Source of the DNA: Neolecta irregularis DAH-3
Lineage: Eukaryota
Length of the DNA: 52,506 nucleotides
Assembly (NCBI GenBank): GCA_001929475.1
Contig: LXFE01000143.1
Location: 1-52,506, forward strand
Direction of reading: 5' to 3'
Part shown: piece after piece, positions 1 to 52,506 of the stretch
Numbering within the stretch: position 1 is the stretch's first letter
Layout of the letters: the number at the start of each line of letters is the position of its first letter
The notes under the pieces: model-generated
Database searches by the model: none
Seen by the model: only the letters and a program-made list of their open reading frames with translations
Told to the model about the DNA's origin: nothing
Position numbers and translations under genes: made by a program

Positions 1-1526
1 GGCTAGGTATGTCCCTGTACGGAGTTACAACACTTAGGCTAGAAATATATCCTGGTCTTATTTGTAGCTTCTGGCGTTACGCCTACAGAGTGAAGCTGAG
101 CCTACCTCTCCATTACTGCGCCGCCCATTACTGCCCGACCTCCTCGTCTGCTGCAGCGGCGGTATGACACAAAGACTCTGACGAGTGCATAGTTGTCAAC
201 AGAGTTGTGCAGTGCAACTGAGTTTCACCCCCTGATTTTCTGGGATAGGCAGGCGGGTATTTCGTAGAATTCTCAGCGTCTAGAAGTTTTGCACGGTTCA
301 AGGTGACTGGCATCGTATACAATTGTACCAATCAAATAACGCGTCACTTGTGTTGCGAACGAATATCACTCTGGGGTTCATAGTAACGTGAAATTGTCAA
401 AGTAACAGGATAACTAGATAGTCATTCCATCCAGCAGCTTAAGTGATAGGGATCGTCTAGATTCCCTTCAATCCTAGCTTCAAACTTTCTGTCAGCCCAT
501 GTCTGGGATTTTTCACATACAACACCCCATAATATTTCCGTGCTTTGGACAATTTCTCGTTGAGGTGAGGGCTATCTTGCCATCCTTGCATCGATAGAAC
601 GAAGGGTCATTATCGTGTGCAAGCATACTTTTAGCGTTTACCGAAAATCTAGCGTAATTGGGTGTTCAGTTGGCTGGAATTATTTGATAACTCGAGTCCA
701 CATCCAAAAATGTCCCCCTTCGCTTTTGATCATAAAGATATAGGTTTCCTTTCTTTGTTGCCAAGCCAGAATTGGGATACTTCCCAGACTTGAAAACACC
801 TTGATCAATCTTGAAAAAGTAATCTGAAGCTTCGTCGCTTTGAAAATAACAAGTTGGATTGCTGGGGACTGCTTCTGCTTTACTTGTAACACAGAAAAAG
901 CGAAGCCAGCAAGGAGAGAGAGAAAATTCATTGAAAGTGGAGACTCTCGGTGCGATTGAGAGCGGTCTTATAGCTTTTCACTTTAGGCTATTATATCTAG
1001 TTTTCTCCAATCAGAGCAACGTTCCCAACCGACTGGACTACAATCTAGTGGTCCAATCGATTGGGAACTCTGAATCAGAGACCCTCGAAGCCTATCACCC
1101 TAGAGGCTAAAATGCCTACCTACAAATAATTGTCCTTTTCGTTAACTTTAACCCTGATTACTATGCTGAGCATAGTAAACTACTGCCAAATCATCTCCTC
1201 ATCAAAATACTTAAGAGTTTGCGGGACACTGAGGCGGTGTGTATGCTGAATATGGCGGCAATAATGGTGTAAAGTTGTATACGGAGCGCAGTTTTGGGTC
1301 ATCAAGATGTTCTCAATGCTGCTGTCTGCCGAGGAACTCGGACGGACGAATACGGAGACAGTAGAAGAGCTTCGTCACCCGTCGATATCGTTGGCGCCGG
1401 AGTACATGGAGAAGCAAAAAGAGGTTCAGTTAGTTGAAGTTCTGGATCTCAGTCGGTAAATCAGTAAGTGTATAATACTGTTAAGAAACCCGAGCTCTTG
1501 TACTGATTGAATCGCATTGTTGTACT

Positions 1527-1548
1527 CTAACCCTAACCCTAACCCTAA
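1527..1548 (+). repeat. Interstitial telomeric repeat CTAA(CCCTAA)3
   Basis: ctaaccctaaccctaaccctaa read directly; TTAGGG-type telomere repeat. Confidence 0.85.
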
Positions 1549-2023
1549 GTATGAATTTTGCACCGAGATCGTCTGGAAATATATCCTTTAAAAGATTTGC
1601 CCACCCATGATACTATTTAGCTTATGCCATGGCAAACTCTGTTATAGAGATAAGGACCATTCTATGGAACAGTTCAAATAACTTTGGCAGCTCATCGAGC
1701 AATGAAGCCTGTAATGCAAGATAATCTTCAGATGACGCCTCCAATATTTTGTCCGTCACTTCACCACATTCCCTAAAAGCTCTAGCATTGTGTGGTCAAG
1801 AAATTTGATGTCATACTTTGATATTGTCGCAGAGAAGGGGTCTCACGAATGTTGCAGGCCCAAAGCTCATGGGTTATCTATAAAGCCAGCCCATGGGCTC
1901 AGGTAAAGCTATTGAGAGCAACCATTCCAATATATAATAGATTGAGATACTATCTAGACTTTGTAGTTGACAGTCAATGATACAGTGAACAAGTAAATGA
2001 ATATTTTGATGAGCCAATGAGTA

Positions 2024-2349
2024 GGGACACAACCTTACCCCACCGTCACAACCCCACCAGCTTGCCACCGCCACCGCCACCGCCCAATCATCGGAAGGAT
2101 CACAAAGAGCAGCAAGGGCCGCAACTCATCCCAGTCAGGCCGGTCACAAGCATCGCCACCCTGCAAGGCAACAGAATGGCGGGCAGGCAGTTGACACTTG
2201 ACAGTAGCAGCTCATGGTGCCCAGCTGGACTAGCTGGCTAGGCTTTCACATGATATTCAATATACGTAGTTACTCTTACTCTTAGTATCTACATCGGCAT
2301 TTCCAACCTAAGTCCAGGTCAGCACCCAACCCCAGGTCGTGTGCTGACA
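2024..2349. mobile_element. Solo LTR-like repeat, copy 1
   Basis: About 330 bp colinear with 8643-8959 (shared gggacacaac...gccaccgcccaatcatcggaagga...tgatattcaatatacgtagttactcttact...gtgctgaca); ends in TGACA; no TSD found. Confidence 0.65.
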
Positions 2350-3327
2350 CAATGACTTGTCCAAGTTGTGTTGGTGAAAATGTGCTCTATAGCTGATACT
2401 GAGGATACATTTCATTGTTTGATATTGAATGTAGTACCTAGCAGCTGCATTTCCATTAGGGTTGATACCTGAACTTGTGTGGTGGAAGCCCGAGTCTGAG
2501 AGGCAGGAGCGGGCAGCAAATGTGATGACTGACGAAGGCAATTTGCGGGAAGATGAGGTGTCTGAAGTTGAAGTGCCAGCTGCAGGTGGGAAATCGCGAT
2601 TGGCAGGCATGCGATCTACTGGGCGGCAGGGTTAGGGTTAGGGAGTCCTTTAGGCGTGCGACCAGCGGGACTAGGCCTGCAGTGGGAATCGCTCGTCGAT
2701 CTCTGCGGGCGACGGCAGCTTCTACGAAGGAGTCTTGGGCGAGGGGCCCTGATTTGTCCAGGGGGTTTGAGGTCTCGGGGAGGGTTCTGGAATGGAAGGT
2801 TTGTTTTGGGGGTGGGATCGGCAAGATCTGAGTGATCTGAAGGCTCTGGAAGACCTGGAATAGGGGTGTCGAGGTGTTTCTGAACAAATTGGAAGAGGTT
2901 TTTGAATATGATAATTAGGTGATTCGTTTGTGTTGTGATGGACATTTGTGAAAGGTTGCCATCTCAACTTCACTTGATGCAAAGAGCAATACCTGAGGCT
3001 ATTCACATGGCATCTAGATGGTCTGCGAATCAATTGAGTCCGGGTTGCAGCACAGGCCAGACACGATGATGTGAGAGAACTTGTGGCAGATGTTGATCGT
3101 GGGGAGGGTGTGGTGACAGGGCAGCAGCAGCCTACAGGGTCAGTTCGAGGAAAAAGGAGAAGACGGCATAGGGCAACAGGGTGAGAGAGATAGGGGTGGC
3201 ATGGAAAAATATGAATTAAAATAATTGTTCATATGTACTATCTAATATCAGGCAGGTGATATGGCCCGTTTAGGCCCTGGGCACAATGGGCCAGGCGTTC
3301 TCCTTGGCCCGCCCAACCGCAACACTG
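2350..3327 (-). mobile_element. Degenerate DNA transposon (hAT-like) fragment with CAGTGTTG terminus
   Basis: Reverse complement of the end reads cagtgttgcggttgggcgggcca...gcctggcccat...aaacgggc, homologous to the element end at 22463; interior is GC-rich with broken minus-strand ORFs; left boundary uncertain. Confidence 0.45.
2628..2643 (+). repeat. Short telomeric repeat AGGG(TTAGGG)2
   Basis: agggttagggttaggg read directly. Confidence 0.6.
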
Positions 3328-3868
3328 CTTCCTAGTCTCTACAAACTTCTCTATTCGACGAATATAAGCAAGATTGCAACAAGGGAGTTGTCTATACACC
3401 TGGGCAGGCAGCGAGATCTTTTGGATCAGCGCATCTCATGTTGCATACTCGCTTTGAGAAAACTTATTTACTATTGCAATGGTTTATTCCACATTTTCTG
3501 ATTACCATGAGAATTCGACTTTTAGATTGAATATCATTGGAATATGATAAATCCATCGTGGATCTTTTACCTTATCAACGTGCGACATTGCCTCAGTGTA
3601 TAACATGTCGATGCTCTCGCGTTCACGACCTTGACATTGCCCAACTAATGACAGACAGGTCTAGCCTACCTGAAAATAATTATTACATCAGTTATCTATT
3701 TCATTCACGTTTGACATAAAATTGAGCAATCTGTTTGTAGAATCTTAAATTTCTGCTTGCGCATCTGATCTTAATAAAAACGCCATATCGCCATGCCGAT
3801 TCTCCAGTGTTTCACGGGACAATCTTCCGTTGCTGACCTTAAACTACAACCACCCCTTGACGACTATT

Positions 3869-5434
3869 ATGCCTACTCACCAGGACGACTATGATCATGA
3901 AAACACAGTCTTCAAGATTTCACAATTGAGAAAAAGTAGATTCCTGCACGACGAACTCGCTAAATTTAGGTTGCACTATTTGTAGAGCCCAGAAACTCAA
4001 GGTCTGATATATTTGAGATTATGTTCACATTAGTGCGATGAAACGAAACCTGTATGCGATCATTGCACAAAGGCTGGTACCGAGTGCATATATCAACATT
4101 TTGATCTTCGTTGGAATGAAAATGCCACATTAGATAATTCTGGAAGATTGTCAGTTTGGACGGATAGAATCTCTAACTTTACGCACGAAGAATGTGAATT
4201 GTCACCATCTAGCAGTGACACAGAGTCCTCTATGAGTCGAAAAAATGTAGAGCATACAGACAAGCCCTACGTTACTAAAATCCATGCATTCTTTCGCCAG
4301 TCAGTTGAAAGTCTTCAAATACGTCGCCCTGAACCTCTTCCAGATCTTTTACTGGAAAGTTCAATAAATCGGGAAATTTTCCAGTACTACTTGAGCTACC
4401 ATACTCGTCTTCTCGTTGCAAGAGACGATTCAAGTAATCCGTTCAGAACGATAATAGCACCATTAGCATACAACTCCACTCTTCTCCTAGGTACAATCTT
4501 GGCTGTATCTGCCATCCACCGCCAAAAATCCGGAAACGCTCATCCAAAGTGGATTCATATATATTCTCTTCTTGATGATATCTTTCGTGACCTCGGAGCT
4601 ACTTTAGAAACTGTTGAGGGGCAAAGAGAACCAGGTACCCTTGCCACCCTGTTAATGCTCTCACACATGTCAACGTCAATGTATCCCTCTTCACCCCCTT
4701 TCACACCCCATTTTGAAGCTGCGAAAATGATTATTGAACATCAAGGTGGACCTAAGAAATTACTATTAGAACATCCTTTTCTGGTCGAATGGTTTGCATT
4801 GTTTGATATTATGCAAACGATGATGGGAGAGTCTTCAGGACTTGCATGGAATGGATTATATTGGTTGACCCCTCAAACTCTCCCGCGAATAAATCGTTTA
4901 TTCGGCTTCTCAGGATCTTTAGCAACTCATTTTCAACAAATCAATATTCTTCAAACACGTCTACTTGCAATTCGACAATTGTCTGAACCAGGCTTTAAAT
5001 TTTCAAATAGTGATCTAGATATTAAAACCCTTCTAGACAAAATCACGACGGGAAGAGTTGTCGAAGATTTTGGTGACCATGATTTTGTTATTTCAAGTGA
5101 AGTCTTTCGAGTCGTGGTGTTACTAAAGTACTATCGAGTCTTACTTGAACAGCCTGCTGATTCATGGAAAATTGAAAGTCTTGTTGGACGTCTCGAAGGT
5201 CTGATTGGCAGGATCTTTGATTCAAAGGACATCCTTCCTGCATATGCAATTCGTATGATGTGGCCACTGTTAGTAGTATCTGCCGAAACACTAGATAGTA
5301 GTCAAGTCCAACTTTTAGCAAAAGTGAAAACGTTGAGATCATTAGGAATAGGGAATTTGGGAGATGAAAATGCGCCTATTGGTGATATCTGGAGACTCGG
5401 GTTAGACCAGAGCCAGGTGTTCTCGTTTGTTTAA
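3869..5434 (+). CDS. Zn(II)2Cys6 fungal transcription factor with C-terminal fungal TF domain; 2 introns (3936-3969, 4002-4033)
   Basis: Spliced N-terminus gives CTICRAQKLKCDETKPVCDHCTKAGTEC, joined in frame to ORF 4148-5434. Confidence 0.85.
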
Positions 5435-5506
5435 TATAGCATTTTCAACGAAGAAATAGTCCCAGGTGGATCTAAATCTATGTACAACAGGCCCGCTATT
5501 GTACTC

Positions 5507-7995
5507 TTAGCCAGTCATTACTCTCTCCAGTTTTGAAGCCCGTAGTTCTTTTAGCCGTGCCTCCATTTCAGGTACAGTGCGAAGATTGATTTCTAAGTTT
5601 TGTTTTTCCTCTTCTAATGCAAGTCGTTTTTCAACGTCCAATTTACAAAACACATACCCTCCATGTCCATCGTACTACCAGTTAAAATAACTCTAGAGGG
5701 CGAAATACTTGTAAAATATAATTGTGATATTTCCATAGACTTTGGCGATGACTTACACTGAGAAGCGTGATTCCCAGTTTAGCAGCATGAGTGTACAACG
5801 TGGTCTCGATATCCATCGACACCGCACTTGTACATTCATCAAGAATAGCATATTTTGGTTTATGATAAAACAAACGGGCCATCGCAATCAAATATATCAG
5901 TATTTGCAAACAAAGATGTATACCCTCTGTTTATCGCCTCCGGAGAGAGCCGAGCCCCATTCTCGTTCAGTGTCCCAACCGCCCTCTCGATCTACGATTC
6001 CTGAAATTTGTAATAATTCGAGAATGTGCATGAGATCATCGTCTGTGATTCCCCGGGCGGTCATTTCAAGACGGGTGTGTGGGTATATTACTTGATCGCG
6101 GAGGGTTCCAAGACACAAGTATGGTTTTTGGGGGATGTAAAAGATATCTTTTGAGTTGGGTTTACGTACCGTGCCGCCGTAAATAGGCCAGAGACCGCCT
6201 AGTATACGGAATAAACTACTTTTTCCTGATCCATTCGGTCCAGTAATGAGTGTATGTTGTCCAGGTTTCACATAAAAATTCAATTTTCGAACGAGTATGT
6301 CCCCGTTTGGTGAGATGATGGGGACGTCATCAAACACGATATCTCGACTGTCAATCACTGTCCCTCGGGATGCTAAAAGTTTACGGTCGGCATTGGTGAC
6401 TAGCTGTTTCTGGAAGTGATCCTTGGAGATATCGTCCATGGTTTCCAGCAATTCTGAAACACGAAGGGTGTATCCAGCAAGTTCGGCGATGTCTTTGTAA
6501 GAGTACATCAACCGCCCGATCGCATCTGAACTGGACAAGAGTAGTCGTCTATTTGTGACAAAACCTGCAATTAGAATTCTTTCAGTCAGGACGGGAATTA
6601 CCTTCAGTCCGACCACCAAGGCTCTTGTTTCCGATACCGGGAACCTTGAAGAACACGGGAACAGCGCACATGACGAGGCCTAGTGCACCCCAAAGATATT
6701 TGATCACGCTCAGGAAGTTAAATTTAGCTCTTCAGGGGAAAACTTACAAATCCTCCATCATTCCATGCCACAACCTTTGACGGAGAATTCTATTGATATG
6801 TTTTATCAATGCAAAGTATCCTCGATCCAGTGCCGTCCGTTCAATTTCATATCCCTGATAGAACGCAATTTCTTCAGAGTAATCGATCAATCGGGTATGC
6901 GTAAATCTGTACTCTCCTTCCAATCTCGCTTCTTCAGCAACATATTTCCCAAAACTAGGATTAAAAAAGGAGTTTTTATTAATAAACCATACGGTGGAGT
7001 TAGTGCTTTCATTACATTTCCACTGAGCTGAATAAGACAAGTCAGTGCAAACAGAGCCTCTGAGCCGACATTTCTAGAGAGTTTCCAATTATAGATAGTC
7101 ATATCGAGAACGGGTTTAGCGAGATTTGAAAAAATCTCCGCCAATGCATTGCTAAATTTGGCAACATCGACAGTGATCACCCTGCCGTGTCAGCCATAGA
7201 ATTCCACAGCGAGCTTACTGATCAGCGTTTTTGATGCGGTCGTCCAGATTAGCCAAAGCATAAAAGGTCATCTTCGAGAGGTATTGTTTGTGAATATGGC
7301 TAGTGAGCCGAGTTCTGTAAGAAATTGCGAGTTTGCATTGAAGAAAGGATATCTAGGTAGGCGTCAATGGAAATAGCAAGTCGGTCAAACCATGGAATTG
7401 GTGTAAGTTGCAGGAACTAAGTATTAAGATCGATTTCATAGCAAAAATATAGAAGTACCGGCGACTATCATCCACCAAAGTAGAGAAATCAAAAATTCTT
7501 TTCCTTTTCCTTTAACCTGGGGATAAGCTTGGATAGGAGATCTCTTTTACAAGCGCAGAAACAATGTGTCCATCTAATTCCGCAACGTATAAAGACACAA
7601 GGGTCCGGAAGACAAGAAATGCAGAGTACGAAGTAAGAAGGCCAAATTCTTTTGTTCGGATGCCAGGAACGACGATCTTTAGCAGTTTGTGCATTCGCTC
7701 AAAGAACGCGCGATTGATCTGGCATTAGAAATTTGTGTTTTTAAGCGCAAACCTCCGCTCCCTGCTTTCTACGACCATGCTTTGGTTTCTGGTCGGCTAC
7801 TGCAAGTCTGAGGCGGTTTATCCGATTATCAGCAAGGAGAAAAGTTGGGGCAGATACTACTGAGAGAATAAGAGTAATCCATGTTGCGCGAGTAATTAGT
7901 GTTCGGTGGAGAAGATATTTTTGAGCAATAGTTCCGAGAACTGAGCGGATATGTTTGTCTTCAAAACTATTACGCAAAGTCGACTGGCTCGACAT
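5507..7995 (-). CDS. PXA2: Peroxisomal ABCD half-transporter (Pxa2/PMP70-like), 11 introns
   Basis: Walker [10 protein letters not shown], signature [35 protein letters not shown]-like [22 protein letters not shown]; two introns need non-AG acceptors. Confidence 0.85.
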
Positions 7996-8627
7996 TATGG
8001 ATGAGTGTGGCGGTGTGGATGTGGGCCATCACAAGCTCGGCCTAACAAAGAATGCAATTGTTTCATCCATACACAAACTATATAATTTGATCTAGAATAT
8101 ACTCTAGAAGGATATGAGGGAACAATACATGTAGGGATTCTGGAAAACCCTTCTGGCCCAGCCCAGGGCAGCAACTGAGACACCAAGTTGGCTCCCCGAC
8201 CCAAATACCCTATGGAATTTGTGTGATGGCGTGATGAGGAGCGATGTTCAGTATCATTAACTATATAAGGAAACTCTATCGGGACTGGCCAGGTAAACTT
8301 ATCACTGTACTTGATGGTATTAGTTACTTCTGTTAAGACTCACGCCCCATATGAGTATAACTGCTCTAGTGTAGATACAGACTTTAGGTTGTCGCGTATT
8401 CAGACTGGGTACTCCTATTAGATTGCTACTGTGAAAAGCCTACCCGTTAAGCGGGGTAGGCTCTCTTTGAATAGTAAATGTACACTACTTGTAAGGATAT
8501 ACTAAAGGTTCCGTGATTTGCATTACTTCTCCGGATGGGTCGTTCAAACACCACACCTGTACTTCTCCGCGATTCCGTAATCCGTCCGCCCCGACTGGGT
8601 TTTTTGCTATCTGTTCTGTGTGCTTTC

Positions 8628-8959
8628 TGTTGGGTAGGTGTGGGGACACAACTTTACCCAACCATCGCAACTCCCGCCAGCTTGCCACCGCCACCGCCCA
8701 ATCATCGGAAGGAGCGCAGGGAGGAGCAAGGGCGCATCTCATCCCAACCGGGCCTGTTACAGGCGTCGCCACCCAGCAAAGCAATAGGGGGGCAGGCAGA
8801 TGACGGTAGCAGCACATATATAAGTAGCGCCCAGCCGGACTAGCTGGCCCGGCTTTCACCTGATATTCAATATACGTAGTTACTCTTACTCGAAGTATCT
8901 ATGTTGGCATATCCAACCAATGTCCACATCAGCACCCAGCCCCAGGTCATGTGCTGACA
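8628..8959. mobile_element. Solo LTR-like repeat, copy 2
   Basis: TG...CA bounded (tgttgg...gctgaca), internal TATA-like tatataag, colinear with 2024-2349. Confidence 0.65.
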
Positions 8960-9751
8960 GTAGATGTCATCCTCTGTGATTGGCCCAGCCTAATCCCGTG
9001 AGGGAGCGCATAGGGATACCATCTACACCCAACTATTCAGTAAGAGTCAAAGGCTCAAGAGAGCAAAAGTACAATACACTCACGATCCATTTGTACATCT
9101 GTAATGCTCTAAATATTGAAGTAATGAGGACTATCTCAACTCTAGCTGGATTTTTACCATGGCTATTGACGAGAGACTACGCAAAACACCAATTGCAAAT
9201 ACAACGCTTGTCCTAATCGACAAGAGTAACCAAAATTAATATCTAAATAGTTGTCTGTAGATCTGCAGTCTAATCCCGGTAATATTTAGTCATTCATCAA
9301 GTGCTTTGGGTTAAAAGAGTTGATTAAGATTACGGGATGACCCTAAGTCTGTCATGGAACAATCAATGTTCTGAAATATCTGTGATTGACAGCCACACTG
9401 AAACAAATAGAACGCTCAATACTGTACACACTCCTCATATGGAAATGCCGTAGCACTTTTCGATATAAACCAAATTCCATCTCAAGTCAATAACTTGATA
9501 TGTGTCAGGGGATGAATCAGCCAGTAAATTATATGGCCTTGCACATCTATTTCTTGCTCTCAAATAAACAGTCAGATATATTTCCGCCAATCACCGCGTA
9601 ATTCACCCCTAATCGTTGGTAGTTGAGCCATCCGCTAACGATTTCATTTGTGTGAGCGGTTTGTATGCGTGATACAGATTAGCAACAAGACATTTAAGGA
9701 GACGGATCGCTATATGCTTTCAACAGCTATATTACCTTTCTTTCTATCATC

Positions 9752-10648
9752 ATGGGGCATAGGCAGAGCCGCCATACCAAGTCTAATGTAATGGGTCATC
9801 AAGTTCGGTTTCATCCAGACTCGAAGCAAGTCAGCAAAGCGTGTCGTCGCCGATTTCTTAAAGGCTGGTCCTTTCCCTCTGCAAAACATAAGAAAAACTT
9901 TATAGACTTCAAATTTTATCAATTCGGTTGTGCGGCGTTTCCAGATAGTTTGAGTGAACGGTTTCCTCTTATTGTCGATTTCACCACGGTAATGTTGCTG
10001 CTCAATGATATCATCGACACAATGCAAGGTAAAGATCGCGTCGACTATGCGTTGCGCATAATTAGTATTTTCGAAGGCCGAGTAGAACCGCAAACTCCCG
10101 TTGAACAATTCTCCGCACGAGTTTTTGCACCGATTGCCGAAGCAGGTGAATGGCACGTTTGGGATATTATCGAGGGAATACGCAAATTTGTTGATGCGGC
10201 CCAAGTACCTACAAAGGACGTTACAACGTTGCGGCACTACATTCAAGTCGAAAGTAACGCTGGATATCCTTATTATTCTGCGCTCATGCGATACAGTCTT
10301 GCACTTAAATATCAACCACAACAAGACCTTCGAATCATGGGTATCGATAAAGTCGCTGCATGCCAAGCTCTTATCTTCAACGATCTAGTTTGTTTCGATC
10401 ACAAATGTAAACTGAATGAAATTCTTTTTTGTGCTGTCAAAGTAATGGTTGAACACGAAAAACGGGACATCAAAACTGCAAAGGAAATTATCCTTCTCAT
10501 GGCGATGGAAATGTACGATGTAGTTGTTTATGGAACGGAACTTCTTGCAAACGATACTTCGATTTCACAAGATGCAAAAGTATATCTTTTGGCTCTTCCT
10601 TGGTTCTTGAGCGGACATGAGCACTGGATAGCAAGTATTTATAAATAA
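9752..10648 (+). CDS. Class I terpene synthase-like protein (aristolochene/terpenoid synthase fold), intronless
   Basis: DDxxD-like LLLNDIIDT, NSE-like IFNDLVCFDHK, C-terminal LSGHEHW; true start codon uncertain. Confidence 0.6.
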   Translation: MGHRQSRHTKSNVMGHQVRFHPDSKQVSKACRRRFLKGWSFPSAKHKKNFIDFKFYQFGCAAFPDSLSERFPLIVDFTTVMLLLNDIIDTMQGKDRVDYALRIISIFEGRVEPQTPVEQFSARVFAPIAEAGEWHVWDIIEGIRKFVDAAQVPTKDVTTLRHYIQVESNAGYPYYSALMRYSLALKYQPQQDLRIMGIDKVAACQALIFNDLVCFDHKCKLNEILFCAVKVMVEHEKRDIKTAKEIILLMAMEMYDVVVYGTELLANDTSISQDAKVYLLALPWFLSGHEHWIASIYK

Positions 10649-10660
10649 CCTGGGCAATTT

Positions 10661-10685
10661 CTAACCCTAACCCTAACCCCTAACC
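10661..10685 (+). repeat. Interstitial telomeric repeat, about 4 x CCCTAA (one unit with an extra C)
   Basis: ctaaccctaaccctaacccctaacc, 13 bp after the terpene synthase stop. Confidence 0.85.
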
Positions 10686-10858
10686 AAACTTCTGTCAAGA
10701 ATCACTGTTCATACATGTACACGTTAACTCCAACGTGATATACTTTTTATAAATAGAATGCGTACATCATTATTTAAAGAAATTTGATACTAGAATTGAA
10801 TATTGTGCTAGTAATCCTCTAAATATTTTGCCCCGCTTTCTATCCACAACTCTTGAAT

Positions 10859-11895
10859 ATGTTAGCGTCCGCCCGTGACTTCAAGTATATTCTGTTGTTT
10901 CTTCGTATCTAATTTAAAAGTGCTGTTCGCAAAGCTATCCGAGATATTCTTCCGCAAAAAGGATACGACGATGGAAGTGCAGGACCGGTTCTCGTTCGTC
11001 TCGCATGGCATTGTAGTGGTACATACGACAACGAATCAAATACGGGTGGTTCAAATGGAGCCACCATGCGCTTCGCAATCGAAGCAAACGATCCGGCAAA
11101 TGCAGGTCTCCAGCAAGCCCGCGACTTTCTTGAACCAGTTAAAATGAAGTTTCCGTGGATTAGTTATGGCGATCTGTGGACTTTATCTGTACTATTTTTA
11201 TTTATGAGATATACTGAGACCAGGGCGTTGAGGCTATCAAAGCTATGGGCGGGCCAGATGTTCCTTGGCAAGGAGGTCGCTTGGACCATACCGACGATTC
11301 AGACGTCCCTGCGAATGGAAGATTACCAGATGGGGCCAAAGGAGAGGACCACTTGAGAAATATTTTCTATCGAATGGGGTTTAATGACCAAGAAATCGTT
11401 GCGTTGAGTGGTGCACATAATCTGGGGCATCGCCTATTCTAATCTCCATAAACTGATAAGTCAGACGATGTCATGCAGATCGATCTGGTTTCGAAGGGCC
11501 ATGGGTAAATAATCCGACTCGATTCTCAAATACCTAGTTCAACCTCTTTTAAAATTCAACTAATATCCAGTTTTAGATTGATGTTGAATGAAGATTGGAA
11601 ACTTGGACATAATTCAGTTGGAGTCCAGCAGTTTAGTGATTCTCGTAAACGCTTGATGATGTTGCCTTCTGATATGGCTCTTGTTCGTGATCCTCAGTTC
11701 AGGAAATGGGTAGAGCTATATGCCCAAAATCGGGAATTATTTTTCAAGGACTTCGCAAACGCATTTGGAAAATTAGTTGAACTTGGAATACAACGGGATA
11801 GCCAAGGGAATGTCATGAAAAAGGGATTGCAAAAGGGTAATGTCAAGGTCGACATTTCAGGGCCGGAAAGAGATGTTTCTAAAAGCAAGTTATAG
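10859..11895 (+). CDS. Class I heme peroxidase (cytochrome c peroxidase-like) with PTS1 SKL; 4 introns
   Basis: [39 protein letters not shown]-terminus SKL; introns 10885-10920, 11189-11223, 11427-11464 (GC-AG), 11537-11570. Confidence 0.9.
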
Positions 11896-12007
11896 AGTTT
11901 GAGTCGATTGAATTCAGCCTATGTTAGTATGTAACAATTAGTCTCTACCAGACTTCTATACAATAAAAGTAATGCTACCCGACAACTCCAAAATGACCAT
12001 ATTACTA

Positions 12008-13726
12008 CTAATCACGACCAACATTTCTTACTAATTGAATAAATTCATCCTCTTTGCCTAGATCCCATGGTCGAGGTTTAAACCGAAATATATTTAAAAC
12101 ATCCGCCTTGTCACCGTATAGTAAACCCTCCATCTTAGAAATCACACCTAGTAATGCTCGAAGGAGAAATCTGTCGCCTTCAAAGAAATAAATATCGCAA
12201 ATGCGAAATACGATGCCCAGGGGCGCATGGGCAGCGAATAATGAAAGTACAATAGGTTCGAGGTACAATTGTACGGGAAGCTCGAGGGCAATATGGAGAT
12301 GGCAATACAACTTTGGAAGTTTCTTTTGAAACCGATTTGAGAAAATGCGTGAAAAATTTTCGATCTGTTTGTCAGATATGTATTACTAGTACATACAGCT
12401 AGAGTATCGCATGTTAAAAGGGCGAGAGGGATTGGACGATTAAGGATGTTTGCCAAGGCGATGAATGCGAGTTGTCTGGGGATATTGAGTAATAGAATAG
12501 CTGCGATCAAATGAGCTCCGGGGACATATCCGATATCCTTTCGATAGAAAGCATATGCCTGATAATCAATCATTAATTTTGATAGACATACCATCAACAA
12601 ATCGGTTAGATCTTGCTTCAATGAGGTTTGAAAGATCTTTAGTCCAGGGAATGTTGCATTTACATCAAGATAAATCTGTTCAAACGTGGCGCGTGAATTC
12701 TCGTCTCTTCTGGGATTACACTTTTTCGCTCGATCGAGCGCAATTTGAAAGGTGTTTGGGCTCAAGGCTAAAGCATTTCCAATTGCTTTCTCCCAGACTT
12801 GACCGCGAACTATTGGAGGAAGCCCACTCCACCACAGCTCACGAACACCCTCGTCGTCGATACTAAAGTAAGCGTTGAGTAGAAGGAAAGTTACGCTGTA
12901 TCCCAGTTTGGTATCAAGGTTTTTTCCCACACTTTAGCAGTTTCAGCTAATGACCGTTCGCGTTCGATCCGTTCTATTATTTCTCGCTCCTTTTTTTCCT
13001 TTTCTGAAATTAATTAATTTTGATAAAGTAAGGCACACCAGCTCGAACAGCCTTCTTCATCATACGCTCATATTCCGCCAAGTGCTTTTGGTCTTCTTTC
13101 TTGCTTTTTGGAGGAAGCCAACTGGGTCGAGTTTTGCTCAAGATCTTTTGCTTTTCTTTGCTGATTGGCATTGGATCAATGACTATCTCGGAGGGTCTAG
13201 CGGGAAGTGATTGGGTCTTTCCCACCCGATAATGGGTGATTGTAAGAGATGTTTGGGCAGCAAGACGGGCAGTGATTTCTCTGGCATCTGGGCCAAGAGC
13301 TTTGTGGTACGTACGGGAATATTGAGATCTGATTTTTATGGGGCTGAGAGGGACGTTGTAGAATACTGTATCCTCTGGTACGTCGTCGTCGTCGTCGCAT
13401 TCTTGTTCAAGTTCTTTGATGGTCTTTCTGTGGGGTTTCAAACATGAAGATCCGCCAGTGCTTCTGCGTCTTTGCTCACGGAAGCCGCTGTGCAAATGAT
13501 CGGCAGAGGTTGTAGGCAGCGTATACATTGTGGAAGGGGTAATTTTGCGGGATCCTGCGAGCTGACGGCCCAAGAATGGCGTGCTGGCGGATTTGGGGAG
13601 TTTTCGTGGGTATACATCGTCGAGCTGGACGTCTTCAAAGTCGTCTCCAAAGTCCATTTTGCAAGAATGGGCCATGGACGAGCGGGAATGGGTGGACATT
13701 GTTTCTGCCTTGTCGTAGACGGCCAT
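12008..13726 (-). CDS. TBC-domain Rab GTPase-activating protein (TBC1D12/14-like, with Sbe2-like TRPSWLPPK motif); 4 introns
   Basis: LWWSGLPPIVRGQVW, IYLDVNATFP, YRKDIGYVPG, RICDIYFFEG. Confidence 0.8.
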
Positions 13727-14003
13727 TCTGGTGGTTGGTTGCTTATGTTGGGATGTATGCGCTTTTCTATATGCACAGACTGTATCGCAGTGTATGCGCA
13801 GTGAATGCCGTCTACTGCTGTCTGACCATTTCTAGGATGGTTCTATACCACATAATATACATGCATATACTGGAAAATATATATACTAGCTGTTCTGAGC
13901 CAATGTATGTATATATGTCTGCCCAAACTAAAGGCCAAGAGTGCGACGAAAGCGGCTGGCCCCAAACGCCATTGCTCTGTCCACTCAATTCCATTCTCCC
14001 GCT

Positions 14004-14305
14004 ATGCCGTCGCCCATTCTCACTCAGAAGCAAGCTGGCCAAAACATGCTCGATCTCAAACTGCGCCGCCTGCAGGAACTGAACGCGCGACTCGCTGAAG
14101 ACCTTGAGCGGCCCCGTATCCCCGTAAGCGAAGCCTGCCAATCGTAAGTAACCCGCTGCCTCAGTGCGAATTTGACCCCACCAGATTGCTCGCCCATGCA
14201 AAGTCAACAAAAGACCATATGGTGCCCTCTATCTGGGGTCCAATAGACAAGAAAGAAGATCCATATACCCTTCAGAGCACCGCGGGTTGCTGTGTCGCTA
14301 TGTAG
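14004..14305 (+). CDS. Heterotrimeric G-protein gamma subunit; 1 intron (14144-14184)
   Basis: LKLRRLQELNARLAEDLERPRIPVSEAC...DHMVPSIWG...CCVAM (CCAAX). Confidence 0.92.
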
Positions 14306-14434
14306 AATTGAGTTGCAGGGGCCAGAAATGTCCTGTATGCCATTTATATCTATCCTTTTGTTATTGTCTTCTTCATCTCAGCACGGTCAAATCGAGATTA
14401 CATTTCTTAGTTACTTTATTAATAAATGATTAGT

Positions 14435-17400
14435 TTAGTACCGGATCTTTTGAAAGACGTGCAGATTCCGGTAATGTACAGCTTTTACCAATATCCCCTT
14501 GTCGTCTTTAACAGACTGCTTTGACATTTCTCGTAACCATCTCAAAACGTCTATATAACGGCCCTTTTTGGCAAAAACATACAAGAAGGCATGATATCCC
14601 AACCTAGGGTTTAGGGGGTCGGCTCGTTGGAATATTTATACATACCATTTAATCCCTTCATTGGTAATAGAGCACTTGCAGTTTCGCGCCAACCCTCGGA
14701 TAATGGTACACTGAAAGTCCAGTATCTGAGATACCACGACTAGAAATAAGTCCATGATAAATATGATTCTCACACTTAATATACTCTCCCAGCGGCTTCG
14801 GGGAAAAGGAAATATATGCGTGTGTACGCATAGCCGCAAGAATGAGATTCTGAAAGATGTTTACAAGAACTGTATATCGCGAATTAAACTCTTCGTCGAA
14901 AAACATTGCGTTTCCCTTCAATCTCATCGAGCTACGGTAAACACAAACCAGTCAATTGGAAACATATACTTGAATATCTTTGACAAAATCGCGGTCCCTG
15001 GATTTTTGTTATATTCCACGGTCAACGTATCCTTGATATCTAAAGTGAACATTCGTCTTTACAAAGACTTACGAACACCATCGTACCGTGAATAGTCTTG
15101 TCGAACATCGAGCGTCTCCGTATTGAGAATATTCCCACAGTAAGGAAATTCTCGAGTCCCGACAAGTCGAGCAACTTTGTGATTATTAATCGTAATTTCA
15201 AAATTGACAAGAGATTTGTCTGGGTTGACAAAACAGCCGTATGCGGGGTTTCCAACAAGATCAGAACAAACCCCTCAAAAACAAGTACCGTCGTGCATGA
15301 TTTGGAGAAACTCTTGAGCATTGTTACGATCAGTCGTGATAAACAGAAAATCATCCACGATACGAATCAACACCTTCAATTTTAAATCAAGTTGACTAAA
15401 AGCACACTCACTCCACTCTGTTCCGTCAAAAATTTGATACAACGTCGCTCGAAATGGCCGTAGAAAAAGTTGCACAGGATAGTTGAAAGGACTGAGCCTT
15501 GGGGAATTCCCTGCACTTGTCTATAGTACCGCTTTCCAATCTACTGGTATCAGCCTAGATCTGGAAAATGGGCTACCTTGACCAGATTATTTGTAATATG
15601 CTGTGTTAATAAATTCAAAACCTCAGACTTCTCCATCAACCCGTAAACCACTCTGTCGACTAAAATCGAATGACGCATGGTATCATTGATAAGTTCATTG
15701 GCAAATTGTTCAAATTGCATCAATTCGAAAGATGGTCGGGCTTTGGTATAAAAGCGCCGGCGAGGACAGTCCAACTTGCAACAAACACTCGCATACTTTT
15801 GTAAAAGATATTCGTCTTCAGTCAACATCTCTTCAATAATCGCCAGCAATTGATCCTGCGAAATAGTATCAAAGCAAGCCTGAATATCTACCTTTGCGAA
15901 ATACAACTTTGGTCATAAAGGTAAGTGACAGAGGTGAGGAAACGCCTTACTTTGGGCGGGGACACTTTTTGAACGTTCTTAGCTTTTGATACATTTCTGT
16001 TGTAGAGAATGCAGAGGCTCCAAGGAGCGATGGGTCTCGTTGCTGCATTGTCAAGCAAGGCGCAATTATACCAGACCTTTTCAAACTGAAGGATGCTATG
16101 CACAGGCCCAAGCACAGAATTAATGCTCGACTGCAAATAAGTATGTGTAGATCCATTATCCCTAATTTCCTAGATCTGTAAGTCTTAATAGACAAAAGGG
16201 CGTTAACTGTTCTCAGTCCCCTTCTTCGGAGATTCATAATCGGCCGTACACCGGCTTCTTTAGGTAGTAAACGAATGAACGAGAAAGACAACTGTCTCCT
16301 CGCCAGAATCCTCGTTGCTTCAATCTACGTCAGCATGGAATACTCTAGGGAATATACCAATGGAACGTCCTGAAACATGGAATGCTTCAAATGATTCAAC
16401 GCTGGTTCCGAGATTTTTTTCCATAAATCATGTCGAAAATACAATACCCTATTTCGCGTCTTTGCGCATTCCGAAATGTAAAAGTGCGAACGGAGTAATG
16501 GAATCACAATGGAATCAAAAATCCAATAAATAAACTCTGCCAGAATTTCTTTACGTTTAGTGATATCCGAGTGGCAGGTTTTTTGGCAGAGTTGCATGGA
16601 CTTAGGAGATAACCAGGTCATTTCCTTGATCTGGAATTAAAGATGAACAATGGGTTCGTACCTTGATGTTTTGTAAAACTTGATGTAGGGAAAAGAGTTC
16701 ATAGCGTCGAAGACGAATAAAAGAGTCAATGTCTAAAGTTGAGAATTTTCGCCTGGGACAAATAGTACAAGACATTACAACCTGAAAATTTCGAGTACTA
16801 CCCCAAAAGGTCTTCGGGATAACGCGAGATATAGATGCTCGAATAAATGCAGATACCTCTTTATAAATAAAATATTGAAAACGATTACCTCGATATGCGA
16901 AGAATCAAGTTCCGTGAGACTCGATTTCTTTTTCGAGAGATATGCCAGTTGGCTAATAGCTATACTAGCTGCCTCGTTCGTAACGGTCAATGGAGCCTGA
17001 CTCATTGGCCATGAATCGTGTTCAATGATCTCCTCATGGAAATATTCGACAGACCCATCTAAGCGCTATAATAAGCAGCGCAAACGGCTCAAAACATACA
17101 GGAACAGGACAATAATATTTTACCATGGCAGAATAGGAACATCGCGAATGTAACTTGATCATACGCGAAACCACGTTTAAAAGATCCATCAATCTTGTTG
17201 GAATTTTGTATCCCTTTTGTCTTGCCGCGCTTAAGATTTCCTTGTCACGGACAGTATAATCTTGAAAAGGCTGAATTGTCTTCTTGCGATCAACAGTGCA
17301 AGTAAATACATTATGCAGTCCAAACTGTCGTGGAAACATGTACTGGAGGATAGTAGAGCAATGGTCAAGATCATCCGGGTTTTTATATCGATTAAAGATA

Positions 17401-18475
17401 TCTTTAGGTCAGGGCACAGATGAGGTGACTCCAGATACGTATTCGACGAAGACCGAACTGGACTTCATTTTTGATGTTGTAAGCTGGACGTGCGTAAAAT
17501 AAGCGAGATCGAACGAATTGAATAGCGTTGGGCGAGGAACTTTATAGGTTTAAAACACGATTCAAATGATTTGCATACGCGTGTGAAGAATTTAGACGAG
17601 GGTATTTAATTGGTTTTTCTGAGCACATCGAGTCCGAGTAGGCTCGTTTATGGTTCCTAGGAAGAGGTGGCCTTTTAAAATCTGGCACGGCGAGATCATC
17701 AAGGTCGATTTTTCTTTTTTTGTCAATTTTAGTGGGGATAGGAAGTGGTTTCAAATCACTCAACGGGGTTCCTATATATTTAGAAAAAGAATTACAAGAA
17801 CAGCGTCACCAGTCAACTGATAGTAATTATCCTTCTCGAGACGCACAAACAAACTAAAACTCAACAAAAGGAGATGCATCAATTCCTCTCCAATGCTATG
17901 CGTCAGTCTAGAGGAAATGTGTCAGAAACACATATGCAGCAAGTCTTGCCAGGTATCATTTCTGAGGGTACTGACATGTGAATTGGGGAATACGCTAACA
18001 AACTCGGCACCAGCAGGGCCAACTGCAGAAACAACGACGCGGTCGCTTCCCTGAGACTGTGAGTCTGGAAGGCAAAAGAAGAGGATACCCAGATGTATCC
18101 GTGCGTGAGAAGATTGTTTGGTTTTTCCTTGCGCTTGATTCCTTGTTTGAAGAGCATTCTAATTACTCGGTAAACTACCTGAATGTCAATGGGGATGGTG
18201 CAGAAGCATACATCTGTCTGTGATGCACTTGGAGGGGATGGAATGTGGTGTAGAGGTTGCGGCAGGGAGTTGCCATTCGAGCACACCAGGATGCCGTCTA
18301 ACAATTCGATTAGATGGAGATGCTCTTTAGGTAGATGTGAAGTGTCTTTCTGCGGAAAAGATACGCAAGGTAAAGCAAACTCGACGATGATCCTGAGTGG
18401 GACAACAGAGGAATAAAACCTCTTTAAAAGGGACAAGGCGGAGACGGGCTCGTATTGAGATGTAAAAGGTGGCAT
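14435..18475 (-). CDS. TERT: Telomerase reverse transcriptase, about 21 introns
   Basis: T motif FYISE...LYFRHDLW, motifs 1/2 IRLLPK...RPIMNL, motif A LYFAKVDIQACFDTI, B' GIPQGSVLS, C IRIVDDFL, D GNPAYGCFVNPDKS, MFPRQFGLHNVF. Confidence 0.95.
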
Positions 18476-19720
18476 GAAGATTGAGCTACATGAGCTGGAT
18501 TGTGAATCGAGTATCAAATTTCAAGGCCGAGTTCAAAGTATATACTGCGAATCAGGCTGGAAGTGGTTGGCGTTGCAAGGAATTGCTGAGTGTCGTGTCG
18601 TGAGGCATGTTAAACACTAGCAATTATCTCAAATGCGTATATATACATTTCATATCACTGTCGCTGGTAGAGGCTTGCAGCGATTGCCGCATTATGAAGT
18701 AGATATTATGCAAAACATTACTCGAGGGCTTTGTTAGGTCCAAGAGTTTCCCATTTTGTTTAGAGACGTATATCTTCATGCATTCTTGTTTGTGAGCAAG
18801 AAAAGAGAACACCGGAAGCAAATATAAACTCATATTTAGGATATCTATAAATCATAAATGAAAAGGAATGAGCTGTTTTGATAGTACTGAAATATGACAA
18901 AGTTTCCCTCTCAAGTATTACCAAAACCACCTTTCAATTTAAAGAGGGGACAATGGTTGTAAGGAAATTTCCAAATTACCCATAATTTGGATCCCTGTTA
19001 TTCATGATATTGTTTCCAGCACTAACAGAAGAATGGAATGGATCCTTCCTGTAGGCATAGGAATTCGATAGCTTGAACAAAATGAGATTATTCTTTATAC
19101 AAGGACTCTAGTGTTATATACCTTATGATAATATAAAATAGCTATATAATGTGATTACTGAAACATTCGGGCGGGTGGCCAACTGGTGTAATATTGTTTA
19201 AAGAGGCGCCTATATATCAGAGATTATTCATTTCATATGACTAATTTGTGCAAATGTCTCGAGAAAGGGTTATGCACAGCATACACAATGAGAGAAGTGT
19301 ACTTTTGGATGGTGGTTCGAGGTTGGGAAATGGATGTCGAGTGGGGGGCCAACCAGAATACCAAATATTCTAATACCATAATTAGCTACTCATCTCCATC
19401 TAGCACTCATCTTCCATTTACATATATTGACCAATTACCATGGTCATTCACCCACTAGAATTGTTTATCTGCATTTTGCATCATCTACTCTTAGCATTAT
19501 CGACCATAGTTGTGCATATACCCCAGCCCATCGTCTTCCTTTGTCATCTTCTATTTCTAGCATTCACCTACCATCTGCATCTACCATTCATCTACCATCT
19601 AATATACCATCTACCTCTAGCATTTTTCCAGCATTCACCTTCAAGCACTTAACCCGCATTTACCATCTGCCTCAAAATTTTATTCCATCAAATTCAAACG
19701 CATCTGCTCCTATTCTCCAA

Positions 19721-22272
19721 ATGCAAAGTGCCGGTTCACTGCAATCCCCACCGATACGGCCACCGCGACCAGCTCCGCCAGTTGCTGTTCCTGGAGCCTC
19801 CTCTTTGCGCGGCAATGCTCCTCCGACTCTGGACGATATTCTCCGCCGGTTCAACAGCCCCGCTCCCGCTTCTCCTACGCCTCCGCTAATCCCCGAACTC
19901 AACCTGGCCCCAGACTTCTCCGCCAAGCGGGCCTCCATTGCCGCTGCCCTGGCCCGCCCTCAAGCCTCTCGGAAATCGCTACTCTTTGATCCTGTCCTCC
20001 TCCCCCGCTTCCGCTTCCCCCCCGCAGGATCACTCGCCCCAGACTCACGCATCCCTCCTCGCCATCTTCACTCATCCAGTCAGTCGCCTTTGCAAGACCA
20101 CGAAGCAAAGAGACTAAAGAGGCGCGCTCATCTGATCCGAGAGCTTGTTGATACAGAAATCTCTTTTTGTCAGGACCTTGAGCTCATCGAGACTGTACTA
20201 CACCCTTCCCTCTCCTCTTAACCTACTACTCGTAGGTCTATAAACTCGGCGCCTCCGACTGCAAGCCTTTAAAGCAAGAGGATTCAGAAATCCTTTTTGC
20301 AAACTCCTCCAAAATCCTTCAGTTTTCAAGATCCCTCCTCCAACAATTACAACCCCAAGATCATTCAACCGAGCCCGACATCCTTACACTCAATATTGGT
20401 TTCATTTTTGGCAAAAATGTAGGTATTCCTTCTCTCGATAATGCTAATTTCTAGATGATGGATATTGAAAAAGTTTACTCCAAATACTGCAAACACCACG
20501 AACAATCAATAGAACGGCTACATAAACTGAAAGCTAATGAAGACGTTCGAAAGTGGTTAGAAGTCTGCAATCTCATTAGTCTTATCTGACATTAGATGTG
20601 TCAAGCCAATTCTGCGGGACGAACAACAGCCTGGGATCTCGACAGTCTATTAATCAAACCAGTCCAAAGAGTTCTCAAGTACCCTCTACTGCTGATGCAA
20701 ATTCTGGAAATTACCCACATCTCACATTCAGATTATGTGGCTTTAGATCTCGCAGCGAAAGAAATCACCCTAGTGGCAGATCGGATTAACGAGATTAAAA
20801 AGCGCAAAGATATTGTCGATAAAGTAGTTGGACGTCGTAAGACAGAAGCTGATGTAAACTTTCATCACACCTTGCGCTGACAACAAGTTTCGCCGCGGGC
20901 TCCACAAAAGCTTGTCTCGAAGAGCTGAAAAGGTAGTTTCTCTGTGACCCTCACAGACTAACCAGAGATCCGCCAAACAGTTGGATTAAGTCAAGCCCAT
21001 CAAGACCCAGTATATCTGGCGCTATCTCTTCGTTTTACCGCACAAATCGACCGACTACAAAATCTCATTCGTAACATCGAATCATGGATATCCAGCCTAA
21101 AAGATCATTTAGAGCAAGTCGTTGCATTCAGCATTGTCCTTGATGAATGGGTCAACCTCTCTCCGCTTAATGACCGAAAAATGCGATCAAGGTGGAAATC
21201 GTTTAGAATTATCGTCGACGATATGGTGACGACTCAACTATCCTCCCTGGTATATAACTGTGGTATTTCCTAGTTGACTCTCAGGGCGAATCGGTACATA
21301 ATGATGTCCTCGCACCCCTAGAAGTTCTTTACAGTCTTCACGAAGTCCCTGCTCATGTCATATCGAAGCATGACATCAAGTTTCTTGACCACAACCGCGC
21401 TAAAGCATTTCGGGGACGTGGTGAAGTAGCTGATAAAATATTAGAGGCATCGTCTGAAGATTATCTTGCATTACACGCCTCGTTGCTTGATGAGTTGCCA
21501 AAGTTCTTTGCATTGTCCCGGAGAATGGTCGATGTTTCAATAACCGAGTTTGCCATGGCACAAGCTAAATGGTATTGTGGATGGGCGGATCGTTTAAAGG
21601 ATGTATTTCCAGACGGTCGCGGTGCAAAATTTGTACTTAAAGAGATTTCAGAACATTTTCACAGAGAGTACAACATTGCCACACAGCAAATGAATGAGCT
21701 GGATCTTTTCAATAGTATTACACATTTACTTATCTACCCACTGATACCCAGAACCTCAACTAACTGCACCTCTATTTGCTTCTCCACTGACTCCGGCGCC
21801 ATCGATATCTACGGATGACGAAGAGCGTCGGTTCTTCCGTCTGCGTATGCGTCCGTCCGAGTCCCGCGAAAGACAACAGATTCGAGAAGATCTAGTTGAT
21901 TACCCAAAACTGTGCTCCATATCCAACTTAACACCTCGATTGTCGCCCTATTCAGCACACAAACCCCCGCGTTGCGCAAATTCGGAAGCAACAACCTCAT
22001 ATTCCAGCATTTCACAAGACTGCCTCAATTCGAGCACCTCTACTTGGGCTTCCCAATCCAGTCTCTTCCAAGCGACTTGTACCACAAAACACACAGGAAA
22101 TCCTATCCTTGACCGTGGCTTCCCCCATCTTAGCTTCACCACTGGCGAAGTATTCGATATCTACGCACGATCTGGCGATGGGTTCCTTCTCGCCCGCATC
22201 GCTGACTCGGAACAAGTTGGATGGATACCTGAGTGCGACTGTGTCATCTTGTCCAATTCCCAGGTCAATTGA
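19721..22272 (+). CDS. RhoGEF (DH)-BAR-SH3 protein (dynamin-binding protein/Gef3-like); 7 introns
   Basis: RAHLIRELVDTEISF, LDSLLIKPVQRVLKYPLLL, LLDELPKF (BAR), C-terminal SH3 LSFTTGE...GWIP; start codon inferred. Confidence 0.8.
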
Positions 22273-22462
22273 ACCTCTTCTTGTGAAGAATATCTATTCC
22301 TTTCTCAGGTTTTTACTGTACCATATGGAGTAATTCATTGCACAAGAGGGCAGTTAATAAACATAGAACTGTGCAAATATAACATAATATATCACTGCCT
22401 CTATGGGCAGATATCACCTGGATCCTCAACTATATGTGTAACTGTACTCCTAGCCAGATCAC

Positions 22463-23052
<590 letters not shown>

Positions 23053-23179
23053 CTGCTGACCCTGTGCTCTGTCCAAATTATGGGCATGGCAGCATCATGG
23101 GGCTGCTGGAGCAACAGGATATGTCATATGATAATTCATGTTAAACAGCCAGTGTTCTGTATTCTAATATAGCCCATTT

Positions 23180-24679
23180 TTATATCATTTTGAAACATGC
23201 CTTCCACATCCCTCCTGCAAGACCATTCCCTATAGAAAGTTTCTCGGCCAAAATACCAGATAAGTTCGCATCAGGCTGTGTGTGAAATAAACCAGCCTGA
23301 ATATACAACTCAAGTACTGCATGTGCTTCAACATCAGTGTATGTTTCGACAGGTATCAATGTAGTCCCATCAATACTGTTGGTCACCCTTTCATCAAAAT
23401 GCTCAAAAGGTGAAGCTTCTTCAGCACCAATAATATGGTTGAGAGTAATATTTTTCTTTGGTTTAGAGGATGTCGTTGCAATAACCGCGCCATTTTTCAG
23501 ATGTCAGAAAGATCTAAAAGAAATGCACTTACTAGCTTCTTGGAACCATTGAGATAGGAGATAAACCATGATGCTAGAGCGAAATCATGTGGATGAATAG
23601 ATTTCAAATCTGCGGTAAAATACTTCGAGGGCACTGACAGAGCGGAGAAATTATCCAAAGTCAAGAGAACACTCGGCCGGTTCTCTTGATTCAGCTGTTC
23701 CATTAATGCCTGTAGAACTTCATAAGAACAGAGAGGATCGCGAATACCGCAACCGATTAATCGAGTAAGGTCATCTCCGAGTTGAATTGTCTTGTTTTGT
23801 CCAAAACTATACGACCGCGTGCATTTAATCTATGCATCAGGATCGAGTGTGGAATTTGGAATACTCCGCCCAAGGCATCCAAATTGGCATCTTTCGTTCG
23901 TTCAAGGAGAGCCGCAGTAAACTGGTGTTGATGATATAACCCGGAATTTTTGTCCAGGGAATAACTTGTTGTATTGTCCACCAATTCAAGCCCTGTAATA
24001 ATGTTCCAATTAACAGGGAAAAAGAGGAATACCTCTAGGAACTGCAATAACTATCCAGTCGTTCATTAGAGCATGTACTTGCGCTTGCAGAAGTAAAACG
24101 CTTTTTCCTGAGCCAGCTGGCCCCGTCAATAAACAGCGTCTCATTTCACTGGAAGCCTTTCCATCCAATCTTTGGCACAAGTCAATCGTTTCATTGCGGA
24201 TCACAGGAGAAAATTGGTAAAAGTATTGAAAGCCTTGACAGGGATGAAACACTTGCAGAGTAGATAGCTTTGCAGTGATCGCAGCAGAAGAAGCCAGACA
24301 GGAACCGCAGAGACTCGAATTTGTCAAAGAATCTTTCAATAACTCCTCGATATCGAGATTCTTTGGCCGTGCTGAGAAAGAACTGGATATTGGATCACAG
24401 CCGAGAGTTGCTTTCAGTAATGACGTCGTCTGAAAGGCCATATCGACTGTTGTCTTGACTTTATTTCCACCGCTGCCCTTGTCTTTCTTTTTAGAGGGTC
24501 CGTATCCCGGCTTGCTTGCTTTTTTCTTTTCTGGATCCAGTCAGTATGAACGCAGTGTAGGCGGTTTGATTACTTGAAGCAACAGCCGGTCCTTTGGCAC
24601 AAACTCGACTTGCCGAGAGAGCTCTGGTGTATAGTTTCAGACTTTTTGAAGCCTGGAGCGATATGCGCCGCAGTTTCAT
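23180..24679 (-). CDS. RSM23: Mitochondrial small-subunit ribosomal protein mS29 (DAP3/Rsm23); 4 introns
   Basis: P-loop LTGPAGSGKSVLLLQ, WIVIAVP, VLLTLDNFS, IHPHDFALASWF; last intron needs a CTG acceptor. Confidence 0.85.
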
Positions 24680-24752
24680 TGGGCTGTATTCGAGATCTTT
24701 TCTGATGAGGCGGTTTAGAAAATCAAACTCCAACTTTCTTTTCTCTATGCCA

Positions 24753-25438
24753 ATGTCGGCTGCAGATTTGACCTCGGATATCTCCAAGTATAATGATGGC
24801 GGCGCATAAATTGACAAGATCAGATCAATCATAGTCGAAAAGCCAGTTCCACTGGACTATGATCTGGGAAATCTCGCAGCCTACGATATCAACCCGCTCC
24901 CCACACCAATAACCGAAGCTATACTCCATTCAACCGCTCGAGATGGTGCACAACTACTGATCAATCAGATCCTCTCACTTCCAATCACAGCTTTGCAGAA
25001 TGGAACATATGCCCAGCTCCCGGAACCGACTACGCAGCTGCCCAGAGAGAAGCCAGTATGAATATGAACTCTTGCGCCAGACTAATTTCAGTTACCCAAA
25101 GCCAAACCCCTGACGCGGTGGGAAAGGTTTGCCAAGATCAAGGGTATTCAACCAAAGAGCCGCAAGGATGGAAAGTTGGTATTTGACGAACCTTCGGGTG
25201 AATGGGTACCAAAATGGGGTTACAAGGGCACAAACAAAAAAGATGAACAAGAATGGCTGGTCGAGCTTAAAGAAAATGACGACGTTTCAACAGACCCTCG
25301 AACAACTATGAAAAAGGAACGTAAAGAGAAAGTTTTGAAAAATAAAAAACAGAAACAACGGAATGCAGACGAAGCGAACGGCATCAAATTTCCCACCAGC
25401 ACGGGCATTAAAATGGACAAGAGACATCCAAAGCGTTA
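24753..25438 (+). CDS. RRS1: Ribosome biogenesis regulatory protein; 2 introns
   Basis: YDLGNLAAYD, ARDGAQLLINQI, LPREKPLPK, TRWERFAKIKGI, WVPKWGY. Confidence 0.92.
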
Positions 25439-25556
25439 AGCTGTTGAGCAATTTGAGACCATGGTGTTTTTTTGTTTTTGGTGTAATAAAGAATATACAA
25501 ATATAACCAGATCAAGATTCTCCCAAATTTGACCTCGAGTGGTTGAATTTGTCTTG

Positions 25557-26740
25557 ATGACTTCAAGTAATCCAACCATCCTACTTGTCGATAAACACGT
25601 CGCATTTATCAAGGCGCTGGATTCTGTAATACTTCCTGTCAGAAACACGGATTTTTAAAGCCTAGAAAAAAGACGAGCTAGAGTATTGGTTGACAGAACA
25701 TTTACGATTGAATGGTCTGTATTGGGGATTGACCGCCCTTCATCTTCTGAATCGGTCGGACGGTTTGGATCGCCTAGAGGTCATATCATTTGTCAAGTCA
25801 TGTCAGAATAGCGATGGTATTATCACCTACCCAAAAGAGTAAGGATTTCATGAATAAGGTGGATTTGGGGCTCATCCCGAACACGATTCGCATATGTTAT
25901 GCACTGTTAGCGCGATACAGATTCTAGCTATTGAGGATGCCTTGGCCCAGATTGATGTCTCTGCAGTGACGGCTTGTAAGAATCCCCATTGTGCAACGAG
26001 TAAAATCTAGTTATCAAGAGATTACAACAACCAGATGGCTCATTTGCCGGAGATAGATGGGGAGAGATCGACACGCGATTCATTTATGGAGCTTTCAACT
26101 GTCTTTCGCTTCTTGGACGGCTAGATGCCATCAATGTGGATGAAGCAGTCAACTTTATAGCTCGATGCAAGAACTTTGATGGGGGGTTTGGATTAATGCC
26201 GGGTGCTGAGACTCATAGCGGGCAAGGTTAATTTTTTCTCTCATCTACATTTACCTCTATAGTATTTACTTGCGTTGGTGCTCTTTCAATTGCAAATCGT
26301 CTCGATGTCGTTGATACGGAATTATTAGGATGGTGGTTGAGCGAGCGCCAGCTTAAATGTGGTGGATTGAACGGCAGGCCAGAAAAACTCGAGGATGTAT
26401 GGGGCGGTTATGAATTGTGCTAATATCGAGGTTTGCTACTCTTGGTGGGTCTTGTCATCTTTGGCCATGATCAAGAAGCTTCACTATATTGATAGAGACA
26501 AATTGATCAGATTCATACTTTCAGCCCAGGTATAATATGGTGATGGCCTTGTAGTGACCAGTGTAGGACCCTGAGAATGGTGGAATAGCAGATCGGCCTG
26601 GTGACACAGCGGATGTATTTCATACTCTTTTTGGGATTGCAGGACTCTCGCTACTCAATTATGAGAACCTTGAAGCTGTGGACCCAGTGTATTGTGTGCC
26701 TATATCTACACTCCAACGCCTGGGCCTTTTGAATAAATGA
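25557..26740 (+). CDS. BET2: Rab geranylgeranyltransferase (type II) beta subunit; 6 introns
   Basis: [59 protein letters not shown]. Confidence 0.92.
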
Positions 26741-26755
26741 ATTCACTGATACTCA

Positions 26756-27556
26756 TTAACCGATAGTTTGTAACAGTCGTATATCTTGCTGCATGTCCTG
26801 TTTTACTCGTCGAACTACTTCCAGCATCGTCTCGTCTAGATCATCTAAAGATCAGTTGAACTGTACATGGGAACCTTGCCATCGCTTCTGCTCTGATCAA
26901 GTCGAGATGACAGAGCATTCTTTTGCGTTTCGTCAAAATGAAGAGACCGGACCAACTCCTCAAGTGATCCACGTCGGTCTTGTTTCACCTCATTGTCATG
27001 GAATTTTCCTCGGAAACTATCTAGGATATATGAAGGCTTCTCGTGCCTGCTTGATATCATTTCGATACTCATGGCTCCTTCCACGATTTGTACACTGTTC
27101 TTTGACACATCACCAAACACCGCGAGCGTTATATCTGCTGGTTTATTGCACCTCAGAACGACAAATCGTGTGAATAACTAATGTTAGACCTTATATTCGG
27201 GACTGATAGTATACGTCCTGCTCGTTGTCCAACGTGTACGTTGCAATGCCTTGCCCATGGATATCGGAAGGATTGTAGTGAAGAAGAATTTTCTTCAACG
27301 GCAAGATACCCCTCTTTGAAAGCGGCTCCGACTGGAGATGTACAAGACACTGCAGCTCGAGAAGGGTATCTGTTGTTCGTCTAAAGTCAAATAGACGTGT
27401 TTATAATAAATCTCACCCTATCACATCTGTAGACTGAAATGCGGAGACGTTTGCGGGCACAATGCTTATGGATTCGATTCGACAGCGTTTTGGAAAGCGG
27501 ATGCATTCGACAAGTGATGCAGGAGTGAATAAGAGATGGTCATAAAACACAAGCAT
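26756..27556 (-). CDS. Small protein with Virilizer N-terminal (VIR_N)-like domain; 3 introns
   Basis: LVFYDHL..LVECIRFPKRCRIESISIVPANV..IGRT and LFTRFVVLR..ITLAVFGDV resemble the VIRMA N-terminal pattern (recalled, not searched). Confidence 0.5.
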
Positions 27557-28026
27557 AGTGAAACGAACGATGCACGGGGGGAGAAATGCCGAATCTTTAA
27601 AGAAAGACAAGGACACGACTTTTCACCGTGTATGTGTCCAATTGGATCTTTTGAGAGAGTCCATATTTTTGCTATGCTATCAAGGTCGGGCCAATGATTG
27701 TGTACTTTATTTAGATAGCGCGTGCTTTTAATTTGGTTATTCAGGCTACACGGGTATACTGTAGTTATACTTGAACAAGGCGTTTAGAGCCATACTCATT
27801 TTGGCCAATATTTCAAATCTAGACTTCTCGATATGACGTACGGCCGCTCCCTTTTGCAACTACTCGCGGAACCGAAAAAGGTTGGGCAATCCTATTCGCA
27901 CAGTAGTCGACAAGGAAGAGTATTGGGTTTGACGCGTTTGTTGCCTAACTTTACAGGGTATGGAGGGCTGTGAGGACCAAGTAGCCATCACTGCGTATAC
28001 TTTTGTATGGGTCTAATTCTTTGTAA

Positions 28027-28765
28027 CTAATCTGTCTCTTGAGAAGAGTCTCCAGGTTGCATTCTGATGAAACGAAGACTATTGTCAGACATTATTTGCA
28101 CGCCAGTGCCGTCCAAGATGTGATTGCGTAGCTTTTGACGCTTTATTATTGGGTGTTGAGTCCTAACGAGCTCAAGGGCCTTGCCTATGGAAATGGCCTT
28201 CTGGGAAGCAAGAATATTGAAGAAGTTGTCGATGGGGTCATCTGGGGAAATCTCGAGGGATTCGGATACGGGATCCTTGTGCTCTGTCTTTAGCTTTTGT
28301 GCGGGATTTTCGTGGTCTCTAGCTTTACGTTTTGAAGAAGGGGCGAGTTCCTGGAGTTCCTGGAGTTCCTGGAGTTTCTTGGCTTTCAGTTCCTGAAGTC
28401 AGTGGAGAAGAGGAAGGCGAGTACCTTTTTTGTGAGTTTATAGACGGACTTGTGGTATTTTTGGTCTTCCGTCTTGCAGGCGGTATGCACTCGGTAGGCG
28501 GTGCCCTGGGATCAGCAGCGGCTACTTGGGATATATGCATCAAAGGAGGTCGAACAGTCGAGACAGGAAAAGGATGCGTTTGCACAGCGAGCCCTGTGTT
28601 TGTCGAGGAGCGGCTTCTTGACTGTGTCTTGGCATTCCTGGCGGTTAGCAGTGTGCAGTGTATGCGCAGTGTATGCGCCGTATATGCGGATATGCCTGAC
28701 ACTGCAGCACACCACTACACGCTGATACACTGCTGGTATCGTACCTGGCAGACAAAAGACACCAT
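28027..28765 (-). CDS. LYAR-type C2HC zinc-finger nucleolar protein; 3 introns (107, 33 GC-AG, 32 nt)
   Basis: Spliced MVSFVCQECQDTVKKP..H..RC..FSCLDCSTSFDGTAYRVHTACKTEDQKY. Confidence 0.88.
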
Positions 28766-28806
28766 GGAAAACGCAACAGGCGACTGGCGACCCACCACCT
28801 CGTTCC

Positions 28807-30732
28807 ATGGTGCTCCACCAACCCCGGGCCGCCCTGCTCGTCCTGCCCTTTCTTGCCCCGTCCCTAGATCCTGTATTTATAACCACCCGTACTTTGCATT
28901 TCGCAACAGTTCTTGCGGCTGCGCGACCCGTACAACTCCCACTTCGCGCACCGCAAGTTCCTCCCGGGGCATTATGGCTGCGGTTTGAACAGAAGCTGAA
29001 TCTGCCGTACCGTCTGTGGAAGCACGAGACGTGGAATCTCTACAATCGGCTGCGTGCAATTCCAAATGGCCTGTGCCGTCTCACTGCAAAGCACTGCCAC
29101 AAACTCTGGGGATACATTTTCCACCTCCCGCAGCGAAGCCCGGGCCAGATCTTTGAACTTGCAAATGCGCAGATCAAGTTCCGCATCCCATTTTCGCTCC
29201 AGCAGCAGACCGCCTATATAGAGGCGCTCTACTGTCTCGGAAAAAAGAACCACGCATATCAAATATTCGCAAACGGGCCGCCGCCTGGAACTCTACCCGA
29301 CACGCGCTGGTTCAACGTTGGCATCCAGATGCATGCAAAGGACCGCGACCTGTTAAACGCAGAACAAGTGTTGCAGCGCCTTCTTTCTACCGGCGCCGCA
29401 CCGACATCCTTTTCGTTTATGCCGCTTATCATGAACTACTGCCTCCTCAAAAACAAGGACCGCGCACTCTTGTCCTACTCCAGAATGAAAAGCGCATGTC
29501 CGGAAATCGACCTCCAGTCCTACGAAGCAGTCTTGTTTTCCTTCTTCGAGGCTGGCTATCCCTCCATCGCTGCCCGGGTATACGACGATATCCTCGCCGC
29601 CAGTCTCACACCCTCCACACTTACCACCTCGGTTATGTACGACCATCTCGCAAAACGCGCAAACAACCTCACAGAGTTGCTCAACCTCGGCGTCCGCATC
29701 AACAACATCAACCGCGAATTTGCATTCGATCCCTTCTACTACGCTTCCGTCATGGCCAACCTCTGCCGCCTAAACGAAATGGACTACGCTTTGGTGGTCT
29801 TTAAAGGTCTCCGCAATGCAGACGAGAAACTCGACACTATACACTACAATATCATCATCGGCGGCTACCTCAAGGTCAACAACGACATGCCGGCCGCAGA
29901 ATCCCTCGCTCAAGACATGTTCAAGTCGGACGGGACAGGCAAAGTTCCCCAGCCAGATGTATCCACTTTTGGAATGCTCGTCCAGTGGTACGTAGACAAC
30001 GATCAGCCCACCAAAGTCTTTAGTCTCATTCAAACAATGAAATCCCTCGGTATCAAACCAAATACCTACATTGCAAACATGCTCCTTCACCTATGGAACA
30101 TCCGCCGAAACCGCATAAAGTTTTGGGAAACATTCGACGAAATGAAACTCCAGGAAATTCAGCAAGATGCACATACCTTTGGAATGGCCTGGCTCAGTCT
30201 CTACCTCACTGCTTACGCCAAACGAGACGTTATGCAACATGTACGACATCCTCGTGGTCTCTTTCGCCAAATGCTCGAAACCCCAAACCTCGATCCCCAC
30301 GTTCGCATGTTCGACATCGTCATAAAGGCGTTCCTGGGGTACAAAGATCCCGCAGGATGTCTAATTGCCTACGAGGCAATGATTCGACACTATAAACTTC
30401 AATGCGACTGGATCACCGCGGAAAAAATAGTCAGAGGCATTGCAGGCATGACCGACGAAGGAGCATGGTATCACAGTGGTCTCTTAAAACTCAAATCAAT
30501 ACTCGGAGATCTAAATGAAATCAAACTAGCTAGAGGCGCCTTTCACCAAAAGTCTCCCGAAACCTCTCCACAAACTGATATCGATCCAGATGATTTACGC
30601 AAACTCTTGTTTAAATTTGTGCGCAATACAAAACTTGCGAGCACAGCTCGCAAAGACCTCGTTGAGGCCAGAGAAGCTATGGGCGCGAACTATATACCAA
30701 TAGACGCTTTGAAGAATACTGCCGCATCTTGA
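28807..30732 (+). CDS. Pentatricopeptide-repeat protein, probably mitochondrial; intronless
   Basis: 641-aa ORF with PPR-like repeats (DTIHYNIIIGGY, PDVSTFGMLVQWY, PNTYIANMLL). Confidence 0.85.
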   Translation: MVLHQPRAALLVLPFLAPSLDPVFITTRTLHFATVLAAARPVQLPLRAPQVPPGALWLRFEQKLNLPYRLWKHETWNLYNRLRAIPNGLCRLTAKHCHKLWGYIFHLPQRSPGQIFELANAQIKFRIPFSLQQQTAYIEALYCLGKKNHAYQIFANGPPPGTLPDTRWFNVGIQMHAKDRDLLNAEQVLQRLLSTGAAPTSFSFMPLIMNYCLLKNKDRALLSYSRMKSACPEIDLQSYEAVLFSFFEAGYPSIAARVYDDILAASLTPSTLTTSVMYDHLAKRANNLTELLNLGVRINNINREFAFDPFYYASVMANLCRLNEMDYALVVFKGLRNADEKLDTIHYNIIIGGYLKVNNDMPAAESLAQDMFKSDGTGKVPQPDVSTFGMLVQWYVDNDQPTKVFSLIQTMKSLGIKPNTYIANMLLHLWNIRRNRIKFWETFDEMKLQEIQQDAHTFGMAWLSLYLTAYAKRDVMQHVRHPRGLFRQMLETPNLDPHVRMFDIVIKAFLGYKDPAGCLIAYEAMIRHYKLQCDWITAEKIVRGIAGMTDEGAWYHSGLLKLKSILGDLNEIKLARGAFHQKSPETSPQTDIDPDDLRKLLFKFVRNTKLASTARKDLVEAREAMGANYIPIDALKNTAAS

Positions 30733-30818
30733 TTGTAATATAATTAATGTATACTGATACTCCATAATATAGATATAATACTAATGATATAGTAATTCCG
30801 CAACCCAGACTGGTTCCA

Positions 30819-31458
30819 TCACTCTGCGCTCGGCTCCTTCGATGAGACTGTTGCGGACTCACCCTCACAGCCGCATTTATACTTGTCTGCAATAGTCCCA
30901 CAATCAAAAACCACCTTCTTGAGGCCTGGTTTCTTAGTCAACTGGGCTTGTTTAAAAAAGCGGACTTACTCTCGTTAACCATGTTATGAATGTGACAGCC
31001 CCACTGTGAAGCAGCTTCCCGCGATGACGTCTGTGGTGGATACCATTTCAAAAAACCTTGAAAGTGCTCTGCACATTCACCGCATGGATATAATCGCGCA
31101 AACAGATGGACGTACGACGACAGAGCAGTTCGTTCATCTACCGTCGGTTTTTCCGGAAACCGCGCAAGGATCGTATGGAATAACTTTATCCATCAAATCT
31201 CTTTAATTTATAAGCGTTCGCTTACCTTCCATGACGCCCTTCCCAGTTCAGCTCTAGGTCGTCAGTATATACTACATTGGATTTGGCGTGCTTTGTCGTT
31301 TCATCTCCCAAGGGAGTCATGATTGCCCCACCCTGCACGACCTCAGGAGGTCCATTTATCACAGGCGCCATCACAATCGATGAGCTACAGTAAAAATAGG
31401 CAGTTAACGCCAGCATTATGAACGCCAATATGAGCGCAGACAGTCTGCGCAAGGCCAT
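30819..31458 (-). CDS. ERV2: Erv2-type FAD-linked sulfhydryl oxidase; 3 introns
   Basis: N-terminal signal anchor, AELGRASWKLFHT, YPCGECAEHF, CHIHNMVN, C-terminal CGC. Confidence 0.9.
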
Positions 31459-31839
31459 CGCTGGGAAAGAGAATTAATTATAGTTCTGGAGGTTGGTTTG
31501 ATGATTCAAGAATATTTTGTATACGTCTATTTGTTATCCAATACACCCCTCGTCTGACCTGCTTCCGATAAAATCTCTTTTCGCTTGAATGCAAGCATTA
31601 TTGCCAATCTTCTCTGAATAGCACGATGACCTCGTCACGAATGGTGCCGATTGCACTACAGTTGAATTTATTTGACATTTGTCTCTGGAAGAATAATCGG
31701 ATACGATTAGACGGAACCTTTTTGTTTATTCATTTAGAATGTCACCCCTCGCTAATGTGTAACAATTCTGATATGGATGCCTGTTTCAATATTTCCCGAT
31801 GATACATAATTTTATTTGGTGACTAAAAGACTCCAGTCA

Positions 31840-32416
31840 ATCCAACGATATCAGCTTTGAATTAGATGTTCAAGAGGAATGTCGCTTTCTTGTGTAATGG
31901 CCTCGCTTTTCCATCAAGTTTTTCCCAAACTCGAGCAGGGATTAGCAACGACAAGCAGTGTGTTGAATAGCTTCTCGTGATTCTAGTCTATGAATCATGC
32001 TACTAGTTGAAGAACGTTTCATTGCAATGTCAAGACCCTGGCAAGATCTACATGGAAGCAGGTGCAACTAGACCAAGACTGTATTTATAATCTATGAATC
32101 CCTCAACCCCTTGTCAAGTAATGATACAGAAACACAGTTTGCGAGTCTTTTCTGATGGGTCTGGCGTCGGTTCACGCACTACGATTGACGCGTGTAGCTG
32201 ACGATTCCTCGCTTCTAGAGCTTCTCTAACCCACTCTGGGCGATGCTGTGCAACGGCTTCCCTTCGTAGTGCTTGAGTGTTGGCAGAATACCGTCCTGAA
32301 CACGAATTAGCTGCAAATCTTACTTTTACCCAATTACGAGGTTGTTTTCTCAAAAAGACGTTCATCTCCTCCAGTTCCATAGCTCCGAGAGACTTTGACC
32401 GCGGTATTTCTGGCAT
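31840..32416 (-). CDS. Hypothetical small multi-exon protein
   Basis: Protein-like ORF (YSANTQALRREAVAQHRPEWVREALEARNRQL) with short intron-like segments; family not recognised; ends uncertain. Confidence 0.35.
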
Positions 32417-32668
32417 AGATCCCAAATGATCTGTTATTCAAGCGCGCAGCTAGAGTTTAAGTAAGCAACTGGAAACAAAGGCAGAATACGCGTGTGGCCA
32501 AGCGCATTGCAGCAAAGGACGAACCGCATATAGCACAACAACGCATGCTACAACGATTTATGGCCATAGCGTTGGGGTGGATGGAGTTTCGTAGTATCAG
32601 TTCAGCCGCGGGATTGAAACTCCGGATTGCCGGTTTTATTGGTTGGATCAATCAACATTGAATCATTC

Positions 32669-33663
32669 ATGGCTACCGGTACTCAGTTCAATGCCTATTC
32701 GTACATACCGCAGATAAACGTACGCGTTGAATCACTCAGCTACGATTGAAGCCGCAGAGCATTCTCCAGGTCAGTGATCTTGCGACAGTTTCCGCCAAAA
32801 AGATACGCAGGGCCCTCGAGGGAACTCTGAATGTCGATTTATCTCAGCACAAGGTATTCCATCATCAGACTACGCTTACGCGCAGGCGGAAATCGACCGG
32901 GTCATTTTAGAGTGCTATCAAAAGATACCCGGTTCGACCGAGGACGATAAGCCAATCAAATGCAAGATCAACGAAGAATCACCACCATCAGGGTCCATTA
33001 CTCCGAGGGATAACAAGATCCCTTCGTCCCAGTCCCCCCTCAAACGAAGGCTTTTAAAAAATGAAGAGGATGATGAGCGGCTTGCTCGTGAACTTGATAT
33101 CGCCCTCAATTCATCACGAAGAACGACACGGAGGCACTTTACATCTCCGAAAAAGACAAAAACGACAAAAGTGAAATCCAAGGCCAAGATCCATGAGAAC
33201 GACGGAGAAAACGGCAGTGAGATCAAAAAGCGGAAAGTTGTACCCAACCCAAATAATCCTTTCAATGCGCCAATGATTCTCAGTCCAGCTCTGGGAAATC
33301 TTTTAGGAGAGAAAGAACTGTCAAGGCCTCAAGTTGTGAAGAGAATTTGGGACTACATAAAAGAGCATAATCTACAAGATCCTTCCGATAAGCGACATAT
33401 CATGTGCGACGATAAGCTTCGAGATGTCTTTGTATCAAGTCGTATTCATATGTTTAGCATGAACAAGACAATCTCGCAACATCTTTATAAAAAGAGCGAG
33501 GTTACAGATACCGGCACAGCAATGCCTTTCAAGGCCGAGGTCAAAGAAAATGTCAAACTTGAAGATGACGACTCGGAACACGTATGTCTTTGTTCATTGT
33601 TCTACTAATCGATAGGCCTCAAGCTCGCAAGAGAGCGATGCCAATGAAAGCGAAGAAAACTGA
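32669..33663 (+). CDS. DEK-C + SWIB/MDM2 domain protein (Uaf30/Tri1/Spp27-like); 3 introns
   Basis: SDLATVSAKKIRRAL and LSRPQVVKRIWDYIKEHNLQDPSDKRHIMCDDKL. Confidence 0.88.
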
Positions 33664-33791
33664 TTATATTCTTCCATTGCACACTTTTCTGAGTGATATG
33701 GTGCCTTGTAAAATAAATTAATATATTTTTTCCATGAAAAATCCATCCCTGGCGTCAAGCACGAAGCCCCTCTTCCATTTTCAAGGTGGGA

Positions 33792-34111
33792 TTAGGATTC
33801 TTCGTCAATTTCTTTCCAAGCAGTCTCGACTCTTTTACGCTTCTCTTTGGAAGTTTCGCGATTAACTCGAGATCTTTCAAGTCTCTTGATAATCTATCAG
33901 AATATTTCAAGATCGAGGCAAACCTCAGAGCGCAAACACAATGTAAGATCATATTTGGCCTGGTTGCAGCCACCCATAAAGCGATTGAAAAAACCAGATC
34001 GGTGGCATTCTTCAAGAGCGATTATAACTTCTTCACATCCTGCAAATGAATATCATGATTTTTGCCTGAAAATATACCTGGATGTCTATACACAACGAGC
34101 GGTGGATGCAT
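33792..34111 (-). CDS. CMC2: COX assembly mitochondrial protein 2 (twin CX9C); 2 introns
   Basis: MHPPL..HPGCEEVIIALEECH..FMGGCNQAKYDLTLCLRSER. Confidence 0.85.
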
Positions 34112-34186
34112 GTCAAATATAAATAAATTGGAGGTTATCGCTACTTTCACCATCTACCCCGACTTGCCACATTCGTTTCCTTTTTA

Positions 34187-36453
34187 ATGGTTTCTTCAGA
34201 TCCACAGAACCAACAGAAGCATCCCAATAACGAAGCTCATGTGAGCGGAAAAAGATCCAGTGAACCAAAAGGTGGTAAGGCAAATCTCAAATATGGACCA
34301 CAAAACCAAGCCTCCTTGAAAACTGCACCACCAAATACAGATTCCCCAGATATAAAGAGACAAATTGCAAACATAAAAGATCTTGCAATAGCTCCTCAGT
34401 CGGAAGATGAATCTGAAATTTGCTCCATTTGTGCGGAATTCGTCATTTACTACGCTTCGTCGCCTTGCAATCACAGAATCTGCCATGTGTGCGCACTACG
34501 TCTTCGCGTTTTATACAAAACTATTAATTGTGCATATTGCAAGGTTCGTAATTAGTGTTTCTCGCTATCTGAGATCTAGACGGAGCAAATTCACGTCATC
34601 TTTACAAAGGATGCGGAAAGGTTATACCTGGATTTCAAGCCCAGTGAACTCGCATACGAAGATAAGAAACTCGGTATATCGTTCGAGTCAGAGCAGATGA
34701 TGGAAGATTCGCTATTGCTGTTGCGTTTTAATTGTCCCGATCCTTTATGTGTGGTTGCCTGCAAGGGCTGGCCCGATCTACGACTACATGTTCGCCAAGC
34801 GCATGAGAAACTCTTGTGGTGTGTTGTATATCCTTGCAGAATTGTCTAATATGCACAGTTCTTTATGTACGCAGCACAAAAAGGTCTTTACTCATGAACA
34901 TACATTATTCAGTCAGAAAGAACTCACTACTCACTTCAAGCTTGGCGATCAAAGCTCAGATCAGTTCGACAGCACCGGTTTTAAAGGCCACCCGGAATGC
35001 GGATTTTGTCGAAAGTCCTTCTACGATGACGACGAGTTATTTAAACATTGCCGTGAACACCATGAAAAATGTCATCTCTGCGACTGCAACGGCGGACAAC
35101 CTCAATATTTTATTAATTATGAAAGCCTTGAGAATCATTTCCGACGTGATCATTTCATGTGTCCTTTTCCTCAATGTTTGGAACAAAAGTTCGTCGTCTT
35201 TGCATCTGAACTCGATTTTAAGGCTCACCACATTGAAAAACACCCGCATGCACTGTCGTCTCAGGAGTTCAAGGACATTCGTAGAGTTACGACATCCTTC
35301 ATGTACGAAGAACCATCACGGTATAATCGAATTAAACGGCCTCAGCCTACACCTCAACCACCTGAACCACCGAGAGATGAATCTTCGATGACCAGGCAGG
35401 AACGAGGAGTCCTCAGAGCTGTTCAGGCTGGTCTCATTCCTGCCACAACACCTTCTGGCCGCCAGTACACAGTTCCAAGGGGTTCTCAGCAGTCTGTACC
35501 CGTTGGGTATGTTGACAGCACGCTTCACAATCGTCCAACTGAAATGGAAAATGCATTTCCCTCATTAGCAGGATATTTAATATCTCAGGATATGTATTTA
35601 TTTGCTATTGTCTGATCAATAGCAAACATTTCTCGCTCAAGTCTTCCTGTAGCTGCTCTACAAGATGACGGACGAAATGGCATAATTTTTGAACGTTTAC
35701 TACGTTCAATGAAAGGTAACGAGTCAAATTTTCAAATATTCCGCATTAATATATCGGCTTACCATGATTCTCAAATTTCTGCAGAAGATATGATAGACTC
35801 GATTTGGGACTTGTTTGGATTGAAAGCGGAAGAATTGGGAAAGGTTGTCAGTCAATGTGCAGATCTGTTCGATCGTGAAGAACTCAAAGTGCAGCTTCTG
35901 TCTGCATGGAATGACTGGAAAGTCACCGTATGGCGTTTTTCGAGTTTTACGCTAATATCAGAACCAATCGCAAAAATCTCATCTTGGAATTTCTGGATTG
36001 ACATCCTATAATGCTATTGGCAATGTATCTCGTGTCCTGAAAATCAAGTCCTCGACAGCATCGACTACCCATCCTCGAGGCAAACACCAGAATGTCTGGA
36101 ATATGATTGAACAAGCAGCAAATCGCAATATTCGTCCGGATAATGTTTCTCTACGCAACCAAAATAATTCTCGAAACAGGACTCCAAGAACAGTATGGCC
36201 TGCTGAAAGTACATCGAATAGTCTGGGTAGCCAGCGCGAACTCGAGTTTCCCTCATTGCCCACTTCAAAGGCAAGTCAACCTCACAAAAACGTCGATAGG
36301 AGCGAATCTGGTTCTCGAGGCAACGGGATCGCATGGGACGGTGCATACCAGTGTGATAATTTGCCCTCAAACGCTCCAGAATTGGGAGATGGTTCTCGTC
36401 AAGGCAGGAGGAAGCAAAAGGGCAAACAAGTCATATTCAAGATAGGATTATGA
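34187..36453 (+). CDS. HEL2: RING E3 ligase Hel2/ZNF598; 4 introns
   Basis: RING CSICA..CNHRICHVCALRLRVLYK..CAYC; GFKGHPECGFC..FYDDDELFKHCREHHEKC; FPSL motifs. Confidence 0.9.
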
Positions 36454-36538
36454 TTGGATGTGTATGTATTCGTGTATCGTTCTTAGCAGGAAGACAGGTT
36501 GTTTATTAGAGGTTGTCTTAGTTCACTTGAGGAAGGTA

Positions 36539-37685
36539 TTAGCGAATTTGTAATAGCCGAGAAGTGCTATTCGATTGTCGGCACAATGGACACTCGGACT
36601 ATTTATTAGTATTCTAATTCAGAAATATCACACCTTATTCTGACACCATTCATAGATACAGGTCCAGCAAAATAAGTGGCCACATGGAGACACCGTTGCG
36701 TTTTCGATAAATGAAAGACAGAGAGCGCATTTTCTAGCCGATTCGTCGATAAAACTCGATACATTCAAATCCTCCAGGGAAACAGGTAATTCAGCTTTTT
36801 CGGGTTGTGTGTATGAATTTTTCGATTTCGACTCTTGCGGTTCCGTAAATGAGGCAGAGACAGCGAAATATCCCTTTGCAAGCAATTGTAACAAGAGTAT
36901 AAATCCCAGTCCCTCGTAACCAGCTCGCTGTTCCTCAGGTGACAACTGACGGGTAAAATTCTAAGTGATTAAAGGCGGATTAGAACATGGTTTACATAGC
37001 GCAGTCTCCATATGCGTTTGCTTATACTGTAATACGTACCGAAGAAAAAGAATAGCGCGAGATGCGTGGCTTTGATATCGTCTATTGATATCAGGTCGAG
37101 TACCTTTACTAGTATAATTCGGAATTTATGTCGATAATGCGCGGCTACGGAAGATTCTTCTTTAGAAAACGATTCTGTTTGAGATACGAGAGGGTTTCGG
37201 ATTGCCTTCTTGATATTTGGCCATGATCGAAGAAGGATGTACGCTCCCATAGTCTTACTCAACACGAATCCGCTTCTTCTCTACAAACTCAGATGGAGCG
37301 TAAATCAATGTTTTACCAGAATTGAGGGCATCTTTTGCGAATCCGCTTGAGTTTGCATTATATCACAATACTCTTCCCCAAGAGTCCGTGTTCCCAGAAT
37401 AGCCATCAGACCAAGATAGACAAAATCAACTGCCGTGCGCAATTCCTGCTGGTAGAAATGAACATGTCTTGGCCCTGAAGCAGATCAGCAAAGTTTTTAG
37501 ATATCCAATCTACCGATTATACTTCGCAGAATACCGGAGACCCGGTTGAAAAGAGCTGATTTAAAATACACATCCTTCTGATGCGCTTGAACTGAACTTA
37601 GTCAAGATATTTTATTGTGCATGCCTATATCTGGCTGAGCAGCATACGGCAGGAAATATGAATCATTCTCGGTTTGAGCTGTCAT
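36539..37685 (-). CDS. PEX10: Peroxin 10 (RING); 5 introns
   Basis: PYAAQPDIVQAHQKD, GTRTLGEEYCDI, HLALFFFFGTYYSISKR, C3HC4 RING. Confidence 0.92.
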
Positions 37686-37780
37686 TATTGTAAGAGGTGA
37701 CAACATGGCAACTTTCACCACAATTGATACTTCTTCCAGATTCCCCATATTGATGCACCTGCGATTAGACACGGTAGCAA

Positions 37781-39189
37781 ATGGATCCGGTATTATATAG
37801 AATTCCCATACGGAAAGGACTAAGAGGCAGGATGTTAATGAAGGAGCGTTTAGCGCCTATTTTCCCCTCCCCTACCGAGTACTTGGAACTCTATTGCTGG
37901 GTACACCATCAAGTTAGTGCTGCTCCTGAAAACAGGAATCTGGGCATGGGCATCGAATATCCACGTTCTCGAGCTGTCGAATATAGACACAGCCTCGTTG
38001 TTGTATGGGCGAGTAAAGATCTTGCATACCTCCGATCGCAACATGTTTATGCCTGCGTATAGAATTGCTACTGTGTTATCGATAATGGGCGTTTCCAGTC
38101 TAGTTATGTTTTGGGCCTTTACCTCAGGAGATGTTATCGCCGCCCGTGGATGGGATATCCTGCCGCTGTCCTGCTTCGTGTTCTTGATTTGCCTTTTGAT
38201 ATGCCCTTTGAATATTCTGTACCGGATGGAGAGATTCAAATTTCTACAGTATTTTCACAATCTGATTTCCGTGTGACGTCTATAGGACATTCAAACGGGT
38301 GATCATTGGGGGGATTGATCTTGATAACCGGCTCGGGGATGTTATATTGGCTGATATCCTCACCTCTTACTCCAGAGTATTTGGAGATGTCTTTGTGATT
38401 ATCTGCATGTCATTCAGTGGCATTTCAACCACGTCACATCCAGATCGTGGATGTGCAGGTACTTCTTGGCTGGTACCTTGCTTCATCAGGTACTTAACTT
38501 GAGAATTACACTTGACTGCTAGTCTGCCGTCGTTCATTCGACTCCGCCAATGCTTGAAAGAGTATCAAAGTTCGGATGGTAATCTCACACATGTCATGAA
38601 CGCCTTAAAATACGCGTCAGCCTTTCCAGTTATACTATTTTCTGCCTTGCAAAAAAGTGATATATCTTCTAGTGACTCAGAGAGAAACTCTTTTGGGGAA
38701 CTGACTCTCTTCCGTCTATGGCAGGATCTTTTGTTAACAAATGTACTGACATCAAAGGGTCCTCTTCGTTGTTATAAACTCATTCTATTCATTCTATTGG
38801 GACGTTATCAAAGACTGGGATCTTACGTTATTGACTAAACCAGCTTCAAGCGGTTCCCCAGAGACATGGGGTCTGAGAAAACATCTTTGTTTCAAGAAGG
38901 ATTACTATTACATTGTGATAATTCTTGATTTCTTATTGAGGCAAGGTAACCCAAATATTGCATTACTAAACACTGTAGAATGACATGGAGTGTCAAGCTA
39001 AGCCCTCATCTTCATCAGCTGCAAGAAGCCGAAAGAGGCATACTACTATTTGAAGTGCTTGAGGTCTTCCGCCGATGGCTATGGGTTTTCTTCAGAACAG
39101 AAGCAGAATGGGTGAGGCGGAACCATAAATATGGTTTAGGAATGCAGGGAAATCCAGACATTAATCTATCCAAGGACTTTGAAGATTAG
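37781..39189 (+). CDS. ERD1: EXS-family protein Erd1; 6 introns (two GC-AG)
   Basis: FPLPYR, GDVILADILTSY, RLRQCL, NALKYASAFPVI, EVFRRWLWVFFRTEAEW. Confidence 0.88.
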
Positions 39190-39243
39190 AAAACAACTTT
39201 CAGATATGTGTGATTATATGGTGCTTACACAGTCTGTAAGATT

Positions 39244-39997
39244 TTATCTTTTTTTACGTAAAGCTTGTCGTTCTGTTTTGGATGCATAGCGAAATCTTTT
39301 CTTCGTTTTAGGTGCGTACGTTTTCTTTGTAGTTTTCTGAATTGTAAGTCTAGTTTTTGAAGAATCGCCTATACCGATTCTAATTTGCTGGAACTTGCAG
39401 AACACCCAGTAGTATAATTTCGTAGAGGATGGTCTACCTTATATTCTTCTCCTATCCCTTCTATCACAGTCACGGTGGTGTGTTCCCCCTCTCCGTTATC
39501 ATATTCATTCTTCCAGGTTCTCTCAGATTCAATAGGTGTAGTATCCTTTAAATTATCAAAACCATTCCATTCTTCGTATTCCTGTTCTTCAAATGAAATT
39601 TCATTCGATTGTAGACCTTGAAATGAGCAAAAAGATTCATACATACCTACCGATTTTATTTTTTATTTGGGAAATGTTCTCGTCAAGTTGTGCTTTCCGT
39701 TCTTCGCGAGCCTAACATATCGGATCGAATTGCATTCATTACAAACCTTTCTTCTTAACTCGATTTTCCCGCGTTTTAGTTCCTTTTCTATCTCTTCTTT
39801 TGCCTTGGCCTGTCTTTCGAGTTTTCGTTTGCGAAATCCAGTCAGAAAATTGCTATAACTCAACGCTATTTTAAACCAAGTTCTCCATACCACCGTTCTT
39901 CGGCATCGAAGGTAATTTCTGGTATTGCAATACTTTTCTTTTTCTTCTTTTGCTGATATACTCTGAATCCGCGATCTAATGTAGTGGCGTTATTCAT
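39244..39997 (-). CDS. RRP17: rRNA processing protein Rrp17/Nol12; about 4 introns
   Basis: ITFD...FLTGFRKRKLERQ, TTVTV, KFRYASKTER. Confidence 0.85.
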
Positions 39998-40146
39998 TGT
40001 CTTGCAAAAATAGTGATGAGTCGGGCGGAGATGGAAATCTTTTCCCGTTCCTGCAGCTCAATCACATTATCACTTACGAAATTCAGAATGACTACAGGCT
40101 GGATGGAGTATGATTTTCTATGTGTATCAAACGAAGAAATAGTATG

Positions 40147-42558
40147 CTATACAACTACTTCTTCGGTCTCGTCAATCAATTCTTCAACTATCATCTCGAT
40201 GACTTCATCTTTGCTGTCTTCCTTTTGTTCTCCGAAAAGTCCAAGGTCACGAAGTTCAGCTTCCTTTTGAGCCCTAAAGGCTCGCCAGTCTGCCAACATC
40301 TTTCTGTGTTGTTCAACAAGCTCTGTGTTGGCCATGCTGGCTGCCTGAGCGTCTTCTTCATCAAAAATACGACTATAATCTCTGAGATTCTTGCGGACCT
40401 TCTTCTGGGCTTCCTTGCTGAGGAGGGATTGAGGTCGCGGCCGCCATAAGAACTGTTTAAAGCGTTCGAAAGGTTGTTCGAAAAGTAATGTACCTCGAAA
40501 ATCCCACAACTTGAATCCATTTTCCATCTGAATGTAAGCAATAATAACGACACATCACCATACTGCATGTATCCAATTGCTGGAACTGGTTGCAATATAT
40601 CGTCCAGAAGGATCCCATTCGATATCGGTTATTCCGAAATGTTCTCCCTGATTCATCAGAGTAAGGTTTGCGTTATGCTCCTTCTCAGACTCGCGCTTCT
40701 CTCCGTCGAGATCGCAGTCCCAGAACTCTAAACCGTAGACAGTCGGACAGCCAAGGGTAGCAACAAGAACAAATCGGCCTATAGGTGACCAGAAAATACT
40801 GTTACAAGTCTTTTTGTTGTCAATGGATCCTGAATAGTCAGTGAGACCTAAGAATGTCAAATACGAATGCACTTGAAGGCTCCAGCAGCTCCCTTGCCTT
40901 TCTCGAGGGCGTAGAAGGACAGAATAGTCCGTCCAGCTACACCTTGAGAGCCAAAATTTGGATCATTCGATGTAATGAGAACAAATCGATCCCCTTTAGG
41001 TTCCCAGGCAAAAGCGATAGCGTCTTCTTTCAACTCTACAACTTCAACAGGTATATTTTTCTCTGTGAGGCGGAAAATCTCGAGATTGGAAAAAGTTTTC
41101 TTCTTAGTTTTCGTATGTCGACCGACATTGACACATAAGAACTGGCCTGCTGACTGCCAATGAAATTTGCACTATGCATCAGCTTGACCATTATTTCAGT
41201 CATGATACGTTAGACACTTGAAATAGATTCTTAGTCCGCACGACTTCTTTATTCGGAACAGTCATTAAAGAGACTCTAGCAGGCTGGTTTCCAACTTCTG
41301 GAGTCCAATAAGCTAATATTTGTTGACCAGTCTTGGCCGCTTCCTGAGTTTCCGCGGGAATCCACTCGAAATCAACGATACTTTCGATTTTGATACTCTT
41401 TCGATCAAGAAGGCCCATTCCTGGAGCTTCATAAATCGATAATTGCTGACCGGGAGTGACTCGAGCAAAGTATTTCTCCTCTATGCTCCATTTCATTAAT
41501 GGCCAGGAGATCTTTTGAGCAACCCCCTTGGAGACCTCATGAGCAGGAGTTGGGAATGACCTTAGAATCGCACCAGTTTGAACATCCCAGATGAAAAGTT
41601 GTTTCCCCTCATCATCTTCTGAGAATGGTAGGTTAGCACGAGCAGGATGATTCGCAGGCGGCAGACGAAGAGGCTCATCAGACCAGGTGACAACATATCG
41701 CTCTTTGGGGCTAAAGTCTACAAGGTTGATGCCAGGATGGGCAAATCTGTGGATCCGTTTCCACGAAGGACCACCCCAAATCTGGAGACCTTGAGAATGG
41801 ATTGAAACAAGAAACGTCCCAAGAGGCGACCACTGAATAAATCGTTCTGTCCAGTTCTATCGTTAATGGCAATCAAATTCCATACATACAGGTCGATTGA
41901 CGACTGATTCAGGACTTTTGTTTTTGCGGTTCCAAGCTACAAGAACATCATCACCCTTGTACATCGCAAACTGATCTCGACCCTGGTAATCTGCGAGCCA
42001 ACTTCTCAAGTGCTCCTAAAGAGGCGTTAGCAGTAGCAGACAGAAAAGACTTGAATGCACCTGCTCAAAATATGGTTCTTCCTGAGGCGGTTCAAACTCA
42101 TCTGGAACATTTGCATATTTCTCGACATCGGTAAAGAGGTTGACCTTGAGAGTATGCCTTTTATCAAGTGGGTGGTCATTCAGTTCTTGAATGGCTCTGT
42201 TAGCCTGTTGAGGATTTTCGTACTCGAGGAAAAGAAATCTGAAGAATAATCAGAGAAAGTGACACGCATTGTGAAAGTACCCTTGGGACATCTGTTTACT
42301 ATTTACTTCTTCCATGGGCATGAAGGGTCCGCTTGTCTTAATAGTTCCTCGTTTGCCAAACAGTTTCGATACAAGTTTGAGCAAGGCATTCTTTTTCTCT
42401 TCGCCAACAATTGGCAGACCGTCAACGACAATCCACGCATCAAACCCCTCTTCAAAAGGGACTTGAAACCGCTCTTCGAGCTCTGAGAAGTCGAGTTGAT
42501 CATCGACGAAATCATCTTCGTCGTTGTGACCACTTAGTTTGGCGTTTTCTGTAACCAT
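40147..42558 (-). CDS. PRT1: Translation initiation factor eIF3 subunit b; 6 introns
   Basis: [40 protein letters not shown]. Confidence 0.93.
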
Positions 42559-43215
42559 AATGGTTTAGAGGTTAGGTCAGAGCCTTGAAGTTAACCCAGC
42601 CGAAATCAATTTACATAAACACCACAAACCAGATATATGTTGAGAAAATAGAATCAGTGATACATAGAGCGTTTTAATTGCGTGTTTCTCTTTTATAGAC
42701 TTCGAAACCTAAAGATTTTGGGTCTTAATGCTACAAAAATCATCTCAAATGACTATCGCACTTGTACAATTTACAAACTACTAGTCTTGATCAATGGTCT
42801 TGAAGGCTGAGTTGCTTTGGGATGTATGTAGATATTGCTCAGGAGTGCATGGGGATTGTTTTTCAAAACCAGGTCTAATTGGCAGGGATGTATACCAGGG
42901 ATTCCTTTGCCAAAACTGCTGTTTATAGGCTTTTCAATCTAAACCAGTCTAATGTTGTGGCAAACACAGATATTTGTTTCAAATGTAAGGAATAGAGGAG
43001 GGTGAGCAGACAGAATCAATCTTGAGTTTAGAATAAGAGAACACCTCAGGTACCAAACGAGACGAGCAAAACACCAGAAGCGGTATATGCGGGATGTGAT
43101 GTTATGCATACCTGTGGCGTCTTGGTGTCATGGTCTCGCAAAGATAGTGCGGCGGCTTGCGTCACTCCACAGATATTGGACTTGAGATGAGTGTTGAACG
43201 AAAAAGTACTATCCC

Positions 43216-44331
43216 ATGTCCTCTGTAAAGTCTCACGCAGTAGAACCCCTCGGATTCGGCATTACGCCAGTGAATGGACATGTTCAGGCTGATTGGAAGG
43301 ACGGAAAATGGGGTCAACTTTATGTGGTCAAAGACCCGTATCTCAAAATCCATGGATTTGCACCTTGTCTGAACTATGGCCAGGTAGACAATCTCAGATG
43401 CATATATTCAACTGACCTCAGCAATGCTTTGAAGGACTCAAGGCGTTTCGCCAGAAAGATGGCCGTGTTCGGGTATGCCGACCGGCGGACAACTGTGCTC
43501 GCATGCAGCAATCCGCCGATATGATTTCTATCCCGGCCATCCCAGAAAACATGTTCTTGCAGGCCATCGAAATGCTCATTAAAGAAAACATCGAATTCTG
43601 CCCGCCATACGGTCACGGTGAAAGTTGCTACATTCGCCCGTTGTTGCTAGGCACAGAGCCCTGCCTCAAACTCGATGTATCAGAGGAATTTACTTTTGTT
43701 GTACTGCTCAATCCAGTGGGCCTGTTTTATCCGCCATTTGCATTCGATGCGCTCGTGGTCGAGGATTTCGACCGAAGTATGTATTCAGGTTGCTGCCAAC
43801 CAATCTGATATTCAAGGCGCACCCCTCGGTACGGGAGCTGCCAAACTTGGAGGAAACTATCCTGTTATGCTTGGCATTGCAGCAGCCGCAAAGGCCAAGG
43901 GCTATGGAATCACTTTACATCTAGACTCCAAGACTCGAACCTATATCGACGAATTCAGTACTTCGAATTTCCTCGCGATCAAAAAGGGCCCAGGAGACTC
44001 AAAAGTCTTGATCGTTCCCGAGTCAAAGTCTATTCTGAAATCGATCACAACCAAGTCTCTGATTCAGATTGCAAAATCTTTTGGGTGGAGTGTCGAATCA
44101 CGACTCGTTCCATGGGACGAAGTCCATGCGTTTGACGAAGTTGCTGCCTGTGGGACAGCAGTCGTCATCACACACGTCAAAAGCATCACCAAGGGAGGTG
44201 AGAAGATCAATATTGGTGATGGGACTCTTGGAAGAGGTTTTGCGGAACTACACGCGCGATATACGGCAATTCAGCAAGGAGATTATGAGGATAGCTTTGG
44301 TTTTATGTGGCCAAAAGAAGGCATTCCCTAA
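43216..44331 (+). CDS. Branched-chain amino-acid aminotransferase (class IV PLP); 2 introns
   Basis: LNYGQQCFEGLKAFR, YIRPLL, AKLGGNY, IDEFSTSNF, ILKSIT, ACGTAVVI. Confidence 0.9.
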
Positions 44332-44455
44332 CGATTCGATCACAATTTAAATACTGACCGATGAAATATATTGACGAGTATATACCTCGTAATTAACATT
44401 TGAAAATTACAAATTTAGAAGTGCTGCAACCCCTTGAAAATGCTAGAAAACAATC

Positions 44456-44989
44456 TTAAAAGGGATCCCTTCTCCATCTCAATCCCCTCATGAACGATTT
44501 CAGCTAAAATAAAATTAGCGGCAACACAAGGATTCCCACATACAGAATTTCTCGAACGAATAGTCGATTGTTGACCAACAAGTGCTTTCTTAACCCTCTC
44601 TTTCCTATAGAATGAGAAAGTAGCCATGTAAATCCTACAAACCTTTCGTCTCTCGTATTCACCGCTTTGCGACCTTTCCATCTGATAGTACCCTTCATTA
44701 CTTTCGATTCAATTTCTTGCCGCCTCATCGTGGGTAATAAGTCCGCCACGTTATGTTGCAAAGCCAATTTGTGCAAGTCACTTTGCCTTCTTAATGAATA
44801 TATAGGCTCGTTCCACTTCTTCGTTGTGTGATTGTGTGATGATTTGAAAGGATTTGATCCGGGTGGATACTTGTGTGTTGCATTCGTCCCCAAATTGGGG
44901 GGAAATCGTCGAAAGAAATACTGGAGTTGTGTCGGCAGGTTTTGAAATGCTTTCAGATGTGCTTTTTGTGCGACAAGGCCAGCGGGCAT
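44456..44989 (-). CDS. MRPL25: Mitochondrial large-subunit ribosomal protein mL59; 2 introns
   Basis: LPTQLQYFFRRFPP, NPF...KWNEPIYSLRRQSDL. Confidence 0.85.
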
Positions 44990-45104
44990 ATTGGTAGACT
45001 TTTGTAGTAGTCGAAGACTCAGAATATAATTTCGGGTGTACTTCGAATTTACCCGAAATCTAGAGACGATCAAAATATATATATTCAATGTTATATACAA
45101 GCAT

Positions 45105-47072
45105 TCAAATTCTACTTTTGATTGGTTTATCGGCACTGATTTGATTACGAAGAACTCGTCTCAAGATTTTTCCAGATGGGCTTTTGGGAATGACTTGAAC
45201 AAACTTGATACCTCCTCGTAGCCGTTTATGAGGAGCAACTCGTTCGTTCATGAAGGCGACGAGCTCCTTTACTAAATTATCTGAAGCCGATACACCTGGA
45301 GCTGGGACGATGAAGGCTAACGGAAGTTCAGAAGCAACTGAACTCGAATATACTCCGACTACACCGGCATCACCCACCTTTGGATGTGAAAGGAGCAATC
45401 CTTCCAGTTCTGCGGGTGCAACCTGGAATCTAAAAGTAGGCAAGTGAAAATAATAAAGCCGTACCCTTTATATTTAATCAATTCTTTGATTCGATCTGTG
45501 ATGTAGTAATTGCCATGCGTATCGACACGACCAACATCTCCAGTTTTGAAGAATCCGTCTTTTGTAAAAGAACGCGAATTGGCTTCAGGATTGTTGAGAT
45601 ACCCTATAGATCGATTAATAGAGCTAATTCGAACAAAATACCAAGCATGACGTTTGGGCCTCTGAGCCACAATTCACCTTCTTTTCCCGCAGGAACTTCT
45701 GACACGAGTTAGACAATTGCAACTCGCTAGCACATGCCATCCCCATCTTCATTCACAAACTTTGCTTCGATATTGGGGAAAAGAACACCGATAGAACCTG
45801 GAATTAGCCTTCGCGTGTATAGCATAGTTACCGTATACACGCCAACCGTTTACTCCATCCCACTTCTGGGCGTGAGTCGTAGGCGAGGTCTCAGTAAGAC
45901 CATATCCTAGTCATAGGTACACTCCGCCAAGATAAATGTTGGTACCTTGCTTCACTGGTATTCCTAATCGTTCATGGGCTTCCAAAACCAGTTCCTTGGT
46001 CAATGGCGCGGCGCCGCTGTTAATCATTCTCAATGATGAGAGATCATAATTCTTGATCGAAGGATCCTTTGCAAGTAGTAATACAATCGGTGGCACGATA
46101 TGTGCATAAGTCACTAGATCATAAGTGTGTTTTCTTACACTAGACTTACCTTTATATTTTTGCACAGCTTTGCAAAATAGAGCCAATTCGAACCTTTGAA
46201 GGACGACAAGTCCAATTCCTTGATAAATTCCGACATGAGCCAGAGTTGTCAGTCCACTGGAAATTTAGCGATTTCTTGTGTATCCAAACATATACTATAT
46301 ATGGAAAAGAGGCAGACAAGCCATATATCGATCTTTCACTGTCGTATTATGCTCGTCTACTCTAATGGTTTGTAGTGTATTCGCAATTATATTACGGTGG
46401 CTTAACATGACGCCCTTTGGGAGACCTAGGATTATCAATTGAAATAGGCAGGGGCACCCATACCAGTCGTCCCAGAACTAAAGGCCAAGAAGGCAACATC
46501 TCGGGTGGGATCAATTTTATCCTTGGGATAATTTGCCCGTCGCGAAGTCCATAGGTTTTTCCATGGCTCAAAATCTTCAACTTTTTTGTCACCGAATAAG
46601 ATAATTCGATCCTTGGGGATCCCAACCTTCCTTGCTGCTTCAGTAACAACAGACAATAGTTGAGGAAGCGCAATAATAGCTTTTGCATTAGAGCTCACAA
46701 GCTGGTGAACAAGCTCGCCGACTTGATATGCTGGATTAGATGGAGTAACTTGAATATCAAAGAAATCTTTGAATTTTTGGAAGAACCTATGCCTGCGGCG
46801 AAATGAACACCCCAGGCAACAACAGTATAATCATACTGATTTGGGCTAAAGATACAAAATACGTCGTTCTTCTTCCAATTCCAACGATCTTGAAGACCTG
46901 CGCCGAACCGCTGGGAAGCTTCTCGTACTTGACCAAATGTCAAGTATTTTCCCGAATGCGCATCGAACAGCACAGGGTGATTTTCACCAAAATCCGGTGA
47001 TCTGTTGAAGAGAAAAGATGGGATATCCGTATTGGGGATGTCGATATCTTCAAATTTCGATTTCAGGGGCAT
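45105..47072 (-). CDS. 4-coumarate/phenylacetyl-CoA ligase-like acyl-CoA synthetase with PTS1-like SRI; about 9 introns
   Basis: [65 protein letters not shown]. Confidence 0.9.
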
Positions 47073-47151
47073 TGCAGAAAAATACAATCCTTGGGAGTTG
47101 CAAGAGATATAGGTCAACACTAAAAAAACCGAATCCCGTCAATCGACCAAA

Positions 47152-48128
47152 ATGATAACCACCTTGCTTAGGCTAGTTCCTCAAACGAGGATCATTAATA
47201 ACTATCCGAGATGTAGTCTGCGCAATGCAAGGATCGTGTCTGGTTTGCGCTCCTTTCAGTTGGACTCGTCCAATCCATTTGTGGAAAAATATAGGGAAAA
47301 ATTACGCCAGAAAGCCGGCCAGTCTAATCCCCCATTAATATCATCCGGCTTACAAGACATCAGACTAGGAGCCAGTAGTGTTGAAGAACTACGGGAAATA
47401 TATCACAAACAACAACGCCCACAGTCTGAACTTTGCCAAAAGCCAGAACCCCAAAAAGAATTGCCTTCAGACACGCCAATATCCACAGGGCCAGCAGAAG
47501 CCTCGCCCGCTCGATCACCAGGACCTCGATTTGCGCCACTCAAAACCCTTTCTTCCTACATTGATGTTGAAAAAATATCTTTGCGTGATGTAAAGGAAAT
47601 TGAACTTATATGGAGCGCTCGAAACAACTCGGATCCTGCTTGTCTATATGCCACAATACCTTGCCAAGTTTATCAAAGAATGCATCAGACGGCGAGATCG
47701 AACCCAATGGTATTTCCGAGGTCTTTATAAGCTAAGAACTCAAGTTTGTCTTACCATTACCCCGAGGAGAGTCTGGTGTAGAAATGCATCTGCTCCAGTG
47801 GGCATTTCCTGAATCCAATATATCCTATGTCATGATCACATCTTTAGGCGAATACAAACTCAAGGGAGAATATTCCCGGCCACATACCGTCTTGTCCCAC
47901 TTCAGCGATCTTTCCCAGAACAAAGCCATCGTACTAATGAGAGGCGAGATCGAAAACAATCGAATCTCATTTGACGATGCTACACTTCTCGCCATGTCTT
48001 TACAGAAATTCTATGCTGCAAAAGATACTGAAGATTATGGAAAGCGGAAACAAGACATGATTAACTCTTTTACGAGAGGCGACGGCTTCGATATTTCCAG
48101 TCTCATTGAGGAAACGGATAGACTATAA
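47152..48128 (+). CDS. ATP11: F1-ATPase assembly chaperone; 2 introns
   Basis: KYREKL, KTLSSYIDVEK, NPMFVLPLPR, MHLLQW, TSLGEYKLKGEY. Confidence 0.9.
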
Positions 48129-48214
48129 ATGGCATTACTGGGAGAAGAAAATTATTTCGTCGTGTATTAGACTTTTATATTAATCGCCTATATCCCAGAC
48201 ACTAGATTCGAAAC

Positions 48215-51200
48215 TCACCCCCTTGAAATAAACATTTTCGTATCTTCAAGCAGAAGAGTTTCTCTATCATCGCGTTCTTTGCGCTGAATGTGGAATGCAT
48301 GTGAATGAATGATATTCCTCTTTTGTTGAAGGGTAGATTTTGTGGTCTGAGTTTGGTTTGCGTTGACTTTCCTTCCATTGACCATAGCCTTCCTAATACT
48401 CTCTTTCCTTGCATTCTGAGAGTTCTCCAGTGCATTTATGACTGCTCCTCCTTCAATCTTGAAATTTTTGACAAGACTATCCGCTTGCTCTTCAAGATGT
48501 TGCATTTTCTGAACGATAATCTGCTTTCAGGAGCGACCTTTTAGAGAAAATACCTTTCCAATAGTTAAAAGCAAGCTAAGTGTGCTTTCTTGGTGACAAT
48601 TCATTTTCCGATACCATTCAGGTGGTGGCACACTTTCATCTGAGGAAGGTGCCAGTCGGTCGTCGTCGTCGATCTCCGAATCTGTCGAAACTGATGGAGT
48701 TGTATATCGAAGAGTGCTTTTCAATTCAGTCTGAGTAGGTTTTGTGAGCAAGCCCTTTTGTTGCAAAATTTCATAGAATGTACCTGGCATTCCAACATTG
48801 GTTGTTTCTACTAGGTGAGCTTGAAACACCGTTCCGATATACTCTTTCCTGGAATTTCATCAAACGCCTTTATCTGATCGTTAATACCTCTCGCACGATG
48901 CCCATGAGAAAGCTCGCAAGAATCGGTATATAAATGACTGATAATCGTCTGATTCCCATTCTCTGGGGTCTTATATGCGCTAGTCTTGGTGGTTAAGGGG
49001 ACAAGGCTGCTGTTTGAGATAAAGTGGGATGGAATTCTGGCAGGTTTGACCTGTATTTGAGCGATATGAGGACCCGAGCTATGACTATCATCTCCAAGAT
49101 AGAAACAAGGCGCTAATATAGGAACCACAGCCTCGCTGGGTGCGGATGCCTGGGAAAGAGAAATGTTGCTAGGTTTCCTTCGTGCAAGCTCAAACTTTTC
49201 TGTGACTACCTATTTTCTTTATTAGTTCAGGACGCCTTGCTTGGTGGGATACATGGGAAATATCAACTTCTGATTCTCGAAGAGGTCTCTCCGCAGTTTG
49301 TATCCCTTTCAGTGCGTTGACAATACTGCAACCAGTAGTCTTTCTTAAGTTTTCTATAATATACTTCGATCCGCCAAGGCTCCCAATATCCTTGTTAATT
49401 CCAGTCCTTCCTTCTCCCGTGATTATGGCCAGATTATGAGAAATATGCGTGTTTAAGATCAAATTTTGCTCTTTGCACGCTGAAAGCTTGTTCTCTAGAC
49501 TTTGTTGTGCCTGGTAGTTGATCTTGCTAAACGAGATATTTTCAAGACCTACCTGGTTCTGATCATTGCCCAAAGTTCCTGAGGTATGAGGTTGGGCAAC
49601 AGGACAGATTATTGGAATGTAGAGATTCGCCGCACTAGCCGAGAGATGATTTCCTGATGGTTTTACCGTCTCATGGAATGTGGAATAGGTCCTTTCTAGA
49701 ATGGGTACAGCTCTTCTTATCTTGTGTCGCGAACTTTCTTTTCCACCAGGGTTGTCATCCGCTGGTTCTTTTCCGGATTCCGCGAGGGGTTGAGATATTT
49801 TCTTTAATTCGTAATCAAAAGTGCTTGATGATTCGTCTTCGTGCAAAATGAGGTTATCGCCTTGTTTCATCATGACTGGACTCGCAACATCCTTCATGAT
49901 TTCATCATCTTCTCGAGTATATATGATTTCTTTGAGATCGGCCTTATGTTAATCGAACAGCTGGACAAATTTGGGGCACTTGCTATTGGTTCATCTTCAT
50001 CACTTGCTATCGTAATTCTTGACTTCTTTAATGGAGAATGGTCCAGATTCGCAGGGGCGCTTTGTCGGTCTCTTTTCTTTGTGATTCGTTGCTCTTCCTC
50101 GTCCCCTTCAGAATACTGTGACTTCAAAAGTAGAGTTGGTCTGATAGGTTCCGATTTTCGTACGTTTCTCTTTTGTGATTGTTTTGCCGCAAGGTTCTTC
50201 GAAGATTTAGAGGCCCAATCGTTTGGTTGGCCATTGGGAGGTCTGCCTCTTTTCGGTTTGATCGGTAAAGATTCAGAGTCTTTTCCGGTGGCTTTCTTTG
50301 TAGGCTTAATAGCTTTTCGCAATGGTGGACTGCATTTATCTCTCTCTTCGTCATTGCTGCTGGTAACCGGGAAGTCGAAAATATCAATTTCCATTATTTT
50401 CTCTGCCTTAATTTTAGATTTCTGATAAGTTTTGAACGTTATTTTGGCTTCTGAGTTCCCGGAAGTCTTTCCATTTTTACCCTTATTTTCGATAATTTCA
50501 GTGGTTTCTAGTAGTTCGCGTCTATCGATTTCTTTGACTTTCGGCATGGACGTCTTACGTTTCCTGGTAGTTGTCTGACTTGGTATTTCATCGAACAAAT
50601 AAGCCAGTTTTGCAGATCTAGAGGATATATCTGCATTATCCGGAATTATCTTGGATTTATTCAGGGGTCCTTTAGGAGGCGAAGATGCAATAATTCCAGC
50701 AGAGATGTCTTTTGATCCTGCACATCGAGTCAGATCAGTTTTCGAGAATCTTTTGCCTTCGATTGGAGACCCATGTTCTTGCACATACGCCTCAAAATTG
50801 TCTGAAGATTTGGCAAGATCAATCATCTTTTGCAAGCGTATCTCTTCAGTCTGTCCAGTTTCCCAATCTGACTCCTTGGGTGGCATCTTTGGTTGCAAGA
50901 CCTTTGCAGAAGTGCTTGTACGAGACGTAGATGATCTCAATTGAGACTTGAAGAGCTCAAGGCGGTTTTTAGCGACTGTAAAAGAGTTCAAATCGCGGAA
51001 TTTCATAGATATACTGTAGATCTCGCTATCATCTTGAATGTACCTGGATGCTTCACATTTGAGTTTGAATACAACTCGGAATTCTTGGTCGATAAAAGAG
51101 GGAATTTCTAGATATTCAAGAGGAAAATCAAATTCTTCGATGAAATCAAACTCGGCGGAAGTTATCGTGAGGAAGTCATTGGCTATGTGAACAAGATAAT

Positions 51201-52337
51201 AAGAGTCCTCAATTTCTATCGCTTTTCCGTTAATATTAAGGCAATGAAGCTCAAGGGAGACAGGCCTAGATCTTTAAAACTGGTCAACAGACATGTATGG
51301 TGTTTTACCCATCGACCCTACGCGAATTTTCGTGGACCAACCAGTCGTACATCGTACCTAAAGCCTCGTTGGAAAGGACAGCTTGACTTAAAGTCTGAAA
51401 TTGTCTCGTAGTGAGAATTCCTTGGAAGAATAATTCCATCCGTTTGGTGACAGCTTGGGCCGCTAAGGGTTTACCTCGTGGGGGTGACAACTGCCAAAGC
51501 AACGTGACACAGTACAGTTGAGTTCTGAAATCAGACGATGACATGATGAGTCTCCCAAATTTTGTACTTCAGATCAGTATTTAGGTCCAGAGATGCTTTA
51601 CAAGTCAATCTCGTAGCGGGCGTTGATGATCTTCTCCTTGTTTGATATACAGCCTTTACATAGAATTTCAAGAAGCCTTGCGAGCTAGATATCTTAGCAA
51701 TTTGTGCCCTCATCTTGCTAATACTGTTCTCTTAATCACAACAGAAGAATCCTCACGGAGCAGTTGTTGAAGTATTCGAGTAACTAATGTCGAAGGCAAG
51801 GCTTCCCTCGGATCCAGCTCTTCAGCATTCAGATATATATCAGGAACGACACAAACCTAGTTGAATAAGGTCAGAGCACCATTTCTGGAGGTTCAGTTGG
51901 GATAAAAGATAGAACTTCTTACCAGGAGTAACTCGAATCCAGCTGTTCGTGTTTTGTTGCAGGGAAGACACAGGAGTATTCTCAATGAAAATGCGAAAAT
52001 TTCTGAAGATATCTGAAACCTCTGTAAAGAATCGATAGCATTCATAATATCGATTATGTCTTTCTCTCCTAGCTAAACTGTGGGTTTCGAAAAATGAAGT
52101 CGAGCATATACTTCAACAGCAGTCGGAATATTTTCACCTTCCAACTCGAAAGGTCTCAGCAACTGATCTATTTCATCGATTATCATTTGAGGTAACCTGT
52201 GAATGCGTTGAAAAGCTTAGTCAACAAATATTTAACCTCAAGAAATGTTCTGTATTGCATGACATTTTTCCTGTCGTTTTGGGGATTTTCGGTTTCTTAT
52301 TTGTCTTGAGAAAACGAATTAGAGAGATGAAAGACAT
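48215..52337 (-). CDS. Large multi-exon protein, SYCP2/Rec10/Red1-like meiotic axis protein candidate
   Basis: Spliced N-terminus is helical with FGRLIMSSSDFRTQLYCVTLLWQLSP, then a beta-rich PH-like segment, long K/S-rich disorder with KRGRP, and a C-terminal coiled-coil-like region; 3' end approximate. Confidence 0.5.
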
Positions 52338-52506
52338 AATTAATTAATTGATTGTTAAAGAATACTAGTAAAATGTGAGCTGGTAATCTGGTGTTGAGGT
52401 TGCGGAAGTTTGATGTCAGATTGCAAACTGTGTAAGACACCTCCTAATGGCGATTCTCTTTGAAATTAAAAATGTTAAATCCTGTACAATGTAATAATGC
52501 TGTATA

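Follow-up and report, generated by a model that had tools for sequence, protein, structure and literature searches.

A short intron ending in TG within the nucleotide-binding domain of an ABCD-type transporter gene of Neolecta irregularis

Results

A 35-nt intron with TG at its 3' end

A gene of Neolecta irregularis encoding an ABCD/Pxa2-type half transporter is interrupted by a 35-nt segment, intron 10 (positions 5923 down to 5889, minus strand, of the window, by which we mean the whole 52,506-nt stretch of DNA analysed here), which is very probably a genuine, constitutively removed U2-type intron with a TG 3' end. A transcript-like contig lacks exactly these 35 nt, and their removal restores a colinear and complete nucleotide-binding domain. 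Aligners and gene finders take it as a rule that a U2-type intron ends in AG. In the wild-type fungus studied here, the most highly conserved region of an ABC transporter is spliced at a sole TG site, and similar sites recur within 52 kb.

The segment separates LSGGDKQR from IAMARLF and reads GTATAC...CTGATATATTTG on the minus strand from 5923 to 5889, in a context composed of ...GATAAACAGAGG (upstream exon), GTATACATC...ACTGATATATTTG (intron) and ATTGCGATGGCC (downstream exon). Its 5' splice site, GTATAC (5918..5923), is comparable with the ten other donors of the gene (GTAAGT, GTATGG, GTATTT and others). A branch-like CTGAT motif is found at 5896..5900; its A at 5897, the putative branch point, lies 8 nt before the 3' end. 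The terminal TG occupies 5890-5889, the base at -2 being a T. A scripted census found no AG within the 35 nt, and the next AG ends 62 nt downstream, so that TG is the sole 3' splice site. An AG-free run of 35 nt is unremarkable by chance, and the weight of the argument rests on the exact excision in the transcript-like contig. The original prediction had called a GT-TG segment without any AG at this place, with a CTGAT motif and a stop codon inside it; coordinates and letters match exactly, and the stop is a TGA at 5897-5899 that overlaps the motif. This TGA is in frame with the upstream exon, and the open reading frame (5897-6679) would end eight codons past GGDKQR if the segment were left unspliced. 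The boundary can be slid by one base (GG..TT) with an identical mRNA, and we chose GT..TG, which gives the donor GTATAC, similar to those of the other introns in the gene. Of the features expected of a U2-type intron, exact absence from the transcript, a GT donor hexamer and a CTRAY motif are all present, and only the 3' AG is missing.

Transcript-like and DNA contigs over the gene

The excision was observed in a contig of 3861 nt (depth 116), assembled from a sequencing run (X2), which aligns to the gene with 0 mismatches and skips all eleven of its short introns. This contig joins 5924 to 5888, omitting exactly 35 nt whose plus-strand ends, CA..AC, correspond to GT..TG on the minus strand. 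Nine of the eleven skips have plus-strand ends CT..AC, that is, GT..AG on the gene strand. These nine minus-strand introns are found at 7719..7752 (34 nt), 7517..7550 (34 nt; contig cut +2, placed with the orthologue alignment), 7417..7458 (42 nt), 7353..7390 (38 nt), 7182..7218 (37 nt; contig cut +1, again with the orthologue alignment), 6955..6992 (38 nt), 6709..6747 (39 nt), 6565..6601 (37 nt; contig cut +2) and 5675..5708 (34 nt). The run is typed only by a guess ('DNA?'), its organism label differs from that of the DNA run described below, and no run recorded as RNA is listed; because every predicted intron of the gene has been removed, we take the contig to be cDNA-like whatever its label. 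The transcript evidence thus consists of one assembled contig from one run, and contigs of this kind drop minor isoforms and give no isoform ratios.

The genomic letters were compared with a DNA contig from a second run (X1; record 1, 4469 nt, word depth 428), which shows 0 other letters over 5450-7302 and has T at -2. The original prediction would have fallen with an A at this position, and T is read in both the window and X1. Both odd introns of the gene are covered by X1 with 0 differences and a word depth >400. X1 is possibly the source of the window itself, so its agreement is not independent and excludes an assembly slip only, not an allele difference between specimens. Since a spliced contig cannot display intron bases, the T at -2 is taken from the window and X1, and the RNA donor, if it was another individual, could carry AG there. 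The exons of X2 and of the window are identical over all aligned pieces.

Around 7283-7362 of the window, short X1 variant contigs of low depth (49-61 nt, 1-2 other letters, depth 9-17) coincide with a local bump in X1 depth (774 vs ~420), a pattern suggesting that this part of exon and intron either has a minor allele or contains a short repeated word.

The spliced product is a complete ABCD-type half transporter

The coding region (5507..7995, minus strand; ATG at 7995, stop at 5507-5509) comprises 12 exons and yields 694 aa when spliced. A homology search with the exon upstream of intron 10 retrieved a public protein of Neolecta irregularis DAH-3 that is 100% identical to it (P0001, named ATP-binding cassette sub-family D member 2), together with hundreds of fungal proteins named Pxa2 or ABCD, at 64-70% identity over the nucleotide-binding domain. 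Successive exons match the Pfam family ABC_membrane_2 (PF06472) at profile positions 1-47, 120-185 and 177-249, and then ABC_tran (PF00005) at 2-120; this order is the ABCD architecture and is also that of the precomputed domains of P0001. The product resembles human ABCD1-3 and the Pxa1-Pxa2 half transporters in having PF06472 and PF00005 and is colinear with human ABCD1 over residues 386-672, and once correctly spliced there is nothing unusual about it. Its 80 N-terminal residues are poorly conserved, as they are in the orthologues. The original prediction had called the transporter peroxisomal, as would be predicted from membership of the family (PF06472 plus PF00005); by orthology, the protein would be expected in the peroxisomal membrane and to take part in acyl-CoA import.

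The exon upstream of intron 10 (5924..6564, minus strand) runs from the Walker A motif to the ABC signature, ends in ...LSGGDKQR and corresponds to PF00005 profile positions 2-120 and to residues 386-612 of human ABCD1. The downstream exon (5709..5888; 180 nt, 60 aa) begins with IAMARLFYH..., contains the Walker B motif and the H-loop, ends in NYILQ and corresponds to ABCD1 residues 613-672; it is present in the X2 contig, with joints 5924^5888 and 5709^5674. When the two are joined, the product shows no gap at the junction (...LSGGDKQR followed by IAMARLFYH...) against 11/11 orthologues, so that the ABC signature and the following helix, which the original prediction had expected to be restored, are indeed continuous. 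The flanking exons abut at residues 612 and 613 of the solved human ABCD1 (7rr9_A), and the same adjacency is repeated in other ABCD1 constructs (620 and 621 in 7shn_A, 630 and 631 in 7x07_A, 656 and 657 in 7vwc_A). From this adjacency in the solved proteins and the orthologues we conclude that the protein family requires the removal of exactly 35 nt: only with the GT..TG splice are Walker A, signature, Walker B and H-loop complete and colinear with solved ABCD proteins.

A metagenome scan, in which 80 loci were kept, contained only four ABCD relatives (L001-L004), all four of them uninterrupted at the intron 10 junction. They look intron-less or transcript-derived, and as such are uninformative about the position of the intron in fungal relatives.

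Two further non-AG introns in the window

The original prediction had overlooked a GT..GG intron in the same gene and a third non-AG intron in a neighbouring gene. The former is intron 1 of the ABCD gene (7822..7857, minus strand, 36 nt), skipped by the X2 contig with plus-strand ends CC..AC and with 0 letters shared at the joint; a CTGAT motif lies 7 nt from its 3' end. It is in frame, free of stops and equivalent to 12 codons, which are absent from 10/11 orthologues, the remaining one having 3 residues there.

The third, a putative one, lies in the gene for mS29/DAP3 (Rsm23), where a Pfam profile and two orthologues point to a 35-nt GT..TG intron at 23498..23532 on the minus strand, with the letters GTAAGT...CTGACATCTG and a perfect GTAAGT donor. 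The DAP3 Pfam profile is covered from 104 to 204 before this junction, the last of the gene, and from 203 to 309 after it, and among the ORF pairs described below this is the one for which GT..TG was the only frame-consistent solution. In an exhaustive search, the alignments of both orthologues (P0126 and P0121) start at residue 2 of the next DAP3 exon. The only alternative ending in AG, of 77 nt, was rejected; with it, 14 residues matched by the Pfam profile and by both orthologues are lost, and against P0126 it scores 108 bits with 2 gaps, as compared with 127 bits and 1 gap for the TG model. The representative search with the DAP3 exon gave 7 matches, of which P0121 and P0126 alone cover the start of the exon; the other 5, short repeated stretches in unrelated-looking long proteins, were left out. 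A search with the last DAP3 exon for longer proteins found none, and one against the PDB gave no match.

Intron pattern across the window

To place these introns in context, 27 introns were resolved in the window, 11 from the X2 contig and 16 from profiles, motifs or orthologues: 22 are GT-AG, 2 GT-TG, 1 GT-GG (hence 3 GT-BG) and 2 GC-AG. Their lengths are 31-42 nt, and in 19 a strict CTRAY-type motif precedes the 3' end by 6-11 nt. The three non-AG introns (ABCD 10, ABCD 1 and DAP3) measure 35, 36 and 35 nt, with branch-motif distances of 8, 7 and 6 nt, so that neither in length nor in CTGAY distance do they depart from the GT-AG introns (31-42 nt; 6-11 nt). All three have a GT donor and end in pyrimidine-B-G (TTG, CGG and CTG, respectively), the terminal G being retained; the next base is an A in each. 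Within the usual 6-11 nt reach of the branch-like motif no AG is present in any of the three, the next one ending 62, 14 and 42 nt beyond the site used, and in the two ABCD introns splicing at that AG instead would disrupt either the reading frame or the protein. With a small sample, from a window picked because of intron 10 itself, the proportion of non-AG introns (11%) is not a genome estimate.

The junctions were sought in two ways. Among 16 ORF pairs that matched the same Pfam family at consecutive profile coordinates, 11 had a plausible GT-AG intron of 31-40 nt and 1, in the EXS gene, a GC-AG intron at 38941-38978, 1 was ambiguous, 2 were unresolved and 1 could be joined by GT..TG only. 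A scan for strong donors gave 89 sites, 52 with an AG solution; among the remainder only the DAP3 intron was convincing, and candidates inside long ORFs (e.g. 46933-46968) cannot be judged without RNA. A generic ORF-joining scan was dropped as non-discriminating (83 hits for AG vs 26-81 for other dinucleotides). One further GT..TG candidate (3982-4015, plus strand), with the same tail as the intron at 5889-5923, proved false, the real intron there being a GT-AG one at 4002-4033.

Other junctions of the window deserve mention. Likely GC-AG introns of 38 nt, for which no GT donor fits, are found on the plus strand in a cytochrome-c-peroxidase-like gene (11427-11464, exon end ...GAHNLG) and in an EXS/Erd1-like gene (38941-38978, ...DFLLR then MTWSVKLS). 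A third junction of the EXS gene (38721-38757, plus strand) can be read as a 37-nt GC-AG or a 25-nt GT-AG intron, the latter shorter than any resolved intron. At two Pfam-anchored junctions, in an eIF3b-like gene (40815-40959, minus strand) and in a class IV aminotransferase gene (43703-43792, plus strand), no single short intron fits, and these may contain hidden small exons or further odd introns.

Consequences for the public gene models

The public models miss all three non-AG introns, and both affected genes in the window are wrong. In P0001 (646 aa), the donor at 5923 is paired with the AG at 5675, so that the 60-residue exon with Walker B and H-loop is omitted, and the 36-nt GT..GG intron is retained as 12 coding codons. 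The model of the second gene (P0128, 37S ribosomal protein S23/mS29, 354 aa; window 23183-24540, minus strand) reads into the GT..TG intron and ends at its TGA, without ~105 C-terminal residues that align with orthologues. Annotation by GT-AG alone has thus left the ABCD protein devoid of Walker B and cut the mitoribosomal mS29 short, errors that are inherited by comparisons of gene content and intron evolution built on it.

Alternative explanations

We considered whether the T at -2 might be a mistake of sequencing or assembly, or a mutation private to the sequenced individual, in what is really an ordinary GT-AG intron. The spliced contig shows no intron bases and X1 may be the window's own data, which leaves room for such an error, but the X1 re-assembly has 0 differences at a word depth of 428 over 5450-7302, the exons of X2 and the window agree, and with two more introns in 52 kb that end without AG, independent errors would not strike the -2 base three times; we regard this explanation as very improbable. 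We give just as little credence to the public model, in which the donor at 5923 is spliced to the AG at 5675 so that a 249-nt intron takes in the 180-nt exon, the TG junction then being minor or aberrant. P0001 is annotated in this way and the model obeys GT-AG, and contigs cannot quantify isoforms; against it, the sole X2 contig over the gene includes the exon, the product would be left without Walker B and H-loop, which are kept in 11/11 orthologues and in all solved ABCD chains, and an intron of 249 nt would be about six times as long as any of the 27 resolved. That the segment is instead a mere insertion in a dead gene is suggested by the unspliced frame, which stops after 8 codons, and it is scarcely credible for a gene that is transcribed and precisely spliced, with intact motifs, 64-70% identity to its fungal orthologues over the nucleotide-binding domain and no frameshift seen elsewhere in its coding region. 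The original prediction had named an unspliced transcript or a pseudogene as grounds for giving it up, and the transcript-like contig is spliced.

An artefact of reverse transcription, template switching or de Bruijn assembly might also delete 35 nt from what is, after all, an assembled contig. The letters shared at the joints of the two odd introns are 1 and 0 nt, a microhomology too small for template switching, the deletion restores both the frame and a residue-by-residue colinearity with ABCD1, and donor, branch motif and length of the segment are typical of the other introns of the gene; such an artefact is as hard to believe as the dead gene. Slightly less remote, and still highly improbable, is a U12-type intron removed by the minor spliceosome, a class that tolerates odd terminal dinucleotides. 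The U12 consensus is rigid, with a donor RTATCCTT and a branch sequence TCCTTAAC, and two of the three non-AG donors begin with GTAT (GTATAC and GTATCT) and so recall it faintly. By eye, however, the donors GTATAC, GTATCT and GTAAGT and the CTGAY motifs do not match it, the donor of the DAP3 intron, GTAAGT, is of the textbook U2 kind, and the branch-like motifs are CTRAY, as in the GT-AG introns. To our knowledge, the minor spliceosome has been lost from Ascomycota. An Rfam search of the 52,506-nt window found no family and no snRNA, a result without bearing on the genome outside it. A U2-type intron ending in TG, presumably removed by the major spliceosome, is thus the reading that we retain.

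Comparison with known non-AG splice sites

In human U2-dependent introns, TG has been described as an alternative 3' splice site, only beside an AG, in the accessible part of the report of Szafranski et al. (2007, PMC2374985). Compared with the human sites as presented there, the Neolecta intron shares the GT..TG ends, the U2-type signals and the terminal G, but differs in having no AG inside, the next one ending 62 nt downstream, and in that its TG junction is the form found in the sole transcript contig and is required for a functional protein. It is thus no tandem TG-AG acceptor of the human type, in which an AG lies within a few nucleotides; X2 contains the TG form only, ratios being unreadable from contigs.

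A closer parallel is provided by Saccharomyces cerevisiae lacking Prp18. According to the accessible part of a preprint (bioRxiv 10.1101/2023.01.12.523824), prp18-delta cells use 'BG' sites (UUG, CUG, UGG), preferentially <=10 nt from the branch point, and Prp18 is called a ruler that imposes a minimum distance; the use of such sites implies that splicing at them is chemically within reach of the major spliceosome. The same text notes that junctions of this kind are misplaced by the aligner STAR. As far as that text goes, the Neolecta sites belong to the same class (UUG, CUG, UGG/CGG-like, all ending in G), and the distance from branch to 3' end is very short in both (7-10 nt in yeast, 6-8 nt in Neolecta). 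The yeast sites are described there as low-level errors, unmasked by the mutant and by inactivation of NMD and competing with annotated AG sites, whereas those of Neolecta appear to be wild-type, sole and located in conserved coding sequence.

For annotated fungal introns, the part of a survey available to us gives 98.715% GT-AG, 1.009% GC-AG and 0.257% minor non-canonical; the GT-BG introns of Neolecta fall in the last class, and the frequencies observed here (3/27 GT-BG, 2/27 GC-AG) come from a small and biased sample. A term search of that survey returned no occurrence of GT-TG or GT-GG. In fission yeast, the available portion of a report lists GT-TG among rare novel junctions judged possibly aberrant. 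Our search of the literature on Neolecta (intron, splice site, Prp18) found no report of non-AG introns, and the words intron, splice and splicing are absent from the main text of the Neolecta genome paper, the supplements of which might hold intron statistics. Judged by these sources in the parts accessible to us, the class of the Neolecta sites is known, and their form, in which TG or GG is the sole and constitutive site within conserved coding sequence, is new.

A proposed distance-based mechanism

Genetic and structural work in yeast has described an interaction between the terminal G and the first G of the intron, and a contact of the A at -2 with the branch A. On this basis, the likely mechanism would be that a short tether between branch and 3' end lets only one or two nucleotides enter the catalytic centre after branching. 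The 3' site would then be set mainly by its distance from the branch and by the pairing of the terminal G with the intron's first G, and as the A at -2 would not be strictly required, a pyrimidine-B-G trinucleotide such as TTG, CGG or CTG could serve as the only 3' splice site.

We consider it possible, and would not go so far as to call it probable, that Neolecta irregularis has a relaxed 3' code throughout its genome, in which the branch A lies 6-9 nt from the end and the major spliceosome acts as a ruler that needs only a terminal G and accepts pyrimidine-B-G ends. Several per cent of its introns of ~30-40 nt would then end in TG, GG or CG as the sole site, and the fungus would be a natural counterpart of prp18-delta yeast, possibly through changes in Prp18, Slu7 or Prp8. 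If this were true, many public gene models would be corrupted. As a natural system, Neolecta lends itself to the question of how far the spacing between branch and 3' site can replace the AG signal.

Other features of the window

Upstream of the ABCD start codon, at a distance of 32 nt, an out-of-frame ATG (8027-8029, minus strand) opens an upstream ORF of ~20 codons; the X2 contig ends at 8025. At the other end of the gene, positions 1-1689 of the X2 contig (window ~3700-5450) extend past 5450 into a convergent gene for a Zn2Cys6 transcription factor (4034-5431, plus strand), and the two transcripts, which apparently overlap or meet at their 3' ends, were merged by the assembler. Finally, six overlapping ORFs of 77-123 aa are found on both strands at 22582-22997, one of them with a match to a collagen-repeat Pfam family (E = 2e-08), and the region resembles low-complexity or repeat sequence more than a normal gene.

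Follow-up and report, generated by a model that had tools for sequence, protein, structure and literature searches.

The AG end of U2-type introns is among the firmest rules of eukaryotic gene structure. Does the telomerase reverse transcriptase (TERT) gene of Neolecta irregularis depart from it, with an intron between motifs C and D that ends in TG, and if so, does this end belong to telomerase or to splicing in this organism at large? The first-pass annotation had claimed that positions 15253 to 15288, read on the minus strand, are a GT-TG intron, that splicing restores motif D and that retention reads an in-frame TGA. The stretch analysed, hereafter the window, was the whole 52,506-bp contig of N. 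irregularis DAH-3.

The TERT gene and the segment between motifs C and D

The gene at 14435..18475 is TERT, with the telomerase RNA-binding domain, reverse-transcriptase motifs and a C-terminal extension. The Pfam families Telomerase_RBD (E 1.3e-26 and 3.1e-11) and TERT_C (1.4e-06) were matched on ORFs of the window, and the public protein P0003 of N. irregularis DAH-3, named telomerase reverse transcriptase by its source, carries domains PF11474, PF00078, PF12009 and PF21399. With all 21 introns removed, the gene reads as a single frame of 1095 codons with 0 internal stops. The features concerned are the following.

14435..18475, minus strand: TERT coding region, 22 exons and 21 introns (31-42 nt), 1095 aa, transcript-based model
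15914..15950, minus strand: second GT..TG intron of TERT, 37 nt, 5' GTAAGG, CTTAC 8 nt before the end, 3' ATG, located shortly before motif A
15289..15373, minus strand: motif C exon (VDD), ending in MHD plus the first base of a Gly codon, with joints of run X2 (see below) on both sides
15253..15288, minus strand: GT..TG intron, 36 nt, 5' GTACTT, 3' TTG, phase 1, between motifs C and D
15275..15277, minus strand: in-frame TGA inside the 36-nt intron; retention cuts TERT short after motif C
15260..15264, minus strand: putative branch motif CTGAT, read by eye, with the putative branch A (15261) 8 nt from the intron's 3' end
15073..15252, minus strand: motif D and E exon, starting with NPAYGC and containing FPYCGN, bounded by X2 joints

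We take VDD to be TERT motif C, and the stretch from NPAYGC to FPYCGN to be motifs D and E. The stop-to-stop frames 15520..15278 and 15274..15062 (minus strand) are one frame, parted only by the TGA at 15277..15275, so that retention of the 36 nt does read an in-frame stop, as had been claimed; the first stop of the retention isoform falls at residue 877. Retention of the second TG intron (15950..15914) gives a stop at residue 690, and that site is also covered by the homologue alignment. In the relatives P0004-P0009, whose proteins were called from ORFs, a single open frame runs across the site of the 36-nt intron, and these relatives therefore have no intron there.

Among the marks of a U2-type intron, the 36-nt segment has excision and a GT 5' end (GTACTT at 15288, in one of three placements of the joint); its 3' end is TTG rather than AG, and DNA run X1 agrees on these letters. 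U12-type introns have the consensus (A/G)TATCCTT at the 5' end and TCCTTAAC as branch box. A U12-type identity was considered for the 36-nt intron and rejected, its 5' end (GTACTTGT) and its branch region (TTCTGAT) not fitting.

Probable transcript contigs, DNA contigs and isoform scores over TERT

Two sequencing runs cover the gene, neither of which is recorded as RNA. Run X2 is labelled 'DNA?' and is available as contigs with the library type unrecorded. Its contigs match the window at 100% identity, contain exons only and skip 20 segments of 31-42 nt between 14400 and 18700; judged from these 20 intron-shaped skips, run X2 is most likely cDNA. Fifteen of the joints are listed, of which 13 read CT..AC on the plus strand, hence GT..AG in the coding direction, and two are TG-ended. 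The joint 15251->15288 skips 36 nt with a positional ambiguity of 2 nt, and one of its three placements is 15288..15253, GT..TG. The joint 15913->15951 skips 37 nt with ambiguity 0 and has ends CA..AC on the plus strand, that is GT..TG. The 5 unlisted joints of the 20 were placed from the public model and the piece boundaries, and all 5 are GT..AG. The remaining intron, 16768..16733 (minus strand), is predicted only and falls in a gap between two X2 contigs. These two TERT-covering contigs break at the predicted intron (5' GTACTA; region 16692-16768), which may reflect alternative splicing or low cover.

The 36 nt are excised in these spliced contigs, and the product is conserved. The sequence of the segment is as quoted in the first-pass annotation, and the GT-TG placement that it proposed agrees with the skip. 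An AG junction in cDNA, the outcome that would have spoken against the proposal, was looked for in the spliced X2 contigs, and the TG junction was found in use instead. The main path of the contigs is the TG-spliced form, and no AG-spliced or retained form is among them, in contigs that omit rare variants, so that minor AG-joined or retained forms would not show.

Five isoforms were scored against a profile of 16 TERT homologues from which the public Neolecta model was excluded. The results were as follows.

GT-TG, 36 nt removed: 1017.3 bits, the best of the five
GT-AG, 15 nt removed: 1006.5 bits
Intron retained, stop read as X: 1001.1 bits
GT-AG, 69 nt removed: 971.0 bits
GT-AG, 114 nt removed (public model): 932.3 bits, motif D deleted

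The TG-spliced model thus gives a 1017-bit match, and its product has no gap across the junction in 16 of 16 homologues. Removal of the 36 nt yields the very peptide that the earlier claim had given for motif D. The three AG alternatives, two of which remove conserved residues of motif D, were rejected, being 11 to 85 bits below the TG form.

These results bear on whether the skip could be an artefact, produced by template switching of the reverse transcriptase or by a de Bruijn shortcut, the real mRNA being AG-joined as in the public model. There are 2 nt of microhomology at the joint, and X2 consists of contigs with an unrecorded library type, as such a reading would have it. Against it, the skip restores both the frame and the gapless alignment with all 16 homologues, microhomology is zero at the second TG joint, ordinary GT..AG introns account for the 13 remaining joints listed in the same contigs, and the AG alternatives score worse by the margins just given. 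We consider an artefact very unlikely.

An error or a polymorphism in the genome sequence at the acceptor, the true intron end being TAG, is a slightly smaller risk still. The DNA evidence is a single data set, possibly the assembly's own source. In the Logan re-assembly of DNA run X1, a contig with word depth 428 matches every base of 14400-18700, with 0 differences and no joints, and the re-assembled reads show TTG where a TAG would have undone the earlier proposal; as X1 may be the source of the window itself, this agreement is a consensus check and not an independent one. Moreover, the same A-to-T error at -2 would be needed in four separate introns (see below).

Finally, the 36 nt might be retained and the TGA read through or recoded, which would give a TERT with a 12-residue insert. 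The length of the segment is a multiple of three and the flanking frames are identical, as this would require. Yet the 36 nt are absent from the X2 contigs, the insert matches no homologue (0 of 16) and costs 16 bits, and the other three TG introns described here are not multiples of three. Retention was rejected on the lower profile score and on the absence of the insert from the homologues, and we give read-through hardly any credence.

The public protein departs from the transcript-based model at both TG introns. P0003 lacks 26 residues of motif D, and before motif A it has a 40-residue wrong-frame stretch, due to the second TG intron together with one missed intron; at the second TG intron, the public model takes the AG 7 nt further on, in the wrong frame. 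P0003 is also off the X2 joints by 2 residues at each of the introns 15374-15411 and 16631-16661 (minus strand), another GT or AG having been chosen.

Further TG ends on the contig, part of them predicted, and the anatomy of the introns

The GT..TG intron at motif D is no one-off, as TERT contains a second one and the genes for mS29 and for an ABCD transporter one each. To find junctions, 148 + 137 ORFs of the window were compared with Pfam, and junctions were then solved between ORFs carrying consecutive parts of a family; most of the junctions so guided had a plain GT..AG solution. The ABCD gene was picked blind, as a conserved gene with many introns. The two introns below are predicted from homology.

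23498..23532, minus strand: inferred GT..TG intron, 35 nt, in the gene for the mitoribosomal protein mS29/DAP3, 5' GTAAGT, CTGAC 6 nt before the end, 3' CTG
5889..5923, minus strand: inferred GT..TG intron, 35 nt, in the gene for a peroxisomal ABCD transporter, 5' GTATAC, CTGAT 8 nt before the end, 3' TTG

The two ORFs flanking the mS29 intron match Pfam DAP3 at positions 104-204 and 203-309. At this junction (profile positions 204/203) there is no AG solution, and 23532..23498 alone fits. The public model P0019 runs into the intron and ends at its TGA, at 354 aa, about 100 residues short; full-length members among those listed for the family are mostly 400-500 aa long, with matches that stop at query residues ~340-350 (564 hits, E<=0.001). 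Scoring with a profile of 44 homologues gave the TG product, which aligned end to end, 371.4 bits, the sole AG option 335.2 and the public model 290.0. The junction lies, gapless, inside the conserved block G..l..G-avia.TS. A 77-nt GT-AG alternative was rejected on profile score. Two non-AG shifts, with introns of 32 nt and 38 nt, were only 3 and 9 bits worse than the TG product, so that the exact end of this intron rests partly on analogy. Among PDB sequences, the upstream ORF matches N. crassa mS29 up to the exon end, and the downstream ORF gave 0 hits at E<=1.

For the ABCD transporter, the public model P0169 takes out 5923..5675 as one intron of 249 nt. Within these 249 nt, 5888..5709 (minus strand) is an exon of 60 codons that encodes the Walker B and H-loop region, preceded by the 35-nt GT..TG intron and followed by a 34-nt GT..AG intron. 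With the exon restored, the match to a profile made from 45 homologues improved from 1003.9 to 1166.0 bits, and a gap at profile positions 598-656 closed. The other nine introns of the gene are GT..AG, and there is no indel at any junction. Gene prediction limited to AG ends thus mis-models TERT, mS29 and ABCD exactly at their TG introns.

The introns examined on the contig were distributed as follows.

TERT: 21
ABCD transporter: 10
EXS: 4
mS29: 3
RhoGEF: 2
Eight other genes, one each: 8

These are 48 introns, with 44 AG ends and 4 TG ends (2 TG ends in 27 when TERT is left out), a tally in which the transcript support for TG consists of the two TERT cases and 14 AG calls come from Pfam coordinates alone. 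Genes lie densely in the window, and their introns are ultra-short (31-42 nt in TERT) and have degenerate 5' sites. Other genes identified in it through Pfam are those for a Zn2Cys6 factor, a peroxidase, a TBC RabGAP, a RhoGEF, RRS1, a 668-aa PPR protein, Erv1, a SWIB protein, a ZNF598-like protein, Pex2/12, Nop25, eIF2A, a class IV aminotransferase, mL59, an AMP-binding enzyme and ATP11. The EXS-family (ERD1-like) gene, on the plus strand, seems to have a GC..AG intron at 38941-38978 and possibly another at 38721-38757; the latter (38721/38733..38757) reads as a 25-nt GT-AG or a 37-nt GC-AG intron, with an AG end either way.

Three scans of the whole window, all set aside for want of statistical power, gave no excess of TG over the other non-AG dinucleotides. 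When GT...NN segments were required to have open flanks only, AG was counted 165 times, against 68-191 for other dinucleotides, and with a filter on codon usage AG was not enriched at any threshold; as AG itself was barely or not enriched in these two scans, they had no power. The third scan, with a strict branch motif and a length requirement, counted AG 48 times and, among segments with no nearby AG, TG 11 times against 3-18 for the others. It recovered all four TG introns.

The TERT introns, whose sequences were read by eye, are 31-42 nt long and have 5' sites that are degenerate beyond GT. In those ending in AG, the A of a YTNAY-like motif precedes the 3' end by 5-9 nt, in one case by 13 nt. 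Strong putative branch motifs of the form CTNAY are present in all four TG introns, as CTGAT, CTTAC, CTGAC and CTGAT at 8, 8, 6 and 8 nt before the end (36-nt TERT, 37-nt TERT, mS29 and ABCD, respectively), and the CTGAT of the 36-nt intron resembles the AG introns of TERT in motif class and spacing. A pyrimidine stands at -3 in 3 of the 4. In neither TERT TG intron does an AG intervene between branch motif and TG end. Downstream of the TG, the first AG is 33 nt (36-nt TERT), 7 nt (37-nt TERT) and 42 nt (mS29) away; the ABCD intron, by eye, has no AG in its 35 nt or at the start of the following exon. Three of the four have no AG within 28 nt downstream, and use of the AG 7 nt past the second TERT TG intron would shift the frame. 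In two TERT introns, 15541-15576 and 16170-16207 (minus strand), an AG 3-6 nt after the branch A is bypassed and an AG at 9 nt is used, which fits a distance window for the choice of the 3' site; if the proximal CAG of intron 15541-15576 were chosen, the exon would keep an in-frame TAG.

Could the TG end be a regulatory device of telomerase, a deliberately poor acceptor through which full-length TERT mRNA stays scarce or conditional? Two of the 21 TERT introns end in TG, splicing to the next in-frame AG, 33 nt on, would keep the frame and lose the beginning of motif D, and in other organisms, as far as the human survey's account of TG sites goes, such acceptors are weak or serve as alternatives (PMC2374985). 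This reading is countered by the main path of X2, which is TG-spliced with no AG or retained form, though contigs drop rare forms, and by the like introns that homology points to in two housekeeping genes, mS29 and ABCD. We judge a telomerase-specific device unlikely, if less so than the three readings discussed above.

We are highly confident that 15288..15253 is a genuine U2-type spliceosomal intron of N. irregularis TERT, excised despite its UG 3' end. TG splicing recurs in TERT, where the contigs show it, and in mS29 and ABCD, where homology suggests it; the TG end therefore looks like a trait of this organism's splicing and not like a telomerase-specific device. In ultra-short introns, the 3' splice site would likely be set mainly by how far it lies from a strong branch point, at a short and fixed 5-9 nt, and the second catalytic step might take a terminal G preceded by U when this distance window holds no AG. 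The use of the putative branch point, the distance rule and the acceptance of UG by the normal spliceosome would all be part of such a mechanism. On the 48 introns examined, N. irregularis probably splices at UG routinely. With more reserve, we lean towards a stronger statement, that several percent of its introns (~1 in 12 on this contig) have UG as their constitutive and only 3' splice site, through a 5-9 nt ruler in introns of 31-42 nt for which the terminal G alone is required. TG acceptors as such are already known; that of TERT appears to be constitutive, to stand alone and to be frequent.

Meaning and comparison with known systems

A free-living fungus whose essential genes rely on TG introns with no AG nearby would be a natural system for the study of how the second step reads the 3' site. 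AG-only prediction has left the public TERT devoid of motif D, mS29 short of its final ~100 residues and the ABCD transporter missing the Walker B exon, and errors of this kind pass on to comparative work with the proteome, which is often cited for the origin of fungal multicellularity. If UG splicing is indeed routine, many public models of this 'living fossil' genome would be truncated or miss conserved exons at such introns. A search of the literature, the main text of the genome paper and one of its supplements included, found no published data on Neolecta splice sites; neither of these two texts contains 'intron', 'splic' or 'transcriptom', and the annotation may be described in the supplementary methods.

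In yeast, reporters with the 3' splice site changed from UAG to UUG and studies of the second-step fidelity factors Prp8, Prp18, Slu7 and Prp22 show that UG is ligated, the terminal G being kept, when fidelity is relaxed. There, UG ligation belongs to a crippled mutant state, whereas essential genes of Neolecta would depend on it naturally. Schizosaccharomyces pombe, of the related subphylum Taphrinomycotina, is like Neolecta in its short introns. It has a CTRAY-type branch motif near the 3' end, alike in motif and spacing. One report on S. pombe gives 99.94% of annotated sites as GT-AG, with 3 exceptions, and places GT-TG solely among low-count novel junctions that are probably aberrant (bioRxiv 10.1101/045922).

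Fungal annotations are 98.7% GT-AG (PMC7072748). The curated annotation of Ganoderma lingzhi has 22 GT-TG introns against 89,855 GT-AG, or 0.024% (PMC11590231). Neolecta resembles it in having the GT-TG pair, in a fungus, brought to light by the correction of AG-only models; TG ends at ~8% on this contig would be ~300-fold more frequent than in G. lingzhi, if the contig is representative (PMC11590231). Human short introns with truncated pyrimidine tracts are, in the summary of one report, spliced independently of U2AF and in dependence on SPF45, with no AG-reading U2AF heterodimer acting early (bioRxiv 10.1101/784868). By that summary, these SPF45-dependent introns are very short like those of Neolecta, and yet are still AG-ended (bioRxiv 10.1101/784868).

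The closest likeness is with the human TG 3' sites, which, in the survey's account of them, occur in 36 genes and are rare; each such site has a used AG no more than 28 nt away, and none acts alone (Szafranski et al. 2007, PMC2374985). The survey's conclusion there is that TG serves only as an alternative beside AG (PMC2374985). A TG-AG tandem of this human type was considered for the 36-nt intron and rejected, the next AG being 33 nt away and no AG form occurring in the contigs, where a minor form is possible. As in the human tandems so described (PMC2374985), the TERT intron is of U2 type, with an ordinary GT 5' end and cleavage after TG, and three of the four TG introns here share the pyrimidine at -3; unlike in these, no form other than the TG one is observed here or would fit a functional protein, and TG ends 4 of the 48 introns.

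What the first reader, a model, noticed from the sequence alone, without database searches (positions are those of the whole stretch)
15914..15950. Second GT-TG intron in TERT, just before catalytic motif A, with an out-of-frame AG decoy
Minus strand: CCAAA|gtaaggcgtttcctcacctctgtcacttacctttatg|ACCAAAGTTGTATTTC gives PKPKLYFAKVD. The first AG after the branch motif (7 nt downstream) is out of frame, so productive mRNA needs the proximal TG to win over a nearby AG. Inference: two weak acceptors flanking the RT core could limit or regulate telomerase through unproductive splicing.
Basis: partly seen in the sequence, partly recalled or inferred. Interest (0 to 1): 0.75.

Follow-up and report, generated by a model that had tools for sequence, protein, structure and literature searches.

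The report
Telomerase intron cut at TG
A 37-base intron in the telomerase gene of the fungus Neolecta irregularis is cut out at a TG, where related fungi have the usual AG, even though an AG lies seven bases further on; a worn-down proofreading loop in this fungus's splicing protein Prp18 may be why.

Summary
Observation confirmed. A spliced contig (run X2) removes exactly 15950-15914, GT..TG. A DNA contig at depth 428 shows no difference from the window, so an assembly error is very unlikely. The TG join gives a 1095-aa TERT; the AG 7 nt downstream gives a stop at 694 aa.

The regulatory reading is not supported. No AG junction was listed. In 39 of 60 distinct fungal TERT loci an intron ends at the same place, always in AG, and the 'decoy' is a lysine codon present in 18 of 37 of them. 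The TG lies 8 nt after the branch-like A, the mode for this genome; the AG lies 15 nt after it.

New lead: the single Prp18 found differs at 10 of 22 conserved loop positions versus 2 of 30 elsewhere, the most of 150 homologs. In yeast, deleting this loop activates an AUG acceptor (PMC10711555). Causation is untested.

The scan had already noted non-AG introns and the branch ruler elsewhere in this genome. The public TERT model is wrong here.

The parts
14435..18475 (-). TERT coding region, 21 introns of 31-42 nt, 1095 aa
   Evidence: Model built. 12 joints are listed in X2; the 5' introns agree with public model P0001
15914..15950 (-). 37-nt phase-2 GT-TG intron between the end of motif 3 and motif A
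   Evidence: X2 record 11 skips exactly these 37 nt, ambiguity 0
15945..15950 (-). 5' splice site GTAAGG
   Evidence: Sequence; joint
15921..15925 (-). Branch-like CTTAC; its A (15922) is 8 nt from the TG end and 15 nt from the AG end
   Evidence: Best-scoring site under a branch model fitted on 371 predicted non-TERT introns; lariat not mapped
15914..15915 (-). TG 3' splice site (trinucleotide ATG), at the site where other fungal TERT genes have AG
   Evidence: 39 of 60 distinct loci have an AG-ending intron at this position
15907..15908 (-). Competing AG, part of the AAG lysine codon; would give a 44-nt intron and a frameshift
   Evidence: 694-aa product; present at +7 in 18 of 37 orthologous introns
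15951..16042 (-). 92-nt upstream exon, C-terminal part of motif 3
   Evidence: Aligns without gaps to three homologs in the TG frame; motif 3 lies between motifs 2 and A (PMC2847249, passages)
15577..15913 (-). 337-nt downstream exon beginning with motif A; the codon for the motif A Asp is at 15888-15886
   Evidence: X2 record positions 606-942; alignment
15888..15890 (-). Premature TAG reached if the AG acceptor is used
16043..16076 (-). 34-nt GT-AG intron that is spliced in X2 but retained in the public model to offset AG use
15253..15288 (-). Other GT-TG intron of TERT (36 nt, motif D); branch-like CTGAT 8 nt from the end; next AG 33 nt downstream
   Evidence: X2 skips 36 nt here, ambiguity 2; 31 of 47 distinct loci have an AG-ending intron at this position
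16857..16888 (-). 32-nt intron ending in GAG, 2 nt after an AAG

Best explanation
This is an old, ordinary major-spliceosome intron whose AG acceptor has been replaced by TG in Neolecta, and the TG is the working acceptor. Shown: exact removal at TG in the one spliced contig; same site and phase as AG-ending introns of other fungal TERT genes. Inferred: after branching at A15922 the spliceosome docks the G that lies at the preferred 6-9 nt distance, keeps the pairing of the last G with the first intron G, and tolerates U in place of A at -2. The AG 7 nt further on is only a lysine codon and lies outside the preferred range. Geometry alone favours TG about 19-fold, too little against a normal spliceosome's AG preference, so second-step selection must also be loose in this species. 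The best candidate cause (about 40%) is the eroded conserved loop of its Prp18, acting like the yeast loop-deletion mutant. Any AG product is probably noise removed by NMD, not a telomerase control.
For: (joint; no indels). (only the TG join keeps both the motif 3 end and motif A; 4 of 4 in-frame GT/GC-AG alternatives lose one of them; blastp bits against three homologs 533/428/154 versus 516/405/139 for AG plus retention). (39 of 60 loci with an AG-ending intron at this site; 36 of these 39 score closer to Coprinopsis TERT than to Neolecta's). (370 of 417 predicted introns are 31-42 nt; 78% of branch-to-end distances are 6-9 nt, mode 8; four TG introns of this window sit at 8, 8, 8 and 6 nt). 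(Prp18 loop 10 of 22 versus 2 of 30, Fisher p = 0.002; loop intact in Saitoella and Pneumocystis). (one Prp18 locus). (U6 core, U2 branch-pairing hexamer, Prp8 alpha-finger region and both U2AF small-subunit zinc fingers look ordinary). PMC10711555 sections 15, 16, 18 (AUG, ACG, UGG, UUG are the best-used BG sites without Prp18; loop deletion raises use of the MUD1 AUG site).
Against: One RNA-derived run, contigs only, same study as the DNA run: junction ratios are unknown. The branch A is predicted, not mapped; a weaker branch-like ATGAC lies 6 nt before the AG (likelihood ratio 0.98 versus 4.23). The length and branch models come from ab initio predictions seeded on 19 TERT introns (17 recovered). 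My gene finder with non-AG ends allowed did not recover this intron. In yeast Prp18 is dispensable when the branch-to-end distance is short (PMC10711555, introduction passage), so the loop may have eroded as a result of short distances. Some other homologs also deviate in the loop (9, 8 and 7 mismatches). Prp22 was not examined.
Confidence: 0.75

Rival explanations
1. One reading: TG and AG compete in a regulated way, and the two weak acceptors limit telomerase through unproductive splicing and NMD.
For: AG use gives a premature stop before motif A with 7 introns downstream; Upf1 is present; a weak branch-like motif lies 6 nt before the AG; human TG-AG tandems lie within 28 nt and some vary by tissue (PMC2374985, passages); 2 TG ends in 21 introns has P = 0.02 if the genome rate is only 1%.
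Against: No AG joint among those listed; the AG is a codon by-product shared by 18 of 37 orthologs; the motif D TG intron has no usable AG nearby; TG ends with the same geometry occur in unrelated genes.
Confidence: 0.1
2. Ruler without a special trans-acting lesion: very short branch-to-end distances let any spliceosome bypass Prp18/Slu7 and accept the nearest G. The Prp18 loop decayed afterwards under relaxed selection. This competes only with the Prp18 step of the best explanation.
For: Distances are mostly 6-9 nt; Prp18 and Slu7 are dispensable for short distances in yeast (PMC10711555; 10.1101/212811).
Against: The Prp18 helical body is retained (2 of 30 conserved positions changed) while the loop alone is altered; Slu7 and Fyv6/FAM192A are retained; in yeast the loop deletion is worse than the null for an AUG site.
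Confidence: 0.35
3. A local RNA structure or cis element hides the AG and presents the TG.
For: The lowest-energy fold pairs the intron 3' end with motif A coding sequence and leaves the AG in a loop.
Against: z = -1.38, 14 of 200 shuffles fold as well, and the fold would bury the branch motif and TG rather than the AG; it cannot explain the other TG introns.
Confidence: 0.05
4. Artefact: a one-base assembly error (for example in the A run at 15970-15966) hides a canonical GT-AG intron, or the T of TG is a miscall.
For: One more base upstream would put the AG in frame with a plausible peptide; X1 may be the source of the assembly.
Against: X1 contig at depth 428 and X2 show no difference or indel, and X2 joins at the TG; the TG position matches the orthologous acceptor.
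Confidence: 0.02

Closest known systems
Non-YAG (BG) 3' splice sites activated in Saccharomyces cerevisiae lacking Prp18 or its conserved loop (Roy et al. 2023, PMC10711555; abstract, passages and sections 15, 16, 18 read)
   Same: AUG acceptor as in MUD1; lies upstream of a competing AG; under 10 nt from the branch point; a GAG 2 nt after an AG also seems to be used in this gene; the Prp18 loop is altered.
   Different: In yeast these are aberrant sites in a mutant. Here the site is the in-frame working acceptor in a wild organism, and the Prp18 change is a set of substitutions whose effect is untested.
TG 3' splice sites of human U2-type introns, TG-AG tandems (Szafranski et al. 2007, PMC2374985; passages read)
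   Same: U2-type intron with TG end and an AG within 28 nt.
   Different: Human TG sites are only alternative sites, and the paper found no ortholog with AG in place of TG. Here the orthologous site is AG in every case scored, only the TG join was seen, and the sister TG intron has no usable AG.
Rare GT-TG introns in curated fungal annotation (Ganoderma lingzhi, PMC11590231; passages read)
   Same: GT-TG introns in a fungus.
   Different: There 22 cases, 0.024% of sites, no more frequent than other odd ends. Here 2 of 21 introns of one gene are RNA-supported and G-ending non-AG calls are favoured.
Unproductive alternative splicing of human TERT (PMC8150890 and others; search listing and start of abstract only)
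   Same: Splicing choices in the reverse transcriptase domain can remove activity.
   Different: No unproductive isoform was detected here and no regulation was shown.

Membership tests
U2-type spliceosomal intron | GT 5' splice site | tested here: met
   GTAAGG
U2-type spliceosomal intron | Branch motif able to pair with U2 near the 3' end | tested here: inconclusive
   CTTAC at the modal distance and U2 with the usual pairing hexamer; no lariat data
U2-type spliceosomal intron | Exact removal from mRNA | tested here: met
   X2 record 11, 37 nt, ambiguity 0
U2-type spliceosomal intron (canonical GT-AG class) | Terminal AG | tested here: not met
   Ends in TG in DNA and RNA; it is a non-canonical variant descended from an AG-ending intron
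U12-type intron | U12 donor and branch consensus, and minor snRNAs in the genome | not tested
   The donor does not resemble the U12 consensus as I recall it; no search for U11 or U12 was run
Human-type TG-AG tandem acceptor | AG within 28 nt of the TG | tested here: met
   7 nt
Human-type TG-AG tandem acceptor | Both acceptors used; TG never the sole site | tested here: inconclusive
   Only the TG joint listed, but contigs drop rare forms
Human-type TG-AG tandem acceptor | TG kept in orthologs, not replaced by AG | tested here: not met
   AG in 28 of 28 distinct orthologous junction groups; these are distant fungi, and no second Neolecta species was available
Prp18-loop-deficient acceptor choice (yeast mutant phenotype) | BG acceptor close to the branch point and upstream of an AG | tested here: met
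   ATG at 8 nt, AG at 15 nt
Prp18-loop-deficient acceptor choice (yeast mutant phenotype) | Conserved loop of Prp18 altered | tested here: met
   10 of 22 conserved loop columns differ; N258H, W261N, V268A, H271K, R273K and H285K occur in 0 of 144-149 homologs
Prp18-loop-deficient acceptor choice (yeast mutant phenotype) | The altered loop lowers 3' splice-site fidelity | not testable with these tools
   Needs a complementation or in vitro splicing assay
Regulated unproductive splicing coupled to NMD | Alternative product carries a premature stop, and NMD genes exist | tested here: met
Regulated unproductive splicing coupled to NMD | Unproductive isoform is made and varies with condition | not testable with these tools
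   Contigs of one RNA-derived run only
Regulated unproductive splicing coupled to NMD | Decoy site conserved beyond coding need | tested here: not met
   Lysine codon is AAG in 18 and AAA in 14 of the orthologous loci; one of the two search patterns required this lysine

The most novel reading that the evidence does not exclude
Neolecta is a natural Prp18-loop mutant. Its spliceosome sets the intron end mainly by distance from the branch point and needs little more than a terminal G. Ancestral AG acceptors can therefore drift to TG, CG or GG and stay the working site, even just before the catalytic motif of telomerase and even when an AG lies 7 nt away.
Probability: 0.4. Interest if true: 0.82.

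Novelty: new variant of a known kind. Interest (0 to 1): 0.62.

Why it matters
The 3' AG is among the least variable signals in eukaryotic genes. In humans a TG end was reported to work only beside an AG and never to replace one (PMC2374985). Here a TG has replaced the ancestral AG in front of a catalytic motif and beats a nearby AG. If the eroded Prp18 loop is the cause, the question of what enforces AG at the second step becomes testable with a natural variant, by a simple loop swap in yeast. In practice, the public TERT model of this fungus has a wrong motif 3 region and lacks the motif D stretch, so AG-only annotation misreads its genes. The idea that this intron regulates telomerase has no support so far.

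Tried and rejected
Homopolymer or one-base assembly error: rejected.

New intron made by an insertion with a 7-nt target duplication (the same 7 nt stand at both ends): rejected, because the intron position is shared with distant fungi and another of the 21 introns has an equally long end repeat.

Canonical GT/GC-AG alternatives: 4 keep the frame, all lose motif 3 or motif A residues.

RNA structure hiding the AG: z = -1.38.

Loss of U2AF small subunit, Slu7 or Fyv6, or changes in U2, U6 or the Prp8 alpha-finger region: all found and ordinary where examined; U1, U5, Prp22 and the Prp8 beta-hairpin were not examined.

Motif-only scan for branch distance: underpowered (92 sites). First gene-finder run diverged and was discarded; one search used a wrong start and one wrong intron boundary and was redone.

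Non-AG gene finding: 4 of 5 and 8 of 17 non-AG calls end in G (P about 0.007 and 0.011 against 0.2), but it found only 2 of the 4 TG introns known in this window and missed this one, so it gives no reliable rate.

No RNA holder was listed by the run search; X2 turned out to be spliced only when laid.

Literature: 0 papers hold 'Neolecta' + 'non-canonical' + 'splice site'; the listings showed none on Neolecta splice sites or its Prp18 by title or start of abstract. The genome paper did not appear in these listings and no supplements were read, so prior mention there cannot be excluded. Earlier scan notes on this Prp18: none by words or sequence.

Full report
What is there. The minus strand of 18475-14435 encodes a fungal telomerase reverse transcriptase split by 21 introns of 31-42 nt. 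The identical public protein P0001 is named by NCBI as TERT of Neolecta irregularis; the genome has 14,182,604 bases and one match to this gene. The finding is the 37-nt phase-2 intron 15950-15914, between the end of motif 3 and motif A. Motif 3 is placed between motifs 2 and A by PMC2847249 (passages). The intron starts GTAAGG, has CTTAC at 15925-15921 and ends ATG. The first AG after the branch motif ends at 15907.

Observation. I laid two runs on 13000-19500. X1 gave a contig of depth 428 over 13541-19500 with no substitution or indel. X2 is labelled 'DNA?', but its contigs skip introns in TERT and in two neighbouring transcripts, so I infer it is RNA-derived. Its record 11 joins 15951 to 15913, skipping 37 nt with GT..TG ends and no ambiguity. 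It also skips 36 nt at the motif D intron (ambiguity 2, fitting GT..TG). Of 15 joints listed (8 not shown), 12 are in TERT: 10 GT-AG and 2 GT-TG. Exon lengths in my model reproduce the record positions exactly (606 at 15913, 943 at 15540), so there is no hidden indel. X2 has 5 records on the stretch and no AG joint is listed. Limits: X1 may be the source of the assembly, both runs are from one study, and contigs drop rare forms, so no ratio can be given.

Consequences of each choice. TG gives 1095 aa. AG gives a frameshift and a stop at 694 aa. Retention stops at 689 aa. Four GT/GC-AG alternatives keep the frame but lose motif 3 or motif A residues. AG use together with retention of the upstream 34-nt intron gives an open 1104-aa frame; the public model does this, but X2 splices that intron, and this form aligns worse to all three homologs (516/405/139 bits versus 533/428/154). 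The public model also drops 26 residues of the motif D region after the other TG intron.

Origin. A metagenome scan returned 80 fungal TERT loci (best 80 of 137). After dropping 19 duplicates and 1 too near a contig end, 60 were scored. The script placed an intron end at the same site and phase in 39, with any dinucleotide allowed there: 37 ended in AG (16 CAG, 15 TAG, 5 AAG, 1 GAG) and 2 were spurious calls in open frames. It placed 3 elsewhere, of which 2 show AG at the same site by eye and 1 is intronless. The corrected tally is 39 of 60 with an AG-ending intron at this site and 21 without an intron. Of the 39, 36 score closer to Coprinopsis TERT than to Neolecta's (no tree was built), and 28 distinct junction groups all have AG. 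For the motif D intron, 31 of 47 scored loci have an intron at the same site, all ending in AG (33 dropped: 19 without anchor, 14 duplicates). Both TG ends therefore stand where an old AG stood. The competing AG is the AAG codon of the lysine before motif A; 18 of the 37 loci have the same AG at +7, and 14 use AAA. One of the two search patterns required that lysine, which inflates its apparent conservation but not the AAG/AAA split.

Geometry. A self-trained gene finder on 366,815 bases (36 sequences; seeded on 19 TERT introns, 17 recovered) predicted 417 introns, 370 of them 31-42 nt. A branch model fitted on 371 non-TERT introns gave a YTRAY-like motif with 78% of distances at 6-9 nt, mode 8. 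The TG is 8 nt from the A of CTTAC. The AG is 15 nt from it, or 6 nt from a weaker ATGAC. Length times branch score favours TG about 19 to 1. The other three TG introns of the window lie at 8, 8 and 6 nt; two of those (5923-5889, 23532-23498) were leads from earlier notes, and I checked only their sequence. A 19-fold edge would not overcome the AG preference of a normal spliceosome (GT-TG is 0.024% of sites in Ganoderma; PMC11590231, passages), so I infer that second-step selection is also loose. Against my reading: with all 15 non-AG ends allowed at equal prior, the finder made 5 and 17 non-AG calls, of which 4 and 8 end in G, but it missed this intron.

Machinery. U6 (ACAGAGA box and AGC triad), U2, the Prp8 region holding the alpha-finger (close to human), the U2AF small subunit with both zinc fingers (judged against recalled consensus), Slu7, Fyv6/FAM192A and Upf1 are present. 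Prp18 is the exception. One locus was found with two queries. Against the 149 best homologs of 1307 hits, it differs at 10 of 22 columns that are at least 80% conserved in residues 254-292, and at 2 of 30 such columns elsewhere (Fisher p = 0.002). N258H, W261N, V268A, H271K, R273K and H285K each occur in none of the 144-149 homologs with a residue there. It is the most deviant of the 150; the next have 9, 8 and 7 mismatches. The two closest hits, from Saitoella complicata and Pneumocystis oryctolagi, keep the loop. This stretch aligns to the yeast conserved region, which reaches into the active site beside positions -3 and -4 of the 3' splice site (10.1101/212811, passages). In yeast, loss of Prp18 activates BG sites, with AUG among the best used, and sites as close as 7 nt to the branch; deleting the loop raises use of the MUD1 AUG site more than the null does (PMC10711555, sections 15, 16, 18). 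The same paper says Prp18 is dispensable for short branch distances, so erosion could be a result rather than a cause.

Mechanism, step by step. Shown: exact removal at TG; orthologous AG; modal distance; altered Prp18 loop. Inferred: branching at A15922; docking of the G at the preferred distance with U tolerated at -2; weak rejection because of the loop. Overall confidence 0.75; the Prp18 step about 0.4.

The need for TG to win is right. A regulatory decoy is not supported: no AG product was listed, the AG is a codon by-product, the sister TG intron has no usable AG (next one 33 nt downstream), and 2 TG ends in 21 introns has P between 0.02 and 0.28 for genome rates of 1-5%. I could not fix that rate, so mild enrichment in TERT is not excluded.

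Comparison and novelty. It works like the BG acceptors of yeast Prp18 mutants and resembles human TG-AG tandems (PMC2374985, passages), but fails that class on orthology, since that paper found no AG ortholog of a TG site. It is a non-canonical variant of a U2-type intron. My searches found no paper on Neolecta splice-site anomalies (listings only); the genome paper did not appear and no supplements were read. Earlier notes of this scan already report non-AG introns and the branch ruler on other pieces of this genome. Verdict: real; new variant of a known kind; interest 0.62.

Noticed in passing
G000:C702 about 2500-3700, minus strand (loci L002-L004; protein P0005): Prp18 conserved loop altered at 10 of 22 highly conserved positions, including W, H, R and H that are nearly invariant in 149 homologs; helical body intact.
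   Followed up: yes
window 19244-19210 and 19121-19072, minus strand: A 441-nt spliced X2 contig upstream of TERT, with no long reading frame, removes an intron with TT..AG ends (non-GT donor) and a 50-nt GT-AG intron. Could be a non-coding RNA or a long 5' leader.
   Followed up: partly
window 16888-16857, minus strand: TERT intron that must end in GAG, 2 nt after an AAG; the same +2 GAG pattern is reported for yeast lacking Prp18. GAG ends make up 19 of 371 predicted introns.
   Followed up: partly
window 5923-5889 and 23532-23498, minus strand: Two more TG-ending intron candidates (from earlier notes) with branch motifs 8 and 6 nt from the end.
   Followed up: partly
window 35594-35635 plus strand; L012 6740-6708, L071 1210-1171, L073 1923-1883, L083 3676-3640 (minus), L079 1669-1703 (plus): Ab initio candidates for CG-, GG- and TG-ending introns; unverified.
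   Followed up: no
L005 (G000:C1963:269-417, minus strand): The U6 snRNA gene carries a spliceosomal intron just before the AGC triad; an AG right after its branch motif is skipped.
   Followed up: no
G000:C2538, C4303 and C2568 (L046, L047, L064): Besides an intact Prp8 stretch on a 1.3-kb contig there are at least two diverged, broken partial Prp8 copies.
   Followed up: no
window about 10660-10685, plus strand: Three telomere-like CTAACCC repeats in tandem inside the contig, and similar ones in L040 near 9326.
   Followed up: no
window 16768-16631: The two X2 TERT contigs break around introns 16768-16733 and 16661-16631, hinting at retention or alternative use there rather than at the TG introns. 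The public model also differs from X2 by 2 residues at 16661-16631 and at 15411-15374.
   Followed up: no

What the first reader, a model, noticed from the sequence alone, without database searches (positions are those of the whole stretch)
23498..23532. Consensus donor and branch point but CTG acceptor in RSM23/DAP3
Minus strand: AAGCTA|gtaagtgcatttcttttagatctttctgacatctg|AAAAATGGCGCG. It has a perfect GTAAGT, a CTGAC branch and 35-nt length, and ends CTG. The only internal AG would give an 18-nt, out-of-frame intron. Splicing at CTG joins to the open C-terminal frame (KKLKNGAVIA). This is the cleanest example, in a housekeeping gene that should be well expressed.
Basis: partly seen in the sequence, partly recalled or inferred. 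Interest (0 to 1): 0.8.

Follow-up and report, generated by a model that had tools for sequence, protein, structure and literature searches.

The report
Short intron ending TG, not AG
A 35-base intron in a fungal mitochondrial-ribosome gene has normal start and branch signals but ends in TG instead of the near-universal AG, and only removal at that TG gives the conserved protein, so this fungus probably splices some introns at TG.

Summary
On the minus strand, 23532-23498 is a 35-nt insert (GTAAGT donor, CTGAC branch motif, CTG end) in the mS29/DAP3 gene. Tool-supplied protein names place the contig in Neolecta irregularis DAH-3.

Removing exactly these 35 nt:
- keeps the Pfam DAP3 profile contiguous (203 to 205);
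- restores the conserved GAV(I/L)A(A/T)TSS motif with the same spacing as homologues;
- scores best against an HMM of 17 homologues: 374.0 bits, against 336.5 for the only short GT-AG alternative (77 nt) and 285.4 for the deposited read-through model.

No AG lies where an acceptor could keep that motif.

Length (35 nt) and branch-A-to-end distance (6 nt) equal the median and the mode of 31 canonical introns in the window.

A second 35-nt GT..TTG intron (5923-5889) sits in the peroxisomal ABCD transporter gene. It is supported by residue-contiguous alignments to solved ABCD structures and by +164 bits over the deposited exon-skipping model. Two GC-AG introns were also found.

No RNA or read data could be obtained, so splicing at TG is inferred, not shown. 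Verdict: probably (about 0.75) a genuine, constitutively used GT-TG intron, in a genome where such ends recur.

The parts
23533..23829 (-). mS29/DAP3 exon 4 (99 codons), ends ...SKKL at a codon boundary
   Evidence: Pfam DAP3 profile 104-203, E 6e-21. 100% identical to residues 245-343 of deposited protein P0001.
23498..23532 (-). Proposed 35-nt GT..TG intron (the finding)
   Evidence: Sequence. Its removal gives the best HMM score, 374.0 bits. Its length equals the median of 31 canonical introns.
23527..23532 (-). Donor GTAAGT
23503..23507 (-). Branch motif CTGAC; the presumed branch A at 23504 has 6 nt after it to the intron end
   Evidence: A distance of 6 is the mode (10 of 31) among canonical introns of the window.
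23498..23500 (-). 3' end CTG (T at 23499 where A is expected)
23180..23497 (-). mS29/DAP3 last exon (105 codons plus stop), starts KNGAVIATTSS
   Evidence: Pfam DAP3 profile 205-309, E 2e-6. ORF listed. Aligned to homologues.
23456..23532 (-). Rival 77-nt GT..AAG intron: in frame, but deletes KNGAVIATTSSKPK
   Evidence: Shortest of 19 GT-AG solutions for this junction. HMM score 336.5 bits, 37.5 below the 35-nt model. No stable structure between branch and this AG, z -0.05.
23830..23864 (-). Canonical 35-nt intron of the same gene (GTATTC..CTGAT..ATAG)
   Evidence: Exact mapping of P0001.
23993..24032 (-). Canonical 40-nt intron of the same gene
24531..24573 (-). Canonical 43-nt intron of the same gene
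5889..5923 (-). Second GT..TG intron (35 nt, GTATAC..CTGAT..TTG; branch A at 5897 with 8 nt after it) in the ABCD/PXA-type transporter gene
   Evidence: The upstream exon ends at chain residue N and the downstream exon starts at N+1 in the four ABCD chains compared: 9wfu_A 589/590, 7rr9_A 612/613, 8z0f_A 587/588, 6jbj_A 573/574. HMM 1162.3 bits against 998.4 for the deposited model. Sequence.
5709..5888 (-). Walker-B/H-loop exon (60 codons) that the deposited protein P0062 skips
   Evidence: P0062 reads ..[15 protein letters not shown].. while homologues carry 60 more residues there.

Best explanation
The 35 bases 23532-23498 (minus strand) are a genuine major-type (U2-type) spliceosomal intron of the mitochondrial ribosomal protein mS29/DAP3 gene. 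It is cut at its 3' end after CTG rather than after an AG, which yields a full-length protein of about 448 residues.

How it likely works (inferred):
- Introns in this genome are about 35 nt, with the branch adenosine only 5-10 nt from the 3' end.
- The 3' cleavage site may therefore be set mainly by its fixed short distance from the branch, by the pyrimidine at -3 and by the terminal G. In the yeast P-complex structure that G pairs with the first G of the intron.
- The -2 position normally carries an A that pairs with the branch A. Here it tolerates U.

This is not a one-off. A second 35-nt GT..TTG intron in the ABCD transporter gene of the same contig behaves the same way, and GC-AG donors are also frequent. 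Terminal-dinucleotide requirements therefore look relaxed in this lineage.

Shown: the sequence, frame logic, homology continuity, geometry and recurrence. Inferred: that the RNA is really cut at TG, how efficiently, and the structural reason.
For: 1. Pfam DAP3 profile: exon 4 covers positions 104-203 and the last exon 205-309, which is contiguous only if the 35 nt are removed.
2. An HMM built from 17 homologues scores the 35-nt removal at 374.0 bits, 32 nt at 370.7, 38 nt at 365.8, the 77-nt GT-AG at 336.5 and the deposited read-through at 285.4. The alignment puts KNGAVIATTSS under the conserved xxGAV(I/L)A(A/T)TSS block with no gap.
3. All 19 GT-AG solutions for this junction remove 77 nt or more, and with them the conserved block. 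No AG lies between the TGA at 23506-23504 and the Gly codon.
4. Geometry: 31 of 61 adjacent ORF pairs were solved by a single canonical intron of 29-60 nt. Their median length is 35 nt (range 31-43). Branch-A-to-end distances are 6 nt in 10, 7 in 8, 8 in 4 and other values in 9. Their last triplets are CAG 16, TAG 10, AAG 5. The finding has 35 nt, a distance of 6 and a pyrimidine at -3.
5. Recurrence: intron 5923-5889 (GT..TTG) is supported by residue-contiguous alignments to four solved ABCD chains and by 1162.3 against 998.4 bits. The deposited model can avoid it only with a 249-nt intron, where its other eight introns are 34-42 nt, and it loses the Walker B exon.
6. The genome paper reports a 199-fold-coverage assembly (PMC5309816, passages), which makes two A-to-T miscalls at the same intron position unlikely.
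7. Precedent: TG works as an alternative 3' site in 36 human genes (PMC2374985, search listing). GT-TG is 22 against 89,855 GT-AG in Ganoderma lingzhi (PMC11590231, Table 1 passage). Non-YAG, branch-proximal sites are used in yeast lacking Prp18 (PMC10711555, passages).
Against: There is no RNA evidence of any kind, and no read-level check of the T at 23499. The deposited annotation does not splice here: P0001 ends in the read-through peptide. That pipeline evidently allowed only canonical sites, so this weighs little.

In S. cerevisiae a U at 3'SS -2 causes a strong second-step defect (10.1101/212811, legend passage). Efficient use of UG would need a spliceosome that behaves differently.

An in-frame 77-nt GT-AG alternative exists.

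The 32-nt and 38-nt removals score only 3-8 bits lower, so homology alone fixes the boundary to within about one codon. The choice of CTG rests also on the GT donor and the branch geometry.

The contig shows at least one other junction (TERT, 15950) where the frames do not close canonically. Some assembly error therefore cannot be excluded in general.
Confidence: 0.75

Rival explanations
1. The intron is canonical in the organism (CAG), and the T at 23499 is an assembly or base-call error, or a variant private to the sequenced specimen.
For: A single A-to-T change would make everything ordinary. The assembly comes from field-collected fruiting bodies with an N50 of 16 kb (PMC5309816 passages). 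One other junction in the contig (TERT, 15950) could be explained by a one-base homopolymer miscall.
Against: Coverage is 199-fold. The same substitution at the same intron position would have to have happened twice in 52 kb (23499 and 5890). Neither site lies in a homopolymer.
Confidence: 0.07
2. The acceptor is dead. The intron is retained and the gene yields the truncated 354-residue protein of the deposited model, making it a pseudogene or null allele covered by another nucleus or allele.
For: The deposited protein P0001 is exactly this read-through product. UG at the 3' site is strongly defective in budding yeast.
Against: The 105 codons downstream are still open and still match DAP3 positions 205-309. 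The read-through model loses 88.6 bits. mS29 is a core mitoribosome protein. The same 'defect' also sits in the ABCD transporter gene, whose downstream exon is likewise intact and highly conserved.
Confidence: 0.08
3. Splicing uses the next AG. A canonical 77-nt intron (23532-23456) is removed, and the protein simply lacks 14 residues.
For: It is GT-AG, in frame, and the shortest canonical solution. It could exist as a minor isoform.
Against: It deletes the GAVIATTSS block present in the 17 homologues aligned, and costs 37.5 bits. The AG lies 48 nt from the branch A, against 5-12 nt in the 31 canonical introns, and 77 nt is outside their 31-43 nt range. There is no structure to shorten the distance (z -0.05).
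Confidence: 0.07
4. There is no splicing. The ribosome changes frame near ATCTGAAAAAT and reads through, inserting the intron-encoded peptide.
For: An A-rich stretch follows the stop.
Against: The insert carries a perfect donor and branch motif at genome-typical spacing. Homologues have no 11-residue insertion here. I did not test a frameshift model.
Confidence: 0.03

Closest known systems
TG dinucleotides as 3' splice sites of U2-dependent introns (human; Szafranski et al. 2007, PMC2374985, seen as search listing and abstract start)
   Same: GT donor, U2-type signals, and a terminal TG in place of AG.
   Different: The title and abstract start of that paper describe the human TG sites as alternative 3' sites. 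Here the TG is the only site that gives the conserved protein, in two genes, with the nearest downstream AG 42 nt (mS29) or 14 nt (ABCD) away, and in 35-nt introns.
Non-YAG, branch-proximal 3' sites used by S. cerevisiae spliceosomes lacking Prp18 (Roy et al. 2023, PMC10711555, passages)
   Same: Branch-to-3'SS distances under 10 nt go together with use of non-AG ends. This gives a mechanistic lead: relaxed docking or proofreading.
   Different: In yeast this is a mutant phenotype producing minor aberrant products. Here it would be the wild-type, productive event. Whether Neolecta's Prp18, Slu7 or Prp22 differ was not tested.
Rare GT-TG entries in fungal annotations (Ganoderma lingzhi: 22 GT-TG against 89,855 GT-AG; PMC11590231, Table 1 passage)
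   Same: The same intron class, in a fungus.
   Different: About 0.02% there. Here it is 2 of the 40 short introns I resolved by script: 31, 7 more, and the 2 TG introns. The window came to me because of this finding, so the rate is biased upward.
GC-AG introns (the common non-canonical class)
   Same: A change at the second or penultimate intron base with otherwise normal signals. Two occur in this window (11427-11464; 45737-45699).
   Different: They affect the donor, not the acceptor, and are well known everywhere.

Membership tests
Major (U2-type) spliceosomal intron, GT-AG class | 5' GT with extended donor consensus | tested here: met
   GTAAGT at 23532-23527.
Major (U2-type) spliceosomal intron, GT-AG class | Branch motif (CTRAY) at the genome-typical distance from the 3' end | tested here: met
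   CTGAC, with the A 6 nt from the end. 10 of 31 canonical introns in the window have 6.
Major (U2-type) spliceosomal intron, GT-AG class | Length within the genome's intron length range | tested here: met
   35 nt. The median of 31 canonical introns is 35, range 31-43.
Major (U2-type) spliceosomal intron, GT-AG class | 3' terminal AG | tested here: not met
   It ends CTG. No AG lies in the only stretch where an acceptor could keep the conserved motif.
Major (U2-type) spliceosomal intron, GT-AG class | Removal restores a conserved reading frame | tested here: met
   Pfam profile continuity 203 to 205. Best HMM score, 374.0 bits.
Major (U2-type) spliceosomal intron, GT-AG class | Excised from RNA at these boundaries | not testable with these tools
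   No RNA run was listed and no genome is held.
GT-TG non-canonical U2-type introns | GT start, TG end, U2-type donor and branch | tested here: met
.
GT-TG non-canonical U2-type introns | TG used as an alternative to a nearby AG (as the paper's title and abstract start describe the human cases) | tested here: not met
   The nearest downstream AG is 42 nt away (23457-23456) and there is none upstream after the branch. Here TG would be the main site.
U12-type (minor) intron | Highly conserved donor and branch-site consensus of the minor class (consensus recalled, not from a call) | tested here: not met
   By eye, GTAAGTGC and TTTCTGAC do not fit the recalled minor-class motifs. No model search was run.
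mS29 / DAP3 (Pfam PF10236) | Match to the family profile above the curated cut-off, over its whole length | tested here: met
   Three of the four exon pieces score above the 23.1-bit cut-off (52.9, 75.4, 27.7). The 42-residue piece scores 21.9. Together they cover profile positions 2-309 of 311. Best PDB match: Neurospora mitoribosome DAP3, 6yw5_XX.

The most novel reading that the evidence does not exclude
Neolecta irregularis uses Y-U-G as a regular, productive 3' splice site class in a few per cent of its ultra-short (about 35 nt) introns, alongside frequent GC donors. Its spliceosome may place the 3' cleavage site mainly by a fixed 5-10-nt distance from the branch and by the terminal G. 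The A(-2)-branch-A contact that enforces AG elsewhere would then have become dispensable, perhaps through changes in Prp18, Slu7, the Prp8 alpha-finger or Prp22 proofreading. Current gene models of the species would be systematically wrong wherever such introns occur.
Probability: 0.5. Interest if true: 0.8.

Novelty: new variant of a known kind. Interest (0 to 1): 0.66.

Why it matters
The terminal AG of U2-type introns is among the most invariant signals in eukaryotic genes. In the yeast P-complex structure the A at -2 pairs with the branch adenosine, and a U there blocks exon ligation (10.1101/212811). A wild-type organism that productively splices essential genes at UG would be a natural test of that model, and of the idea that very short branch-to-3'SS distances relax 3' site fidelity (PMC10711555).

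It also has a practical cost now. Both deposited proteins are wrong because only canonical sites were allowed. The mS29 model is truncated by 105 residues, and the ABCD transporter model lacks its Walker B exon. I found no paper describing splice-site usage in Neolecta: the searches returned 16 papers each, and none on this topic by title or abstract.

Tried and rejected
- RNA evidence: the look-up of sequencing runs (kind rna) listed no run.
- Whole genome: none is held for this window, so no genome-wide count and no search for Prp18 or Slu7.
- Relatives for the orthologous intron: a metagenome scan with exon 4 gave 319 pattern matches but no relative. The protein searches found no relative closer than about 41% identity.
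- The C-terminal exon alone found nothing by word search or in the PDB. Its homology shows only through Pfam and the family HMM.
- ORF-only statistics of intron end dinucleotides were uninformative. AG showed no excess, because any in-frame end passes. Allowing TG solved 5 of 20 open junctions, no more than the control dinucleotide GA, which also solved 5. Only homology fixes boundaries. The three TERT junctions that TG 'solved' were left open.
- A weak codon-usage model did not separate coding from non-coding ORFs well and was dropped.
- 30 of the 61 ORF pairs were not solved by the automatic rule. Besides the two TG cases, several were resolved by eye as canonical, through small exons or other frames (ERV1 second intron, eIF3b, AMP-binding, the Zn-cluster factor). 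The rest, mostly TERT and an unnamed large gene, remain open.
- Structure bringing the distal AG closer: none.
- Earlier scan notes: nothing relevant.
- Supplementary methods of the genome paper (sequencing platform, annotation pipeline) were not read. They may bear on the error and annotation arguments.

Full report
**What is there.** Read on the minus strand, the window shows ...TCCAAGAAGCTA GTAAGTGCATTTCTTTTAGATCTTTCTGACATCTG AAAAATGGCGCG.... The middle block is 23532-23498, 35 nt. It starts with GTAAGT, carries CTGAC at 23507-23503 and ends CTG. Two details need correcting. The internal TTTTAG ends at position 19, not 18. The donor itself also contains an AG.

**The gene.**
- Four open stretches on this strand match Pfam DAP3 (PF10236) in order, at profile positions 2-59, 62-101, 104-203 and 205-309.
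- A full HMMER scan of 1.84 billion representatives with the 99-residue exon found one 100% identical protein, P0001. The next best hit was at 41% identity.
- P0001 is named '37S ribosomal protein S23, mitochondrial [Neolecta irregularis DAH-3]', and its contig is 52,506 bases long, the length of this window.
- The best solved-structure match is the Neurospora mitoribosome DAP3.
- Exact mapping of P0001 gives exons 24679-24574, 24530-24033, 23992-23865 and 23829-23500, with GT-AG introns of 43, 40 and 35 nt.
- P0001's last 11 residues are the read-through of the block in question up to TGA. The public model is thus truncated at this point.

**Frame logic.** The upstream frame stays open through the block and stops at TGA 23499-23497. 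The downstream frame is closed by TGA 23506-23504 and opens with CAT CTG AAA AAT GGC. Any removal that links the two frames and keeps the downstream Gly-Ala-Val must end between 23503 and about 23492, and that stretch has no AG. Enumerating every GT..AG pair between the two ORFs gave 19 solutions. The shortest is 77 nt (23532-23456), and every one of them deletes at least KNGAVIATTSSKPK.

**Homology fixes the boundary.**
- The Pfam profile is contiguous (203, then 205) only if the last exon starts at or next to AAA AAT GGC.
- I aligned 17 full-length homologues (sequences). All carry a block of the form ..(F/Y)L(S/N)Gxxx(L/F)xxG(A/G/L)(V/I)(I/L)A(A/T)(T/S)S... The 35-nt model reads ..YLNGSKKL|KNGAVIATTSS.. 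with no gap, with the same spacing as Saitoella (P0005).
- An HMM built from those 17 homologues scored the five models as below.

| Model | Bits |
|---|---|
| 35-nt removal | 374.0 |
| 32-nt removal | 370.7 |
| 38-nt removal | 365.8 |
| 77-nt GT-AG | 336.5 |
| Read-through (deposited) | 285.4 |

Homology therefore rejects the canonical alternative and the deposited model. It places the boundary within a codon of the CTG. The GT donor and the branch geometry choose among the near-ties. The restored protein would have 343 + 105 = 448 residues. The 17 homologues used have 400-515.

**Is the geometry that of a real intron of this genome?** I chained 61 adjacent ORF pairs in 16 gene-like ORF chains. 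For each pair I asked for a single GT..AG intron of 29-60 nt with a YTRAN motif whose A lies 4-12 nt from the end.
- 31 pairs were solved.
- Their median length is 35 nt (range 31-43).
- The A-to-end distance is 5 in 2 introns, 6 in 10, 7 in 8, 8 in 4, 9 in 3, 10 in 1, 11 in 1 and 12 in 2.
- Their last triplets are CAG 16, TAG 10 and AAG 5.
- Donors are loose: 25 different hexamers among the 31.
- The exact mapping of the two deposited proteins adds 7 further short GT-AG introns, giving 38 in all.

The finding (35 nt, distance 6, pyrimidine at -3) sits at the centre of these distributions. The CTG stands exactly where the CAG of a normal intron would be. The 30 unsolved pairs include the two TG cases. 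Several others I resolved by eye as canonical, through small exons or another frame. The rest, mainly in the telomerase gene and in a large gene with no Pfam match, stay open.

**A second case.** In the peroxisomal ABC (ABCD/PXA-type) gene, also on the minus strand, the exon ending ..LSGGDKQR (5924) is followed by GTATACATCTTTGTTTGCAAATACTGATATATTTG (5923-5889, 35 nt; CTGAT branch motif with its A at 5897, 8 nt from the end; ends TTG). The next exon then opens with ATT GCG ATG .. = [21 protein letters not shown]...
- Against solved ABCD structures the upstream exon ends at chain residue N and the downstream exon begins at N+1. The pairs are 589/590 in 9wfu_A, 612/613 in 7rr9_A, 587/588 in 8z0f_A and 573/574 in 6jbj_A.
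- The deposited protein P0062 ('ATP-binding cassette sub-family D member 2 [Neolecta irregularis DAH-3]') jumps from ..GGDKQR straight to YDGHGGYVF.. through a 249-nt intron. Its other eight introns are 34-42 nt. It thereby loses the 60-residue Walker B/H-loop exon that every homologue inspected has.
- An HMM from 14 homologues gives 1162.3 bits for the TTG model, 1156.3 and 1152.9 for ends one codon either side, and 998.4 for the deposited model.

**Other non-canonical ends in the window.**
- The peroxidase gene has a 38-nt GC-AG intron (11427-11464, plus strand). The flanking exons align to yeast cytochrome c peroxidase 1stq_A at residues ..177 and 180... The split Gly codon and the first residue of the second query, which was not itself aligned, would fill 178 and 179.
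- The AMP-binding gene has a 39-nt GC-AG intron (45737-45699). This was checked only by translation continuity.
- One telomerase junction (donor at 15950) closes in frame only if 43 nt are removed, not the 44 nt of the GT-AG pair. That is either another odd intron or a one-base homopolymer error upstream. I could not decide which.

**Explanations weighed.**
- Error or private variant: it would need the same A-to-T change at intron position -2 twice in 52 kb of an assembly reported at 199-fold coverage (PMC5309816, passages).
- Pseudogene or retained intron: this is contradicted by the intact, still-conserved downstream exons in both genes.
- The 77-nt canonical intron: it loses a block present in the 17 homologues aligned and has an atypical geometry, with no structure to compensate.
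- Frameshifting: unsupported and not tested.

The remaining reading is splicing at TG.

**Precedent and mechanism.**
- TG is a verified alternative 3' site in 36 human genes (PMC2374985, listing).
- GT-TG is a rare class in a carefully annotated fungus, 22 against 89,855 GT-AG (PMC11590231).
- In budding yeast, loss of Prp18 unlocks non-YAG sites and sites closer than 10 nt to the branch (PMC10711555).
- The yeast P-complex preprint shows the 3'SS G(-1) pairing with the 5'SS G(+1) and the A(-2) pairing with the branch A. Its legend says a U at -2 gives a strong second-step defect (10.1101/212811).

A spliceosome adapted to 5-10-nt branch-to-end distances may therefore rely on distance plus the terminal G, and tolerate U at -2. 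This mechanism is inference.

**What is missing.** There are no RNA reads, no genomic reads, no second Neolecta genome and no look at the species' second-step factors. A 2026 paper reports RNA-seq from two specimens of this species (PMC13263728, passages). Those reads would settle the matter.

**Novelty and score.** GT-TG introns are known. New here would be their constitutive use in core genes, in 35-nt introns, at 2 of the 40 script-resolved introns of one contig. That rate is biased upward, because the window was flagged for this very feature. I found no paper on Neolecta splice sites (titles and abstract starts only). I rate it a new variant of a known kind, with interest 0.66.

Noticed in passing
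5889-5923 (-), with exon 5709-5888: A second 35-nt intron with GT start and TTG end, in the peroxisomal ABCD transporter gene. The deposited protein skips the Walker B exon behind it by using a 249-nt intron.
   Followed up: yes
11427-11464 (+): A 38-nt GC-AG intron (GCATCG..CTGAT..TCAG) in the cytochrome c/ascorbate peroxidase-like gene, right after the GAHNLG heme-ligand motif. The flanking exons align to yeast CCP on either side of a two-residue gap that the split Gly codon and the next residue would fill.
   Followed up: yes
45699-45737 (-): A 39-nt GC-AG intron (GCATGT..GTCTAAC..TCAG) in the AMP-binding (acyl-CoA ligase-like) gene. It joins ..FVNEDGD to EVPAGKEGELWLRGP.. .
   Followed up: partly
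15907-15950 (-), telomerase reverse transcriptase gene: The GT-AG pair GTAAGG..CCAAAG (44 nt) is one base out of frame, and the in-frame removal is 43 nt (GT..AA or TA..AG; CCAAAG is repeated at both ends). The only canonical alternative (76 nt) deletes the start of motif A. This is either another odd intron or a miscalled A5 run just upstream.
   Followed up: partly
31184-31260 (-), ERV1/ALR gene: A 28-nt exon (31253-31226) encodes the ..ELGRASWK motif between two tiny introns. The downstream intron is a canonical 42-nt GT-AG. The upstream one has no GT within 23-70 nt and would fit a 38-nt GC-AG (GCACGC..TACTGAC..CTAG). By eye only.
   Followed up: partly
48844-48887 and 49930-49979 (-), large gene without Pfam match (48218-51568): At two junctions the first AG after the branch motif is out of frame. 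In-frame canonical solutions need the next AG (44 and 50 nt, with the branch A 16 and 19 nt from the end). No homologues were available to decide.
   Followed up: partly
window-wide: The introns are extremely short and stereotyped (median 35 nt, branch A 5-10 nt from the end), but their donors are loose: 25 different hexamers among 31 introns, including GTTTGC, GTCCGC and GTAGAC.
   Followed up: partly
22700-22900: A G-rich/C-rich tandem array of 9-mers (GGGAGAG[G/A/T]C-type units on the plus strand) lies just downstream of the mS29 gene. One frame gave a spurious Pfam 'Collagen' hit.
   Followed up: no
23500-24679 (-) and 5510-7995 (-): Both public protein models on these loci are mis-built because only canonical splice sites were allowed. 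P0001 is truncated: 354 residues where about 448 are expected. P0062 lacks 60 residues.
   Followed up: yes
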